Made by a program: the position numbers and the translations under genes. The notes below the pieces were generated by a model. The model had not been told where the DNA came from, did no database searches, and saw only the letters and a program-made list of their open reading frames with translations. This document shows, one piece after another, positions 1-64,000 of a stretch of DNA of 64,000 nucleotides. How positions within the stretch are numbered: position 1 is the stretch's first letter; every line of letters begins with the position of its first letter. Source of the stretch: Thermoplasmatales archaeon (GTDB lineage: Archaea; Thermoplasmatota; E2; DHVEG-1); NCBI GenBank assembly GCA_041305025.1, contig JBFYMG010000053.1, positions 308-64,307 on the forward strand, read 5' to 3'.

Positions 1-4
1 TGAA

Positions 5-772
5 ATGAATATAATAGTTTGTGCCAAGCAAGTTGTCGACGTATCTGAAATGAAGATTGATCCAACCACAAAGAAGCCGATTTTACAGGGCGTACCACAA
101 AAGATAAGTGATATAGATAAAAACGCTTTAGAGGAAGCTTTGAGAATCAAGAGTGAACATAGTGGTACCAACATAACTGTTGTTACTGTTGGTTCATCTG
201 ATGCAAAGGAAAGAATGAAGGAATTGCTTGCAATGGGTGCGGATGGAGGAGTTTTAGTTGTTCCTCCTCAGAAATATGACTATCATGTTGTATCGGCCCT
301 TTTAGTTGAAGCGATAAAAAAGATTGGAGCTTATGATATTATTTTGTGCGGTGAAGCATCTATTGATTTGTTTTCAGGCCAGATTGGACCAAGACTTGCT
401 GGACTACTCAATATCCCACAAATCACCTATGCACAGAATGTTAAGGCCGGAAAAGACAAAGTTGTTGCCGAAAGAAACATGGGTGATAAAATGGTTACGA
501 CAGAATCAACTTATCCTGTTCTTATCACTGTTACAAAAGAAATCAACACACCAAGATTACCAAGTCTCATGCAGATTCTTTCTTCAGCCAATAAACCAAT
601 TAAAGAGTTGAATATAGATTCACTTGGTGGCGTAAAACTTAACCCTGCAATTGAAACTGTGGAACTTAAAGGCATTCCAATGGATAGAAAAAATATCATT
701 TACAAAGATGATGTAGACGAATCAATAAAGAAACTTGTCGACAGCCTTGCTAAAGACGGAGTGCTGAGGTGA
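5..772 (+). CDS. etfB: Electron transfer flavoprotein, beta subunit
   Basis: 255 aa. The N-terminus MNIIVCAKQVVD is typical of EtfB. The stop overlaps the GTG start of the downstream etfA (GTGA). Confidence 0.9.
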   Translation: MNIIVCAKQVVDVSEMKIDPTTKKPILQGVPQKISDIDKNALEEALRIKSEHSGTNITVVTVGSSDAKERMKELLAMGADGGVLVVPPQKYDYHVVSALLVEAIKKIGAYDIILCGEASIDLFSGQIGPRLAGLLNIPQITYAQNVKAGKDKVVAERNMGDKMVTTESTYPVLITVTKEINTPRLPSLMQILSSANKPIKELNIDSLGGVKLNPAIETVELKGIPMDRKNIIYKDDVDESIKKLVDSLAKDGVLR

Positions 773-1731
773 TAGATATGGTGCTTGTTTTTTCAGATGA
801 TAAAAAAATGATGTTGGAATTACTTGGAAAGGGCGCCGAAATTGCAAAAGAACTCAAACTAAAACTCAGTGCAGTAATTATAGGAAAAGATGACACCCTT
901 GCAAAAGAGTACATTTCGCATGGCGCTGAAAAGGTTTTTGTAGCTGAAACTGACCTGAATGCTTTCAAAGCCGAAGAATACACAGACATCTTAGGTGCAA
1001 TCGTGAAAGAGGCGGGTGCCGAGGTTGTTTTGATTGGTTCAAATAAGAATGGCAAAGAGCTTGCCCCAAGGCTTGCATCAAAATTGGGAACTGGATGTAT
1101 TACAGATTGCATAAAATTATATGTGAAAGATAAAAAGTTGACCGCGGAGCGCATAGTGTACAGTGGGAATGCAATTGTCGTTGAGCAGTTTAATACAAAG
1201 CCAAGTATTGTCACAGTTCCTTCCAAGGTTTTTGATCCATCACCAAAAGACAGTAAACACCACGGCGAAGTCGTCAAGAAGAAGTTTGATGTGAACAAAT
1301 CGGCCTCTCATATTGTTAAAGTTCAAGAGATGAAATCTGAGGGTGTAAACGTCGAAGATGCTGAGATAATTGTATCATGCGGAAGAGGCTTCAAAAGCAA
1401 AGATGACATAAAATTGGTTGACGGACTTGCAGGAGCTTTGAAAGGAAAAACAATTGGATGCTCACGTCCGATTGCCGCTGATCTAAAGTGGCTATCTGAA
1501 GATCACTGGATAGGGCTTTCAGGCCATAAGGTTAAACCCAAATTGTATGTGGCCGTTGGAATATCTGGTCAAATACAACATATTGCTGGAATGCGTGATT
1601 CTGATATCGTTGTTGCAATCAATAAGGACCCAGAAGCACTTATTTTCAAATCTGCTGACTACGGCATTGTCGGCGACTTGTACGAAATTGTACCGAAATT
1701 GACCAGTGCAATCAAGGAAAAAATGGGATAA
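769..1731 (+). CDS. etfA: Electron transfer flavoprotein, alpha subunit
   Basis: 320 aa. The C-terminal FAD-binding signature is present: VGISGQIQHIAGM...VVAINKDPEALIFKSADYGIVGDLYEIVP. It is translationally coupled to etfB. Confidence 0.9.
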   Translation: MIDMVLVFSDDKKMMLELLGKGAEIAKELKLKLSAVIIGKDDTLAKEYISHGAEKVFVAETDLNAFKAEEYTDILGAIVKEAGAEVVLIGSNKNGKELAPRLASKLGTGCITDCIKLYVKDKKLTAERIVYSGNAIVVEQFNTKPSIVTVPSKVFDPSPKDSKHHGEVVKKKFDVNKSASHIVKVQEMKSEGVNVEDAEIIVSCGRGFKSKDDIKLVDGLAGALKGKTIGCSRPIAADLKWLSEDHWIGLSGHKVKPKLYVAVGISGQIQHIAGMRDSDIVVAINKDPEALIFKSADYGIVGDLYEIVPKLTSAIKEKMG

Positions 1732-1794
1732 AATCTTATACTTGATCCCAGTTCGACGATTAGTATAAACTCTTTGCATAGAGGTTAGGTAGAC

Positions 1795-2325
1795 ATGAGT
1801 AGAGATGAGGATGGAAAACTAATTGCTGCCATTCCAAAAGACAAGATAGCTGATTTTATATCTCTTCATCTAAGTGATCTTTGGGCTGTAGACGGTTTGT
1901 ATTTTCTTGGCATAGAAGAAAAATTTGGTACGCAAGTCGCTACTGAAATTGATCGAAATGTTTGGGAAGTCATGGGAAAGATTGAGGCAAGACGATTAAA
2001 AGAATTTTTTGGAATAGAGGGTAATGACATTGCTTCGATGATAAAGGCGCTACGTTATAGTAGCTGGGCTTTGGATCTTGAAGATAAAGAAATCGAAATT
2101 AAAAAAGAAAGGACCATTGTTAGAAATGTTAGATGCCGTGTTCAGAATACACGTATCAAAAAAGGCCTTTCGGAATTTGGCTGCAAGCCTGTTAGATTTG
2201 GTTTTCTTAAGGCTTTTGCAAAAGAGTTTAATCCAGATATCATTGTTAATTGCAATGTTTGTCCGCCAGATAAACATCCTGATAATTTGTGGTGCGAATG
2301 GGAATTTAAAATGAAGGGGAAATAG
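1795..2325 (+). CDS. Hypothetical small Cys-rich protein (possibly ATC-hydrolase/DUF6125-like)
   Basis: 176 aa ORF that ends 2 nt before the next gene. The C-terminal part is Cys-rich (CRVQN...GCKP...NCNVCPPDKHPDNLWCEWEF). The family assignment is from memory only. Confidence 0.35.
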   Translation: MSRDEDGKLIAAIPKDKIADFISLHLSDLWAVDGLYFLGIEEKFGTQVATEIDRNVWEVMGKIEARRLKEFFGIEGNDIASMIKALRYSSWALDLEDKEIEIKKERTIVRNVRCRVQNTRIKKGLSEFGCKPVRFGFLKAFAKEFNPDIIVNCNVCPPDKHPDNLWCEWEFKMKGK

Positions 2326-2327
2326 AA

Positions 2328-3785
2328 ATGAAGACGGCTGAAGAGTATAAGAAGAATCTTAAACAGATGAGACCAAATATTTACAAGTTTGGTGAGCTAA
2401 TAAAAGATGTAACAAAGCATCCAGCAACAAGAAGAACCGTTGAAGGTCATGCACAGATATTTACAGCGAGTTTGAAGACAGAATATCAGGATATTCTCAC
2501 CACAAAATCCAGTTTGACTGGTGAGCGAATATCAAGATATCTCTCAATTCTTGGCAGTGCAGAGGACATGTACGCCAACGTTCGTATGAAGCGCCTGATG
2601 TTCAATCTCACAGGCACATGTACGGGAGGCAGATGTGCAGGTTTCAATGCCCTTAATGCCATGTGGGCAACAACTTACGACATAGACAAAGATTTAGGAA
2701 CGGACTATCACAAGCGACTACAAAATTGGCTGGAGGATGCACAGAAACAAGACATTACTCTCTCGGGTGCATTGACTGATCCCAAAGGAGATCGTTCAAA
2801 ACCACCTTCACTTCAGAGCGATCCTGATATGAGTTTGCGTATTGTAGAAGAAAAAAAAGATGGAATCGTAGTTCGTGGTGCAAAGGTGATGATATGCGGT
2901 GTTGCTGCAGCAAATGAGCTATTTGTAATGCCTGGCACGGGATATAAAGAGTCAGATAAGGATTACGCCGTTTCTTTTGTAATTCCGCGCGATATAGACA
3001 ACCTTACAATAATTGAGGCAAGAAGACCAAGCGATACAAGAGAGCAAGAAGAGGGTTTTGATATTCCCGTTGATATTGGTGGTATAACCCAAGCCTATAT
3101 CTTGTTTGAAGATGTTTTTATTCCAAAAGAACGAGTTTTTATGTGCAAAGAACACGCTTATACTACCCAAGCAGTTATGAATTTCATAGCACCTTATCGA
3201 GCTGCAATTGGTGGATGCGTCGCTGGCCAAGGCGATGTTATGATTGGTGCATCAGCTCTCATGGCACGTGCAAATGGTCTAAATGAAAAAACTTTTAAAG
3301 ATAAGATAAACCAGATGATTATAAACAATGAAACCACATTTGGAATGGGTATTGCTGCCAGTGCTCTTGGGCATAAACACCCATCGGGCGTGTGGATTCC
3401 AAATCTCCTGCTTTCCAACGTAAATAAGGTGCATGTTGCAACCTTACCCTATGAAACCAAAAGGTTAACTCAGGACATAACAGGAGGAATTGCTGAGACG
3501 GGATGCATTCCTTCATGCAAAGATCTTAACGATCCGAAATACGGAAAAATGTTGCAGAAATATCTAAAGGCAAACTGTAGTGGTGAATCAAGAGCAAAGA
3601 TTGCACGTCTTGTTGAGTGGCTTACAATTGGCGCGGGTGTTCCTGGCTGTATGCATGGTGGTGGTTCTCCGGATGGCGCAAAACTAATTATCAACATTAA
3701 TACCGACATTAACCGCTACATAGAACTTGCAAAAAGGCTGGCCGATATCAAAGAGGATATACAAGTGGAGCCTAAGAAAAAATAA
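2328..3785 (+). CDS. abfD: 4-hydroxybutyryl-CoA dehydratase / vinylacetyl-CoA isomerase family protein
   Basis: 485 aa. It is collinear with AbfD-type proteins: TCTGGRCAGFN (CX3C cluster ligands), LTDPKGDRSKPPS...LRIVEEKKDGIVVRGAK, GGCVAG. Confidence 0.85.
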   Translation: MKTAEEYKKNLKQMRPNIYKFGELIKDVTKHPATRRTVEGHAQIFTASLKTEYQDILTTKSSLTGERISRYLSILGSAEDMYANVRMKRLMFNLTGTCTGGRCAGFNALNAMWATTYDIDKDLGTDYHKRLQNWLEDAQKQDITLSGALTDPKGDRSKPPSLQSDPDMSLRIVEEKKDGIVVRGAKVMICGVAAANELFVMPGTGYKESDKDYAVSFVIPRDIDNLTIIEARRPSDTREQEEGFDIPVDIGGITQAYILFEDVFIPKERVFMCKEHAYTTQAVMNFIAPYRAAIGGCVAGQGDVMIGASALMARANGLNEKTFKDKINQMIINNETTFGMGIAASALGHKHPSGVWIPNLLLSNVNKVHVATLPYETKRLTQDITGGIAETGCIPSCKDLNDPKYGKMLQKYLKANCSGESRAKIARLVEWLTIGAGVPGCMHGGGSPDGAKLIININTDINRYIELAKRLADIKEDIQVEPKKK

Positions 3786-3791
3786 AATTCA

Positions 3792-4301
3792 TTAATTAAT
3801 ATAAGGATTAGTACTCGACCGATCAAATCCTTGAACAAGTTCGATTGCTGGAAATTCATTTTGTGGTAACCATCCATAAACAGGATACACAAGATTTGGG
3901 AAGAACTGCTTTATATCGGTAGATAACTTGGTGACCGCGTGTTTTTCACCAAAATTTTCCTTGCTGATTTCATACGTCTTCTGCCGTGTAATTTGTTCAT
4001 CAAGAAATCCAAGTGAGTGGATATATTCATGAAGCAAGACATGAAACAAATAGGACTTAAGCAACTTAGAGTTCGTCTCAGTAATACGCCGAATTGGGGT
4101 TTTATTCACAACAATTATATTGGATGCTACTGGATAGTAGGCACCGATGAATCCATCAAGAGATGAGCCAAGTTCTTGCAACCCCAACATCAAGCCAGCC
4201 CTTGATCGCCCTTCACTCTTTCGAACAGCTTCTTTTACAATTTCAAAAACATCTATTAAATCTTGTTTAATATCGATTTTACAAACATTATTTTCATCCA
4301 T
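3792..4301 (-). CDS. Small putative zinc metallopeptidase (HEXXHXXGXXD motif)
   Basis: 169 aa with no signal peptide. It has a single HEYIHSLGFLD motif matching the metzincin-like HEXXHXXGXXD pattern. No other recognisable domain. Confidence 0.45.
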   Translation of the reverse strand: MDENNVCKIDIKQDLIDVFEIVKEAVRKSEGRSRAGLMLGLQELGSSLDGFIGAYYPVASNIIVVNKTPIRRITETNSKLLKSYLFHVLLHEYIHSLGFLDEQITRQKTYEISKENFGEKHAVTKLSTDIKQFFPNLVYPVYGWLPQNEFPAIELVQGFDRSSTNPYIN

Positions 4302-4402
4302 TATATAATATATAGTTAACGATTGTTAATAATCTTTTCTATAAAAATAAAAAAAAGGTTTGCAAAACATGGTTTTTACTTTTTGACATTCTGACACGAC
4401 AG

Positions 4403-4411
4403 ATATATATA
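4403..4411 (+). promoter_or_regulatory. TATA-like box upstream of the candidate ncRNA
   Basis: ATATATATA lies 24 nt upstream of the first base of the long helix at 4435, which matches archaeal TATA-to-TSS spacing. Confidence 0.4.
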
Positions 4412-4434
4412 GTATCAGTGACAAATAGTATCAT

Positions 4435-4545
4435 GCTTAGAGAGGGACGATTTGGGGGTGTTTGGCATCTGCCGGCGTCCTCTTTAGTGGGTGACTGGGG
4501 GGCATTTGGTGCCCGCCGGGTACTCTCTCTAGGCGGTGTTTTTTT
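4435..4545 (+). ncRNA. Unclassified GC-rich structured RNA (about 105 nt) with a poly-T terminator
   Basis: A GC-rich island in AT-rich intergenic DNA. A 12-bp closing helix pairs 4435-4446 (GCUUAGAGAGGG) with 4523-4534 (CUCUCUCUAGGC). It includes G-U pairs that would be C-A mismatches on the other strand. Internal hairpin GGGCA-UUUGG-UGCCC. CCGGCG (4472-4477) can pair with CGCCGG (4514-4519). The element ends in T7 (4539-4545). Confidence 0.55.
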
Positions 4546-4602
4546 AAAATAATTTTATCCATATCAAAAGAGTTTTAAGACACTGAAAAGATTAACTGCT
4601 GG

Positions 4603-5985
4603 ATGTTGGATGCAAGACTCGCTGTTGAAATAATATTCTTAGTCTCGTGCACCGTCACAATCTATCTTATCCTTAGGAGGCCTTATTTGTACATAAGGCT
4701 GGGCATACGCAAGATAAAGATGGATACCTATTTTCTTGGCGCATTGCTTGGACCGGTTTTGATTGTAATTTTTGGTATCTTGAACTATTCACAGCTCCTA
4801 GGGGGATTTGAGGGAAAAGGCGGCCTCAATCCATTCGGTGTTCTGGTTCTTTTTCTATCGATGGTTTTTATGAGCATATTTCTTGATATCACCGGATTCT
4901 TTGAATATTGTGCTCGTCTTGCGTTGAAATTTGCCGGTACCGATGGTAGGAAACTCTATTTCTCATTATATATCGTCGTTTCAATACTTACGATATTTAC
5001 GTCTAATGATATCATTATACTAACGTTTACTCCTTTCATTTATTACTTCTCAAAAAATGCAGGAATAGACCCAAAGCCATATCTTATAGCCGAGTTCTTT
5101 GCAGCAAATACATGGAGCATGATGCTTTACATAGGCAATCCAACAAACATCTTGCTTGCATCAGCATTCGACCTACGTTTTGATCAATACTTCAAATGGA
5201 TGTTTTTGCCTGCAATCGTTGCTGGATTTACTAGCATGGCGCTGTTGTATGTTCTCTTCAGAAGTAAGATAAACCAGCCAATTAAACACCAAAAAACCAT
5301 AAAACCTTTAGAAGCAATCACCGATAAACCAAGCGCCATTCTAGGGCTTTTAATTCTTGGTGGGTGTATCGTTGCATTAGCGATTGCTCCTTATTTCGGA
5401 ATTGAAATGTGGCTCGTTTCACTTGGGTTTGCACTTGCCCTTCTTGCGATTTTGGCGCTACGCGATTCGTTCGTCTCTTTAATCAGAAAACATATTGAAA
5501 AGAAGCATTTTACTATCGCGCCTACTCTGAAAAAGATGCCGGTGGGCATTATTCCTTTCGTTTTGGCATTGTTTGTAACAGTTGAAGCTCTAAGAATCTA
5601 CGGAATAACAGAAGATATCGGCATATTTTTCAAAAATATCTGCGGCAGTTCAAATACTGCATATGTTTTTGTCTACGGAACATCCTCTGCCTTTTCTGCC
5701 AACATACTGAACAATATCCCTATGACAGTTGCCTATGTCCCTATCACTAGCGCCGTTGCACAGCCACATATTTTACCTTCAGTTCTTGCAACAGCAGTTG
5801 GCTCAAATCTTGGTGCAAATATTACGCCAATTGGTGCATTGGCAGGAATCATGTGGATGAGCATACTACGTGATAAAAATGTGAAGATATCATTCAAAGA
5901 ATTTGTAAAATGCGGGTTAATAGTTACACCAATAACTCTTGTAGCATGTTTGGGTGTGCTTGCACTCGAATTCATGATCTTTTGA
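4603..5985 (+). CDS. ArsB/NhaD-superfamily anion or ion permease
   Basis: 460 aa polytopic membrane protein. The IGNPTNILLASAF motif is typical of ArsB/citrate-transporter-like permeases. The true start may be the internal Met at residue 40. Confidence 0.75.
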   Translation: MLDARLAVEIIFLVSCTVTIYLILRRPYLYIRLGIRKIKMDTYFLGALLGPVLIVIFGILNYSQLLGGFEGKGGLNPFGVLVLFLSMVFMSIFLDITGFFEYCARLALKFAGTDGRKLYFSLYIVVSILTIFTSNDIIILTFTPFIYYFSKNAGIDPKPYLIAEFFAANTWSMMLYIGNPTNILLASAFDLRFDQYFKWMFLPAIVAGFTSMALLYVLFRSKINQPIKHQKTIKPLEAITDKPSAILGLLILGGCIVALAIAPYFGIEMWLVSLGFALALLAILALRDSFVSLIRKHIEKKHFTIAPTLKKMPVGIIPFVLALFVTVEALRIYGITEDIGIFFKNICGSSNTAYVFVYGTSSAFSANILNNIPMTVAYVPITSAVAQPHILPSVLATAVGSNLGANITPIGALAGIMWMSILRDKNVKISFKEFVKCGLIVTPITLVACLGVLALEFMIF

Positions 5986-5987
5986 TG

Positions 5988-6509
5988 CTATGGTATTAAA
6001 AAAATTAAAACACCCATGATGATAAATATTGATCCTGTTATTTTAGTTAATAGTCTTTTATTTACTCGCTCAGAGATGAATTTTCCGAAATATACAGCCA
6101 TAACCGATAAAATGGTGAGTGCCATCATTGTTCCACATAGCACCAATATGACGTTGAATTTAGTTGCAAAGAGTGCCGCCGATATCTGTGTTTTATCACC
6201 CCATTCTGTTAAAAAGATTAATACGAAACCGGAAAGAAATGCGTTTTTGTAAAATCTTTTGTTTTTTCCATCATCTCCTCTATTTATTAGCATCAACAAT
6301 CCAAAGATTATGAAAATAATACCAGATGCTATTTTTACATATTTTATTGGAACAATCGTTATAATCCATGATCCAGCCATAATTGCAATACCATCGACTA
6401 TAAAAAAAGCAAGAATGACCCCAAATAATAGATGAAGATGTTTTTCTGTTTTTGAAGATAAAAGTAAAACGGACAATTGTGTTTTATCGCCCAATTCTGC
6501 TAAAGCCAC
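5988..6509 (-). CDS. UPF0016 (GDT1/TMEM165-type) Ca2+/Mn2+ transporter
   Basis: Two E-x-G-D-K-T motifs (AELGDKTQ and TEWGDKTQ), each in a hydrophobic half. The only canonical start is a GTG just 4 codons before the first motif. Confidence 0.8.
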   Translation of the reverse strand: MALAELGDKTQLSVLLLSSKTEKHLHLLFGVILAFFIVDGIAIMAGSWIITIVPIKYVKIASGIIFIIFGLLMLINRGDDGKNKRFYKNAFLSGFVLIFLTEWGDKTQISAALFATKFNVILVLCGTMMALTILSVMAVYFGKFISERVNKRLLTKITGSIFIIMGVLIFLIP

Positions 6510-6688
6510 TGTAAATAATGGAATTAGTATATCTTCTAGTATTGTTATCGCCCTTGTCTATTAAGCATTCTAATAAGCTAAAACTCTTATAAATAAACTA
6601 TTAATTTTACAAATAATAATCAACTGCAGTGATAAGGTTTTATAAAGAAATAGCCATTATCAAATTGTAGGTTTGAGGAGGCAAATAT

Positions 6689-7596
6689 ATGAAAAAAATA
6701 GTATTGGTACTAATCGTTTTGATAATGATTGTTACAGGATTTTTAAGCGGATGCACTAACACAAATCAAACATCAGATGACGAAGAAAAAGAATCTGGTG
6801 GTCAAGAGTATATGTGGTCTACTATGACTCAGGGGCCATATAAAGACAAAGTTTCTTTTGCAAACAGCACCGACCTTCTAAACTGGACTGACTCAGGAGT
6901 AATTTTAGCGAACCATGCATCAGTGCCAGGTGCTATCTATAAAGATAATACAATTTACGTTTATTTTGTTGACGTTTCAGAAGACGGCAAACCGGAGCAA
7001 ATCGGACTTATTCATTCAACAGACAAGGGACAAACATGGTCTTCCAAAGAATATGTAATTTTTAATGGTATTGAGGATAAAGTTCCTGTAGACCTGCCCC
7101 TTTCCTGCTCGATGACGGAAGAACCAGAGTATATTACTTTGACATTAATGAGCAAAGAAGTTCATCTAACAAAGATGTAACGAACAAGATCTACTCGGCA
7201 ATTTCAACTGACGGAATAACTTTCGTGCAGGAAGATGGCGTTCGTTTTGAAAGAAAGGGGATTTTTGACCCAGATGTAATTGAAGTAAACGATGGATGGC
7301 GATTGTATGTTGGTGATATAGAGAACAACGATGTCATCTCAGCAGTTTCAACTGATGGCCTAAAATTTACTGAAGAAGGCACCGCATTTTCTGATGGCGC
7401 TGTACCAGATGTATTTTTCAAGAATAATATCTACTATCTCTACACGGCAGGAATTGATATTTCTACTTCCCAAAACGGAACCAGCTTTACAAAAACTTTG
7501 TATTCATTTAGATTGCAGGGCAAAATTACTGCCGACCCATCCGTTATCCAAATGGATGATGGAACATATATGATGTTATACAAAACCAAAGATTAA
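6689..7596 (+). pseudogene. Asp-box (BNR) beta-propeller lipoprotein, frameshifted
   Basis: Lipobox-like N-terminus (FLSGC). Asp-box STDKGQTW plus degenerate copies STDGITF and STDGLKF. The reading frame switches from frame 1 to frame 3 between 7079 and 7096, near the CCCC run. The frame-3 continuation PAPFLLDDGRTRVYYFD...IYSAISTDGITF joins the two track ORFs. Confidence 0.7.
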
Positions 7597-7630
7597 TCCT
7601 GACTTTGCATTTCATATATTTTACTGACAG

Positions 7631-8791
7631 ATGAATATAAATACAAAAAAGAATATCCCAAAAAAAGTGACCGTCAAAGAAGTAGAAGCAAAATCAATTT
7701 TACGTAAAAACAACAAAATTGACTCCTGGTTTATCTCTTATTATGGTATGAATTTATACCGGGGATGCACCCATGATTGCATCTACTGTGATGGGCGATC
7801 AGAAGGATACTATGTCGATGGAGAATTCGGCAAAGATGTTGTAGTAAAAATTAATGCCATCGATGTTTTACGTCGAGAGTTGGATTCGAAACGTAAACGA
7901 ACTCCATTTAAGAAAAGCTATATGCTGGTTGGTGGTGGCGTTGGTGATAGCTATCAACCCATCGAAAAAAAGTATGCGCTCACTCGAAAGACTCTTCAAT
8001 TGCTTTATGAAAATAATTGGCCGGTTCACCTTTTAACAAAATCAACACTTGTCAAAAGAGATATTGATATTCTGAAAAAGATTAATGAAAAAAATAGAGT
8101 AATTGTAAGTTTTAGTTTTTCATCAGCCGATGATAAGACAAGTGCGATATTTGAGCCGGGTGTTCCTTCACCTACTGAACGATTAAAAACTATTGAATTT
8201 TTTAAAGGCGAGGGATTCTCTTGTGGCATGTTTTTACTTCCAGTCATTCCATTTATCACAGATAAACCAAACTTGCTTGAGGAAACGATTCGACTGGCAA
8301 AAGATGCTGGTGTGGACTTCATCATCTTTGGCGGCATGACATTAAAAGATGGCAAACAGAAAGAATACTTTTTGAAAACGCTTAAAAAAACCTATCCAGA
8401 ACTGATTACCGAGTACAGTCATATATACCGAGGAGACAAATGGGGACAAGCAATCGGCGAATACTATGAGTCAATTAATCAAACATTTAATGCAATTGCA
8501 AAGAAATACAAAATACCCAAACGCATACCGCCTGCCTTATACAGAAACATTTTAAGTGAAAACGACTTAGTAATTGTTATTTTAGAACAGATCGACTATC
8601 TCTTAAAATTGGAAGAAAAAAAATCACCATATGGCTATGCCGCTTATTCTATTTCAAAATTAAATGAACCGCTTTCGTCTATAAAAAACGAATTGCAACA
8701 GATTAAAGGAGTTGGCCAAGTAACTGAACGAATCATCCTGGAAATTCTCAATACGGGAAGTTCTTCATACTATGAAAAATTATTAATTTGA
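7631..8791 (+). CDS. Radical SAM protein (SplB/COG1533-like) with C-terminal helix-hairpin-helix
   Basis: 386 aa. CX3CX2C motif in YRGCTHDCIYCDG. The C-terminal IKGVGQVTERIILEIL resembles an HhH motif. Confidence 0.8.
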   Translation: MNINTKKNIPKKVTVKEVEAKSILRKNNKIDSWFISYYGMNLYRGCTHDCIYCDGRSEGYYVDGEFGKDVVVKINAIDVLRRELDSKRKRTPFKKSYMLVGGGVGDSYQPIEKKYALTRKTLQLLYENNWPVHLLTKSTLVKRDIDILKKINEKNRVIVSFSFSSADDKTSAIFEPGVPSPTERLKTIEFFKGEGFSCGMFLLPVIPFITDKPNLLEETIRLAKDAGVDFIIFGGMTLKDGKQKEYFLKTLKKTYPELITEYSHIYRGDKWGQAIGEYYESINQTFNAIAKKYKIPKRIPPALYRNILSENDLVIVILEQIDYLLKLEEKKSPYGYAAYSISKLNEPLSSIKNELQQIKGVGQVTERIILEILNTGSSSYYEKLLI

Positions 8792-8905
8792 TGAAAAGCT
8801 TTTGAAGCGAAAAGTTTCTATCAATAAATTATAATTATAATTTAAGAAAAGTATATTTAGCTAATCGCAGTTAAGGATTAACAATAGTTAAGGGGGTTTT
8901 AAGAA

Positions 8906-11290
8906 GTGAGTAGAAATAAAAAAATAGCAAAAATTTTTGGAGCTGCTGTTGTACTTCTTTTAATAACATCGATTTCCGTAGTTGCAATGAGAGTTAATCA
9001 ACAAAACGAAGGTATAGATCCTTTTTTCGTGGTAAATAATGCCGATGCATCAGTTATTGGCCTTACCGTTAATATTCCAACATTTGAATTTGGCAGTACG
9101 TATATGAACGGAAAAAATTTTGCAACAATAGAATTGCCTAACGAAGGATTTACAATTATCCAAGGTGAGGCACAGTTACCAACCTTGAAGAGAATGATTG
9201 AAATACCTCAAGGTGCAAAAGCAGATATTGTTGTCAAATCAGTATCATGGAGATACACTTCATTAAAAGAACTGGGCCTTCCGACAAGAATTGCACCAGT
9301 GCAACCATCTCTTGTTAAAATACCAGATGCAACACAGAAATTTGCTATTAATGAAAAATACTATTTAACAAATACATTTACGCCAAAGATTTTGGCAAAG
9401 ATAGTTGACAGTGGAGAGATAAGAGATAGATGTTTTGTGCTCATTGAAGTATCACCAGTACAGTACAACCCGGTAACTGGCAAACTTAAGATAATGACAT
9501 CATGTGAACTAAATATCAATTTATGCGGTAGCGACATGACAAAAACTATCCAAAAAATAGAGCGCTTTAGTACTCCAGCTTTTGAAGATATGTTAAAGAC
9601 GGTATTTCTTAACTATGGGTTCTATGAAAAAAATATTGCAATTAGCCCAAAAGATCAAGAAGGATATCTGATAATTACCTACGCTGACTTCTCGGACGAG
9701 ATTCAGCCTTTAGCTGATTGGAAAGAAAGCAAAGGTTTTGATACAACAGTAACGATGACGTCCGAAATTCCAGGTGGGCCAACGAAAGAAAACATCAAGG
9801 CATATATCGTAGATGCTTACAACAATTGGCCGATTCCACCTGCCTACGTTCTTCTGGTCGGCGATGTCGCACAAATTCCATCTTGGACTGGTTCAGCCAC
9901 AGGAACATGCACCGACTTGTACTACGTAACCATTGATTCTGGCAATTACTTTGCTGATCTTATTATCAGCCGTTTTCCTGCAGCTCTACCAGAACACGTC
10001 ACAGCCATGGTAGACAAAACCATCTACTATGAACAGGGTAGTTTCCCGTCAAGCGAATGGATAAAAAAAGCAGCTTTCATGGCTTCTGAGGATAACTATG
10101 ATATTTCTGAAGGAACACACAACTATGTTATAGACACGTATCTTACTCCAAATGGATACACGTGCGATAAACTCTACAGCCATACTTATGATGCGACTAC
10201 CCAACAGGTTACTGATGCATTAAATAACGGACGTAGTTTAGCAATCTACTCAGGGCACGGTGGAACTGATTACTGGGCTGATGGGCCGTACTTTGATCAA
10301 TCAAATGTCAATGCATTAACCAACGACGGAATGTATCCTTTTGTCTGTAGTCATGCCTGTGTGACTGGTACGTTTTCTTCTGCAGAATGTTTTGGAGAAA
10401 CGTGGCTACGTGCACCGCACAAAGCAGGACTTGCATTCTGGGGTGCTTCTGAATCTACATACTGGGATGAAGACGACATTCTAGAAAGAAGTATGTTCAA
10501 AGCATGGTGGGAAGACAACCTTGAAAACATTGGCGGTATGACAAATATGGCGCTCTACTATCTATATCAATACTACAGTGGTGGAGGAAGTACCCAATAT
10601 TACTTCGAAGCATATAATGTTCTTGGAGATTCATCGGTAAAAATATGGCGCAACAATCCAAGTGACGCACCAGCAACACCCGATAAACCAACTGGACCAA
10701 ACCACGGAATTTTAAACACAGAATATACTTTCTCAAGCAAAACAACAGAGCCAGATGGAGATCAAATCTACTACATGTTCAGCTGGGGCGATGGAACCTA
10801 CAGCGAGTGGATTGGACCATATGACTCAGGAACAACTGTAACTGATACACACTTTTGGTCAATAGTGGGAACATATGATGTAAAAGTAAGTGCAAAAGAT
10901 ACATATGGCGCACAAAGTGCTTGGTCAGTGCCTCTTACAATATCGATTGTTGATAACAATCCACCAGATACACCTACACTAAATGGTCCAGCAAGTGGAA
11001 AACCTGGTGTAGCATACCTTTACACATTTTCCACAATAGATCCTGAGGGAGACATTGTATACTACTTCGTCGACTGGGGCGATGGAACGGATAGTGGATG
11101 GCTCGGACCTCATCAGTCTGGCGCACAAGCATCAACCACCCATAGCTGGGATACACAAGGAACATATGCTGTAAAAGTCAAAGCAAAAGATGCGCAAGGT
11201 GACGAAAGCGACTGGGCAACTTTAGACGTAACTATGCCTTTAGAAATACAATGCAGTCAGTTATTACTTAGAATATTGAAACAACTTTAG
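8906..11290 (+). CDS. Secreted peptidase C25 (gingipain-like) with two C-terminal PKD-like modules
   Basis: 794 aa with a GTG start and a signal/anchor N-terminus. C25 hallmarks: VLLVGDVAQIP, DLYYV, ISRFP, a His in YSGHGG and a Cys in CSHACVTG. Two copies of about 90 aa carry the DWGDGT-type motif. Confidence 0.8.
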   Translation: MSRNKKIAKIFGAAVVLLLITSISVVAMRVNQQNEGIDPFFVVNNADASVIGLTVNIPTFEFGSTYMNGKNFATIELPNEGFTIIQGEAQLPTLKRMIEIPQGAKADIVVKSVSWRYTSLKELGLPTRIAPVQPSLVKIPDATQKFAINEKYYLTNTFTPKILAKIVDSGEIRDRCFVLIEVSPVQYNPVTGKLKIMTSCELNINLCGSDMTKTIQKIERFSTPAFEDMLKTVFLNYGFYEKNIAISPKDQEGYLIITYADFSDEIQPLADWKESKGFDTTVTMTSEIPGGPTKENIKAYIVDAYNNWPIPPAYVLLVGDVAQIPSWTGSATGTCTDLYYVTIDSGNYFADLIISRFPAALPEHVTAMVDKTIYYEQGSFPSSEWIKKAAFMASEDNYDISEGTHNYVIDTYLTPNGYTCDKLYSHTYDATTQQVTDALNNGRSLAIYSGHGGTDYWADGPYFDQSNVNALTNDGMYPFVCSHACVTGTFSSAECFGETWLRAPHKAGLAFWGASESTYWDEDDILERSMFKAWWEDNLENIGGMTNMALYYLYQYYSGGGSTQYYFEAYNVLGDSSVKIWRNNPSDAPATPDKPTGPNHGILNTEYTFSSKTTEPDGDQIYYMFSWGDGTYSEWIGPYDSGTTVTDTHFWSIVGTYDVKVSAKDTYGAQSAWSVPLTISIVDNNPPDTPTLNGPASGKPGVAYLYTFSTIDPEGDIVYYFVDWGDGTDSGWLGPHQSGAQASTTHSWDTQGTYAVKVKAKDAQGDESDWATLDVTMPLEIQCSQLLLRILKQL
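10670..10953 (+). repeat. PKD-like C-terminal module, copy A1
   Basis: PATPDKPTGP...EPDGDQIYYMFSWGDGTYSEWIGPYDSG...YDVKVSAKDTYGAQSAWSVPL. Confidence 0.7.
10960..11239 (+). repeat. PKD-like C-terminal module, copy A2
   Basis: NPPDTPTLNGP...DPEGDIVYYFVDWGDGTDSGWLGPHQSG...YAVKVKAKDAQGDESDWATLDVTMP. Confidence 0.7.
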
Positions 11291-11315
11291 GTTCTCAGTG
11301 AAAAACTAAGAACCT
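11289..11315. terminator. Hairpin plus T-rich tract between convergent genes
   Basis: AGGTTCT-(13 nt)-AGAACCT, followed by CTCTTATTTTCTTATTTTTT. It lies between the 3' ends of the C25 gene and the FG-GAP gene. Confidence 0.35.
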
Positions 11316-11364
11316 CTCTTATTTTCTTATTTTTTGTCACGGTTATTTTAGAAATTACTTTGAT

Positions 11365-12630
11365 TTAATTGTTCCCATTTGAAGATTCTTCCCAGCCGTA
11401 TTTGAAAACCCAAGACATAAAATCCTGTCCGTTATCGACGCCAACATTCCCCGCATTAATTTCGTTTTTACCGTCGTTGTCGCAGTCCCCGATGCTTATA
11501 ACTGCCATCCAGCCATAAGTGGGAAGTGTTGCCTCTTCAATGTATGTTATTCCATTCCATTGCAGTATGTGGGTAACACCGGCTCCAGCAACTACTTCCG
11601 GGATTCCGTCGTCATCAGTATCTCCAACATCAATTCCTTCGATGACCGGATCCCCGCCGGGCCAGGTGACATCAAATTGAGTCGCATAACCGGATCCATT
11701 CCATTTAAAAATGGTGATATGTGGATAATAATAGCTTACTAAAATCTCAGCATTCCCATCTCCATCGCAATCTTTACATACACAACCAAATGGTGTATCT
11801 TGTCCATGAGGTATATTAATGATTACAGTCGAATCAAAAACGTTGTTTTCTTCGTTCCATTTCAGAACTACAACTTTACCTGAACAAGCACAAACAATCT
11901 CATTTTGTCCATCATTGTCAACATCGCCTAGCCCCGGCATATATACGTAGCCATAACCAGGATCATCCCATTGAGCTATCTTAACTAGTCGAAATCCGTT
12001 CCATTTAAAGATTGCAATTTCGGGAATTGTACTTGAAGATCTCAATGGACCACCACTAACAATCAGTTCATTTTTTCCATCGTTGTTGCAATCTCCAATA
12101 TAGCAGTCAGCACTTCCGCCCCCATTCCTCAACAGCCAAGAATTCCAGCCAACTGTCCAGTATCTTCCCGCAATATATTTGTGAATGGCACAATACCAAG
12201 TAGCAGCAATCTCATTTTTTCCATCATTATTTAGATCCCCAATAGCAAAACCACCAGCATCCGCTCTTAGAATTGGATAAAACGGACAATGAAGTGCCTG
12301 GGTTTGAACGTAGGTTTTTTGATTTTGGTTCCATTCCATAACTCTTAGCATGGCATCTCTTCCGCCAATTAGCAGTTCATTTTTTCCGTCGTTATTGCAA
12401 TCACCAATAGGTTGAGGTCCTTCATAGCGCGCCCCATACATAGGACTAGAGCCATAACTCATCTGCCACTGAATGCCGTAATCATCACTAGAGTTGGTTA
12501 AAATCGACACATCACTTTTCTTGATATCTTTTGCTTTATTTTCATATGCACTTGCCATTCCGATTGAAACGATGACCAGACTTGCGATCAAAAATATTGC
12601 AGCTATCTTTTTCCTCATAAATTTCCCCAT
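11365..12630 (-). CDS. Secreted seven-blade FG-GAP/VCBS beta-propeller protein
   Basis: Seven Ca-binding-type repeats: GDCNNDGKNELLIGG, GDLNNDGKNEIAA, GDCNNDGKNELIVSG, GDVDNDGQNEIVCA, KDCDGDGNAEILVS, GDTDDDGIPEVVAG, GDCDNDGKNEINAG. Signal peptide present. The track start at 12636 is TTG, so ATG at 12630 or 12618 is more likely. Confidence 0.85.
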   Translation of the reverse strand: MGKFMRKKIAAIFLIASLVIVSIGMASAYENKAKDIKKSDVSILTNSSDDYGIQWQMSYGSSPMYGARYEGPQPIGDCNNDGKNELLIGGRDAMLRVMEWNQNQKTYVQTQALHCPFYPILRADAGGFAIGDLNNDGKNEIAATWYCAIHKYIAGRYWTVGWNSWLLRNGGGSADCYIGDCNNDGKNELIVSGGPLRSSSTIPEIAIFKWNGFRLVKIAQWDDPGYGYVYMPGLGDVDNDGQNEIVCACSGKVVVLKWNEENNVFDSTVIINIPHGQDTPFGCVCKDCDGDGNAEILVSYYYPHITIFKWNGSGYATQFDVTWPGGDPVIEGIDVGDTDDDGIPEVVAGAGVTHILQWNGITYIEEATLPTYGWMAVISIGDCDNDGKNEINAGNVGVDNGQDFMSWVFKYGWEESSNGNN

Positions 12631-12784
12631 CTTCAATATGTACGTTTCATATATTAAATTAACTAGTGTTAATCAATAGTGCAAAACGGAAATAAGACGA
12701 GTTAGAAATGTTTTTGTTCGGCTTTTTCCGAACATTTTCTGACCTTTTAAATACATTCGAAGACAATATAGTCTTGGCGATAAT

Positions 12785-13213
12785 ATGAAAGCAAATAAAA
12801 CAATAATAATATATGTAATGCTGGCGGTGGTTGCTTCCATTATAACAGGTACTGTGATTAGTGTTGCCCTTTCAGAGACGCCGATGAAGACTAACAATAA
12901 AACAATATACTTAACTGAGAAAGATAATGGTTCTACGATATCAGTAATAAAAGGAGATATGTTGAATCTAACGCTCCAAGACCATGGCGATGGTGGATAT
13001 ACATGGACCATTACTGAAATCGATGAAAAGACGCTAGGTCAAGTTGAGCAATTTAATTGGGGCAATTCCGGTGCACTCGGTGATTTTGGAAAAGATACCT
13101 GGATATTCTCTGCAAAAAATATTGGCACCACAACACTACAATTGGAATGTAAAAGACCATGGATCGGCGGAGATACGTCCGAGACGATAAGTATTACCAT
13201 AAAAGTCAATTAA
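12785..13213 (+). CDS. Chagasin-family (I42) cysteine peptidase inhibitor with N-terminal membrane anchor
   Basis: 142 aa. It is collinear with chagasin: NGSTISVIKGDMLNLTL, GDGGYTW (in place of NPTTGxxW), ALGDFG, KRPW (the RPW loop). Confidence 0.85.
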   Translation: MKANKTIIIYVMLAVVASIITGTVISVALSETPMKTNNKTIYLTEKDNGSTISVIKGDMLNLTLQDHGDGGYTWTITEIDEKTLGQVEQFNWGNSGALGDFGKDTWIFSAKNIGTTTLQLECKRPWIGGDTSETISITIKVN

Positions 13214-13376
13214 GAACATGATATCAACACGATACTTTCCTCTTTTTTTCTTTTTTAAACTTTTTTTAAAATTAGAGTATTATTTCTAATATTTTTCTTA
13301 TTTCTAATCAAGAGCATCATTTAATTAACAAGTGTTTATTAATGAGTTGTTGTATTATAGTTTGGGTGGTTATCTT

Positions 13377-15596
13377 ATGAATAAAAGTAGTAAAAGATTA
13401 TTGAGGAGTTGGACGCCTTTTTTTGTTGTTTTGGCCATGGTGCTAATGTCATTTTCTACTTTGGCACAGGTTAGTCAGATGCCGTTGAATAGTAGTATGC
13501 AACTGACATATTCTTTTCAAAGTCCGACGATTGAGACCGTTGATATAGCAGGAACAATTTATGACAGAGTTACACTAACCGATTGCTATACATCAGGAAA
13601 TACGGGTGAACCCAAGTTACCATCAAAGGGAGCATACATTCTGCTACCTCCAAAGTCAAAAGTCAGTAAAATAAGTATTATTGTTGGAGAAAAAACTGTC
13701 ATTGGAACAGAGTTCTATGTGGAGCCGATTGAACAATCGATTCCAACTTCACAATCTGAAAACTTTCCGATACCAACCCCAAATGAAGTTGTCTATCAAT
13801 CCAATGCACCTTATCCTGGAAAGTTATACACTCAAGTCGGTGTTTATGGTTTTAGAGGATACCAGATAATAGTTCTTCTATTACATCCAGTTCAATACAA
13901 TCCAGTAACAGGTGAACTCTGTTATTATAAAAGCTTGAAAGTTTCAATTGAGACTGTAAATACGGGCATACAGTCAGAATTATTTAGAGGCCTAGAACAA
14001 GATAAAAATGAGGTAACGCAAAAGGTTGACAACCCAAATATGGCCATGAGATACCGGATAGCATCTACACCAACCATTGCTACGATGGAGGACTATGATC
14101 TTCTAATAATTACCACTGACTCTTTAAAAAGTGGTTTTGTACCTTTGAAAGAAGCGCATGAAGCAAAAGGCGTTATGACGGTAATTAAAACTCTTACTGA
14201 TATCGGCAGTAGTAATCTTGATAGTATCCGTAACTACATTAGTGATGCCTATACGAATTGGGGAGTAAAATACGTTTTGATTGGTGGTGATTCAAACATC
14301 GTTACTGCCCCAATATTATGGGTTTCTGGAATGGATGAAGAGACCACCTACTACGAAGATTACATGCCATCTGATCTTTACTATGCATGTCTCGATGGAC
14401 CATACAACTACGATGGTGATGATAAGTGGGGTGAACCAAATGATGGAGCAGATGGTGGAGATGTCGATCTTATAGCCGAAGTTTATGTTGGTCGTGCATG
14501 CGTCGACACTGCAACTGATGTTACTAATTTTGTCACAAAAACTGTTGCATATATCAATAAAAATCCGGATGATGAATATCTTAAAAAGATTTTACTGGCG
14601 GCAGAATATCTTGGCGATTATGGCATCGCAAGCTATGGTGGAACGTACATGGACCAACTTGAAGACGGTTCAACAGATGACGGATATACAACAGTCGGTA
14701 TTCCTTCTGATAACTACACCATTTCTAAACTGTACGATTCGCCAAGTTACTACTGGGATCCATCAGAACTAATGGCCATTATAAACAGCGGAGTACACAT
14801 AGTAAATCATCTTGGGCACGCATCATATGATTACAATATGAAAATGTATTCTTCCGATGTTAGTTATCTTACTAACGATGACACCTGTTTTATCTATTCT
14901 CAAGGATGCATGGCCGGTGGGTTTGACGATCCATGGGGATATGATTGTATAGCTGAAGAGTTTACTGCAAAAACCAGCCATGCTGCATTTGCTGGCATAT
15001 GGAACGCTCGCTATGGTTTCTTCTGGTCATATAGTACGGATGGAGATTCACAAAGACTCCACCGACAATTTTGGGATGCAGTATTTGGTGAAGGAATACC
15101 AGAAATCGGAAGAGCAAATCATGATTCAAAAGAAGATAATATCCCAATTATTGGCCGATCATGTATACGCTGGGTCTATTACGAGACAAACCTCTTTGGC
15201 GATCCTGCTCTTGGTTTTTACGAAAGTGAAACACCGCCACCACCAAATAATCCTCCAGAAAAACCCAGCAGACCATCAGGCGAAACTTCAGGGGAAATTG
15301 GTGTACAATATCTATATACAACAAGCACAACAGACCCTGATGGAGATCAATTATTCTACATGTGGGATTGGGGTGAAGGAAACCTTAGCAACTGGATAGG
15401 GCCAACTGCTTCAGGTTCAACAGCGAGCGCAAGTTACACCTGGGCTCAGAAAGGAAACTACAACATAAGAGTAAAAGCAAAAGACATTTATGGTGCAGAG
15501 AGTGACTGGTCTGATCCATTAGCTATCTCTATGCCTCTGGATTTGAATATACAAATTATTCAACAACAATATCATATGATTCTGAGAAATCACTGA
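13377..15596 (+). CDS. Secreted peptidase C25 (gingipain-like) with one C-terminal PKD-like module
   Basis: C25 hallmarks: VLIGGDSNIV, DLYYA, YVGRA, a His in NHLGHAS and a Cys in YSQGCMAG. The likely start is ATG 13377 (MNKSSKRLL...), preceded by GGTGG. The track ORF begins at 13332. Confidence 0.8.
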   Translation: MNKSSKRLLRSWTPFFVVLAMVLMSFSTLAQVSQMPLNSSMQLTYSFQSPTIETVDIAGTIYDRVTLTDCYTSGNTGEPKLPSKGAYILLPPKSKVSKISIIVGEKTVIGTEFYVEPIEQSIPTSQSENFPIPTPNEVVYQSNAPYPGKLYTQVGVYGFRGYQIIVLLLHPVQYNPVTGELCYYKSLKVSIETVNTGIQSELFRGLEQDKNEVTQKVDNPNMAMRYRIASTPTIATMEDYDLLIITTDSLKSGFVPLKEAHEAKGVMTVIKTLTDIGSSNLDSIRNYISDAYTNWGVKYVLIGGDSNIVTAPILWVSGMDEETTYYEDYMPSDLYYACLDGPYNYDGDDKWGEPNDGADGGDVDLIAEVYVGRACVDTATDVTNFVTKTVAYINKNPDDEYLKKILLAAEYLGDYGIASYGGTYMDQLEDGSTDDGYTTVGIPSDNYTISKLYDSPSYYWDPSELMAIINSGVHIVNHLGHASYDYNMKMYSSDVSYLTNDDTCFIYSQGCMAGGFDDPWGYDCIAEEFTAKTSHAAFAGIWNARYGFFWSYSTDGDSQRLHRQFWDAVFGEGIPEIGRANHDSKEDNIPIIGRSCIRWVYYETNLFGDPALGFYESETPPPPNNPPEKPSRPSGETSGEIGVQYLYTTSTTDPDGDQLFYMWDWGEGNLSNWIGPTASGSTASASYTWAQKGNYNIRVKAKDIYGAESDWSDPLAISMPLDLNIQIIQQQYHMILRNH
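15252..15536 (+). repeat. PKD-like C-terminal module, copy B
   Basis: PPEKPSRPSG...DPDGDQLFYMWDWGEGNLSNWIGPTASG...YNIRVKAKDIYGAESDWSDPLAISMP. Confidence 0.7.
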
Positions 15597-15632
15597 AATA
15601 CCAGCAGTTATCCGACATGTAACTTACAAAAT

Positions 15633-16175
15633 CTACCATTTATCATAGCGTACGATTTCATCCAAATTCTTTCTTTTTCTACCTCTAGTAAATATCTTTG
15701 TTAAACTGCCTAATATTCCAATCTTTTCAGCTGGATACCCGAGAGGAATGAGTGCCACGACTCTGATTCTATTTGGAATTCCAAGGATTTCTTTAACTTT
15801 TTTTTCGTCAAAACCGGCATTCCAACAGCTTCCCAAACCAGCGTCAGTAGCAGCAAGAATAAGATTTTCCGTGGCAATTGCAACATCAACTGTGTAGTAT
15901 TCAATATCATTATGAGTGCCACTTGATTCAGGATCACCGCACGCGACTATGACAACCGGTGCAGTTTTCAGCCATCGGTTAATGATGCTTGTTTTAGACA
16001 GGGCTTTAATGGCTTCTTTGTCCCTTACAACAATAAAACGCCAACATTGTTTGTTCACCCAGGAAGGTGCCCATCGTGCGCATTCAAGAACGTACTTTAT
16101 CTTTTCTTCATCTACTTCTTTATCGCTATAATTGCGAATGCTTGTACGGGATTTTATTACATCTGAAAATTCCAT
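15633..16175 (-). CDS. Nitroreductase-family FMN oxidoreductase
   Basis: 180 aa. TSIRNYSDKEVDEEKIKYVLECARWAPSWVNKQCWRFIVV is the typical nitroreductase N-terminal region. Confidence 0.85.
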   Translation of the reverse strand: MEFSDVIKSRTSIRNYSDKEVDEEKIKYVLECARWAPSWVNKQCWRFIVVRDKEAIKALSKTSIINRWLKTAPVVIVACGDPESSGTHNDIEYYTVDVAIATENLILAATDAGLGSCWNAGFDEKKVKEILGIPNRIRVVALIPLGYPAEKIGILGSLTKIFTRGRKRKNLDEIVRYDKW

Positions 16176-16302
16176 TGCGACGCCTCCACCGTTGTTACTT
16201 CAGCTGTAATCATTCTTTCTTTATTAAAATATTTTTAATCACAAAAAATCGTTTATATTAGCACATATATTATGATATTACATTTCGGTGGAGGTAAAGG
16301 TT

Positions 16303-18432
16303 ATGAAGAAAATATTGACGGTAGGAGTTTTGTTTATTTTATTAATACCTGCATTTTCGACCACACATATTTTCGCAAGAACTGAAAATAACGTGGATGA
16401 CGAAGTATCGACAGATCATAGTAGTTTGGACAATTTTGTGGTGTTTATGAAAGAGGGTTTGATGCCTTCTATTCCAGATGACTTTGAAGCTCAGTGCATT
16501 AAGAAAACATACATGGTTCCAATGCGCGATGGAATAAAACTAGCAACAGATGTGTACCTGCCGATTTTACAAATTAAACAACACGGTAGCGTTTTACTAC
16601 GCACACCATATAATAAAAGTGACATAGCTATCGTTGGTTACATATTTGCTTTCCTGGGCTGGCCAACAGTTATCCAAGATATGCGAGGTCGTTACGAATC
16701 TGGTGGAAATGATACAGTCTACCGCAATGATCACACTGATGGGCCAGATACATTACAATGGATTGGGACACAAGAATGGTCAAATGGCAAAGTAGCTACA
16801 GTCGGGCCATCAGCACTAGGGATAGTACAATATTTGATGGCTGGTGAAAATCCACCTGAGCTTGCATGCCAGGCAATAATGGTTGCTTCACCAAATCTAT
16901 ACAAAACCGCAATTTATCAGGGTGGACAGTTCAGAAAAGAGCTAGTAGAAAGATGGCTAGCAGGACAAGACGCTGAATTCATGCTACCGGAAATCTGGGA
17001 TAACGAAAACTACACACTTGATTTTTGGACCAATGTATCACTAGATGACAACTGGCCTGATGTAAACGTACCAGCCATACATTTCGGCGGATGGTACGAT
17101 CCATTCCAACAAGGTATAACAGAGGGATACAACGGCTACCAACATCTCGCAGGACCAGGAGCCCAAGGAAAATCCATGCTAATAATGGGGCCGTGGTACC
17201 ACGATGGATACATAACAACCAAACAAGGACAACTAGTCTACCCGGAGAACTCACTATGCTGGTTTGCTGTAGAGATATATCTGCAGATGATAAAAAAATA
17301 TACGATGAACGAAAACAACCATTTTGACGACTACTCAAAAGTCTATTATTATACTATGGGTGATGCCAATACAATTGATGCACCAGGAAACGAATGGAGA
17401 ACTGCAAACGACTGGCCAATACCAGCAACAAACACACCATGGTACCTACATGATAATGGTTTGCTAGACACAAACTACCAAAGTGACTACGAACCAATAA
17501 CATATCAATACAACCCGACAAATCCAGTGCCAACACTTGGTGGACAAGTACTAGAAATTCCGCCAGGGCCATACGACCAAACACCATTAGAAAACAGGGA
17601 GGATGTCCTCGTTTTTACAAGCCCAGTTCTAACAGAACCTTATGAAGCTACGGGACCAATAAAAGCAAAAATATATGTTTCATCTGATTGCGTTGACACG
17701 GATTTCACAGTAAAACTCACAGATGTTTATCCAGATGGTCGCTCAATGATAATAACGGACGGAATACTACGGATGAGAAACAGAAACGGACAAGACCATT
17801 GGGAATTCATGCAACCTGGAGAAATATACGAGATAAACATAGACATGTGGAGTACATCTTACATATGGAACACGGGACACAAAATAAGAGTAGCAGTTTC
17901 ATCATCAAACTACCCAAAGTTTCTAAGCAATCCAAACACAAATGACCCAATATACAAAAACATAACATACAACATTGCACACAACACTCTATACATAGAC
18001 GGCCAACACCCATCATGCATAATCCTACCAGAAATAGAACAAAGCCCATCTAGCAACCCACCAGAAAAACCAAACAAACCAACAGGTAGAACACACATCA
18101 AAGTTAATCAGATCTACAAATATTCAAGCTCTGCAAACGACCCAGATGGAGACCAGATTTATCTTTTATTTGACTGGGATGACGGAACAAGCAGTGGATG
18201 GATAGGACCATACAATTCAGGCGAACCAGTAACAGCAAAACACAAATGGACAACAAAAGGCAACTACGAAATACGAGTAAAAGCAAAAGACATAAATGGA
18301 ACACAGAGCGAATGGTCAGATCCTATGGTTATCAGCATGCCAAAGGACAGAGGAATGTTAGGGTCTTTGTTGCTAAAATTATTAGAAAGATTTCCGCGTT
18401 TGTTTCCATTTCTAAGGAATATGTTCATTTGA
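16303..18432 (+). CDS. Secreted CocE/NonD-family (S15, X-Pro dipeptidyl-peptidase-like) hydrolase with C-terminal PKD-like module
   Basis: MRDGIKLATDVYLP...LLRTPYNK, and a nucleophile-type GPSALG motif. Signal peptide MKKILTVGVLFILLIPAFS. GGAGGT precedes ATG 16303. The track ORF starts at GTG 16288. Confidence 0.85.
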   Translation: MKKILTVGVLFILLIPAFSTTHIFARTENNVDDEVSTDHSSLDNFVVFMKEGLMPSIPDDFEAQCIKKTYMVPMRDGIKLATDVYLPILQIKQHGSVLLRTPYNKSDIAIVGYIFAFLGWPTVIQDMRGRYESGGNDTVYRNDHTDGPDTLQWIGTQEWSNGKVATVGPSALGIVQYLMAGENPPELACQAIMVASPNLYKTAIYQGGQFRKELVERWLAGQDAEFMLPEIWDNENYTLDFWTNVSLDDNWPDVNVPAIHFGGWYDPFQQGITEGYNGYQHLAGPGAQGKSMLIMGPWYHDGYITTKQGQLVYPENSLCWFAVEIYLQMIKKYTMNENNHFDDYSKVYYYTMGDANTIDAPGNEWRTANDWPIPATNTPWYLHDNGLLDTNYQSDYEPITYQYNPTNPVPTLGGQVLEIPPGPYDQTPLENREDVLVFTSPVLTEPYEATGPIKAKIYVSSDCVDTDFTVKLTDVYPDGRSMIITDGILRMRNRNGQDHWEFMQPGEIYEINIDMWSTSYIWNTGHKIRVAVSSSNYPKFLSNPNTNDPIYKNITYNIAHNTLYIDGQHPSCIILPEIEQSPSSNPPEKPNKPTGRTHIKVNQIYKYSSSANDPDGDQIYLLFDWDDGTSSGWIGPYNSGEPVTAKHKWTTKGNYEIRVKAKDINGTQSEWSDPMVISMPKDRGMLGSLLLKLLERFPRLFPFLRNMFI
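18058..18341 (+). repeat. PKD-like C-terminal module, copy C
   Basis: PPEKPNKPTG...DPDGDQIYLLFDWDDGTSSGWIGPYNSG...YEIRVKAKDINGTQSEWSDPMVISMP. The nucleotide string GAGTAAAAGCAAAAGACAT is shared with copy B. Confidence 0.7.
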
Positions 18433-18487
18433 AAAAATGAACAAACCACTGGAATTTGAGATTATGATTATTCCTTGAGTTGTATTG

Positions 18488-19627
18488 TTATGCATCTTTT
18501 GCTTTTCGTATTTGGTGTTCGATTGCTTCGTAGGCATTTTTCATTGCTTGCATCGGCCCATGGCCTTCATGAGATGCATAAAAAATCCCGCGTCGCGAGG
18601 ATAATTTCATCTCGCAGACGACCCGATGGATACCATGTTTTGCCTCTTTATGTTGCTCCAATGAAACGTGTAGATATCCGGTTTCAAGGAATTTTTCATA
18701 ATGATTTAGGAATTCTACTCTGAGAAAACTGGATACTTGTTCTTTATCAAATCCATCGACTTTTTTGGTGTTGTGGTGGAACTGGATCTCAAAAGGCTCT
18801 GGTTCTGTAAGTCCGACGAAGGGTGCAAGAAGCTCTTTATGGGTGACTATCCCGTGAAGATTGTTATCTTTTCCAATGAGAATGCCATCTTGGTCGAATT
18901 TATTCATGCGAATATGTACATCTTGTATTGTTGCATCTGGTGACATGAGCAATGGTTTTTCATCCATGATATTTTTTACGAGCAAGTCAAGTTTTTTATT
19001 TTTTTCTCCATTAGAATAGCCATGTCCCGTCCATCCTCCGGTTCTGGCGCCGGGATGCATCACCTTTTCAATAATATCTTCCATGGTAATTGCACCGACG
19101 ATTTTTGTATGATCGACAACCGCAAGGTAAGGAATGTTATGTTGTTGAAACATATTGATGACTTTCCCGATTGTTTCCTCCGGGCTTATTGAAAGTGGTT
19201 GTGTACACATGATGGTTTTTATCGGCTGTGATCCAGAATTTTGTTCAGTGAGTTTTCTCACTACATCATCTGCGGTGACAATGCCAACGAAGACATCAGT
19301 ATCTATAACTGGAAGATGATAAACATCGTTCTCATTCATGAGGCGAGCAATCTCTTCAACTGGAGTTTTTGGAGAAAGTTTTGGAGTATGCGTTAAAAAG
19401 GTGTGGACTTTTGTTTCAAGCGAAATCTTTGGCTCCATAAGACATCGTTTCAAAAGCATTCCTTGGTATTTTTCTTTATCCATGACGACGATTGCATCCG
19501 TATCTTTAAACAGAGATAATACTTTGGAAAATGTTTCATTTGCATCTATCTTTACAACATCTTGATTTATTATGTCTTTAGCAGATACCATAATATCACT
19601 TCTTTTTAGTGTAGCAGGAAAGTCCAT
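18488..19627 (-). CDS. CBS-domain protein (about four CBS repeats) fused to an HPF/RaiA-like C-terminal domain
   Basis: 379 aa. It has repeated CBS-type segments. The C-terminal 100 aa (FEIQFHHNTKKVD...YLHVSLEQHKEAKHGIHRVVCEMKL...ASHEGHGPMQAMKNAYEAIEHQIRKAKD) follows the HPF/YfiA pattern. Confidence 0.7.
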   Translation of the reverse strand: MDFPATLKRSDIMVSAKDIINQDVVKIDANETFSKVLSLFKDTDAIVVMDKEKYQGMLLKRCLMEPKISLETKVHTFLTHTPKLSPKTPVEEIARLMNENDVYHLPVIDTDVFVGIVTADDVVRKLTEQNSGSQPIKTIMCTQPLSISPEETIGKVINMFQQHNIPYLAVVDHTKIVGAITMEDIIEKVMHPGARTGGWTGHGYSNGEKNKKLDLLVKNIMDEKPLLMSPDATIQDVHIRMNKFDQDGILIGKDNNLHGIVTHKELLAPFVGLTEPEPFEIQFHHNTKKVDGFDKEQVSSFLRVEFLNHYEKFLETGYLHVSLEQHKEAKHGIHRVVCEMKLSSRRGIFYASHEGHGPMQAMKNAYEAIEHQIRKAKDA

Positions 19628-19770
19628 TATAAATGTTTGTTACAGGCGGGGTCATCAATTTATTTAAAAAAATAATATAACTAGAATTAATTAGTTAATA
19701 ATCTGGAAATGTTTAAATAAACATTATCCATATGGGTTAACGTCTGTTAAGTTTTGACAGGGGGTAAAAA

Positions 19771-21585
19771 ATGAAAAAGTTGTTACCGTTATTTGTAGTA
19801 GGAATTTTGGTCCTTAGTGGACTTGGAGCTGTTTCTATAAGCAATAAAACAACCAATGATTTGAAAATCAAGACAGAATCAATTGCTATTTCTGAACCTG
19901 CCATCAAAGATGCAGGCCAATATGTGACATTAATTCTAGAAGAAGCAGCATCATCTCTTTTAGATTCTGGAAAACCCGTGCTGCCTGCTTTAACAAAGGT
20001 GTTTACCTTTCCATTTGGAACAAAAATTAGTAGTGTTGATGTGAGTTTTTCTGAAACAAATGAACTAGTTTTGTCAAAAGAAGTTAAGCCTACAGCCGAA
20101 CCGGTTCCAGTAGGCTCAAAGGTAGCAAATGAACCGATAAAAGATACGACAGTATATGGAAGCGCAGAGCTGTATCCGGCCACAAGTTATAGTTATACCA
20201 CCGGAGCAGGTTTGGACGGCAAAGATCACGTTGTTTATCTTGCTGTACAATGTTATCCTGTTAGATATTCTCCTGCTAAAAACACTATTTATTATAGTGA
20301 AAGCGCTGAAATCCAAGTAACCTATGAAGAACCCGCGACTCCAACAGTATTTTCTGATCAGTATGATCTCGTTATTATATCCCCTTCTGAATTTTCAAAC
20401 GAACTACAACCTTTGATTGATCACAAGATCAATATGGATGTCAATACCATACTGAAGACGACCGAGGACATATATTCGGAGTATAACGGTTTTGATCAGG
20501 CTGAAAAAATAAAATACTTTATTAAAGATGCAATTGAAACCTGGGGTGCAGAGTATGTTCTGCTTGTTGGAAGAGTTGATAAGTTACCCATCAGAACCAC
20601 ATGGTTTCATGCAAGACACCACGAACATTATTGGAATGAAACCGTTCTATCTGATCTTTACTATGCTGACATATACGATACAAATGGGGACTTTTGTAGC
20701 TGGGATTCCAATGGAAATGGCTTGTACGGGGAAATTTATGAGGATTGCCCTGGTGTAGAAGATATATTTGACCTTTATCCGGATGTTAACGTCGGTCGTT
20801 TGCCCTGCGAAAAGAATTCAGAAGTTAGAGTAGTTGTTAATAAGATAATAAACTATGAAACAGGCACCTTTGGTAAGAGCTGGTTCAATAACATAATTCT
20901 CGTAGGAGGCGATACATTCCCAGGTTGGAATGGAAATGAAGGTGAAGAAAAAAACCTGATTACAGAACAAATAATGTCAGAGTTTACACCAATAAAATTA
21001 TGGACTTCCGACGGCACATTTAATGCACGGTCACTAAATAAGGCAATAAATAGAGGTGCTGGATTTATTGATTATTCTGGCCATGGCTTTGAGATAGGAG
21101 TTGCTACCCATCCGCCAGAAAGTAGCGATACGGATTGGGTGGCTTATCACACTAACAATCTTCTAGGCGCTATGAATGGAAATAAGCTCCCCATTGTCTT
21201 CTTTGATGCCTGTCTAACTGCAAAACTTGATTTCAATTTTTCTGAACTTGTAGGCTATGGCGCCAAAAATTTACAGCCCATCGTAAATAAATTTAGTAAG
21301 ATAGCGTCTAAGCTTATTCCCACTTTTGCATGGTGCATAGTGAGAAAGAGTAATGGTGGTGCTATCGCAACTATAGGTGCTACTAGGACAGCCTTTGGAG
21401 GTATAGATAGTGGTGCCGGTTATATATCGCTCCGCTTTTTTGAGGCTTATTCAACTAGTGAAACAGTGTCTCAGATGTTGACAAAAGCACAGAATGATTA
21501 CATCACATATATCCCGTTTGATCGCTTTACTGTTGAAGAATTCATCCTCATAGGAGATCCGAGCCTAAAGATAGGGGGATACTAA
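19771..21585 (+). CDS. Secreted peptidase C25 (gingipain-like), no PKD-like module
   Basis: 604 aa with a signal peptide. YVLLVGRVDKLP, DLYYADIYD, NVGRLP, a His in YSGHGFE and a Cys in FFDACLTA. Confidence 0.75.
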   Translation: MKKLLPLFVVGILVLSGLGAVSISNKTTNDLKIKTESIAISEPAIKDAGQYVTLILEEAASSLLDSGKPVLPALTKVFTFPFGTKISSVDVSFSETNELVLSKEVKPTAEPVPVGSKVANEPIKDTTVYGSAELYPATSYSYTTGAGLDGKDHVVYLAVQCYPVRYSPAKNTIYYSESAEIQVTYEEPATPTVFSDQYDLVIISPSEFSNELQPLIDHKINMDVNTILKTTEDIYSEYNGFDQAEKIKYFIKDAIETWGAEYVLLVGRVDKLPIRTTWFHARHHEHYWNETVLSDLYYADIYDTNGDFCSWDSNGNGLYGEIYEDCPGVEDIFDLYPDVNVGRLPCEKNSEVRVVVNKIINYETGTFGKSWFNNIILVGGDTFPGWNGNEGEEKNLITEQIMSEFTPIKLWTSDGTFNARSLNKAINRGAGFIDYSGHGFEIGVATHPPESSDTDWVAYHTNNLLGAMNGNKLPIVFFDACLTAKLDFNFSELVGYGAKNLQPIVNKFSKIASKLIPTFAWCIVRKSNGGAIATIGATRTAFGGIDSGAGYISLRFFEAYSTSETVSQMLTKAQNDYITYIPFDRFTVEEFILIGDPSLKIGGY

Positions 21586-21750
21586 AGAGTTTATAGTTTC
21601 TTAAAAATCAGCCGCAGTCAACAATCACAAAATAACAAATATGTAATTGATTACCCCCCATTGTTAACCTAGAAAATTCTTTGACCTATATGCTAGGTGA
21701 AACCCCAAATCTTAAAATAACACAATCGATTACAGGACGGGGTAGATTTT

Positions 21751-23001
21751 ATGGTAGTAAATTATGACAGATTGTTTTCAAGGCGCTCAAAAATACAAAA
21801 ATCATCCGAGATAAGAGAATTGCTTAAACTTACCCAGAGCCCCGATTTTATATCGCTTGGAGGTGGCTTACCAAATCCTGAAGCATTTCCTGTAGATATA
21901 ATCCACGAATGCATAGAGAAGGTTTTCAAAACAAATATTCTTAATGCCCTGCAATACGGTACAACAGAAGGATTACCGCTCCTCAGAGAAGTCATCGCCG
22001 AAAGAATGAAAAAAAAGAAAAATATAGACTGCGAGCTTCACGACATCCTAATAACGAGTGGCGCACAACAGGCCCTCTCCTTTGTAGCATTCAACTTTTT
22101 AGACTCAGGGGATACATATATGACGAGCGCACCAACGTATCTAGGAGCACTTCAAGCTTTCCATGCCTATGAAGCAAACTGTGAATCCATACCAATGAAC
22201 GATGATGGAATAGATATCGGTGCTTTGCGCAGAAACCTTGCAAGACTCCACAGAACCGGCATCATCCCTAAATTCTACTATACTGTTGCTACGTTCCAGA
22301 ATCCATCTGGAGAGACAATCCCGCTAGAACAAAGAAAAGAACTTTTGGAACTAGCTTCAGAATATGATTTTTTAATCATCGAAGATGACCCCTATGGCGA
22401 TCTAGTATTCGAAGGAAAAGCTGTACCACCCATTAAATCATTTGACACTAAAGGTAGAGTGGTCTACATAAGCACGTTTTCAAAGATTCTGGCGCCTGGT
22501 TTTAGGTTGGCTTGGGTTATTGCATCAGAAGAAATCATCAACAAATTTGCGCTTACGAAACAATCAATGGATTTATGCTCAAACGTATTCACTCAGTACG
22601 TAGCCTATGAGTATGTAAAAGGAGGCTACCTGGACAAGCAAGTTGAGCAAATTAGAAAGTTATACAAACACAAGCGTGACGTCATGCTCGAAGCACTCAA
22701 AAAATATTTCCCAAAAGGTGCAAAATGGACTGTTCCGCATGGAGGATTGTTCTTGTGGGTTACATTACCAAAAAGTGTTAACACTCGACTGATGTTCAAA
22801 AGAGCTATCGCTAAAAAAGTCGCCTATGTAGTAGGGGATTCGTTCTATTCGGATGGTAGTAATTATAACTCCATGCGCCTGAATTTTTCATACTCGGGTG
22901 ATGAAGTTATAAGAGAAGGGATAAGACGACTTGCAGAAGTTATCAAAGAGGAAATGGCCGTATCATACGAAAAAGAACCTTTCTTTGCTGAAGGAGTGTA
23001 A
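21751..23001 (+). CDS. PLP-dependent aminotransferase, class I/II (ARO8/LysN-like)
   Basis: 416 aa. ISLGGGLPNPEAFP, QYGTTEGLPLLRE, and a PLP-lysine context in STFSKILAPGFRLAW. Confidence 0.85.
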   Translation: MVVNYDRLFSRRSKIQKSSEIRELLKLTQSPDFISLGGGLPNPEAFPVDIIHECIEKVFKTNILNALQYGTTEGLPLLREVIAERMKKKKNIDCELHDILITSGAQQALSFVAFNFLDSGDTYMTSAPTYLGALQAFHAYEANCESIPMNDDGIDIGALRRNLARLHRTGIIPKFYYTVATFQNPSGETIPLEQRKELLELASEYDFLIIEDDPYGDLVFEGKAVPPIKSFDTKGRVVYISTFSKILAPGFRLAWVIASEEIINKFALTKQSMDLCSNVFTQYVAYEYVKGGYLDKQVEQIRKLYKHKRDVMLEALKKYFPKGAKWTVPHGGLFLWVTLPKSVNTRLMFKRAIAKKVAYVVGDSFYSDGSNYNSMRLNFSYSGDEVIREGIRRLAEVIKEEMAVSYEKEPFFAEGV

Positions 23002-23045
23002 TAAAAAACTCAAAAATCTAAAATTTACAAAAATAAAATATTTTC

Positions 23046-23246
23046 CTAGGCGCTCTTCAAATCCTCTTCCATCATTTTTTCTAGCTCTTTGTCAACACCT
23101 TGCGCTCTTGCGATATGTTGCAGTTCAGAAATAATATTCTCCCATACTACCTGCTGCGCTAACGCATAGTCCCACATGTCAAGTCGTTTTGGCCCATCTC
23201 CCTTTTTGAATTCTTCCATAAATTCTTTTTTATCTTCTTCATTCAT
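23046..23246 (-). CDS. Small acidic hypothetical protein (paralog 2)
   Basis: 66 aa: MNEEDKKEFMEEFKKGDGPKRLDMWDYALAQQVVWENIISELQHIARAQG.... It is a paralog of the ORF immediately upstream. Confidence 0.5.
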   Translation of the reverse strand: MNEEDKKEFMEEFKKGDGPKRLDMWDYALAQQVVWENIISELQHIARAQGVDKELEKMMEEDLKSA

Positions 23247-23418
23247 CGTCCATCATTCCCTTCTTAGGATTCTGCGCCTGGGCAATCGCAGACATTTCAG
23301 CGATGATTTCCTCCCATAATCCCTCTTGATCCAACGCGTAATACCATAGGTCTAGCTTTTTTGGTAAATCTGCTTTTTTGAAATCTTCAAGAAATGCTTT
23401 TTGATCTTTCTCGTTCAT
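23239..23418 (-). CDS. Small acidic hypothetical protein (paralog 1, below the ORF-track length cutoff)
   Basis: 59 aa from my own translation: MNEKDQKAFLEDFKKADLPKKLDLWYYALDQEGLWEEIIAEMSAIAQAQNPKKGMMDDE. It overlaps paralog 2 by 8 nt. Confidence 0.5.
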   Translation of the reverse strand: MNEKDQKAFLEDFKKADLPKKLDLWYYALDQEGLWEEIIAEMSAIAQAQNPKKGMMDDE

Positions 23419-23550
23419 ATCTACTAATAGTTATATGTAATGTATTATTAATTTTTATTTCTATTTTCAACATTTGATAAATAGTGATTTTTTAATTAAA
23501 AATTGAAATGTTCAGTTTTTAATTAGAAATATCTCTCACCAGATATATTT

Positions 23551-26136
23551 TCAGTTACTTATCTTTTGATGTACCGATTGCCGTTTCTTACGTCTTTGCG
23601 TTACTGCCTTAAGAATTTCAAACCATACAACACTAACTATTCCAGCAACGAGGCAGATTATTATATCGATCCAATGTAGCGCAGAGAATTTGAACAGCCC
23701 GCGAAGGAAAGGAATGAGGAGCACCAAGCCAAGAAAAACCAATGCTCCTGCTACTACAACCCAGAGTGCATTATTTTTTGATCGCAAGGTCCCTAGTATA
23801 GTACGAGACCACGAACGGTTTGTAAAGATGAGACCAAGGTTTGCAATGACAAGAGTTGTAAACGTCAAAGCACGTGCATCCTCTTCACCTTGCCCTCGAG
23901 ATATTGCTATGCAGTATACAATTAGAAGAATAGCAAGAACACTAAAACCTTGAAACATACTTACCAGAAGAGTACGTTTGTTAAATAATGGCTCTTTCGA
24001 ATTTCGTGGTGGCCGTTTCATTACATCTGATTCTTCTGGTTCTGCTTCAAACGCTACAGAACAAGATGGATCTATAACCAATTCAAGAAATACGATATGA
24101 ACCGGGAAAAGAATAAGAGGCCAATTAAATAAAATAGGTATAACCGACAGGCCTGCAATTGGAATATGAACTGCAATAATATAGCTCATCGCTTTTTTGA
24201 TATTATCGTAAATCCGCCGTCCCATCCTCACAGCCTGTACAATGAATGAAAAATCATCATCTAGAAGTACAATCGACGATGATTCTCTTGCCACATCAGT
24301 TCCGCGACCGCCCATTGCTATACCAATATGTGCAGATTTCAGTGCAGGAGCATCGTTCACTCCATCACCAGTCATCGCAACAATTTCACCATTCTCTTTC
24401 AGGGAATTTACGATACGGAGTTTTTGCTCTGGCACTACCCGTGCGCAAACATTCACATTTCGTATCCGCTCTTGAAGCTCTGCGTCATTCATCGCGTTGA
24501 GTTCAGGACCTGTCAGTATGTTATCATAATTTTTTAAACCGATTTCCTTTGCAATGCTCTGGGCAGTACCAGGATAATCTCCAGTGATCATAATAACTCG
24601 CATACCGGCAGCATAACATTCTACAACTGCCTCTGGCACGCTCGGACGAACTGGATCGACAAATCCAATTAAACCAACAAATTCAAACTTAAAATCATGT
24701 TGCTTGTCAGGAAGATCAGTTTTCTTGAAATACGCCTTTGCAACCCCTATGATCCGAAGGCCTTCAGCAGCCATTGAACTAATTTGCTTTGAAAGCTCTT
24801 GCATTTGCTTTTTATTGAAATGACACAAATCTGCAATTGCTTCAGGTGCTCCTTTTGCAGCAATGATGTACTCTTTTCCATCTGGAGAACTCATCACATG
24901 AGACATCGCAAGTAACTCTCTTGACAAAGGATACTCCTGTACAACCACCCAATCTTTATGGATATGTTCGGTGTTTGAAAGAGTGGTATCGCCAACTTGT
25001 TTCAACGCTTTTTCCATGGGATCAAACGGTTCTTTTTTGCTGGCAAGTATTCCAAATTCTACAAGCTCATGAAAAGCCTCAGGCAAAGCCTGTTTTTCTT
25101 CAGCGATATTATGAAACTTGCCATTAGCATAAATCTTTCGAACGGACATGCGGTTCATTGTAAGTGTTCCAGTCTTATCTACACAGAGAACAGTTGCTGC
25201 ACCGAGTGTTTCAATAGCAGGAATACGACGAGCCAATGCATTATTTTTCGAAAGCCGCCATGCACCTAGTGCAAGAAAGATAGTTAAAACAACCGGGAAT
25301 TCCTCAGGTAGAATTGCCATAGCAAGAGTGATACCTGCCAAAAATCCATTAACCCAACTGTTAGAATCAGTGGCCATTCTAGTCAAGCCATATCCAACAA
25401 CAACGACAACACAGAGAATGAAACCTATTATTGCCAAGTTTTTGACAAATTTTCTAGTTTCTTTTTGAAGTAGGGTATCCTCAGTTTCAAGTGTCTGTAA
25501 TGCTTTACCAATCTTGCCCATCTCTGTTTGCATTCCAATTTCCAATACCTTTGCAATTCCTTGACCACCAACAACCAAAGTCCCTGAATATATGAATGGA
25601 AGATCGTCACCGCCAGGTGTGGTTTTTTGCATGGATCCATCCCATTGTAGTTTTCGAACAGGAGCGGATTCGCCGGTGAGCAAAGATTCGTCTACCGATA
25701 AATGGCTGCTAGATAGAATCACCGCATCAGCAGGCACGCGATCCCCTTCAGACATAACAAGAATATCGCCTCTAACTACTTCACGACCAGGAATTCTTTT
25801 CTGTTGGCCGTCTCTAATGACCGAAGCACGAGGGCTCGATAGGTCGCGAAGGGCTTCAAGAGCACGTTCGGTTTTTCTTTCCTGGTACAATGTGATTCCT
25901 ATAATGACAAATACAAAGCCCAGGAGCATTAGAGCTTCTTCTTTTTCTCCTAAAAATAGATACAGTGTGCCTGCAGCAATTAGCAACAAAAACATTGGTT
26001 CGCGTACAACTTCAAATGCAATAGCCAATGTACTTCTTTTCTTTGAGGAAGGGAGTTCGTTATAGCCATCTTTTAGTATTCTCTCGGCCACCTCTTTTCC
26101 AGATAGCCCTTTATAATCTTTGATTTCATTGACCAT
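23551..26136 (-). CDS. P-type cation-transporting ATPase (P2, Ca2+-ATPase-like)
   Basis: 861 aa. CVDKTGTLT phosphorylation motif, TGDGVNDAPALK hinge, PEEFP in TM4, and 10 predicted TM-type segments. Confidence 0.9.
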   Translation of the reverse strand: MVNEIKDYKGLSGKEVAERILKDGYNELPSSKKRSTLAIAFEVVREPMFLLLIAAGTLYLFLGEKEEALMLLGFVFVIIGITLYQERKTERALEALRDLSSPRASVIRDGQQKRIPGREVVRGDILVMSEGDRVPADAVILSSSHLSVDESLLTGESAPVRKLQWDGSMQKTTPGGDDLPFIYSGTLVVGGQGIAKVLEIGMQTEMGKIGKALQTLETEDTLLQKETRKFVKNLAIIGFILCVVVVVGYGLTRMATDSNSWVNGFLAGITLAMAILPEEFPVVLTIFLALGAWRLSKNNALARRIPAIETLGAATVLCVDKTGTLTMNRMSVRKIYANGKFHNIAEEKQALPEAFHELVEFGILASKKEPFDPMEKALKQVGDTTLSNTEHIHKDWVVVQEYPLSRELLAMSHVMSSPDGKEYIIAAKGAPEAIADLCHFNKKQMQELSKQISSMAAEGLRIIGVAKAYFKKTDLPDKQHDFKFEFVGLIGFVDPVRPSVPEAVVECYAAGMRVIMITGDYPGTAQSIAKEIGLKNYDNILTGPELNAMNDAELQERIRNVNVCARVVPEQKLRIVNSLKENGEIVAMTGDGVNDAPALKSAHIGIAMGGRGTDVARESSSIVLLDDDFSFIVQAVRMGRRIYDNIKKAMSYIIAVHIPIAGLSVIPILFNWPLILFPVHIVFLELVIDPSCSVAFEAEPEESDVMKRPPRNSKEPLFNKRTLLVSMFQGFSVLAILLIVYCIAISRGQGEEDARALTFTTLVIANLGLIFTNRSWSRTILGTLRSKNNALWVVVAGALVFLGLVLLIPFLRGLFKFSALHWIDIIICLVAGIVSVVWFEILKAVTQRRKKRQSVHQKISN

Positions 26137-26160
26137 TAATTATTATTCTTCTCCTCCTCA

Positions 26161-26172
26161 CAACATATGTTG
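26161..26172. promoter_or_regulatory. Perfect 12-bp palindrome upstream of the ATPase start
   Basis: CAACATATGTTG sits immediately upstream of the GAGGAGGAG Shine-Dalgarno-like element and 25 nt from the ATPase ATG, in the 76-nt gap after the hdr operon. Confidence 0.3.
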
Positions 26173-26212
26173 ATCCCTAGAGCAGATAATATTCGACATA
26201 TTAAACCACTAT

Positions 26213-29200
26213 TTAGGTTATTTCATCAATCATTGGGAGTATTTGTTTGTCTTTGAAGCCATGCTGTTCTATTGCGCCAGATGGACATGCGCTTACGCAT
26301 GTTCCGCAACCTTGACACAACCCCTCATTAATTTTTGCATGAACAGTGCGTTTGCCATTTTTTTCTTCAGTTACAGAATCTATAGCTTTGTATGGACAAA
26401 CAGAAATACAAGTCTTACAACCGCTACACAAATCCTCGTTCACAAATGCAATGTTTGGCTCTGCTGCAAGTTTTGGTTGAGATAGAATCGTTGCCGCACG
26501 CGCAGCAGCGGCTTGAGCCTGATAGATAGATTCACCGATAAATTTTGGCGTATGACAATTTCCAGCTAAAAACACACCACGGGTCGAAAAATCAACTGGT
26601 CTCAACTTAACATGTGCTTCAAGGAAAAATCCATCATCATTTAAAGGAACTTTGAGCATCTTTGCTAATGAATCGTTATTCTTATCTGGTTGCAAACCTG
26701 AAGAAAGAACAAGATAATCAGCCGGTATCTTCAATGTCTCCGCAAGCATCGGCTCAAATGTTTTGACAATCAATCCATTCTTTAAATCGATTTCAGGTTT
26801 TTTCTCAGGATCATATTGTATAAACATGACTCCTTTCTCACGAGCATCTTTGTAGAATTTTTCTCTGAAACCATAAGTCATCAAATCACGATATAGAATG
26901 AACACTTCGGCGTGCGGATTTAATTCTTTGATCTTGATTGCATTTTTCACTGCTTGCATACAACATATTCTGCTGCAATAATGCCGCTCATTATCACGAG
27001 ATTCAACGCACTGCATCATTACAAAAGTCTGGCCATCGCAAATATCGTCAGGTCGACTTTCGCTAAGCTTTTTTTCCAGTTCGGATTGTGTTATTACTCT
27101 TGAATCCTTACCATAGTGATATGAATTCGGTTTGTACTCCTCTGCACCAACTGTCACCAAGACCACACCATGATTAAATTTAACCATATCGTTTGGTGTT
27201 TTAATCTCTGAATCGTAGCTCCCAACATAACCGCTGAGCGTTTTCAAAGTTGAGTTCGTGTAAACTTTTATCAAATCGTGTTTTTGAACTTTATCTACAG
27301 TTTCCTTGAGCAACCGACGTACATCTATGCCCTCGACCGTATGATATATTTTATTCAAATAACCACCAAGAACTGGCTCCTTTTCAACTAAAGCTGTTTC
27401 ATAACCCTGATCGGCAAGCGACAATGCTGCAGTCATCCCAGCGATTCCTCCACCGATGACCAAAGCCTTTTGAGTAACTGGAATTTCTGATTCAAATATT
27501 GGTTGTAAAAATCTCGTCTTAGCAACAGTCATTGCAATCAATTTTTTTGCTTTCTCTGTTGCCTCTTTTGGAATATCCATATGAACCCAAGAACACTGTT
27601 CGCGGATATTGGTCATCTCAAGAAGATGTTGATTCAGGCCGGCTTCACGAAGACTCTTCTTAAACAATGGCTCATGGGTGCGCGGTGTACATGCGGCCAC
27701 AATAACTCTATTCAACTTGTGCGTCTTGATCGCATCTGCTATCTTCTTCTGCGTATCCTCGGAGCAAGTATAGATATTGGCCTCTGCAAAAACAACATCA
27801 TCAAGAGAGCCAGCAAACTTGACAAGATCGGGAACGTCCAGATATCCGCCAATGTTGATACCGCAATGGCAAATAAAGACACCAATGCGTGGTTTTTCTT
27901 TAGAAATATCTCTTTCTGAAGGATATTTCTTTTCTTTGACCAAAGTACCTCTGACATCTCTAAGTAGTGCAGCAGCATTTGCGGCAGCAGCTGATGCTTG
28001 CATCACACTTTCAGGAATTGCCTGTGGTTCAAGGAAAGAGCCTGCGACAAAAATCCCAGGTTTTAGAACAACCGGGTCATCAGGAAGTGTTCGAATGAAA
28101 CCAAATTCATTTGCCTCAAAACCAAGATGCTCGATCAATTCATTACGCCGATCCTCAGCAACGCAAAGCCCAACAGACAAAACAACAAGATCAAAAGTTT
28201 CATCTTTAAATTCACCGGAATCATCCTCATATTTTATTGTAAGATCCTTCGTCTTTGGGTCCTCTGCAATCTCAGAGATACGGGATCTCACATACCGCAA
28301 ACCGTGTTGCTTTTTTGCTCGATCAATATACTTGTCAAAATCCTTGCCGTAGGATCGAATGTCTATGTAGAATACTGTCGGTTCAATATCAGCACTGTGC
28401 TCCTTTGCAATCACTGCTTCCTTGGCCGTATACATGCAACACATGGACGAACAATATTCATGATCAACGGATTTGTCGCGGGAACCCACACAGTGAATCC
28501 ACGCAATTTTTTTCGGATGTTTTTTATCACTCAATCTTAAAATCTTTCCCTGAAAAGGGCCAGACGCAGATAATATTCGCTCAAATTCAATACTTGTAAC
28601 CACATTTGCATATCGTTTGTAACCAAACTCGGGTTTCACAACAGGGTCGAATGGTTTAGAGCCAGTCGCGACAATGACTGCACCAACAGACAAATTCAAA
28701 GATTCTGGTTTTTCTTCATGGTTAATTGCACCAGATTTACACTCTTTCACACACTTCATGCAATCGACGCAACCACGATGCTTACCATCGCCTTCCTTAT
28801 CAATCGCATACGCATTGGGAATTGCCTGAGGATAGGGTTTGTAAATTGCCTTTCTTTTAACCAAACCATACTCAAATGCATTTGGAAGCGAAATCGGACA
28901 AACGGCTTCACATGACCCACATGATGTACATTTATTCAAATCAACATACCGCGGTTTTTTCAAAACATTAACTGTAAAATTCCCTGGTTTTCCCTCAATT
29001 TTTTGTATTTCAGCATTTGTCAATAACTCAATATTAGGATGACGTGCACAATCAACAAGTTTAGGAGACAAAATACACATAGAGCAGTCGTTCGTCGGAA
29101 AAGTTTTATCGAGCTGGGCCATCATGCCGCCAATTGCTGGTGTCTTTTCCAAAAGATAAACCTTGAACCCCATGTCAGCAAGATCTAGGGCAGCCTGTAC

Positions 29201-29260
29201 TCCAGCAATCCCACCGCCGACAACGGCAACCGCTCCAATCTTGTCAGATTTATGTGTCAT
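26213..29260 (-). CDS. Double HdrA-like flavoprotein (two HdrA-type FAD modules in one 1015-aa chain)
   Basis: Module 1: [27 protein letters not shown]...[15 protein letters not shown]. An internal HdrA N-domain motif, [15 protein letters not shown], lies at about aa 455. Module 2: [28 protein letters not shown]. Several CX2CX2CX3CP ferredoxin motifs. Confidence 0.85.
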   Translation of the reverse strand: [1015 protein letters not shown]

Positions 29261-29266
29261 ATCTCT

Positions 29267-29932
29267 CTACTCAGTTTTCCGGCTATATCCTTCTTTTATA
29301 GCAATATTTTTAATCGCATTCATCAACTTGGGAATCTCCACGCCTTGAGGACATTGCGTAAAACATCGATGATGCATGGAACATATTTCAACAAACTTAT
29401 TAGAAAACACATTTTCCTTCATTCCAAGTAGTGCATTCTTAATTACTTTCCTTGGCGAATACAAAGAGTCAAGTTCTCGCTCAGGGCAACCTGCAGTGCA
29501 TGTCCCGCAAGAAAAACACTCATACAAATCCTTTCCAGATTCATCTTTTATGAGTTTGTATTTGAAATCAAGATCAAGAGTTTTCTTAGCTTTCTTCCCG
29601 GTCACGTCCTCAGTCTGCTCTTCAAACATCCGCGCATTACGAACCGCATTCATGACTTCTTTGACATTAACCTGTTGCGGACATTTCTCAAGACAACGGA
29701 AATGAGCACTGCAAATCCAGATAAACTCGCTGGATAAAACTTCCTCCTTTAATCCTAGCAATGCCATTCGAATAATCACGCGAGGATTCCACTCAGGTTT
29801 TACATCCATTTCTGGGCAACGAGCAGTGCATGACCCGCATGCAAAACATTTCAAGATACCTTCTCCACCGTCTTCCTTGGCAATTTGAAATTTGAAATTT
29901 GAATCAATTTTGCGGGAGTCAATCACATCCAT
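29267..29932 (-). CDS. Tandem-duplicated HdrC-like iron-sulfur protein
   Basis: 221 aa with two homologous halves. Each half has CxxCGxCTAxCPE followed by ICSxHxRCxxxCPQ. Confidence 0.7.
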   Translation of the reverse strand: MDVIDSRKIDSNFKFQIAKEDGGEGILKCFACGSCTARCPEMDVKPEWNPRVIIRMALLGLKEEVLSSEFIWICSAHFRCLEKCPQQVNVKEVMNAVRNARMFEEQTEDVTGKKAKKTLDLDFKYKLIKDESGKDLYECFSCGTCTAGCPERELDSLYSPRKVIKNALLGMKENVFSNKFVEICSMHHRCFTQCPQGVEIPKLMNAIKNIAIKEGYSRKTE

Positions 29933-29933
29933 G

Positions 29934-31052
29934 CTACTTTTCTCCTACCTCCAAGAACTCATCTTCTCGATACACAATCATTGGAATCTTTTCCTTTGGA
30001 TCTTTTCCAGGCTGGTAATTGAATTCTTTCTGTGCGTTCTCTGCAGCGGGGATAAACACATCCATCAACGGAATATTATTTGGGCATGCCTGTTCACATA
30101 ACCCACACTCCACACAAGAAAGAATCATATGATTCATCCTTCCAATATGGAACAAAATAGAATCACTTGGCATCTTTAACAGACCCTTGCTCTCTGCTTT
30201 TTTCAGGAATTTATACGCCTCTGCATCAAATACAGATGATTCGAACAGACATTCTTTACAATAGCAGATTGGACATGCCTTCATGCAATTATGACAATTC
30301 ACGCACTTGTCAAAAAATGTGGCGAGAGCATCGATACCTTTAATGGAACTCTTTTCCTTAACAAATGCTGTATTATGTTTTGCCTTGTTTTCATGAATCG
30401 CCTTTACGGCCTTGTCACGATCATGCTCTTTAGCCTCATTCAATTTTAAACCTTCGATTAGTTTTTTACCAGTTTCCGTGTGAGCTTCAATTAAAATTTC
30501 CTTTTCAGCATCCATTCCATATATCCCAATGATAAAATCAGCATTGCTTGGAATCGGATCTTTACACACACGACATGCCGATCTCAGATACTTTTCAGCA
30601 TCATCTGTCTTCTTTATAAATGCATCAATCACAAACTTAGCAGGTTTCTTCTTCTCAGGAAAATCAGCATAGATATTAACTGGGAAAGTTCCAAGACAAT
30701 CAACACCAATAATCACGATATTTTCGGGATTTGCTTGATTCAATTTTACCAATTCAGTAAATGCACGAATCTGACACGGCCGCATGACAACACCGATTGG
30801 TTTATTTGCAGCCTGAAACTTTGTAATCCTGGACACTATTGACGCCGTAGATATAGGCAGGACAGGAGCGAAAATATCTGAGTTTAACTGATCAGGATTT
30901 GAAATCAATACTGGAAATGCTATTTTCTTTGTAGGAGTTTCCTGCGGAACCAACAATGCATGAATCTTTTTTGATTCAAGCAATTCCTTAAGCATTGCAT
31001 TGCAAGATTCAGCTACATCCCCGCCTTTAACCTTCAAGATTTTATGTGACAT
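29934..31052 (-). CDS. FrhB/FdhB-family-like iron-sulfur (flavo)protein
   Basis: 372 aa. GVVMRPCQIRAFTELVK and IVIIGVDCLGT resemble the FrhB/FdhB fold. C-terminal CVNCHNCMKACPICYCKEC and CVECGLCEQACP clusters. Confidence 0.55.
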   Translation of the reverse strand: MSHKILKVKGGDVAESCNAMLKELLESKKIHALLVPQETPTKKIAFPVLISNPDQLNSDIFAPVLPISTASIVSRITKFQAANKPIGVVMRPCQIRAFTELVKLNQANPENIVIIGVDCLGTFPVNIYADFPEKKKPAKFVIDAFIKKTDDAEKYLRSACRVCKDPIPSNADFIIGIYGMDAEKEILIEAHTETGKKLIEGLKLNEAKEHDRDKAVKAIHENKAKHNTAFVKEKSSIKGIDALATFFDKCVNCHNCMKACPICYCKECLFESSVFDAEAYKFLKKAESKGLLKMPSDSILFHIGRMNHMILSCVECGLCEQACPNNIPLMDVFIPAAENAQKEFNYQPGKDPKEKIPMIVYREDEFLEVGEK

Positions 31053-31062
31053 AATTCATCTC

Positions 31063-31521
31063 CTAAATATTCCACTGTTTTGCAATGGGACTAGGGCCCA
31101 ACTTTCTTATCGCTTCAGTCATCTCTTTCATCGTTTCGGCAAATTTCTGTCCTTCTGATGCAGAAATCCATCGGACCCAAACACGCTCTGGATCCAGGCC
31201 CAACGTATCCAAAATATTCTTCAGCAGAACCATTCTTCTTCGTGCTTTGTAATTTCCATCAATATAATGACAATCACCAGGATGACAGCCACCGACAAAA
31301 ACACCATCGGCACCATCAAGCAATGCACGTAGAATGTACACGGAATCAACAGACCCTGAGCACATAACTCGGATAATGCGGACATTGGCCGGGTACTGGA
31401 TTCTACTCGTGCCGGCTAAATCTGCACCCGCGTAACTACACCAGTTACAGAGAAAACCTACAATCTTTGGTTCAAACTTTTCTTTTTTATGTTCCTTATG
31501 CGCTTTTACTTCTTCTGCCAT
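31063..31521 (-). CDS. mvhD: MvhD/FlpD-type hydrogenase iron-sulfur subunit
   Basis: 152 aa. The characteristic region is [40 protein letters not shown]. Confidence 0.85.
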
Positions 31522-31526
31522 CTATC

Positions 31527-34500
31527 TCACTCCAAACAAGCATCAACCATCGACAAAATCTGTCGTTTCGTAAACGTATTCTGCTGTGAAACACCACTCG
31601 GACACAGTGCAGAACACGCACCACAACCCTGACATAGGATTTCATTTATAACAACAATTTTCTTTTCTTCATCAAAGGTTATCGCATCATATGGACATAT
31701 CTCAAGACATAGTTTGCAACCGGCACATTTGCTTGATATAACGCGGGCAATATTTCCCTTAGTTTCCAAATATTCTTTTGAAAGAATAGTTGCCGCTCGT
31801 GCACCAGTTGCCTTTGCTTGTAGTATAGACTCTTCAATAAAGCGCGGTGAGTGCGCAAGACCACACAAGAATATGCCGTCGGCCGAAAAATCAATTGGAC
31901 GCAACTTAACATGCGCCTCAGAATAAAATTTATCCTCATTCAAAGGAACTTTCAACTGTTGTGCCAGAACGATGTTGTCCTGTGGAATAATGCCTGTACT
32001 CAAAACCAGTTTATCTGGATGGAGATTAAGTTCTCTGCCAAGTATTTGTTCAATTGTTTTCACATTTATCTTGCCGTTATCAATTTTAACATCTGGCTCT
32101 TTTTCATCATCGTATCTTACAAAGAGTATTCCTTTTTTGCGTGCTTTTTTATAGAGTGTGTCTTCTCGGAAACCGTAAGTTCGTATATCGCGGTACAAAA
32201 CATACACGGCAGCATCTGGATTAATTTCCTTTAGTTTCAATGCATTCTTCAAAGCCTGTGAACAGCAAATTCGGCTACAATAGGGACGGTCATCATTTCT
32301 TGATCCAACGCACTGGATCATGACAATTTCTTTGAGCTTCTTAAGATAAGGCTTATCCTCGAATAGATCTTTTTCGAACTCAGTCTGCGTAATAATATCT
32401 TCATTTTTAGAATAATGGTATTCTTTTGGTTTGTATGGCAATCCGCCGGAAGCAACTACAACAACACCATGCTCTATTTCTGCAGGTACGGCCTTATCCT
32501 TTGATTTCAACTTGGTTTTAAAATTACCAACATAACCTGAAACATTATCGATTGTTGTACTCTTGAACACTTTTATTTTTGTATGATTTTGGATCTCTTC
32601 GATTGTCGCTTTCAATAATTCCTGAGGTTTTTCTTCGGCAATTCCAAGGTAAATATCTTTTAGATGGCCGCCAAGCTCTGACTCCTTTTCAACGAGAAAT
32701 ACATCATATCCTTGATCTGCAATGGAAAGCGCAGATTGCATGCCTGCAATTCCGCCGCCGATAACCAAGGCACTATGAACGACTGGAATCTGCAAATGCT
32801 GAACCGAATACAAGTCAGCTGCTTTTGACACTGCCATTTTCACCGCATCGATTGCTTTATCATTTGCACCCTTTGGATCAGCCCTATGCACCCATGAATT
32901 CTGATCGCGAAGGTTCGCCATTTCAAACAAGTGGGGATTTAAACCCGCCTGGCGTAATGTATCTTGGAACAATGGTTCATGGGTACGTGGTGTACACGAT
33001 GCAATAACCACACGATTCAAATTAAACTCTTTGATTTTCTCCTTTATTTTTTCTTGAGAATCTTGCGAGCATGTAAAGATACTGTCATCAGCATACACAA
33101 CATTCGGGAGTTTTTTTGCGTATTCAGCTACTTTTTTAACATCAACAACACCAGCGATGTTAATGCCGCAATGACAGACGAATACGCCGACACGCGGGAA
33201 CTCTTGTTTAACATCACGCTCTTCAGGATACACTTTTTCAACGATTTCTGTTCCACGCATTTCAGCAATAGCTTTGGCTGCCTCAGCCGCGGCGGCAGAT
33301 GCTTGCGTAACGCTTTCGGGTATATCCTTTGGTTCTGTCACAGTACCAGATGCATAGATGCCCTCTCGCGAAGTAAGAATTGGAGAAAATGGATCGGTTT
33401 CAACAAAGCCGTATTCATTTAGATTTACGTCTAGAACTTTACCTAAATCACCTAAAGCATTACATGGTTGCAATCCGACAGACAAAACAACCATGTCGTA
33501 ATTTTCATTCTTTAAAGTTCCATCATCATCGACGTAGCGGACAACAAGATTTTTCGTATCACGATCCTGCTCCACACCAGGAATACGACATCGACGATAA
33601 ACCACACCATATTCATCTTTTGCCCGCTCGAAATACTTATCAAAATCTTTGCCAAACGAACGCATGTCCATAAAGTAAACATGGGTCTCTACACCAGGTT
33701 CATGCTCTTTGGCAATCACTGCCTCTTTTGTAGCATACATGCAACAAACTGACGAGCAATATTTTTTATCACAGCTTTCATCGCGAGAACCGACACACTG
33801 CAACCACGCAATTTTTTTCGGTGCTTTTCCATCAGAAATGCGTTGGATATGACCTTTATATGGTCCAGATGCCGAAAGCATTCGCTCAAATTCAATACTA
33901 GTCAAAACATTGGGATATACATGATATCCGTAACTATCTGCTCTTGGTGGTGCGTACTCAGCAAAACCCGGAGACACAATCACTGCACCCACATCAATTG
34001 TTTCTGTTGATTCTTTCATTTGATGATCAACGGCATTGCGTCCGCAGTACAACACACACTGCAGACATTCACAACATCCGGCGCAGTTCAGACATCGTTG
34101 CGCTTCGCGGATCATCTGATCTTTGCTGAACCCTTGATCAACCTCAACAAATGATTTGATTCGTTCTTCTGGAGAAAGCAAGGAAGAGCACTCACGCGAT
34201 AGCACAAAACGTGGTGCTTCTTTTGGTATTTTTGCTTTATTTTTTTCCTTCTTTTCTCGGCCTATTTTCAAATCTTCATTATTCAAATATCGATCAATAG
34301 AAATTGCAGCGTCATGACCGGCAGCAATCGCTTCTACTGCCGATGCTGGTCCCGTCACCGCATCGCCACCGGAAAAGACTCCTTCCAAAGACGTTTGAAG
34401 TGTCAATGGATCTACATCGATTAGTTCTGATTTATTTAATTTAATTTCATTTTGTTCCAAAGGCGCGGCATCAACTTCTTGCCCAATTGAAAAAATAACA

Positions 34501-36044
34501 TAATCACATTCAATGTCAAATTCAGAACCTTTAACCACAATTGGTTTTCTACGGCCAGATGCATCCGGTTCCCCGAGTTCCATCTTTGCGCACTGCAAAC
34601 ACGTGTCTTTTTCATTCTTATGCAGCTTTGTCGGATTCGTCAAAAAGTTAAACTTAATACCTTCTTCCTGCGCTTGCTCGATCTCCTCTCTATTTGCAGG
34701 CATCTCCTTTAAAGACCGTCGGTAAACAACGGTTATTTCACCGCCAAGTCGTCTTGCAGTACGAGCGGAATCCATTGCAACATTTCCACCGCCAACAACC
34801 ACAATTTTTTTACCTTTAAAATAATCTGGAGCAATCATGTCTCTGTTGAGTTGTTCCAGGTATTCAACGCCCTGTAGGATATGAGAATCCAAACCCTGGC
34901 AACATTCTACACCAGACGCACGGCTCTTATGCGCACCAATAGCAACAAAAAATGCTTTGAATCCTTGACTTTTCAGATCTTTCAAATTAAAATCTTTTCC
35001 AAATTTCTGATTGTTTTTTATTTCTATATTACCATCCGCACATAACAAATCTATCTCTTTACGTAAATATTCTCGCGGGAGTCTATAATCTGGAACACCG
35101 TAGCGAAGCATACCGCCGTTGTACTTTTCCTCTTCAAAAATAGTCGGCTTATAACCTAATCGCGCAAGATCATATGCTGCTGTAAGTCCAGCTGGACCGG
35201 CACCAATGACTGCAATCTTTTGTTCTTTACCACGTTTTAAATCTACTTCGACGATATTTTTGGCCTTAGTTTTCTCATCACGCTTTTTACGATAGTCAGC
35301 CAGCTCCTCCGGGTGTTCATAGATATAATCTGCGATAAATCGTCTGATCTTGCAAATGGAAACTGATTCTTCGATATCTTTACGATTGCACTCACCTTCA
35401 CAAGGATGATAACAAATTCTACCAAGCGATCCTGGTAAAGGGATGGTATCTCGTATAAGTTCGTAAGCTTCTGCAAATTTTTCTTGGGATGCCAATGCGA
35501 TAAAGCCCTGCACATTCAAACCTGCAGGACATGCAAGTTTACATGGCGATACATCTTCGTTTTTAGCAATTGCAAAAACATTTGGGATGGCTTGCGGAAA
35601 TGGCTGGTAAATAGCCTTATGAACTGCAAGTCCTTCGTCAAAATCAGATGCCATTTTAACCGGGCAGTGCTCAACACAATCACCACATCCGTTACATTTC
35701 TCAAGATCGACAAATCTAGGATGCTTCGTAACTGTAACATGAAAATCTCCTACCGCTCCAGCAATACCAGTAACTTCAGCATTAGTAATGATTCTGATAT
35801 TCTCATGACGGCCAGTGTAGACTAGTTTAGGGGCAAGAATGCACATGGCGCAGTCGTTCGTCGGAAAAGTTTTATCCAGTTGCGTCATCGTTCCGCCGAT
35901 GGAAAGCCCGCGGTCGACAATGTAGACCTTAAATCCAGCATCGGCAAGATCGAGCGATGATTGAATACCTGCAATACCGCCACCTATGACAAGCACTGAA
36001 CCGTGTTTTGCATTAGTAATCGAAGTGCCTCTCTTATTTGTCAT
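31527..36044 (-). CDS. HdrL-like giant fusion: HdrA module + inserted GltD/NfnB-type NAD(P)H module + second HdrA module
   Basis: 1505 aa. The N-terminus carries [25 protein letters not shown]...[15 protein letters not shown]. The insert carries [14 protein letters not shown]...[34 protein letters not shown]...[16 protein letters not shown] and [14 protein letters not shown]. Next come an internal [15 protein letters not shown] and [28 protein letters not shown]. Confidence 0.85.
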   Translation of the reverse strand: [1505 protein letters not shown]

Positions 36045-36054
36045 AATCTAAATC

Positions 36055-38010
36055 TCAAATAATATCGTCAACCATGTTGAGAATCTGTTTTTTTGTAAAA
36101 TTTTTATGAATCGATGCATTGCTCGGACACGAGGCAATACACGCACCACACCCCACACACAATGCCTCATTAACCTCAGCAATTTTTGATTTTTCATTCA
36201 GAGTACGCGCATCGTACGGACATATTTCGACGCAGACACCGCACCCAGTACATAACTTTTCATCAACAGCAGCAATCAAAGGATCGATCTCAAGTTCCTT
36301 TTTTGCAAGAATCGTAGTCGCACGAGAAGCGGCCCCACTCGCTTGTGAAACAGTATCTTGAATATCCTTGGGACCTTGACAACAACCTGCGATAAAAATG
36401 CCGTTCACAAATGTATCCATCGGTCGCAACTTTGGATGAGCTTCCAAAAGGAATCCGTCACCACTTAGTGTCAAATGAAGAAGTCGAGCAAAATCCACGG
36501 CATTTGATCGTGGCACCAATGCAGGAACTAGTACAACAAGATCGGTTGTAATCTCAAATAACTTATTTGTCGTCGTATCGAAAATATCGATTTTCTGTTG
36601 TGCACCCATATTCCGTACTTCAGACGGTCGTCCACGAAACATGTTTGTTTTTAAGCCACGAACTTTTCGATAAAATTCCTCATAGCCTTTTCCGTAAGAG
36701 CGAATGTCTGTGTAACATACATTGATTTCGACATCTTCGCCAAGTTTCTCCCTCAAGAGATATACTTGTTTTAAAGCACTCATGCAGCCAATACGACAAC
36801 ACCAAGTGCACTGCGTCTCATCACGTGAGCCAACGCATAAAATGAAAGTAACGCTCTTTGGCTTCTGCTTGTCGGATGGACGCAATATCTCTCCTTTTGT
36901 AGGCCCTGAAGAACTAATCAACCGCTCAAGCTCAAGAGTTGTAATAACATCTGGAGCAGCATATCCATATTCATATAGACTTGACGGATCTAAAAGATCG
37001 TAACCTGTAGTAACAATAATTGCTCCAACTTTTTTCTCAATGATTTCTTCTTTTTGATCAAAGTTAATTGCATCTTGTGCACATGCTTTTTTACAGAGCG
37101 GTTCATCCCCGCATTTTCCTCGCGTTAAGAACAGACAATGTTTAGAATCGATTGTATACTTCAAAGGAACAGCCTGTGGAAACGGCATGTACGCGGCACC
37201 TCGCTTCCCCATTCCCATGTCAAACTCATTTGTTACTCTATCTTTCAACCTGCATGCCGCTGCGCAATCCCCACAACCGGTACATTTCTCCAAATCAACA
37301 TAGCGTGGTTTCTTTTTGATTTTCACTTTATAATTCCCGATACTACCCTCGATGCCAGCTAATTCAGAGTAAGTGAATAGTTCGATATTCTGATGATTTG
37401 CAACTTCCATCATTTTAGGAGTAAGAATGCATGAAGAACAGTCCAGTGTTGGGAATGTCTTATCAAGCTGCGACATCCTTCCGCCAATACTTGGTTCTTT
37501 TTCTACCAAATAGACCTTAAATCCATTGTTCGCCAGATCCAACGATGCCTGTATGCCAGCAATACCCGCGCCTATCACCAATGCCTCGGGCGTCACTGGA
37601 ATGTTTGACGTTTTGAGTGGCTCTAGCAACTGCGCTTTTGCCACAGCACTCCTTATCAAAAACTTTGCTTTTTCTGTTGCTTTCTCTTTATCGCTATGAG
37701 CCCATGAACACTGTTCGCGGATATTGGCTATCTCCAAACGGTATGGATTTACGCCACCATCGCTGACGACCTCTCTAAAAGTATGTTCGTGCATTCTTGG
37801 TGAACATGAAGCAACAACAACGCAATCAAGACCGAACTCCTTGATGGAATCTTTAATCAACGTGGCGCCAACATCAGAACACATGTACTTGTAACTCTTA
37901 CTAACAACCACACCATCAAGATTGCTTGCATATTTTGTTAACTCTTCAACATCAACAGTATGAGAAATGTTGATACCGCAATGGCAGACGAATACGCCAA
38001 TTCGACGCAT
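36055..38010 (-). CDS. hdrA: Heterodisulfide reductase subunit A (canonical length)
   Basis: 651 aa. [17 protein letters not shown] N-domain, [42 protein letters not shown], and C-terminal 2x[4Fe-4S] motifs. Confidence 0.9.
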   Translation of the reverse strand: [651 protein letters not shown]

Positions 38011-38022
38011 GTAACCTCACAT

Positions 38023-38895
38023 CTATCCAAATTCTAGTTTACCAACTGGGCTGAGATTCAACTCTAAACCTAGTTTATCACGTTTCAAGCCAAAGGCAAG
38101 ACCAATCAACTGTGTAAGATATAACACCGGGACGTCAAGTTTGGCTGCGACTGTTTCACCAGCCTTCACCTGTTTTGAGTCAAACATTTTATGACACCAT
38201 GGGCACACATCAACCAGTGCAACAAAACCCTGCTCCTGAATTGCCTTTAATTTCTGCCCTGTTTTTGTCAAAGCCGATTCAGGTAGATTCGCAAGCAAGG
38301 GCGCGCCACAACAATCCAATTTTTGTGCATAAGGAACAGTTTCGGCTCCTAGCACCTTAAGAATTTCCTCCATCTTCTGCGGATTTTCAGAGTGAACGGG
38401 CCTGCCAATTTCACTTGGCCTAATTAAATGACAGCCATAATGCGTTGCAATTTTCAATCCTTTCAACGGTTTTTTCACATGCTGTTTAATTGCCTCAATA
38501 CCAATATGATCGTGCAACAAATCAACAGTATGAACAATCCCCTTATCACCCTGGTATTCTAAATCTTCAGAGGCAAGCATTTCATTGATACGCTTCTTCA
38601 TCTCGGGATTGCTGTCAAGTACATATTTACATTCTGAAAGTGCAAGATGGCACATTGCACATGGGGCAAACATATCTAATTTGTGTTTCTCACCAATTGC
38701 AAGATTTCGTGCCGACAGATAAAGCGTCATCAATTGATTCACACTTTTCATCGGTTCGCCGCAGCATGAAAAACCTTCAATGTCAACCAGTTCAACATCC
38801 AAAAGTGGCAAAATTTCTCTTAAGGAAAGCTCGTAGCCATATTGTTCCGTTGGCATTACACATCCTGGATAAAGCGCGTATTTTTTCGTCAGCAT
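38023..38895 (-). CDS. hdrB: Heterodisulfide reductase subunit B
   Basis: 290 aa with two CCG domains (FSCCGEPM and LDCCGAPL). Confidence 0.9.
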   Translation of the reverse strand: MLTKKYALYPGCVMPTEQYGYELSLREILPLLDVELVDIEGFSCCGEPMKSVNQLMTLYLSARNLAIGEKHKLDMFAPCAMCHLALSECKYVLDSNPEMKKRINEMLASEDLEYQGDKGIVHTVDLLHDHIGIEAIKQHVKKPLKGLKIATHYGCHLIRPSEIGRPVHSENPQKMEEILKVLGAETVPYAQKLDCCGAPLLANLPESALTKTGQKLKAIQEQGFVALVDVCPWCHKMFDSKQVKAGETVAAKLDVPVLYLTQLIGLAFGLKRDKLGLELNLSPVGKLEFG

Positions 38896-38901
38896 CCACC
38901 T

Positions 38902-39429
38902 CTATACTTTCTCCATAGCAATTTTTGATAAAACCATTTGAAACTTAGCAGTGTCAGTTGGTTTAGAAATTGCAGGTAAACCCATCTCTTCCCTCTTCTT
39001 TGTTTTACCATCATGAGTTGTTACACTCTGCACATCTTGAATAAGACCAATTGACAAGACAGATTGCAACATCGCTGTATATTTTCCAGGTATTTCTTTA
39101 CCACTTAAAACTGCCAAATTTTTCAATGAGAATAAAATATCAACAGGAGCCACGCGTTGAGGACATCGCTCTTTGCATTTGAAGCAACTCATACATGTCC
39201 AAATAACATCCGAATTTACAAGTTCATCAATCAATCCTCTCTTGAGAAGAGCAACTACCTTGTGAGGCTCTAATTCGAGAAGTTTATGGGCCTCGCATCC
39301 TGATGTACATTTGGCACATTGAAAACAGTAGTCAGAGATTTCATCCCGCAGTTTAGATAGGCGTTCATTGATTTCTCTTCTCAGTTCAGACTGAGACTCC
39401 CCCATAGAAGTCAAATCTATTACGCTCAT
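38902..39429 (-). CDS. hdrC: Heterodisulfide reductase subunit C
   Basis: CFQCAKCTSGCEA and CMSCFKCKERCPQ. The likely start is ATG 39429 (MSVIDLT...). The track ORF starts at GTG 39453. Confidence 0.85.
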   Translation of the reverse strand: MSVIDLTSMGESQSELRREINERLSKLRDEISDYCFQCAKCTSGCEAHKLLELEPHKVVALLKRGLIDELVNSDVIWTCMSCFKCKERCPQRVAPVDILFSLKNLAVLSGKEIPGKYTAMLQSVLSIGLIQDVQSVTTHDGKTKKREEMGLPAISKPTDTAKFQMVLSKIAMEKV

Positions 39430-39446
39430 TATGTACCACTTATAAA

Positions 39447-39460
39447 TTAACACGTGTTAA
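39447..39460. promoter_or_regulatory. Candidate operator: perfect 14-bp palindrome at the hdr operon promoter
   Basis: TTAACACGTGTTAA lies between an AT-rich TATA-like tract (39463-39477) and the hdrC ATG (39429). That is about where the transcription start should fall. Confidence 0.45.
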
Positions 39461-39641
39461 CTACTATATATATTTTTGTAATTTACTGATGGTTTTGCAA
39501 TCCTCTTATCTGGTTTCCTTATTTAAAATCTATTATTTTGTTGAGCGCAAAAACCAACTAAAAATGAAATTAGTATGATTTTATCCTACGTAAATTAATA
39601 AAGGATTATTTGCTTGAAATGAAATCCGTGTAAAAAGTTAA

Positions 39642-39665
39642 TGCAGGGGAAGGGATTTGAACACC
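39642..39665 (-). repeat. tRNA 3'-end-like fragment, copy A (degenerate)
   Basis: The minus strand reads GGTGTTCAAATCCCTTCCCCTGCA: a T-loop TTCAAAT plus an acceptor-like 3' strand. There is no matching 5' half. Confidence 0.5.
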
Positions 39666-39696
39666 AAAGTAGTCATAAAAAATAAGAGGTTTTATC

Positions 39697-40023
39697 TTAT
39701 TTGAATGCAAAATATGAGACAATAACAGATATAATTAATGCGATAGATAATCTAATTAAAATCCATATAACCGCCATTTCAGCAACTATCTTTTTATTAA
39801 TTTTTGGATAGAGGTCTTCTCCATATTTAAGTTTGAACCTTTCGTTTCTAACATTATCAAGCATAAGCGCTCCGGTGGATATTAAACATAAACCAGTTAA
39901 CAAACTAACCAAAGCAAAGATTGTGCCCGGGTAATAAATCCACAATAAAGAAAAACATAAACCAATTAATATTAAAACAACTGCAAATATTGCTTTATTT
40001 TTAATTGACATATTATTTAACAT
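39697..40023 (-). CDS. Hypothetical small membrane protein (about 3 TM)
   Basis: 108 aa, hydrophobic, with no recognisable motif. It is bracketed by the two tRNA-like repeats. Confidence 0.5.
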   Translation of the reverse strand: MLNNMSIKNKAIFAVVLILIGLCFSLLWIYYPGTIFALVSLLTGLCLISTGALMLDNVRNERFKLKYGEDLYPKINKKIVAEMAVIWILIRLSIALIISVIVSYFAFK

Positions 40024-40081
40024 CGGGTGAAGTTATGATTTTAAACTATAAAATTATTTCTTAACTTGAAAATAGTATTAT

Positions 40082-40107
40082 TGGATGCAGGGGAAGGATT
40101 TGAACCC
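40082..40107 (-). repeat. tRNA 3'-end-like fragment, copy B (degenerate, with encoded CCA)
   Basis: The minus strand reads GGGTTCAAATCCTTCCCCTGCATCCA. It shares TGCAGGGGAAGG(G)ATTTGAAC with copy A. The T-stem does not pair and there is no 5' acceptor strand. Confidence 0.5.
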
Positions 40108-40170
40108 ATGGAGTTAGTTAGTAACAAGAAACTACCTCCATAAAAGCAGGACGAAAAAACCTTAAAATAT

Positions 40171-40353
40171 TCAGTTTTTTACCTTCTGGATATCTATTGT
40201 TCCGTCTTTGAGGACAATCCACCTTAGTTTGTCACCATTTTTCAGCTTGAGTAATTCAACGACTTCAGAAGGTACTGTTATTCTTCGTCTGGATCCACGA
40301 ATTGTAATTCCTGTCTCCTTAACACATTTGACATCATCGAGTTCTATCTTCAT
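40171..40353 (-). CDS. AbrB/SpoVT-family DNA-binding protein at the end of the pst operon
   Basis: ITIRGSRRRITVPSEVVELLKLKNGDKLRWIVLKDG matches the swapped-hairpin AbrB pattern. The likely start is the Met at residue 24 of the track ORF. Confidence 0.7.
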   Translation of the reverse strand: MKIELDDVKCVKETGITIRGSRRRITVPSEVVELLKLKNGDKLRWIVLKDGTIDIQKVKN

Positions 40354-40438
40354 AAAATCTCCAATAACGGAAAAGAGAATTAAGTACAAATATTTTGTTA
40401 TTTCCCCAATATCCTTTGGCAATTAAACAAAGGGTTTT

Positions 40439-41200
40439 TTAACTTATTTCTCCCCCAAGATAAGCTTTCATTTCTGGTGTTTTTGGATGATTGAAAACTT
40501 CATCTGCTGGTCCTTGTTCAAAAACCTTACCAAAATATAGGAATATAACGTAATCAGCAACTCTTTTTGCTTGACGTAATGTATGTGTTACAAGTATCAC
40601 CGTAAATTCTGTTTTGAGTTTCAAAAGTAATTTTTCAATCTGTTGGGCTGAAACTGGATCCAAAGCAGAAGTAGGTTCATCACATAGCAATACCTCTGGT
40701 TTTACAGCAATTGCTCTTGCCAAACATAATCGTTGCTGTTGTCCAACTGAAAGTCTTGAGGCGGGATCATGAAGTCGATTTTTCACCTCGTTCCAGAGAC
40801 CGACCTCGTGCAAACAATGTTCAACTATCTCATCGAGTTTCTTTCCCTTCTTTTTATGATGGATTCTTAAACCATACGCAACATTCTCATATATTGACAT
40901 CGGAAGGGGATATGGTTTTTGGGAGAGTAGACCCATTTTTTTTCGTATATCTGGTATATCGCTCCCTTTACGATCAAGTATATTTTTTCCATCAACCAGG
41001 ATTTCCCCTGAAATTTTTACATCATCTTGTATTTCAAGCAATCGATTAAATGATTTGAGCAGTGTAGTTTTTCCGCATCCTGAAGGACCAATTATTGCAG
41101 TGAGTTTTTTAGCAGGGATTTTAATATTTATATTTTCAAGCGCATTATTTTTGTGATAAGATACATTCAAATTTTTTGTTTCTATTTGAGATTCTTTCAT
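40439..41200 (-). CDS. pstB: Phosphate ABC transporter ATP-binding protein
   Basis: 253 aa. Walker A GPSGCGKTT, signature LSVGQQQRL, Walker B LLCDEPTSALD. The length and context are typical of PstB. Confidence 0.95.
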   Translation of the reverse strand: MKESQIETKNLNVSYHKNNALENINIKIPAKKLTAIIGPSGCGKTTLLKSFNRLLEIQDDVKISGEILVDGKNILDRKGSDIPDIRKKMGLLSQKPYPLPMSIYENVAYGLRIHHKKKGKKLDEIVEHCLHEVGLWNEVKNRLHDPASRLSVGQQQRLCLARAIAVKPEVLLCDEPTSALDPVSAQQIEKLLLKLKTEFTVILVTHTLRQAKRVADYVIFLYFGKVFEQGPADEVFNHPKTPEMKAYLGGEIS

Positions 41201-41210
41201 ATAAATTCCC

Positions 41211-42056
41211 CTATTTTATCACATGTTTTTTAAATCTTCTTGTTAATAATCTTGAGGATATACTGATTACTAATACTATAACTAAAAGTATGAACGCTGC
41301 AGCATATGCTTTTGGTTGACCTGATGGCAGAGAATAAAGATTAAAAATCGTTGTTGGTAGGGCTGCTGTTGAGTCCAAAAGTGATGTAGGAACACGGTTC
41401 GAAAAACCAGAGGTAAACAAAATAGATGCTGCATCTCCTATACCCCTACCAAGTCCTAGAAGAACTCCTGCAAGAATCCCTGGAAATGCCTGTTTTCTTA
41501 AAACTTTAAAGGCAGTCTCAAATTTTGTTGAACCTAATGAGTACGCTCCCTCCTTTAAACCAACCGGGACCATCTTTATTGATTCGTCCATTGATCTTGT
41601 GATTATTGGAATTTCAAGTAAAGTGAGGGCAACGATTCCTGCAAGCAGCGAAGATCCTACACCAAGATATATCATAATCATCAGGCAAAAAATACCATAG
41701 ATTATGGAAGGAATACCCCAGAGAACATCTAGTGTGAATCGGATAAAATTAGAGAACCATGAAGGAGTAAAATCCCTCTGCAGATATAGTGCTATCATTA
41801 GTCCTATTAAAAATGCAATACCAGTGGCAGGAAAAGCAAGATATATGGAACCAACAATCGCATTTAATATACCCCCGCCAAGAACCTCCCCTTCCTTTGG
41901 CGTTTGCGTAACCATCTCGAGACTTATTGATGAGGCACCATTGAAGATTACGAGCCCAAAGATAATGAATAAACTCCCCAAAACAACGCAAAGAGAAGAT
42001 ACCATTAGAAATTTAAACAACTTTTCTTCAAGGATGCGTCTATTCAATAATTCCAC
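41211..42056 (-). CDS. pstA: Phosphate ABC transporter permease PstA
   Basis: 281 aa. The permease EAA-type loop is EGAYSLGSTKFETAFKVLRKQAFPG. It overlaps pstC by 13 nt. Confidence 0.9.
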   Translation of the reverse strand: MELLNRRILEEKLFKFLMVSSLCVVLGSLFIIFGLVIFNGASSISLEMVTQTPKEGEVLGGGILNAIVGSIYLAFPATGIAFLIGLMIALYLQRDFTPSWFSNFIRFTLDVLWGIPSIIYGIFCLMIMIYLGVGSSLLAGIVALTLLEIPIITRSMDESIKMVPVGLKEGAYSLGSTKFETAFKVLRKQAFPGILAGVLLGLGRGIGDAASILFTSGFSNRVPTSLLDSTAALPTTIFNLYSLPSGQPKAYAAAFILLVIVLVISISSRLLTRRFKKHVIK

Positions 42057-42937
42057 CTCTTTTTTGCTCTTCTTAAAATTAGTACACCAAGTATATTAAA
42101 TAGAAAAACAACAATGAATAAAATTAGTGCCACCAACATAAGAGCAGATTCATGAAGTGGAATGGACATAAGTTCACCGTATTTTGATGCTATTAAAGAT
42201 GCAAGAGTTTCTCCACGATGAAACAAAGAAGTGGGAATTGAAGGCGTTCCACCTACCACCATGTTGATTGCTATCGTTTCACCAAATGCTCGTCCGAAAC
42301 CAAGCAATATCGCCGCTATAACTCCCGGAGCAGAAGCACGCAAAACAACTTTTTTTACAGTTTCCCATTTTGTAGCTCCAACTGAGAGTGATGCTTCTTT
42401 TAAGGCAATTGGAATTGCATCAAAAGATTCGATGCATAATGAAATTATTATTGGGAACACCATAATTGCTAAGGTAACGGCTGCAGTAAATATACAAAAA
42501 CCTTGACTTTGTACGCCAAACCATGGTGCAATGAAATTTTTTACTAAAGGAACCAGAAATAGAAAAGCACATAGCCCATATACTACAGAAGGAACACCAG
42601 CAAGCACATCTATAAATGGTCGGATTGTTTTTCTTACTCGCCTAGGGGCATATTCAACGATATAGATTGCACTTAGAAGAGAGATCGGGATTGCAATTAC
42701 AAGAGCAATTCCTGTTACGAATATTGTTCCTATAATAATTGGTGCTAGACCAAATTGATTGTTGTCAGGATTCCACGTTGAAGAAAATAATATTTCAGTT
42801 ATGGGTTCAGTTCCCAAAACTAGTGAAGATTTAAACAACAAAAGGATGAATATAGAAAAAAATAAGATGGAGGCAAATAGCGTGGCAGCTAGCATCAATT
42901 TTGTGCCAACAAAGTCACGCAATTTTCTCGTGTTCAT
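42044..42937 (-). CDS. pstC: Phosphate ABC transporter permease PstC
   Basis: 297 aa. The EAA-type loop is EASLSVGATKWETVKKVVLRASAPG. Confidence 0.9.
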   Translation of the reverse strand: MNTRKLRDFVGTKLMLAATLFASILFFSIFILLLFKSSLVLGTEPITEILFSSTWNPDNNQFGLAPIIIGTIFVTGIALVIAIPISLLSAIYIVEYAPRRVRKTIRPFIDVLAGVPSVVYGLCAFLFLVPLVKNFIAPWFGVQSQGFCIFTAAVTLAIMVFPIIISLCIESFDAIPIALKEASLSVGATKWETVKKVVLRASAPGVIAAILLGFGRAFGETIAINMVVGGTPSIPTSLFHRGETLASLIASKYGELMSIPLHESALMLVALILFIVVFLFNILGVLILRRAKKRWNY

Positions 42938-42990
42938 GTCACCAAATTCTTCCTAAATTTTTAATTTTTTTTAGGAGTAGCAATACATCA

Positions 42991-44028
42991 TTAATTTATC
43001 TCTGGTCTGGTTGCATTCTCAAGATAACCAATTTGATCAATGATTGTTTCTGGCGGCAATGGAACATATCCTGCATCAAGAACATACTGCTGCCCTTCTG
43101 TTAATATCCAGTACACGAAATCCTTTACTATTCCGGTGAAATTATGTAATGTTACGAGATGAAGTGGCCTAGCGGGTGGGGATGGATAGACGTAATTGTT
43201 TATCGCAGTTACAATAGAATTTCGATTTGCGTATACGCTTTCATTTTCATCAATTATGCCATTTTCATTAAGATCGATAGGGACGGGCAATATTTTATCT
43301 GCCGGTACTACTGTATTATCAGCAAGTTTATTTGTATATACATAACCGATGTTATTGTATCCTATGCCTAATTCATCTCCTTGAATAGCAGCAGCAAGGC
43401 TATTATCCCCATTTACTGCAGCACCAGGCAGATTTGGATTTGATAAAGCATTAGTTAAATCGTTTTGTTTATATTTTCCAAGGTACTTTGCCCATGTTTC
43501 AGCAGCACCACATGAGTCAGAACGCGTGTATACTACAATAGGGTCATCACTAAGGCTCTCATTTCCAACAAGTTGCCCCCATGTTATTATATTTCTTGTT
43601 ATAAAAATATCTTTAAATTGTTGTTTTGTGACGCCTTTTTCCAAGATTTCTTCGATTACAGGATTATCTGAATTTATAGTTGCAACAACTGCATCTTTTA
43701 CTACAGATACCCAAAAAGCGCCTTGTTCAATTTCTGTGTTGTTGATTTCTCTAGAAACCATGCCGATATCTGCAATTCCTAACAAGGCATCTGCCATACC
43801 AGCTCCAGCGCCATTAGAATTGATATCCATATTAATATCCGGATGGATTTTTCTGTATTCTAGTTTCCATTTTTCCATCATCGGCGTCAATGCAAATGCG
43901 CCTTCAATTTTTATAGTATTTTCGTTTTTTCCTAAACATCCGCAATTGCTGACGATTCCAATTGTTAAGAGTGCCATTATTGCAAAGATTGTTAGCATCT
44001 TTTTTTGTGATTGTTTTTTATTTTTCAT
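42991..44028 (-). CDS. pstS: Phosphate-binding protein PstS (lipoprotein-like)
   Basis: 345 aa. Signal plus Cys-containing N-terminus (GIVSNCGC), SNGAGAGMADAL, and a periplasmic-binding fold pattern. It is the first gene of pstSCAB. Confidence 0.9.
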   Translation of the reverse strand: MKNKKQSQKKMLTIFAIMALLTIGIVSNCGCLGKNENTIKIEGAFALTPMMEKWKLEYRKIHPDINMDINSNGAGAGMADALLGIADIGMVSREINNTEIEQGAFWVSVVKDAVVATINSDNPVIEEILEKGVTKQQFKDIFITRNIITWGQLVGNESLSDDPIVVYTRSDSCGAAETWAKYLGKYKQNDLTNALSNPNLPGAAVNGDNSLAAAIQGDELGIGYNNIGYVYTNKLADNTVVPADKILPVPIDLNENGIIDENESVYANRNSIVTAINNYVYPSPPARPLHLVTLHNFTGIVKDFVYWILTEGQQYVLDAGYVPLPPETIIDQIGYLENATRPEIN

Positions 44029-44257
44029 AGTAACTTCCCCACTTTATAAAATGCCATGATACACATTGGCATGTAATCTAATATGTAATACATAGTATTT
44101 AAAAGTATTGGTAAATTGCCTATATTGTATGGTATAAAACCAAAAAACTCCATAAATTATTGGAAATAACATAAAATTGGAGAAATAAAAAGAAAAACTA
44201 AGATTAAATAGGATTATGAGATAAGGGTATTGGTCTATCGATTACAGGTGAAGAAAA

Positions 44258-45292
44258 ATGAAAATTGGAATTGTCTACCACGAAGACTATAACAAATATG
44301 ATCTTGGCGTAGATCATCCGTTAGTTGGAGACAAACCTGGAAAAACGATGGCATTACTAAAAGAAAAAAGTATTCTAAAAAAAGTGGAAGTATTTACACC
44401 AAAAAAAGCAACCGAGACGGACCTGCTTAGAGCACATAGCAAGAGCTATGTGGATAGAATAAAAGAATTAAGCCGTACCGGAGGTATGCTCTCGCTTGAT
44501 ACACCGGCACCAATAGGCATCTATGAATATGCAAGTCTTGCAGCAGGAGGCACAATTCTTGCAGGAGAAAAACTATTTAATGGATATCAGTGTATGGTTA
44601 ATCCGCTAGCAGGATTTCATCATGCAAGTAAAGAATTCTCATCTGGTTTTTGTTTTTTTAACGACATTGCCGTGGTGATCGAGCATCTACGTGAAAAACA
44701 TAAATTGAAAAAGTTTCTAGTGGTCGATCTAGATGTACATCACTCAAATGGAACGCAGGAAATTTATTATCACGATCCGACGGTGCTTAAAGTTTCATTT
44801 CATCAAGATGGACGAACACTTTATCCTGGGACCGGAAGTATGGAAAAAATAGGTGACGGTGCCGGAGAAGGGTTTACTATCAATCTTCCATTACCACCTG
44901 GAACAGGAAATACAAGTTTTTTGAAAGCTTTCGATGAAATTGTACCGGGCTTGACAAAACAATTTGCTCCAGAAATAATAATCTATCAATCTGGGGTAGA
45001 CACGCATCATACTGATCCATTGGCAGATTTAAACCTAACTTATCCGATCTATTATCAACTTGCAAAAAAAATGATGACATTGTCTTCATCTACCTGCAAT
45101 AAGTTACTCGTTCTTCTTGGCGGAGGATACAATAGTTCTGGTAGTGTACAATCTTATTACAATATACTGTGTGGTCTTGTTAGTAAAGAGGAGTACATAA
45201 AAGAAAATGACATTCCGGACACAAAAATTGAGGAAGTAGGAAAGTTAGTTTCTGAATTGAAAAGTATACTTCGCCCCTATTGGAAATTATAA
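44258..45292 (+). CDS. Histone deacetylase-family protein (AcuC / acetylpolyamine or protein lysine deacetylase)
   Basis: 344 aa. GFHHASKEFSSGFCFFNDIAV and VVDLDVHHSNGTQEIY are Zn-dependent HDAC motifs. Confidence 0.9.
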   Translation: MKIGIVYHEDYNKYDLGVDHPLVGDKPGKTMALLKEKSILKKVEVFTPKKATETDLLRAHSKSYVDRIKELSRTGGMLSLDTPAPIGIYEYASLAAGGTILAGEKLFNGYQCMVNPLAGFHHASKEFSSGFCFFNDIAVVIEHLREKHKLKKFLVVDLDVHHSNGTQEIYYHDPTVLKVSFHQDGRTLYPGTGSMEKIGDGAGEGFTINLPLPPGTGNTSFLKAFDEIVPGLTKQFAPEIIIYQSGVDTHHTDPLADLNLTYPIYYQLAKKMMTLSSSTCNKLLVLLGGGYNSSGSVQSYYNILCGLVSKEEYIKENDIPDTKIEEVGKLVSELKSILRPYWKL

Positions 45293-45373
45293 AAGGAATA
45301 TCCGTCGACGATAAACTTATTAGTTATTCACTGTTATGGGGTCACTACCATGTTTTAAAGGAGGGAAACACCA

Positions 45374-48046
45374 ATGGGTGTTGAAAATCTTGATTACATA
45401 TTTAAGCCAAAAAGTATCGCCGTGATTGGAGCATCAAATACAGTCGGATCTGCTGGATATAGAGTTTTTCGAAATCTTGTTGGATCTGGATACGAGGGCG
45501 TCGTGTATCCTGTTAATCCAAAATATGATAGTATCCAAGGAGTACAAGCATACCCATCAATTAAAGAGGTACCTAAAACTGTAGATCTTGCAATTATCTC
45601 AACTCCAGCTCAAACCGTTCTTGATGTAGTTGAGCAATGTGGAAAAAAAGGCATCAAAGGAATTTTGATTATTTCGGCAGGGTTTAAAGAGATAGGAGCC
45701 GAAGGTATTGCCTTAGAAAAAAAACTTTTAGACGTTAAAGAAAAATATGGTTTGAGAATCATCGGTCCAAACTGTGTCGGCTTTGTTGTCCCTTATCTAA
45801 ATTTAAATGCAACATTCATAGGGTCAATGCCTGAACGCGGCAACATAGCACTTTTCTCTCAGAGTGGCGCAGTCTGCGGAGCAATTCTTGATTGGGCACA
45901 GGCATCAAAAGTTGGTTTTAGCTCATTTGTTTCAGTTGGATCGATGCTTGATGTTGACTATGGAGACTTAATTGATTACTTTGGAATGGATATTCACACG
46001 AGAAGCATCGTTCTTTACATTGAATCTATTACTGATGCAAAAAAATTCATGAGCGCAACGAAAATGTTTGCACGAGCAAAGCCCATTATTGTTATTAAAT
46101 CTGGCCGGTTCAAAGAAGGAGCAAAGGCCGCGTCATCACATACTGGTGCAATGGCTGGTGAAGATGCAATATATGATGCTGCATTTCGAAGAGCAGGAAT
46201 AGTCAGAGTAAACGACATTGAAGATTTGTTTAATTGCTCATCAATTCTTGCTAAACAACCGCGTCCACCAGGGCGTAACATCGCAATTATTACTAATGCC
46301 GGTGGACCGGGAGTTCTTGCAACCGATTCAGTAATTGAAAAGGGCGGGGCTCTAGCAAAACTTTCTGACGAAACAATGGAAAAACTCAACAATGTGCTTC
46401 CTCCCACCTGGAGCCATGGAAACCCTGTTGATATTATTGGAGATGGTGATGAAGAGCGTTATCAAAAGGCAATAGAGATATGTCTTGAAGATAAAAACAT
46501 AGATGGGTTGTTGATTCTTTGTGTTCCTCAAGTGGTAGCCAATCCAGACAAACTTGCCGAAAGACTCATTGGCCTTTCTAGAAAAACAACAAAACCTATC
46601 ATTACTTCGTTTATGGGTGAAGCAAGTGTAATACATGCAAGACAAATTCTCAACACAAATAATATTCCAACATATGACACGCCAGATGCGGCTGTAGAAT
46701 CTTATATGTATCTTTACCACTACCAACGACACCTTGAGCAGCTCTACGAAACGCCCGAAGAGTTGAATATAAAAACTCCAGCTCATAAAGAAACCATCGA
46801 AAAAATATTGAATGCTGCAGAAAAAGAAAAAAGAGATCTCCTTAACGAAATGGAATCGAAAACATTTCTTGAACTTTATGGAATTAAAACTACGAAGCCA
46901 CATGTTGCAGAAACTGAAGATAAAGCAACACAGCTTGCAGAGAAAATAGGATATCCCGTGGTAATGAAAATACATTCTCCACAAATAACCCACAAGAGTG
47001 ATGTAGGTGGCGTTGTTCTTGATTTGAGATGCAAAGATGATGTTAAAAAAACATTCAAAGAAATGTTAAAGCGAGCGAAAGAAAAAGCGCCTGACGCAAA
47101 AATATTGGGCGTAACAATTCAGAAAATGATTAAAACTCATGGGTATGAGCTAATAATGGGCTCCAAGAAAGATCCGGTCTTTGGTTCTGCTATTCTTTTT
47201 GGCCTGGGTGGCATCTACACCGAGCTTTTCAAAGATAGAGCAATAGGTTTTCCGCCATTAAACCAGGTACTTGCCCAAAGAATCATTGAAAAGACAAGGG
47301 CGTATGAACTTTTGAAAGGATTCAGAGGCCTCCCGCCAGTCAATATGACAAAAGTTGAAGAGACCCTGGTTAATTTTTCACAGTTGATTATAGATTATCC
47401 TGAAATCAAAGAGATAGACATCAACCCGCTCATTGCTTCTGGCGACGAGCTTATCGCTGTTGATGCAAGAATTATCCTTGATAAAAACTGGAAAGACAAA
47501 CCACATCTCATCATAATGCCTTACCCAACCAAATACGTAAAAACGGTAAAACTTAAAGATGGAACTGAAGTATTGTTCAGACCCATAAAACCAGAGGATG
47601 AATTACTGTGGCTTGACATGTTCCAAACATTTTCGCAAGAAACAGTTCGATTCAGATTTTTCAGAATTTTAAAAGATACGCCTCATGAGATGAGAACGAG
47701 ATATTGCAACATAGATTACGACCGAGAAATCGCAATTGTAGCAGAAGTAAAAGAAAAAGATAAACGTAGATTCTTAGGTGTAACTAGAGTTATACTGAAA
47801 CCAGGAAGTACTGATGAGGCAGAATATGCATTGGTTGTAACTGACAAATGGCAACGATTGGGACTTGGCTCAGAATTCATTGACTATACTATCGAAATAG
47901 CAAAAGATAAGAAAGTGAAAAAACTCTACGGCGTCGTATTAAAAGATAATGTTCCAATGCTCACGCTCTGTCGTGAGAAAAACTTCAAAATATCTGAGGG
48001 TGACCCAGGCGAATACGAAGTCGAGTACGACCTTGCAAAACAGTAA
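45374..48046 (+). CDS. Pat-type protein acetyltransferase (ADP-forming acyl-CoA synthetase-like alpha/beta domains + C-terminal GNAT)
   Basis: 890 aa. The N-terminal CoA-binding region is IAVIGASNTVGSAGY. It also has succinyl-CoA-synthetase-like flavodoxin and ATP-grasp regions and a C-terminal GNAT (ALVVTDKWQRLGLGSEFIDY). Confidence 0.85.
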   Translation: MGVENLDYIFKPKSIAVIGASNTVGSAGYRVFRNLVGSGYEGVVYPVNPKYDSIQGVQAYPSIKEVPKTVDLAIISTPAQTVLDVVEQCGKKGIKGILIISAGFKEIGAEGIALEKKLLDVKEKYGLRIIGPNCVGFVVPYLNLNATFIGSMPERGNIALFSQSGAVCGAILDWAQASKVGFSSFVSVGSMLDVDYGDLIDYFGMDIHTRSIVLYIESITDAKKFMSATKMFARAKPIIVIKSGRFKEGAKAASSHTGAMAGEDAIYDAAFRRAGIVRVNDIEDLFNCSSILAKQPRPPGRNIAIITNAGGPGVLATDSVIEKGGALAKLSDETMEKLNNVLPPTWSHGNPVDIIGDGDEERYQKAIEICLEDKNIDGLLILCVPQVVANPDKLAERLIGLSRKTTKPIITSFMGEASVIHARQILNTNNIPTYDTPDAAVESYMYLYHYQRHLEQLYETPEELNIKTPAHKETIEKILNAAEKEKRDLLNEMESKTFLELYGIKTTKPHVAETEDKATQLAEKIGYPVVMKIHSPQITHKSDVGGVVLDLRCKDDVKKTFKEMLKRAKEKAPDAKILGVTIQKMIKTHGYELIMGSKKDPVFGSAILFGLGGIYTELFKDRAIGFPPLNQVLAQRIIEKTRAYELLKGFRGLPPVNMTKVEETLVNFSQLIIDYPEIKEIDINPLIASGDELIAVDARIILDKNWKDKPHLIIMPYPTKYVKTVKLKDGTEVLFRPIKPEDELLWLDMFQTFSQETVRFRFFRILKDTPHEMRTRYCNIDYDREIAIVAEVKEKDKRRFLGVTRVILKPGSTDEAEYALVVTDKWQRLGLGSEFIDYTIEIAKDKKVKKLYGVVLKDNVPMLTLCREKNFKISEGDPGEYEVEYDLAKQ

Positions 48047-48097
48047 TACACAATTATATACTAGATAACTGATATCAATTTTGGAAGTGGGATAGGG

Positions 48098-48679
48098 ATG
48101 AAAAAAAGTGCCTTAGTTTTGGATAAAGCAGGGCTAAGACGTAAAAATGACGCAGGAGATAAATCAGTTAATAATACTTTTTGTGAAACTCATGATTCAC
48201 TCATGAAAGGAACTCAAGCAGTAGTCACATATCCTGAACCAAAGATAGTCATGGATTTTAAAGAAAGACAAAAATTTTGTAAACATTGTGGTAAACCAAA
48301 ACCAAACGTGAATACTGTTGTATGTCCATACTGCAAATATGGTCTAACAAAAAATGGAAACTACAATAAAAGAGTGAAGTCAGTTTGGACACATGAGCCG
48401 TGGATACACTTCAAGGTTTTATCAAAAAGCAGGAAGATCATGGGTGATTATATTGCTCTTCATGGCTGGGTACCTCAAAATGAACTACCTGTACACCTCA
48501 GACACAAAATTCCTGAAAATGAAATTTGGATGAGAGCCAACGTCTATAATGATCCAATGAGGAGAAGGAGAATATTGACCCACGAGCATCACGAACTGGC
48601 TTTAATGGTAGGATATTCAATGAGCTATAAAGATGCACACAAAAGAGCGGAGTTTGTAGAGCACTTTTGGTTTTTATGA
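48098..48679 (+). CDS. Hypothetical protein with CxxC...CxxC zinc ribbon
   Basis: 193 aa. CKHCGKPKPNVNTVVCPYCKYG. His-rich C-terminal THEHHELAL. No family recognised. Confidence 0.4.
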   Translation: MKKSALVLDKAGLRRKNDAGDKSVNNTFCETHDSLMKGTQAVVTYPEPKIVMDFKERQKFCKHCGKPKPNVNTVVCPYCKYGLTKNGNYNKRVKSVWTHEPWIHFKVLSKSRKIMGDYIALHGWVPQNELPVHLRHKIPENEIWMRANVYNDPMRRRRILTHEHHELALMVGYSMSYKDAHKRAEFVEHFWFL

Positions 48680-49201
48680 TTTCGAATCGCTAGATTTAGT
48701 TTCTTTGTGACCCTTTTCCCTAACCATCCAAACGCTTTCTGGCGTAAAACCACATGACTTATAAAAGTTGATTGCCACATTTTTGTAGGCGGCACCCAAA
48801 CCTGCAAATTCAGCACCGTTACTAAATAATTCATCCAATAGTTTTTCCATTAATTTTTTGCCGGTACCGGTTTTTCTGTATTCGGGTGCTACACACAGTT
48901 CATCTATATAACCCACTTTTTCTACAACGTACACTTCCGCTTCGTCTCTTTTTGCCGTATGGCCCGTTATCATGCCGATTATTTTATCTTTATCTTCAGC
49001 AATAAAGAAAAACTCATCCTTGTTTTTCAAAAATTCTTTCTGGCGATTTACAATGTAATCTTTACATTTCTCTTTTGGCTTTAATGCATCAAGTCTCTCA
49101 TTGTAACCCATGTGCTCAAGTGATGAAATCCAATACAACTCAAAGAAAGCATCTAGATCTTTTTCTGTTCCTTTTCGGATAGTTGCTGAATTTTTTTCCA
49201 T
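48674..49201 (-). CDS. GNAT-family N-acetyltransferase
   Basis: The acetyl-CoA binding pattern is LCVAPEYRKTGTGKKLMEKL. The likely start is ATG 49201. The track start at 49237 is TTG. Confidence 0.8.
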   Translation of the reverse strand: MEKNSATIRKGTEKDLDAFFELYWISSLEHMGYNERLDALKPKEKCKDYIVNRQKEFLKNKDEFFFIAEDKDKIIGMITGHTAKRDEAEVYVVEKVGYIDELCVAPEYRKTGTGKKLMEKLLDELFSNGAEFAGLGAAYKNVAINFYKSCGFTPESVWMVREKGHKETKSSDSKS

Positions 49202-49320
49202 TTCAAATATGCTCCATATAACAGATAAAACTGACAATTACACCTTCCCGGCAAGTATGACCTTGCTTAATTAGTTTTCTGATATCCTTGAAATATGGAG
49301 AAAACAGGAGAGGATTTTGC

Positions 49321-50514
49321 CTATCGGCTCATCGCTCTCTTGAACATCGGTACTGCAATCAATAGAAGAATGACGCCGAATCCAACTAGTATGGTTATTT
49401 CTGTTGCTACTGAAGGAACATCAGCACCCAGCACCATCACTTTTCGTAGTGCGGTTGTTGCATATGTCAACGGCAGAAAATGTGCAAAAGTCTGCATGTA
49501 CCCAGGCATCTGTTGCAATGGGAAGAACACGCCGGAAAGAAACATCATCGGAAACATAAAAGTCATCATAACCATGGTGGCAGTTTCTTCATTCTCCGTA
49601 AAGGATGTTATCAAAATACCAAGACCGACAAAACTGAAGACAGTGAGAATAACAAGTGCAATTACAAGCAGGATATTTCCTTGTATAACAACACCAAATA
49701 GAATCACTGCCAGAAGAAGTATGATAAACCCTTGGGTCATGCCTCGAATAGTCTGAGCCATCACCTTTCCAAGTATAATCGACAGACGATTTATTGGAGC
49801 AGCAAGCATACCATCTAAAGTTCCGATGTCCTTTTCATAAGAAATTGCATGCGGCAGTCCAGTCATCAAAGCCATCATGACTACCATCGCTATTATTCCT
49901 GGAGCAACGAACTGGAAATAGTTGGCCTTCGCTTCCGGTACGGATCTAAGCTTAACATTGTAAGGTTTCACCATACTAGTTGCTTGAGTTGAAGAAACAT
50001 GGTAAGTGACATTGAGATTATAGATAGCTGCCTGTTCACCCATCATCTCAATCGTTTTCGAAAGCGCTGCTTGAATCATCACGGACATTTGAGGATTGGA
50101 TTGGTCGATGACAATCGTTATATCGCCCTGCATTCCAGAATTAAGATTCGTTGAGAAGTTCTCCGGTAGGATGATTCCTCCGCTGACTTCGCTGTTTTGG
50201 ATCTTGCTTTTTATTTCATCAAAATCTTTTGCGAAACTAAGGTCCATCATACCTGTTTTGTTATTCACCACACCAAGTTGTGCCACAAATGTGTTGCCCA
50301 GAAAAGTATTGTTGTAACCCGTATCCATGTTTGCAATTGCAATCGGCTGATTGCTAATCATAGAATCTCCAGATGGAAAAATAAAACCAACCATGACCAT
50401 CATAAATAGTGGCATTAGAACTAACATTACTAGTCGCAATTTACTTCTACCAAACTCCAGTAAATCTTTCCAGCAAATCCATAAACTATGATGCATTACA
50501 TTTCTTGCACTCAT
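49321..50514 (-). CDS. ABC-2 type exporter permease
   Basis: 397 aa. An N-terminal TM is followed by a large extracytoplasmic loop and 5 C-terminal TM segments, the typical ABC-2 layout. It sits downstream of the ABC ATPase. Confidence 0.8.
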   Translation of the reverse strand: MSARNVMHHSLWICWKDLLEFGRSKLRLVMLVLMPLFMMVMVGFIFPSGDSMISNQPIAIANMDTGYNNTFLGNTFVAQLGVVNNKTGMMDLSFAKDFDEIKSKIQNSEVSGGIILPENFSTNLNSGMQGDITIVIDQSNPQMSVMIQAALSKTIEMMGEQAAIYNLNVTYHVSSTQATSMVKPYNVKLRSVPEAKANYFQFVAPGIIAMVVMMALMTGLPHAISYEKDIGTLDGMLAAPINRLSIILGKVMAQTIRGMTQGFIILLLAVILFGVVIQGNILLVIALVILTVFSFVGLGILITSFTENEETATMVMMTFMFPMMFLSGVFFPLQQMPGYMQTFAHFLPLTYATTALRKVMVLGADVPSVATEITILVGFGVILLLIAVPMFKRAMSR

Positions 50515-50522
50515 ACTTTCAC

Positions 50523-51605
50523 CTATCTTATCCTCTTGGTTCTACGTCGTCCATGAGGCCCAAATCTGTGTTTATTGTTACTATTTTCAGATGCTTTCTC
50601 TATTGCCTCACGCCCAGTTAGATGCAAAAATACATCTTCGAGTGTTGGCTCAAGATTTTTCATCATTATTATTTTTGCACCATTTTTTCGCAAGTTATCA
50701 ATTATAACATCAAATGAATCGTTACCATTCGCGCGAACTGTCAGGTGCGTCGGATCTTCCTGGATAAGTGATTTCACGCAATCCAGAGATTGCAATGATG
50801 ACATCATACCGGGTTCCAGATTTGATATTTCGATTTCAAATGCTGATGTCTCTGTCCCAGACACGAGTTTTTTGAGATTTGCAGGTGTATCAAGAGCTAC
50901 GATTTTTCCATGATCAATAATGCCTATTCTTTCGCAAAGTATCTCAGCTTCAACCATGATGTGTGTAGTAAGAATTATAGTGGTTCCATTTTCGGCATTG
51001 ATTCTTCGGATAAGCTCCCTTATTTCTGCAGTAGATTGCGGGTCCAAACCAAGAGTTGGTTCATCGAGAAACAGAATTTTAGGTTGATTGACGAGCGCAC
51101 GGATGACATTAATTCGCTGTTTCATTCCTGTTGAGAAAGTATCTATCCTGTTATCTGTCCATTTTTCCATGCGTACAAAACTAAGCAATTCACCTATTCT
51201 CTTATTAAGAAGGTCTTTTGGAATATTGTATAGTTTCCCGAACAGCTTTAGGTTTTCTCTTGCAGTTAGTTGATCATACATGATCATTTTCTCGGATACG
51301 AGACCTATATGTTCCCTCACTTTGCCATCCTGTTTTACAATGTCATAACCAGCAACTTTTGCAGAACCTTTGGTGGGTCTACTTAGGGTGCACAACATCC
51401 TGATTATAGTGGATTTTCCAGCACCGTTTGGACCTAGCAAACCAAATATTTCTCCTTTTTTTACAGAAAATGAAACATCATCCACTGCGGCGAAATTCCC
51501 AAAATCTTTCTTGAGATGGGAGATTTCAATGGCAGAATCATTTGTTGAGGTAACTTTTTTTATAAGCTGGGGCGTATCGATTGTAGTTTCTTTCATAATG
51601 ATCAC
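50523..51605 (-). CDS. ABC transporter ATP-binding protein (ABC-2/daunorubicin-type)
   Basis: 360 aa. Walker A GPNGAGKST, signature FSTGMKQRI, Walker B LFLDEPTLGLD, and a C-terminal extension. Confidence 0.9.
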   Translation of the reverse strand: MIIMKETTIDTPQLIKKVTSTNDSAIEISHLKKDFGNFAAVDDVSFSVKKGEIFGLLGPNGAGKSTIIRMLCTLSRPTKGSAKVAGYDIVKQDGKVREHIGLVSEKMIMYDQLTARENLKLFGKLYNIPKDLLNKRIGELLSFVRMEKWTDNRIDTFSTGMKQRINVIRALVNQPKILFLDEPTLGLDPQSTAEIRELIRRINAENGTTIILTTHIMVEAEILCERIGIIDHGKIVALDTPANLKKLVSGTETSAFEIEISNLEPGMMSSLQSLDCVKSLIQEDPTHLTVRANGNDSFDVIIDNLRKNGAKIIMMKNLEPTLEDVFLHLTGREAIEKASENSNNKHRFGPHGRRRTKRIR

Positions 51606-51835
51606 TTTTGCTTTATTTTGGATTTCATCTGAATAATATTTTCGCTCATCATGTCTAGAAATTTGTTCATGGTATCTGGGTTGACTAAGTTAATGCGAGA
51701 TCCATGCGGATCTACAATAACTAAAAGCTTGTCACCTTTGTTTATTTTGAAATCCTTTCGTAATTTTACTGGCAGTACTATTTGTCCTTTTTCACCTACA
51801 GTTGTGCTGCCATAAAATTTCATTTCTTTTTTCAT
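51602..51835 (-). CDS. AbrB/SpoVT-family DNA-binding protein leading the ABC-2 operon
   Basis: 77 aa. TTVGEKGQIVLPVKLRKDFKINKGDKLLVIVD. There is a 4-nt overlap with the ATPase gene. Confidence 0.7.
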   Translation of the reverse strand: MKKEMKFYGSTTVGEKGQIVLPVKLRKDFKINKGDKLLVIVDPHGSRINLVNPDTMNKFLDMMSENIIQMKSKIKQK

Positions 51836-51957
51836 TGATATACCTCACTTAAGGTAGAGCGGTATGATATGATTGATATTTAAGTATTTTCATTAAAATC
51901 ATACAAATCATACAAAAATAAAATCGAGCCGAATACAACAAAAAGATTTTAAAATCC

Positions 51958-52920
51958 ATGTCCATGTTAAATGGGATGGAAGAGATAGCTTTACCAGACT
52001 GGTTCTACAAGGCTGCAGATGAAATTTATACAATGCACGTAAGAGGGGCAGGAAAGATTGCACGATTTGCTGCTGAAACAATAAACAATCTTGCTGACAG
52101 TTACAAAGGAAACAATCTAGACGAACTAAAAACGCTTTTAAAGGAAGGAACAAAAACTCTAGTTAAGACAAGACCCACAGCCATATCATTGAAAAATGCT
52201 TTACGATTGACTCTGCAAGAAACAAATGGAGATAATGTAAATGATTTCAAAAAGAGTGTAAGCAACGAAGCACAGAATTTCATTCAAAACTCGTTGAAAG
52301 CGATTACAGCAATCGGAATATACGGAGCAAAAAGAGTTAAAAATTCTGATGCCCTGCTAACACATTGTAACAGCTCCGCTGCACTCTCAGTAATTATTGA
52401 GGCTCACAAACAAGGAAAAAAGATTAGGACATTTGCTACTGAGTCCAGACCTTGGAATCAAGGTTTCTTAACAGTAAAAGACCTGTCCGAAAAAGGCGTT
52501 GATGTAACCTTGATTGTAGATTCTGCAGTACGTTATATAATTAAAGATGAAGATATCAATGCAGTTTTCGTAGGAGCAGATACAGTTTGTTCAAACGGCA
52601 CAGTAATCAATAAAATCGGGACCTCACAGATTGCTCTGATTGCTGACGAGGCAGGCATTCCTTTCCATGTCTGTGCAGAAACATACAAATTCTCGCCAGA
52701 TAGTTTGAAAGGCGAAATGGTTAAAATTGAAGAAAGGGATGCACGAGAAATCGCAGATCCTGAAAAATTCTCAAATGTTAAGTTTCGCAATCCTGTATTT
52801 GATGCAACACCTGAAGAGTATATTGATGCCATCATAACCGAAAAGGGAATAATTGCACCCTCGGCTGCATACGATTTAATAAAGAAGGAGTTTAAGGAGG
52901 AAAACGAATGGAATTTGTAG
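51958..52920 (+). CDS. Ribose-1,5-bisphosphate isomerase (eIF-2B alpha/beta/delta-like, e2b2 family)
   Basis: 320 aa. THCNSSAALSVI, ETRPWNQG-like ESRPWNQGF, VGADTVCSNGTVINKIGT. It is directly upstream of, and overlaps, the RuBisCO gene. Confidence 0.85.
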   Translation: MSMLNGMEEIALPDWFYKAADEIYTMHVRGAGKIARFAAETINNLADSYKGNNLDELKTLLKEGTKTLVKTRPTAISLKNALRLTLQETNGDNVNDFKKSVSNEAQNFIQNSLKAITAIGIYGAKRVKNSDALLTHCNSSAALSVIIEAHKQGKKIRTFATESRPWNQGFLTVKDLSEKGVDVTLIVDSAVRYIIKDEDINAVFVGADTVCSNGTVINKIGTSQIALIADEAGIPFHVCAETYKFSPDSLKGEMVKIEERDAREIADPEKFSNVKFRNPVFDATPEEYIDAIITEKGIIAPSAAYDLIKKEFKEENEWNL

Positions 52921-54095
52921 AGTGTGCCTATTATGTTGAAAGTACGCTTCCTATTGAAAGAGCTGCAAAGGCCATTGCAGCAGAGCAATCGACAGGAACT
53001 TGGACGGAGATTTCAACAAAGGGAAAAACAGTTGATGAAAAATTAGGAGCAAGAGTTCTTTCAATTAATGGTCCGATTGTAACAATTGGTTTTCCAGTTG
53101 AACTCTTTGAAATCGAAAATATTCCCCAATTTCTTGCTACCGTTGCCGGCAACCTCTTTGGCTTGGGGGCACTCACCAACGTTAGACTTATTGATATTAA
53201 ACTTCCAAAAAGTTTTGTGACGGAGTTCAAAGGCCCGCGGTTTGGTATAGATGGAGTACGTAAACTAGTTGGAACACAGAAAGATGGAAGAGCTCATGTA
53301 GGAACAATAATAAAACCAAAAGTAGGACTTAACCCAAAAGAAACTGCAGAGGTCGCTTATAATGCGGGAATAGGGGGATGCGATTTAATCAAAGATGATG
53401 AAACTCTGACTAATCAAACATTTTGTCCAATGCTAGAGAGACTTGATAGAGTCATGGAAAAGATTAACAGAATAAAAGAGGAAAGCAACAGGACTGTTCT
53501 ATATGCAGTAAATATTACAACTGGTGCAGAAGAAATACTTGAGCGGGCAGATCAAGTAATAGAACGTGGGGCAAATATGCTCATGATAGACGTTCTTACT
53601 GCTGGCTTTTCAGCACTTCAGGCTTTGAGAAATGATGAATCTATAAATCTTCCAATACATGTACATAGAACAATGCATGGTGCAATTACAAGAAATAAAA
53701 AACATGGGATAGCAATGCTTCCGTTGGCAATACTTGTCAGATTATGTGGTGGTGATCAACTACATACCGGCACAGCAAGAGGTAAAATGGAAAGCGATGT
53801 GACGGAAGTAAAAGAAATTGACAACTTTTTGAAAAGCGATTGGTATGGCTTTAAAAAAACTTTTCCTGTTGCTTCAGGTGGCCTTTATCCAGGTGTAGCA
53901 CATTATGAGATTGAAGCATTTGGAAACGACGTGATTTTACAAGCAGGCGGTGGCATTCATGGCCATCCAGATGGAACAATTGCAGGTGCCAAAGCAATGT
54001 GCCAGGCAGTAGATGCAGCAATGAAACATATTTCCTTGGAAAAATATGCAATAGATCATAAAGAACTTGCGCGAGCACTTGAAAAATGGGGATAA
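52908..54095 (+). CDS. rbcL: RuBisCO large subunit, form III-like (short, 395 aa)
   Basis: The catalytic set is present: STGTWT, GNLFG, IKPKVGL, GCDLIKDDET (the carbamylated Lys with Asp/Glu), HVHRTMHG, HTGTARGKME, VASGG, QAGGGIHGHPDG. Confidence 0.9.
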   Translation: MEFVECAYYVESTLPIERAAKAIAAEQSTGTWTEISTKGKTVDEKLGARVLSINGPIVTIGFPVELFEIENIPQFLATVAGNLFGLGALTNVRLIDIKLPKSFVTEFKGPRFGIDGVRKLVGTQKDGRAHVGTIIKPKVGLNPKETAEVAYNAGIGGCDLIKDDETLTNQTFCPMLERLDRVMEKINRIKEESNRTVLYAVNITTGAEEILERADQVIERGANMLMIDVLTAGFSALQALRNDESINLPIHVHRTMHGAITRNKKHGIAMLPLAILVRLCGGDQLHTGTARGKMESDVTEVKEIDNFLKSDWYGFKKTFPVASGGLYPGVAHYEIEAFGNDVILQAGGGIHGHPDGTIAGAKAMCQAVDAAMKHISLEKYAIDHKELARALEKWG

Positions 54096-54117
54096 GAAGT
54101 AAAGTGGAGTGAACTCT

Positions 54118-55644
54118 ATGGATAATAAAAATGAGTACAAAGTGAAGCGAATAGATATAACTCAAGGCGTGTACGAAATACTACTATGCCAAAATGATGC
54201 AGAAGATTTAGGTTTACATATTCATGACAGAGTAAAGGTAGTCAACGATAAAGGTAAGAGTCTATCTGCATTGGTTGACATCACTGATACTGTAGTATGC
54301 AATGGCGAAGTTGGAGCATTTGTTGAGTTGTGGAACGACCTTAATTTGAAAGATAGCACGACGGTCAATATTGTTCCTGCGTCCCGTCCTACATCAATAG
54401 ATTTCATCAGAAAAAAGATTTATGGCAATACCTGGACTCAGGAAGAAATCGACACCATCGTTGATGATATTGCATCAGGTAATCTTTCAGATATTGAACT
54501 TGCAGCCTACGCAACATCGATTCAGATAAACGGGATGAACATGGACGAAATCCATGGTCTAACTATGGCGATGGTCAGAACAGGCGAAACAATCGATTGG
54601 GACGTATCTCCCATTCTAGATGTTCACAGTATTGGAGGAGTACCTGGAAATAAATACGCACTGATCACAGTTCCAATTGTCGCTGCCAATGGTCTAATAA
54701 TACCAAAGACATCTTCAAGAGCAATAAGCTCGGCAGCAGGTACAGCAGACATAATGGAAGTTGTATGTAATGTAACATATGATGCACAATCAATTAAAAG
54801 GATTGCACAGGCTGTTGGAGGAACATTGGTATGGGGTGGCGGGGTAAATCTGGCACCAGTAGATGACGCCATCATCAAAGTGGAATATCCATTATCTTTA
54901 GATCCTCACGGACAAGTTTTAGCATCAGTCATGGCAAAGAAAAAATCCATCGGAGCGGAATACTGCGTCATCGACATTCCCATAGGCGAAGGAACAAAAG
55001 TACTAACTATCGAAAATGCAAGAAGCTTAGCAAGAGATTTTATAATACTTGGTGAGAAACTTGGTATACGAACACGTTGCGCTATTACATATGGAGGGCA
55101 ACCTGTTGGTAGAGCCATTGGCCCAGCTTTAGAAATTAAAGAAGTTTTATCGATACTTGAAGGGGCGGAAAAACCCAGTAGCGTCATTGAGAAATCATTG
55201 AGTATCGCAGGAATATTACTTGAACTAGGGGGGGCAGCAGCACCAAACAAAGGTGTGGAGCTTGCAAAGAAAACATTGAAATCAGGAAAAGCCTTGGAAA
55301 AATTCAGAGAAATAATTGGTGCCCAGGGTGGAAATCCGGATGTTAAATCTGAAGACATTATTCCCGGGAAATACACTTATGACCTGCCATCGCCAAAAGA
55401 TGGCTATATTGAGACGATAAATAACAGAGGAGTTATCAAGATTGCACGGGCCGCTGGATCTCCAAAAGACAAAGGTGCTGGAATTATATTAAAATTCAAG
55501 AAAGGAGAAAGAGCTGAAGCAGGACAACCTTTGTTCACAATTTATTCTGAGAACAAAAGAAAACTTGATGATGCAAAGACGCTTGCCGGTAAATTACAAC
55601 CAGTGAGAATTGAAGGAATGATACTTGGGGAAGTTGTAGAATAA
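54118..55644 (+). CDS. deoA: AMP phosphorylase (thymidine phosphorylase family, DeoA-type)
   Basis: About 508 aa, collinear with archaeal AMP phosphorylase: DVHSIGGVPGNK, PKTSSRAISSAAGTADIMEV, LVWGGGVNLAPVDD, ITYGGQPVGRAIGPALE. ATG 54118 is preferred over the track GTG at 54109. Confidence 0.9.
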   Translation: MDNKNEYKVKRIDITQGVYEILLCQNDAEDLGLHIHDRVKVVNDKGKSLSALVDITDTVVCNGEVGAFVELWNDLNLKDSTTVNIVPASRPTSIDFIRKKIYGNTWTQEEIDTIVDDIASGNLSDIELAAYATSIQINGMNMDEIHGLTMAMVRTGETIDWDVSPILDVHSIGGVPGNKYALITVPIVAANGLIIPKTSSRAISSAAGTADIMEVVCNVTYDAQSIKRIAQAVGGTLVWGGGVNLAPVDDAIIKVEYPLSLDPHGQVLASVMAKKKSIGAEYCVIDIPIGEGTKVLTIENARSLARDFIILGEKLGIRTRCAITYGGQPVGRAIGPALEIKEVLSILEGAEKPSSVIEKSLSIAGILLELGGAAAPNKGVELAKKTLKSGKALEKFREIIGAQGGNPDVKSEDIIPGKYTYDLPSPKDGYIETINNRGVIKIARAAGSPKDKGAGIILKFKKGERAEAGQPLFTIYSENKRKLDDAKTLAGKLQPVRIEGMILGEVVE

Positions 55645-55686
55645 AAATAGATTGCAGAAGAATAACAATTACGAATTCTTTATTCC

Positions 55687-56757
55687 TCAATCAACTTTTG
55701 GTGGTAACCATTCTTTTTTCTTGAATAGTTGATACATAAGATACGTGGCGAACACAGTTGATAATGTTAAGATTAATACGATCCAAGGCCACTCAATAAG
55801 ATCATTAATTTTTCCAATACCAAAGATTGTTGCCAATGTGTTTGGTACCAAACCTGCAGTTGCAAGTATTGCAAGCCATGTTGCAATAAATGCGAGACGG
55901 TTGTTGAGCATCTGCAGTTGGTTATTATATATGGTCTGCAGAACTTCCAATCCGGATGCAAGAACCTCACTCATGTGTTCACTTAGGGCAATTTGTCTGT
56001 TGATATCATCTCCCAATATTCCAATTCTCTGCAGAAGTTTTGGGTTGTCTGTGATTAATTCTGCGTCACCATACCGAAGTGAGTTTATGACCTCCCAAGA
56101 TGACCAGAGTGTGTTAAGGTAGGTGATGAGCGCATGTTTCATCTGATAAATATCGGCGCCGATTTTTGTTCGTGGTGCTTTTACATCGACCATGTATTTG
56201 CCGAGTTCATCGCCTTCCTCTTCAATCATTCTGAGACCTGCGAAATTTTTCTCGTCGTTTTCGTCGATGATTCTTGTAAGCAAAATTGTGAGTTTATCAT
56301 TCCAGGGTATATCGTGACGAATTTTTTTCATGAAAATATCGGCATATCGATAGATTTTCTCCAGACGTACAACATTTTTTGGATGAATGGTAACAATTAG
56401 ATTTTTCCTAACCAAGATAACCAGCGGATAAACGTTGACATCAAATTTCTCAACACGTACTGCGGGCAACATGATTCCTAGCTCGGTATCTAGATCTTCA
56501 TAGGCAGAATATCGACCTGAAAGGACGCTTGCAGTAAGTTGCAGGCTAAATTTTAGATATGAAGCAATCAAAAAACTATCCTCGTGGATATTTCCAACGG
56601 AGAAGTCCATCCATTCCAGCGAATCCTCTTTTAAAAGTTTTACTATCTCAGAAACGTCATCACTTTCGGCCTTTGTTGTAACACCCTTTGATGAGAGCGA
56701 AACGTAAAATGCATTTTTTTGCACATGCAGTTTCTCGTCTTCTCCCACATCACTCAC
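55687..56757 (-). CDS. CorA-family-like divalent cation transporter with a non-canonical pore motif
   Basis: 356 aa. A cytoplasmic domain is followed by two C-terminal TM segments. The position of the CorA YGMN signature reads FGIG (LATIFGIGKI). GTG start. Confidence 0.55.
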   Translation of the reverse strand: MSDVGEDEKLHVQKNAFYVSLSSKGVTTKAESDDVSEIVKLLKEDSLEWMDFSVGNIHEDSFLIASYLKFSLQLTASVLSGRYSAYEDLDTELGIMLPAVRVEKFDVNVYPLVILVRKNLIVTIHPKNVVRLEKIYRYADIFMKKIRHDIPWNDKLTILLTRIIDENDEKNFAGLRMIEEEGDELGKYMVDVKAPRTKIGADIYQMKHALITYLNTLWSSWEVINSLRYGDAELITDNPKLLQRIGILGDDINRQIALSEHMSEVLASGLEVLQTIYNNQLQMLNNRLAFIATWLAILATAGLVPNTLATIFGIGKINDLIEWPWIVLILTLSTVFATYLMYQLFKKKEWLPPKVD

Positions 56758-56972
56758 CCGTAAACCTATCTAGGTCGACCTGAATCTTTATACTATAATA
56801 TAAAGTTAGAGGTTTTGCACATCTATATGCATATCTAGCTAAAAGAAAACTATTTAGGTATCTTCCATATATAGGTTTGATAACACACTAGGACGGGAAA
56901 GAAGCTAGATTTGTAAAAATAGAATGTTCTATCAGAAATCTACATTCGCCGTGAATAGTAGGAGTGAGAAAC

Positions 56973-57245
56973 ATGATAAAAGCATACATACTGACAGAAA
57001 TGCAACCTGGCGATTATAACAAGGCTGTCAAAGAAATGAAGAAAATAGAAAATATCAAAAAAATATCCATTACTGCAGGGGATTACGATATAATCATAAG
57101 AGCAGAAGTCGGTCATATCAAGGACCTTCTGAAAATAACCAATAAGATACACATGATAGATGGTGTAAATAAAACAAAAACTCAAGTAATAGAAAAAGAA
57201 CTGGCAAATTCAGGTTTATACAAAGATATTTCTTCTAAGCGTTAG
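56973..57245 (+). CDS. Stand-alone Lrp/AsnC ligand-binding (RAM) domain protein
   Basis: MIKAYILTEMQPGDYNKAVKEMKKIENIKKISITAGDYDIIIRAEV...IDGVNKTKTQVI. GGAGTGA precedes ATG 56973. Confidence 0.7.
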   Translation: MIKAYILTEMQPGDYNKAVKEMKKIENIKKISITAGDYDIIIRAEVGHIKDLLKITNKIHMIDGVNKTKTQVIEKELANSGLYKDISSKR

Positions 57246-57416
57246 CGTTCTTTTTATTTTTCTAAAAATAGATTTTTAATTTCTTATTTTTCTTCTATAA
57301 AAACCAGTTTTTGGAAATAGTAGAAAAGCATATACGACTGAGTTATTTTTTAAAATTTGTGAATAAGAAAAGTATAAGTTCTTGAAAATGTTGTATAATA
57401 ATGGGGGACCATATAA

Positions 57417-57767
57417 ATGGAAGTTACTACTTGCCCGCAATGCGGTAGTAAAATAACATGCCCGGAAAATATAAGAGATGTAGTATTGAATGATTATACC
57501 CTGGAATATACATGCAAAGATTGCGGCTATAGCGGCATGCCCATTATATCCGAAAAATACGAGGGCATCTTTCAGGGATTAAAGCCACCTGTTCCCGGAT
57601 TTGTAGGTGTGTGGGAGATTAGTACACGCTTAAGTAATGGCGAAAAAAAAGTTTTGTCGGTGCTTTGGGATGATGCGCGAGACTGCATACAAACACTCCA
57701 AATAAAAAAAGGGGACAAAATAAAAGTCACGATCGATGAAAAAATATGGTGTATTGAAAAACTTTAA
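57417..57767 (+). CDS. Hypothetical zinc-ribbon protein
   Basis: 116 aa. CPQCGS...CKDCGYSG. No family recognised. Confidence 0.4.
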   Translation: MEVTTCPQCGSKITCPENIRDVVLNDYTLEYTCKDCGYSGMPIISEKYEGIFQGLKPPVPGFVGVWEISTRLSNGEKKVLSVLWDDARDCIQTLQIKKGDKIKVTIDEKIWCIEKL

Positions 57768-57836
57768 AGTGGATTCTATATTGTATTTTGAAAGATTTTT
57801 TAACAGATTTGTATAAACTGATTAAAGGAATTTTCT

Positions 57837-58460
57837 CTAGCTTCGCGGATATTTGGATTTTAAAGGCGGACATGAAATTTCTTGTATCATATCAACGAGG
57901 TATACCATCTTTCCTGCATCACATATGTCAAAACATTCTCTGCAGGACGAACACATATCGGATGCTCCTGGAACTAATGTGACATTGCGATTGACACCAC
58001 GGCCTACGAAACATACCGCATTCTTCTTTTTAATTTCTGCACAATATCTTACACACAGACCGCAAAGGGTGCAAGGTGATTCCGGATTTTCCAATTGTTT
58101 GAAACGGGATTCTGTGATACCATATTGTTTTGCGATGTCAACGTGCGAGCCGCTTGGAGATACAGATAGCAACAACTCGGCAAGCATTTTTCGAATTTTC
58201 TCCGCCTTTTCGGCCTTCGTATTAACGACCAATCCTTCTTCTACAGAATAACAACATGATGCCACAAGTTTTTTCCTATTATTTTTTTCAACTTCCACCA
58301 TGCAAAATCGGCATGCGCCATAGGGTTCGAGTTTGTCATCGTGACAGAGATTCGGAATTGTAATACCTGCCTTTTTTGCTGCCTGGATGATTGTCATTCC
58401 TTCGTCTGCTTGAACCCGCTTACCATCAATCATTAAGGATACACTCTTCATTGTTTTCAC
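57837..58460 (-). CDS. NuoG-N-terminal-like [2Fe-2S]/[4Fe-4S] ferredoxin subunit
   Basis: 207 aa. IDGKRVQADEGMTIIQAAKKAGITIPNLCHDDKLEPYGACRFCMVEV is the typical 2Fe-2S N-terminus of NuoG/HndD/FdhA-type subunits. There is a 4-nt overlap with the NuoF-like gene. Confidence 0.75.
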   Translation of the reverse strand: MKTMKSVSLMIDGKRVQADEGMTIIQAAKKAGITIPNLCHDDKLEPYGACRFCMVEVEKNNRKKLVASCCYSVEEGLVVNTKAEKAEKIRKMLAELLLSVSPSGSHVDIAKQYGITESRFKQLENPESPCTLCGLCVRYCAEIKKKNAVCFVGRGVNRNVTLVPGASDMCSSCRECFDICDAGKMVYLVDMIQEISCPPLKSKYPRS

Positions 58461-60358
58461 CTCTTCGCATTTACTTTTTCAGTAGGGCAATTATTGATTC
58501 CACCAGATGTCTTTAAAACTGCGCTGAATTTACATACATCAAAACAAGTTCCACATTTTATGCACTTTTCGGCATCAATCTTGTGAATGCTCTTTTTCTG
58601 CCCAGATATTGCATCTGTGGGGCAATTCTTAAGACAAAGGCCGCAACCTTTACATTTCTCTGGATCAATGTGATACTGAATTAATCCTTTGCACACCTTT
58701 GCAGGGCATTCACCACGAATATGCGCTTCATATTCATCCCGGAAATATTTTAGTGTGCTAAGAATTGGATTCGGAGCGGTTTGACCTAGGGCACACAATG
58801 ATGCAGTCTGGACAACCTCAGAGAGCTCTTCCAAAAGTTCGATATCTTCTTCCATGGCCCTTCCCGCTGTAATGTCATTCATAATTCGGACCATCTGACG
58901 CAGTCCTTCCCGGCAAGGTATACATTTTCCGCAGGATTCCTCTGACAGGAAATTAACAAAATATCTGGCAATATCTACCATGCAGGTATCTTCATCCATG
59001 ACGATCATCCCGCCAGATCCCATCATGGATCCAACATTGTACAATTCATCAAAATCAACGGCGAGATCAAGATATTTCTCAGGGATGCATCCACCTGACG
59101 GACCACCTGTTTGAACCGCTTTGAGGCGTTTCCCGTTTGGTATACCACCACCGATGTCATAGATGATCTCTCTGAGGGTAACACCCATGGGGACTTCGAC
59201 AAGGCCGGTGTTGTTTACGTTTCCAACAAGTGAAAAAATCTTTGTCCCTGTGCTATTAGGAGTACCCATACTGGCGAACCATTGTGCACCATTGTTGATG
59301 ATGAAGGGTACGTTTGCCCATGTTTCAACGTTATTCAGACATGTTGGTTTATTCCATACACCACTTACTGCAGTATGAACATATTTCGGGCGTGGTTCAC
59401 CAACGCGTCCTTCGATGGCCGACATAAGAGCACTGGATTCTCCGGAGACAAATGCTCCAGCACCTCGATGGACTTTAATCGTAAAATCAAAACCAGAACC
59501 AAGAATGTTTTTCCCAAGAAGGCCATATTCTTCTGCTTGTTTAATCGCCTGTTCTGTGTTTTCCACAGCAAGTGGATATTCTTGACGAACATAGATAAAT
59601 CCTTCATGAGCACCCATTGTATAACCGCCAATGATGAGACCTTCAATGACACTGTGAGGGTTCCCTTCCATTAATGCTCTATCCATAAATGCCCCGGGGT
59701 CTCCTTCGTCGCAGTTCACAATCACATATTTTGATTCACCTGGCGCATTCTTCGTTGTTTCCCATTTACGTCCTGTGGCAAAGCCTCCACCGCCACGTCC
59801 TCGGAGGTTTGATTTTTTAATTTCATTAAGAATCTGATCCGGTTTCATTGTGCAGAGTGCCTTTGCCAACGCATTGTATCCGCCAACAGCGATATAGTCA
59901 TTGATGTTTTTAGGGTCAATTTTTGTATTATTACCCATAACAATTCTGCGTTGATGTTTATAGAATGGGATGTCTGATTCGTTGATGATTTTTTTATTAG
60001 TTTTTGGATCGGTGTATAATAATCTATCAATGATTTTTCCTTGAAGTATCGTTTGATTTACAATATCAGAGACATCAGCGGGTTTCACTTGGATATAGCA
60101 AATACCTTCAGGATAGATGACGACTATGGTTCCTTTTTCACAGAACCCTGGGCAGCCGGTTTCACGGACTTCCACCATTTTATGTAGATTTTTTTTCTCC
60201 AGTTCCTTCTTCATTGTTTCGATTACTTTCGGAGCACCAAGAGCAATACATCCGGTTCCTGAGCAGATGGATATGAAGCGTTTTGTTTTTGTGTCTCGTT
60301 GTTTTTGAAGAGTTTGCCGGCATTGTTCTAAATCCTTTGGTTGAGAAAATTTTGTCAT
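58457..60358 (-). CDS. NuoF-like NAD(P)H-binding FMN iron-sulfur flavoprotein (HydB/HndC-type)
   Basis: An N-terminal thioredoxin-like 2Fe-2S domain, the FMN site RGRGGGGFATGRKWE, a SLBB region and C-terminal 2x[4Fe-4S] (CKGCGLCLKNCP, CIKCGTCFDVC). The start is probably Met20 (60358), preceded by AGGTAGGTGA. Confidence 0.9.
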   Translation of the reverse strand: MTKFSQPKDLEQCRQTLQKQRDTKTKRFISICSGTGCIALGAPKVIETMKKELEKKNLHKMVEVRETGCPGFCEKGTIVVIYPEGICYIQVKPADVSDIVNQTILQGKIIDRLLYTDPKTNKKIINESDIPFYKHQRRIVMGNNTKIDPKNINDYIAVGGYNALAKALCTMKPDQILNEIKKSNLRGRGGGGFATGRKWETTKNAPGESKYVIVNCDEGDPGAFMDRALMEGNPHSVIEGLIIGGYTMGAHEGFIYVRQEYPLAVENTEQAIKQAEEYGLLGKNILGSGFDFTIKVHRGAGAFVSGESSALMSAIEGRVGEPRPKYVHTAVSGVWNKPTCLNNVETWANVPFIINNGAQWFASMGTPNSTGTKIFSLVGNVNNTGLVEVPMGVTLREIIYDIGGGIPNGKRLKAVQTGGPSGGCIPEKYLDLAVDFDELYNVGSMMGSGGMIVMDEDTCMVDIARYFVNFLSEESCGKCIPCREGLRQMVRIMNDITAGRAMEEDIELLEELSEVVQTASLCALGQTAPNPILSTLKYFRDEYEAHIRGECPAKVCKGLIQYHIDPEKCKGCGLCLKNCPTDAISGQKKSIHKIDAEKCIKCGTCFDVCKFSAVLKTSGGINNCPTEKVNAKR

Positions 60359-60365
60359 GCTTTGG

Positions 60366-61181
60366 TCACCTACCTTTTTGTTGTTGGAGTGTTGGTCTTT
60401 GAGCAACAGGTGCAAGTCTTTGTTGTTCTTCAGTCATTGCTAATTCTCCAGTACGATAGCTTGAGAGAATATTGGAAACTTGTGAAGGTGTTAATTTTCC
60501 ATGATATTCATTATCGATCATCATTACGGGCCCTAAAGCACAACAACCAAGACAATTTACACTTTCAAGGGTGAACTTCATATCTGGAGTTGTTTCTCCA
60601 GATTTAATTCCTAAGAACTGTTCTGCGGCATCCAAAATTTTTGGGCCACTTCTGACGTGGCAAGCCGTACCCAAGCATACTCTCACGAAATGTTCTCCTC
60701 TTGGTTCCAAGCTAAAGGCCTTGTAAAACGTGGCGATATGAAGAATCTGAGACATGGGTATATCCAATCTTTCTGAAACCCATAACAGGGCAGACTTTGG
60801 AAGCCAATGGTTTTTCTCCTGGATTTTTAAAAGAATCTGAATTAAAGCACTTTTATTACCGTTGTATTCATCTATGATTTCGTCAACATCGCGTAGCTCT
60901 TGTACCATCTCTTTTATTGATTCTTCTCTCTGTTTTATCCGTTTTAACTCTTTCAGATGGTGTATCGCTTCTTTTTCAAGTTTTTTAAGTTCAACGTTCA
61001 ATGGAGGACGATCAAGGCCTAACGCATAATATTCAGAAAGAATTTCCAAACCACGTAGTAAAATATCTGTTTTACTCAATTCAGAGGTTTTCTGTAAAGT
61101 ATATAAAGCCTTTTTCTGTTCTTCATTTAATCTTACGCCAACAAAGTGGGATTTGGTTTTTTCTTTTTTCATGGAAATCAT
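60366..61181 (-). CDS. NuoE-like [2Fe-2S] subunit with N-terminal ribbon-helix-helix domain and coiled-coil linker
   Basis: 271 aa. The first 50 aa (HFVGVRLNEEQKKALYTLQKTSELSKTDILLRGLEIL) fit a CopG/Arc RHH. The C-terminal part (LIQILLKIQEKNHWLP...ATFYKAFSLEPRGEHFVRVCLGTACHVRSG...CLGCCALGP) is a NuoE/HydC fold. Confidence 0.8.
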   Translation of the reverse strand: MISMKKEKTKSHFVGVRLNEEQKKALYTLQKTSELSKTDILLRGLEILSEYYALGLDRPPLNVELKKLEKEAIHHLKELKRIKQREESIKEMVQELRDVDEIIDEYNGNKSALIQILLKIQEKNHWLPKSALLWVSERLDIPMSQILHIATFYKAFSLEPRGEHFVRVCLGTACHVRSGPKILDAAEQFLGIKSGETTPDMKFTLESVNCLGCCALGPVMMIDNEYHGKLTPSQVSNILSSYRTGELAMTEEQQRLAPVAQRPTLQQQKGR

Positions 61182-61183
61182 CC

Positions 61184-61204
61184 CGTGTTTAACGGTTTAA
61201 CACG
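61184..61204. promoter_or_regulatory. Imperfect 21-bp inverted repeat at the nuoE-like start / divergent promoter region
   Basis: CGTGTTTAACGGTTTAACACG is self-complementary at 18 of 21 positions. It contains the octamer TTAACACG, which is also present in the hdr operator palindrome. It lies 3 nt upstream of the annotated ATG. Confidence 0.4.
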
Positions 61205-61361
61205 ATTTTGTACCCAAAAATTACTAATTCATTAAAAGGATATGTGCGAAATTTTAACCATAATACATACTTTTTAATCATTATCAAGTATTTTCAATAA
61301 CTATTCATCATTTTGGTTACAAAAGAATATATATCCTAATTTCATCTGGGGGAACGATTGT

Positions 61362-61889
61362 ATGGAACGACTGAGTGTATCTTTAAACGAAAAATCACTG
61401 CCAATTATCCAGAAATATTTAGTAAAATACGATACGTCACAAGCTGACATAATCCGTAGAGCACTTGTTTGGATGGACATCATGGAAGAGGCAACTGGAA
61501 AAACTTCTTTAGAAAATATTTTGAAATATGTAGATTACTTAGCAGACAACGAACATTTAATAATCGATATTGCGCACTGGAAAGCAATATTTATTGAGAT
61601 TGGTGAGGGTTCTAAAAATTTTTGGAATGAGGTTTACAAGATAGGAGATTCCCATAGAAAAGAATATTTAGACAGGGGCATTAGAGATGTAAAACAAATT
61701 TTGAAGCATATTGAAAAAACAAACTGGTATAGATTAAAAGAGGATTCTAAAAATAGTTTTACTTTGGTATTGGCAACATTGGAATCAGAAAAATTTATTA
61801 AAACATTTTTTGAAGGATTTTTTAACAAATATCCTCAAAAGGTAGAGATAACAGAAGAGTATATGAAAATCAGAATCAACGTTCGTTGA
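61362..61889 (+). CDS. Hypothetical protein with N-terminal RHH (CopG-like) domain
   Basis: 175 aa. MERLSVSLNEKSLPIIQKYLVKYDTSQADIIRRALVWM fits the strand-helix-helix pattern. The rest is unrecognised. It is divergent from the nuoE-like operon. Confidence 0.55.
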   Translation: MERLSVSLNEKSLPIIQKYLVKYDTSQADIIRRALVWMDIMEEATGKTSLENILKYVDYLADNEHLIIDIAHWKAIFIEIGEGSKNFWNEVYKIGDSHRKEYLDRGIRDVKQILKHIEKTNWYRLKEDSKNSFTLVLATLESEKFIKTFFEGFFNKYPQKVEITEEYMKIRINVR

Positions 61890-61987
61890 TTTAAATTTAG
61901 GAAGCATCAATTTTTTGTTCCATTATACTACTATAGATGACAATATAATAACAATATTGAAATATTGTTTGCACTTTTCCGGGCTTC

Positions 61988-63409
61988 GTGTCTAAAAAAT
62001 CAAAAGAGGGTGCAATAGAAACTATATCTAAGCCGGAAACGGAAGGAGTTAAAACCTTACTTGGTGACCCAAAGAAAGCCATTATCAAGCTTGCCATACC
62101 AATGATTGTAGCAATGGTTGTTCAAACACTCTATAATCTTGTTGATGCCATCTGGGTCTCAGGTCTTGGTGCCGATGCTCTCGCATCAGTTGGTTTTGTA
62201 TTTCCGTTTTTGTTTATGGGTACGGCAATTGCAACAGGACTAGGAATTGGTGGTGGGTCGGCAATATCTAGAAAAATTGGTGCCAAAGACAAAAAAGGTG
62301 CCGATAACGTCGCAGCTCATACTATCATTTTAATGTTCATCATTGCTATAATTTATACTATCCCGCTTTTTGTATTTGCTGAAGATATTTTTCGCATAAT
62401 AGGTGCAGAACAAACAACTCAAACTGCAACACTCTACGCAAGAATAATGTATACTGCAACAGTGATTACTTTCTTCACATTCATAGCCAACGCCATTCTA
62501 AGATCAGAAGGAGACGCAAAAAGAGCGATGTTTGCTATGATTCTGGGTGGAATATTAAACGCGATACTAGACCCCATATTCATCTATATCTTTGGATGGG
62601 GCGTACCTGGTGCTGCCTGGGCGTCTGTAGTATCAATGGTTATCTCAGCTGCATTACTATTTTACTGGCTATTTATGAAAAGAAATACTTATGTTTCATT
62701 TCGTTTTCGTGGTTTTCATTTCAATAAACTCATTATCAAAGATATTTTAGTTGTAGGTTTACCCGCATCAATAATGCAACTATCAATGTCCATTATGATG
62801 CTGATTATGAACGGGATCATCGTCTATGTCAGTGGTACTGATGGGATCGCGGTATTTTCAGCAGGATGGAGAGTAGCAACAATGGCATCGATGCCGCTAC
62901 TGGGAATGGCGACAGCCGTTGTGTCAGTAACTGGCGCGGCATATGGGGCACGCGATTATTATAAACTCGATGTTGCGCATATGTACGCCCTAAAGATAGG
63001 CATTATTATTGAAACATCAATTGCTGTGGTAACATTTATTTTTGCACCAGTTATAACAGCAGCATTCACTCAGTCGGCAGATACGGCAAGGATAGGTAAT
63101 GACATTACAACATTTCTAAGAATAGTCTGTATTTTTTATCCTGCAACTGCCTTTGGGATGCTATCTTCTGCAGTATTTCAAGGCGTGGGAAAAGGATTGT
63201 ATTCACTGATTGTAACTGTGCTACGCACAATTATTTTAACTGCTCCGCTGGCCTGGCTCTTTGCCGTTGTTTTTAACTGGGGTCTTACTGGTGCTTGGTG
63301 GGGCCTAGTAACTGCAAACATTATCGGGGGGGCAGTAACATTTGCGTGGAGCAAGTTGTACGTTAAAAGTTTGAATGGATTTAAAAAACAAGAAATCGCG
63401 ATAAGTTGA
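61988..63409 (+). CDS. MATE-family efflux transporter
   Basis: 473 aa, 12 TM-type segments. LAIPMIVAMVVQTLYNLVDAIWVSGLG is the typical MATE N-terminus. GTG start. Confidence 0.9.
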   Translation: MSKKSKEGAIETISKPETEGVKTLLGDPKKAIIKLAIPMIVAMVVQTLYNLVDAIWVSGLGADALASVGFVFPFLFMGTAIATGLGIGGGSAISRKIGAKDKKGADNVAAHTIILMFIIAIIYTIPLFVFAEDIFRIIGAEQTTQTATLYARIMYTATVITFFTFIANAILRSEGDAKRAMFAMILGGILNAILDPIFIYIFGWGVPGAAWASVVSMVISAALLFYWLFMKRNTYVSFRFRGFHFNKLIIKDILVVGLPASIMQLSMSIMMLIMNGIIVYVSGTDGIAVFSAGWRVATMASMPLLGMATAVVSVTGAAYGARDYYKLDVAHMYALKIGIIIETSIAVVTFIFAPVITAAFTQSADTARIGNDITTFLRIVCIFYPATAFGMLSSAVFQGVGKGLYSLIVTVLRTIILTAPLAWLFAVVFNWGLTGAWWGLVTANIIGGAVTFAWSKLYVKSLNGFKKQEIAIS

Positions 63410-63889
63410 TTATTTTCTTTTTTCATCAAAAATTTTGGTTATTTCATTTTTCAAATTCAATGTAAGAGATGAAACTGCCTTTTGTAATTCCGGTGAAAGA
63501 TTATCCCCCTGTGATGTATCCTTTGGTTGAACGCCAAATATAAAAAGTTCATCTGGAATCTCGCCCAGCTCTTTTGAAAGATTTATTATTTTCAAAATAT
63601 CTGACTCGTGCGTTGAAATATTTATAGATGACTTTTTACTGCACACGTCCTCTGATTTGAAAAGTTTTGACTCACCCGGTTTTTCATTTAGGTTTACTGC
63701 ATCTATAATTAATGCAACATCAAAAAGAGCAAGAATGTGAAGAAGATTCATCCCCCCTGTACCGCCGTCAATGTATTCTATAACTTCTGGCAAATCGCTC
63801 TTTTTTTCAATGAGTTTTTCTAAAAGAACTATGCCGATGCCGTCATCTCTTCTCAACGGATTTCCTACACCAATGATACCTGCTTTCAT
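63410..63889 (-). CDS. Hydrogenase maturation endopeptidase (HycI/HyaD/FrhD family)
   Basis: 159 aa. MKAGIIGVGNPLRRDDGIGIVLLEKL and the DGGTGG motif. It is directly downstream of a [NiFe] hydrogenase large-subunit 3' end. Confidence 0.85.
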   Translation of the reverse strand: MKAGIIGVGNPLRRDDGIGIVLLEKLIEKKSDLPEVIEYIDGGTGGMNLLHILALFDVALIIDAVNLNEKPGESKLFKSEDVCSKKSSINISTHESDILKIINLSKELGEIPDELFIFGVQPKDTSQGDNLSPELQKAVSSLTLNLKNEITKIFDEKRK

Positions 63890-63904
63890 AGTATCAATTC
63901 ACAG

Positions 63905-64000
63905 TTATACAAATTTTACATCAAGGTAATGTGTGGAGCATGAGATACATGGGTCGTATGCACGCACAAGCATCTCTAGTGTTAATTCTATTTCTTTTGG
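63905..64000 (-). CDS. [NiFe] hydrogenase large subunit, C-terminal end (partial, runs off the window)
   Basis: The minus-strand translation is ...KEIELTLEMLVRAYDPCISCSTHYLDVKFV*. It contains the DPCxxCxxH nickel-site motif plus a short cleavable extension. Confidence 0.8.
   Translation of the reverse strand, partial: PKEIELTLEMLVRAYDPCISCSTHYLDVKFV

Follow-up and report, generated by a model that had tools for sequence, protein, structure and literature searches.

A NuoE-like [2Fe-2S] subunit with a ribbon-helix-helix-like N-terminus and a putative operator at its own promoter

The first gene of a three-gene cassette in the DNA of a Thermoplasmatales archaeon, at 60366..61181 on the minus strand of the window (the whole stretch analysed here, 64,000 nt), appears to join a DNA-binding module to a NuoE-type electron-transfer subunit, and this raises the question of whether such a subunit also controls the transcription of its own genes. 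To our knowledge, NuoE/HydC/BfuC subunits have hitherto been treated as electron-transfer parts alone. We consider it fairly probable, at roughly 70%, that the fused subunit represses its own cassette in a PutA-like manner, with dimers of the ribbon-helix-helix (RHH)-NuoE chain on tandem boxes at the cassette's own promoter. The observed basis for this reading is the architecture of the protein, the conservation of that architecture, the fold prediction, and a DNA site that co-occurs with the fusion and lies at the promoter.

The open reading frame encodes 271 amino acids when counted from its first ATG (at 61181), but that codon is a doubtful start and probably not the one used. The second ATG, at 61172, is the likely start, since homologues begin at its position; it gives a protein of 268 amino acids (MKKEK...), the length of the database protein with 100% identity. 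The first in-frame ATG (61179..61181) is included in a Shine-Dalgarno-like GGGATGA (61178..61184, minus strand), and orthologues have a GGAGG- or GGTGA-like sequence in this place, 5–8 nt ahead of their start.

As the preliminary description had proposed, the chain has three parts, and this architecture is conserved: a strand-helix-helix module comes first, followed by a helix of 45 residues and then by a complete [2Fe-2S] domain of the NuoE/HydC type. The module, which is RHH-like by AF2, Foldseek and phrog_876, occupies residues 1–53 counted from the second ATG (61014..61172, minus strand), with a strand KSHFVGVRL at 7–15, helix 1 at 17–29 and helix 2 at 34–50 in the same numbering. The long charged helix (residues 58–95; 60888..61001, minus strand) runs on into the NuoE domain and joins its first helix, so that the full-length model has one unbroken helix over 58–102; the charged stretch is a probable coiled coil or dimerisation stalk. 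The thioredoxin-like [2Fe-2S] domain of the NuoE/HydC/BfuC type (60456..60887, minus strand) is recognised by PF01257, by its PDB relatives and by four invariant cysteines. The Pfam match covers residues 99–242 and profile positions 1–144 of 145 (E 4e-52; 176 bits, the cut-off being 24.8), and the ligand pattern C169-x4-C174-x35-C210-x3-C214 is invariant in an alignment of the window protein with 23 homologues (24/24). HydC and NiFe-hydrogenase subunit C are the closest PDB relatives of the domain (E 4e-44), and it is a full member of this family by comparison with 7t2r_C, 8a6t_C, 7p5h_C and NfnC 9n5u_C (E 1e-44 to 1e-37); the solved proteins, however, are 154–189 amino acids long and align from query residues 89–101 on, leaving the RHH module uncovered. 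The last segment (60366..60455, minus strand) holds the C-terminal tail and the stop codon; the tail is modelled with low confidence (pLDDT 52–61) and, in the alignment, is limited to close archaeal relatives.

Proteins of the RHH superfamily (CopG/Arc/MetJ) are obligate dimers that insert an antiparallel two-stranded ribbon into the major groove of DNA. Structure models and profile matches lend moderate support to such a fold for the N-terminal ~50 residues. AF2 places helices at 20–33, 37–53 and 61–97, with pLDDT 86 over residues 1–98, and the topology is that of strand, helix and helix, with V11, V13 and L15 alternating in KSHFVGVRL and a short turn between the two helices that follow. The strand is unpaired in the monomer models, which would be expected of an RHH protein, yet is no proof of one. 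Foldseek matches in the PDB are nearly all RHH proteins (TacA, ParD, CopA, CopG-DNA, ORF56, NikA and Arc, at E 0.5 or worse) and include 2jxg, the DNA-binding domain of PutA; the CopG-DNA complex superposes on the module with an rmsd of 1.1 Å (TM 0.8, 38–39 residues) and ParD at 1.6 Å. In BFVD, CopG/RHH proteins rank first, at probabilities of up to 0.99 and E 0.03–0.1; every Foldseek E-value is above 0.01. The phrog_876 'transcriptional repressor' profile, a family whose fold is not stated, matches 39/39 N-termini (best E 5.3e-7; window E 4.3e-4). The earlier assignment of an RHH segment gains support from the fold prediction, Foldseek and phrog_876, but Pfam does not confirm it: RHH_1 (7/39 members, best E 0.011) and NikA-like (6/39, best E 0.0061) are the most recurrent Pfam families among the N-termini, both below cut-off; for the window sequence itself Pfam gives no RHH match. 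PDB profile searches with residues 1–98 and 1–54 returned no RHH protein, just CpxP and coiled-coil noise. A recurrent NCBIfam match of the stalk to EasF was judged spurious.

The survey of homologues found the fusion to be widespread in bacteria and archaea. The N-terminal extension is present in 117 of the 120 best homologues, which are 226–268 amino acids long with the N-terminus covered, and the carriers include Thermoplasmatota, Bathyarchaeia, Dehalococcoidia, Desulfobacterota and Nitrospirota. The other three are truncated NCBI gene calls of 178–179 amino acids (P0064, P0065 and P0079) that begin at the position of Met92. They are what favours an internal start near this residue that is also, or mainly, used and would yield a standard NuoE with a separate or absent N-terminal peptide. 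We regard this as very unlikely: on these same contigs the 93 in-frame codons before Met92 encode the conserved N-terminal module, with the operator (see below) ahead of it. The position is Met in only 62/95 homologues and otherwise I, L or V, which fits a heptad position, and the N-terminal frame is open with amino-acid conservation across phyla. Annotation pipelines cut these genes at the internal Met, so that the N-terminal domain is dropped. As for the module on its own, a word-indexed homologue search with the N-terminal profile gave six fragments only, and an exhaustive representative search (34 clusters, several of them NuoE proteins fused to a receiver domain) gave no convincing stand-alone module on a long contig; tblastn of the N-terminus against phage genomes found no match.

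Seven nt after the nuoE-like stop begins the gene for a NuoF/HydB/BfuB-like subunit of 652 amino acids (58457..60358, minus strand), in which Pfam identifies 2Fe-2S_thioredx (41–121), Complex1_51K (the FMN/NADH site), SLBB, NADH_4Fe-4S and two Fer4 domains (582–632). The third gene (57837..58460, minus strand) overlaps the nuoF-like stop by 4 nt and encodes a minimal NuoG/HydA/BfuA-like protein of 207 amino acids with Fer2_4 (E 1e-19) and Cys-rich Fe-S motifs, its 4Fe-4S domain matches being sub-threshold (Fer4_7, E 0.004). The NuoF-like gene comes next in all related loci, and the third gene encodes a 200–208-amino-acid protein in every related locus fetched with called genes; the flanking genes are wholly different between phyla, whereas the three-gene cassette is constant. 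In the BfuABC definition, BfuB has an FMN/NADH core with an N-terminal [2Fe-2S] and C-terminal 2x[4Fe-4S], and BfuA has at least one 2Fe-2S and one 4Fe-4S ferredoxin-type domain (PMC9304861). The NuoF-like subunit has the BfuB domain set, and by its domains the cassette would be a BfuC-BfuB-minimal-BfuA core. It differs from HydABC (Bfu) in its minimal, 207-residue third subunit and in that no third-substrate module is encoded alongside; in none of the loci does the cassette contain a gene for a third-substrate or catalytic partner.

What argues most strongly for autoregulation is a candidate DNA site ahead of the first gene. The putative operator core (61187..61201) consists of two heptamers, GTTAAAC-C-GTTAAAC on the coding (minus) strand. 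The consensus is GTWWAAC-N-GTWWAAC, with the heptamers in an 8-bp register. It is found in 26 of 29 RHH-fused loci (25 exact), 2–21 nt upstream of the start with a mode of 14. The spacer base is random (C7, A6, T8, G5), and the second heptamer varies among GTTAAAC, GTTTAAC and GTAAAAC; the heptamers are asymmetric, position 5 being always A and its symmetry mate, position 3, T or A. Nine sites occur in 783 kb of 80 genome loci, eight at fused genes and one elsewhere, with none at the ~68 unfused nuoE genes in these loci; receiver-domain-fused NuoE genes likewise have none upstream. In 291 kb of metagenome loci the site is present at 12/13 fused genes and there is one other match. The 64-kb window has no second site at up to 1 mismatch, and its single 2-mismatch site, at 34639, is within a coding region. 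Two fused loci (L094 and L007) are without any site, and they fit the operator reading because strand residues that are otherwise invariant are substituted in them (R14G and G12S, respectively). Lys at residue 9 is paired with GTAAAAC as box 2 in 8/9 loci, and His or Arg with GTT[TA]AAC; we rejected this covariation as evidence, as it follows clades and the residue is probably not groove-facing.

The preliminary description had drawn attention to a 21-nt inverted repeat here, CGTGTTTAACGGTTTAACACG (61184..61204), which is the operator core with CGT/ACG flanks. Its self-complementarity at 18/21 positions (3 mismatches against its own reverse complement) is real and was equalled in 0/100 shuffles, and its arms are 10 nt long and 90% complementary; it ends 2 nt, rather than 3, from the first ATG. 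Comparison of loci suggests that the conserved element is the pair of tandem heptamers and not this repeat, with the CACG flanks unconserved in other loci.

In both domains the site lies at a putative promoter. In archaeal loci a conserved CTTTTAAT lies 29–31 nt upstream of it; in the window this TATA-like element (61231..61238, minus strand) is 29 nt upstream of the operator and is part of a block, TTCGCACATATCCTTTTAAT (61231..61250, minus strand), that is conserved in an alignment of five archaeal intergenic regions and that we infer to be the promoter from archaeal TATA-to-start-site geometry. In bacterial loci a sigma-70 promoter ends 3–10 nt ahead of the two heptamers, with its -10 hexamer next to the site (L096, TTGACA-18-TATAAT, scores 12/12; L008 and L083 score 11/12). 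A sigma-70 and terminator scan of the window itself gave background level and is irrelevant for an archaeon. Because the site on the gene's own promoter tracks the fused form in both archaea and bacteria, self-repression is the most likely reading.

The N-terminal extension could instead be structural only, serving as a stalk for dimerisation or assembly or as a helix that docks onto the complex, with the upstream motif read by another factor or in RNA. Consistent with this are the sub-threshold RHH profile matches, the modelling of stalk and NuoE domain as one continuous helix, and the presence of helix 2 and the stalk in receiver-fused and other N-terminal variants that have no strand and helix 1; helix 2 and the stalk may be primarily a structural or signalling linker. 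The motif, however, tracks only the forms with strand and helix 1 and is absent from unfused and receiver-fused loci, and it is kept in archaea and bacteria despite their unrelated promoters and translation signals, with no other protein common to these loci. The box 2 variants and the free spacer fit recognition of duplex DNA by a protein and not a hairpin, since a 1-nt loop is too short to close a 7-bp stem and boxes in direct repeat are unable to pair at all. Since phrog_876 is, in addition, significant for all members, we think a purely structural role unlikely.

A second candidate for binding the site is the product of the divergent neighbour (61362..61889), a 175-residue protein with an RHH-like N-terminus, in which case the NuoE-fused domain would be irrelevant to regulation. 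Its residues 3–58 match the same phrog_876 region (E 0.014), it shares an intergenic region of 180 bp with the nuoE-like gene, and it adjoins the cassette in the close relatives L081, L167, L168 and L169. It is absent, however, from 2/2 bacterial loci with called genes, where an asparaginase and an aminotransferase are encoded upstream instead, and of these L085 retains the exact site and L083 a degenerate one with 2 mismatches. Moreover, a conserved block, TTTTGTAACCGAAA, adjoins the neighbour's own start and appears to be a better candidate for its site than the two heptamers. That the neighbour is the regulator here thus seems very improbable.

The preliminary description had also envisaged that the NADH module and the hdr operon are controlled together by a redox-sensing regulator acting on a common TTAACACG operator. 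Of this proposal, autoregulation gains support from the co-occurrence of site and fusion across phyla, but the coupling to hdr does not. The hdr cluster is genuine (HdrC-, HdrB- and HdrA-like genes and MvhD), its palindrome TTAACACGTGTTAA (39447..39460) has a TATA-like run on one side and the first hdr gene on the other, and the 8-mer TTAACACG is indeed common to that palindrome and the nuoE repeat. The 8-mer is not in excess over chance, however, with 3 matches against 1.72 expected and 23/100 shuffles reaching 3, and its bases are the unconserved CACG flanks of the nuoE site. The hdr palindrome is unlike the two-heptamer consensus: it has no GTWWAAC boxes or 8-bp register, is not found at up to 2 mismatches to the consensus, and has its half-sites in the opposite arrangement, with CACG central instead of distal. 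Joint control of the two operons is very unlikely on these grounds.

We return to self-repression, for which PutA is the nearest precedent. In E. coli and Salmonella, the switch in PutA is its membrane association upon flavin reduction. This trifunctional redox enzyme, proline utilisation A, carries an N-terminal RHH with which it represses its own operon, and it alternates between DNA-bound and enzymatic roles (PMC5293562). The protein described here is alike in having a redox enzyme part and an N-terminal RHH-like module as the proposed repressor of its own operon. Its enzyme part, however, is a [2Fe-2S] subunit of a multi-subunit NADH module instead of a PRODH and P5CDH flavoenzyme, no membrane element is evident, and the operators are unrelated; only PF01257, and no PRODH or P5CDH, is found behind the N-terminal module, and so it is not a PutA. 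The earlier statement that no example has been characterised holds for NuoE, as we found no literature on a NuoE fused to a DNA-binding domain, but not for the principle, which is known from PutA (PMC5293562). The arrangement of an enzyme subunit as autorepressor would therefore be new to the NADH-oxidising enzyme family, while the principle itself is established.

The site and the module each have further parallels. CopG, ParD and TacA, which resemble the N-terminal module most closely in structure, bind and autoregulate their own promoter; these are stand-alone proteins of 45–90 amino acids or toxin partners, and their sequence similarity to the module is below significance. MetJ met-box and omega-repressor arrays consist of 7–8-bp boxes placed head to tail, direct or inverted, with a register of 8 bp (MetJ) or 7 bp (omega), one RHH dimer per box and cooperative neighbours. 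The tandem short boxes at the nuoE-like gene have a comparable register, but they differ in sequence and number only two, there is no sign of a co-repressor, and the protein has a large C-terminal enzyme domain.

In the mechanism that we propose, the C-terminal domain would serve as the [2Fe-2S] subunit of an NADH-oxidising flavoprotein complex and the N-terminal 50 residues as an RHH DNA-binding module carried on the 45-residue helix. Two chains would pair through the RHH and probably also through the stalk, and two such dimers would sit side by side on the two heptamer boxes spaced 8 bp. The boxes would lie on or just past the transcription start of the cassette's promoter, so that their occupancy would cause repression; DNA binding, its stoichiometry and the sign of regulation are what we infer. 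If so, a NuoE subfamily with its own DNA-binding module and putative operator is present in anaerobes of at least five phyla, archaeal and bacterial. The outcome would be a portable, self-regulating NADH-module cassette and a simple case, open to testing, in which an Fe-S enzyme subunit acts as a transcription factor, with a ready operator/repressor pair that is apparently compatible with bacterial and archaeal promoters.

More tentatively, operator occupancy might follow the state of the enzyme, making the complex its own sensor, a speculative reading that we think less likely than not. Candidate signals would be NAD(H)-driven subunit movement, the redox state or loading of the cluster, and assembly with the NuoF-like partner. 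Solved Bfu enzymes are reported to show a swinging movement of the BfuC (NuoE) subunit when NAD(H) binds (PMC9304861). Such a movement would pass along the 45-residue stalk and open or close the RHH dimer on its operator, and transcription of the cassette would then directly track the cellular NADH/ferredoxin state. Should DNA binding depend on NAD(H) or on redox state, gene expression would be tied directly to the state of an enzyme that is possibly bifurcating.

The receiver-fused proteins mentioned above (P0144, P0140, P0135, L017, L032 and L099), on which we found no literature, belong to the same NuoE subfamily and have a homologous helix 2 and stalk linker, but a response-regulator receiver domain replaces the strand and helix 1 and there is no operator upstream. 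In these sister proteins the same stalk might carry the signal the other way, so that phosphorylation controls the enzyme, and if the sensor reading is true, signalling along the stalk would be a general trait of this NuoE subfamily.

The fused gene, a nuoE-like ORF on the minus strand at 60366..61181 (271 aa counted from its first ATG), carries PF01257, the thioredoxin-like [2Fe-2S] ferredoxin, as its sole Pfam domain (residues 99-242 of the 271-aa protein, profile positions 1-144 of 145, E = 4e-52), and the complete NuoE/HydC domain of the preliminary description is thereby borne out. Residues 1-75 of this protein have no match in the Pfam search. Its closest solved structures are the HydC/BfuC-type subunits of NiFe and FeFe bifurcating hydrogenases, NfnC, and complex-I NuoE/NDUFV2 (E = 4e-44 downward), and every one of these alignments begins only at query residues 89-101. 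No variation occurs in the homologue alignment at the four cluster ligands, C169, C174, C210 and C214.

Homologues start where the second ATG stands (61172, MKKEKTK...), the identical database protein has 268 aa, and the first ATG is embedded in GGGATGA, in a place occupied in orthologues by a Shine-Dalgarno-like GGAGG or GGTGA; we have thus taken 61172 as the probable translation start, and from this point residue numbers count from that Met except where the 271-aa numbering is stated. The fusion was surveyed in the 120 best database clusters. The N-terminus is covered by the alignment in 117 of them (226-268 aa), and the other three (P0064, P0065 and P0079; L167, L168 and L169 3722..4000) are NCBI gene calls of 178-179 aa that begin at an internal Met. 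The contigs concerned continue the open reading frame for 93 codons upstream of that Met, and these codons, left unannotated, specify the same N-terminal module of ribbon-helix-helix (RHH) and stalk. An internal start giving a separate NuoE had been raised earlier, but only 62 of 95 homologues have Met at this position, the others having I, L or V, so a conserved internal start is unlikely.

The N-terminal consensus is K-x-K-S-x-F-V-G-x-R-x-T-E-E-Q-x3-L-S-x-L-Q-K-x-S-x-L-S-K-T-x-I-L-L-R-G-L-E-x-L-S-E-Y-Y-S-L-G-L-D, followed by a charged helix with a heptad pattern. Its carriers include Thermoplasmatota/Thermoplasmata and Bathyarchaeia among the archaea, and Thermodesulfovibrionales, Dehalococcoidia, Syntrophobacteraceae, Desulfobacterales and further 'Deltaproteobacteria'. 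Judged from these sequences, the three-part fusion first noticed in the window is real and widespread.

Two further minus-strand genes are tightly coupled to the fused gene. The second, starting at 60358, encodes a 633-aa NuoF/HydB-like protein (N-terminal [2Fe-2S], FMN/NADH core, C-terminal 2x[4Fe-4S]), and the third, which overlaps the preceding stop by 4 nt, a 207-aa Fer2_4 protein. By the definition of Schut et al. (PMC9304861), this domain set is a BfuBC core plus a minimal BfuA. The order fused nuoE, NuoF-like, Fer2_4 of about 200 aa is the same in every locus examined amid unrelated flanking genes, and the unit is thus, by gene order, a portable three-gene cassette. We also note that one relative, L169, has a NikR-type regulator (RHH_1 plus NikR_C; 7620..8030) about 550 nt downstream of the last cassette gene, which is absent at the equivalent position of the window.

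The strongest evidence for a regulatory role comes from the DNA upstream of the fused gene. The preliminary description had reported a 21-mer there that is self-complementary at 18 of 21 positions, and this is confirmed (61184..61204; unique in the window). Comparison of upstream regions shows that the element actually conserved is its core, a pair of heptamers set in an 8-bp register. The consensus is GTWWAAC-N-GTWWAAC, and the window has GTTAAAC-C-GTTAAAC on the coding strand (61187..61201). The pair is present with at most one mismatch in 26 of 29 RHH-fused loci (exact in 25), 2-21 nt (mode 14) upstream of the start codon. In each box G1, T2, A5, A6 and C7 are essentially invariant and positions 3 and 4 take either A or T, while the spacer base is random (C, A, T and G in 7, 6, 8 and 5 cases) and the flanking bases are free to vary. 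Box 2 may be GTTAAAC, GTTTAAC or GTAAAAC, so that the pair is a direct repeat in some genomes and an inverted repeat in others.

The specificity of this site for fused genes is high. Allowing one mismatch, 783 kb from 80 genome loci contain nine occurrences, eight before fused genes and one elsewhere; the approximately 68 unfused nuoE genes that belong to this subfamily in those loci have none in front. In metagenome loci (291 kb) 12 of the 13 fused genes are preceded by the site, and one further match occurs. By our arithmetic, which assumes uniform base composition, about 0.1 exact matches are expected in the whole genome set. Two fused loci, L094 (548..) and L007 (2076..), have no site at all, and their proteins carry R14G and G12S, respectively, at strand residues that are otherwise invariant, as if DNA-binding function and site had been lost or changed together.

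The fold of the N-terminus is likely, but not proven, to be RHH. The two Pfam families that recur most among 39 N-termini are RHH_1 (7 of 39, best E = 0.011) and NikA-like (6 of 39, best E = 0.0061), both sub-threshold, and neither matches the window's own N-terminus; PDB profile searches returned no RHH. All 39 match phrog_876 ('transcriptional repressor') in PHROGs over residues 5-52 (best E = 5.3e-7; window sequence 4.3e-4). An AlphaFold2 model of residues 1-98 with 39 homologues (pLDDT 86; 271-aa numbering) has an unstructured segment at 1-19 and helices at 20-33, 37-53 and 61-97, and the full-length model agrees, with a single continuous helix, 58-102, entering the NuoE domain. Foldseek matches in the PDB are nearly all RHH proteins (TacA1, ParD/PrpA, KacA, CopA, CopG-DNA complexes, ORF56, ParD2, NikA, Arc) and include the PutA DNA-binding domain; the CopG-DNA complexes superpose at an rmsd of 1.1 Å over 38-39 residues (target TM 0.8). 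Those in BFVD are CopG-domain, copy-control, NikA and Arc-type repressor proteins (probability up to 0.99, E = 0.03-0.1); the domain is very small and the E-values correspondingly poor, but the match lists are almost purely RHH. The alternation of core V11, V13 and L15 with outward S8, F10, G12 and R14 fits an RHH ribbon, and a strand unpaired in the monomer model is as expected for an obligate-dimer RHH.

Bacterial loci have a sigma-70 promoter whose end lies 3-10 nt ahead of the first box, for example TTGACA-18-TATAAT in L096 (12/12), TTGACA-17-TATTAT in L008, TTGACA-17-TACAAT in L083, and TTGAC-17-TAAAA in L004-L006 and L095. From the standard spacing between -10 and start, we infer that these boxes lie on or just after the transcription start. 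In five archaeal relatives the only conserved intergenic blocks are the boxes, TTCGCAcATAgTCTTTTAAT (window 61231..61250), 29-31 nt upstream of them, and one beside the divergent gene; given the usual TATA-to-start distance, the archaeal boxes would also lie at the transcript start. Binding at this position would keep polymerase from being recruited or from escaping the promoter, and repression is therefore the likely sign of regulation.

Across all loci with the site, no protein other than those of the cassette is constant, and among these only the fused NuoE has a DNA-binding-like module. The divergent neighbour, a 175-aa protein (window 61362..61889, plus strand) with no Pfam domain, might instead bind the boxes: its RHH-like N-terminus (MERLSVSLNEKSL...QADIIRRAL) matches the same region of phrog_876 as the fusion (E = 0.014), and it is kept beside the cassette in close Thermoplasmatota relatives (L081 5285..5821; L167, L168 and L169 3014..3541), though only there. 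It is absent from L085 and L083, the two bacterial loci retrieved with called genes, where the boxes are exact and have two mismatches, respectively, and so is not required to explain them. A 14-nt inverted pair, TTTTGGTTACAAAA and TTTTGTACCCAAAA (61311..61324 and 61206..61219; 93% complementary, 91 nt apart), was also seen; the copy near the divergent gene is the conserved archaeal block TTTTGTAACCGAAA, which may serve as the site of this neighbour.

We consider the fused NuoE to be a DNA-binding autoregulator with a probability of roughly 0.7. Two chains would pair as an RHH dimer with their stalks running on to two NuoE domains, one dimer would occupy each of the two boxes 8 bp apart, and occupancy by the two dimers would repress the cassette's own promoter. 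MetJ on tandem met boxes has this geometry and the omega repressor on heptad arrays is similar. Occupancy could respond to free versus assembled subunit, to cluster loading or redox state, or to NAD(H)-dependent subunit movement of the kind reported for the BfuC subunit of solved enzymes (PMC9304861); sensing of the enzyme's state by the protein, whether redox (as first proposed) or NAD(H), is a tentative and rather doubtful suggestion.

Among characterised systems the nearest in principle is PutA: this flavoenzyme carries an N-terminal RHH, is the autogenous repressor of put and alternates between a role on DNA and an enzymatic one (PMC5293562). Full-text searches of the published literature gave nothing relevant on RHH or CopG with NuoE, and the Bfu family survey (PMC9304861) makes no mention of DNA-binding or regulatory domains on BfuC. 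Thus the earlier statement that no characterised example exists holds for NuoE, but PutA already exemplifies an RHH autorepressor fused to an enzyme, and we class the system as a variant in which the RHH on the Fe-S subunit of an NADH module, with an operator conserved across domains, appears to be the new part.

An exhaustive profile search found sister proteins in which a response-regulator receiver domain (PF00072) stands in place of the strand and helix 1: P0144, P0140 and P0135, with loci L017 (from about 1800), L032 (about 2100) and L099 (about 1900), and also P0147 and P0148. They occur in Desulfosarcina, Chitinispirillaceae and others, nothing on them was found in full-text literature, and they show the N-terminus of this NuoE subfamily to be a site for regulatory modules. 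Since they keep the homologous helix 2 ('LLKGLE-LG-YYSLGL') and stalk before the NuoE domain and have no boxes upstream, we caution that these parts may have a role beyond DNA binding.

The existence of the hdr cluster is confirmed; it includes HdrC-, HdrB- and HdrA-like, MvhD and FrhB-like genes and lies at about 26.2-39.4 kb. A perfect 14-bp palindrome, TTAACACGTGTTAA (39447..39460), closely follows a TATA-like TATATATA run 17 nt before its first gene. The proposed coupling to the NADH module did not hold up: the 8-mer common to the two sites is not enriched in the window and falls in the non-conserved flank of the nuoE site, and both the GTWWAAC boxes and the 8-bp register are missing from the palindrome, which is most likely bound by a different regulator. 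Between 26213 and 36044 (minus strand) the cluster encodes fused flavo-iron-sulfur proteins of unusual size, one of 1505 aa with GltD/Pyr_redox_2, HdrA-like and Fer4 parts and one of 1015 aa with two HdrA-like FAD modules and Fer4, with MvhD and the FrhB-like gene beside them.
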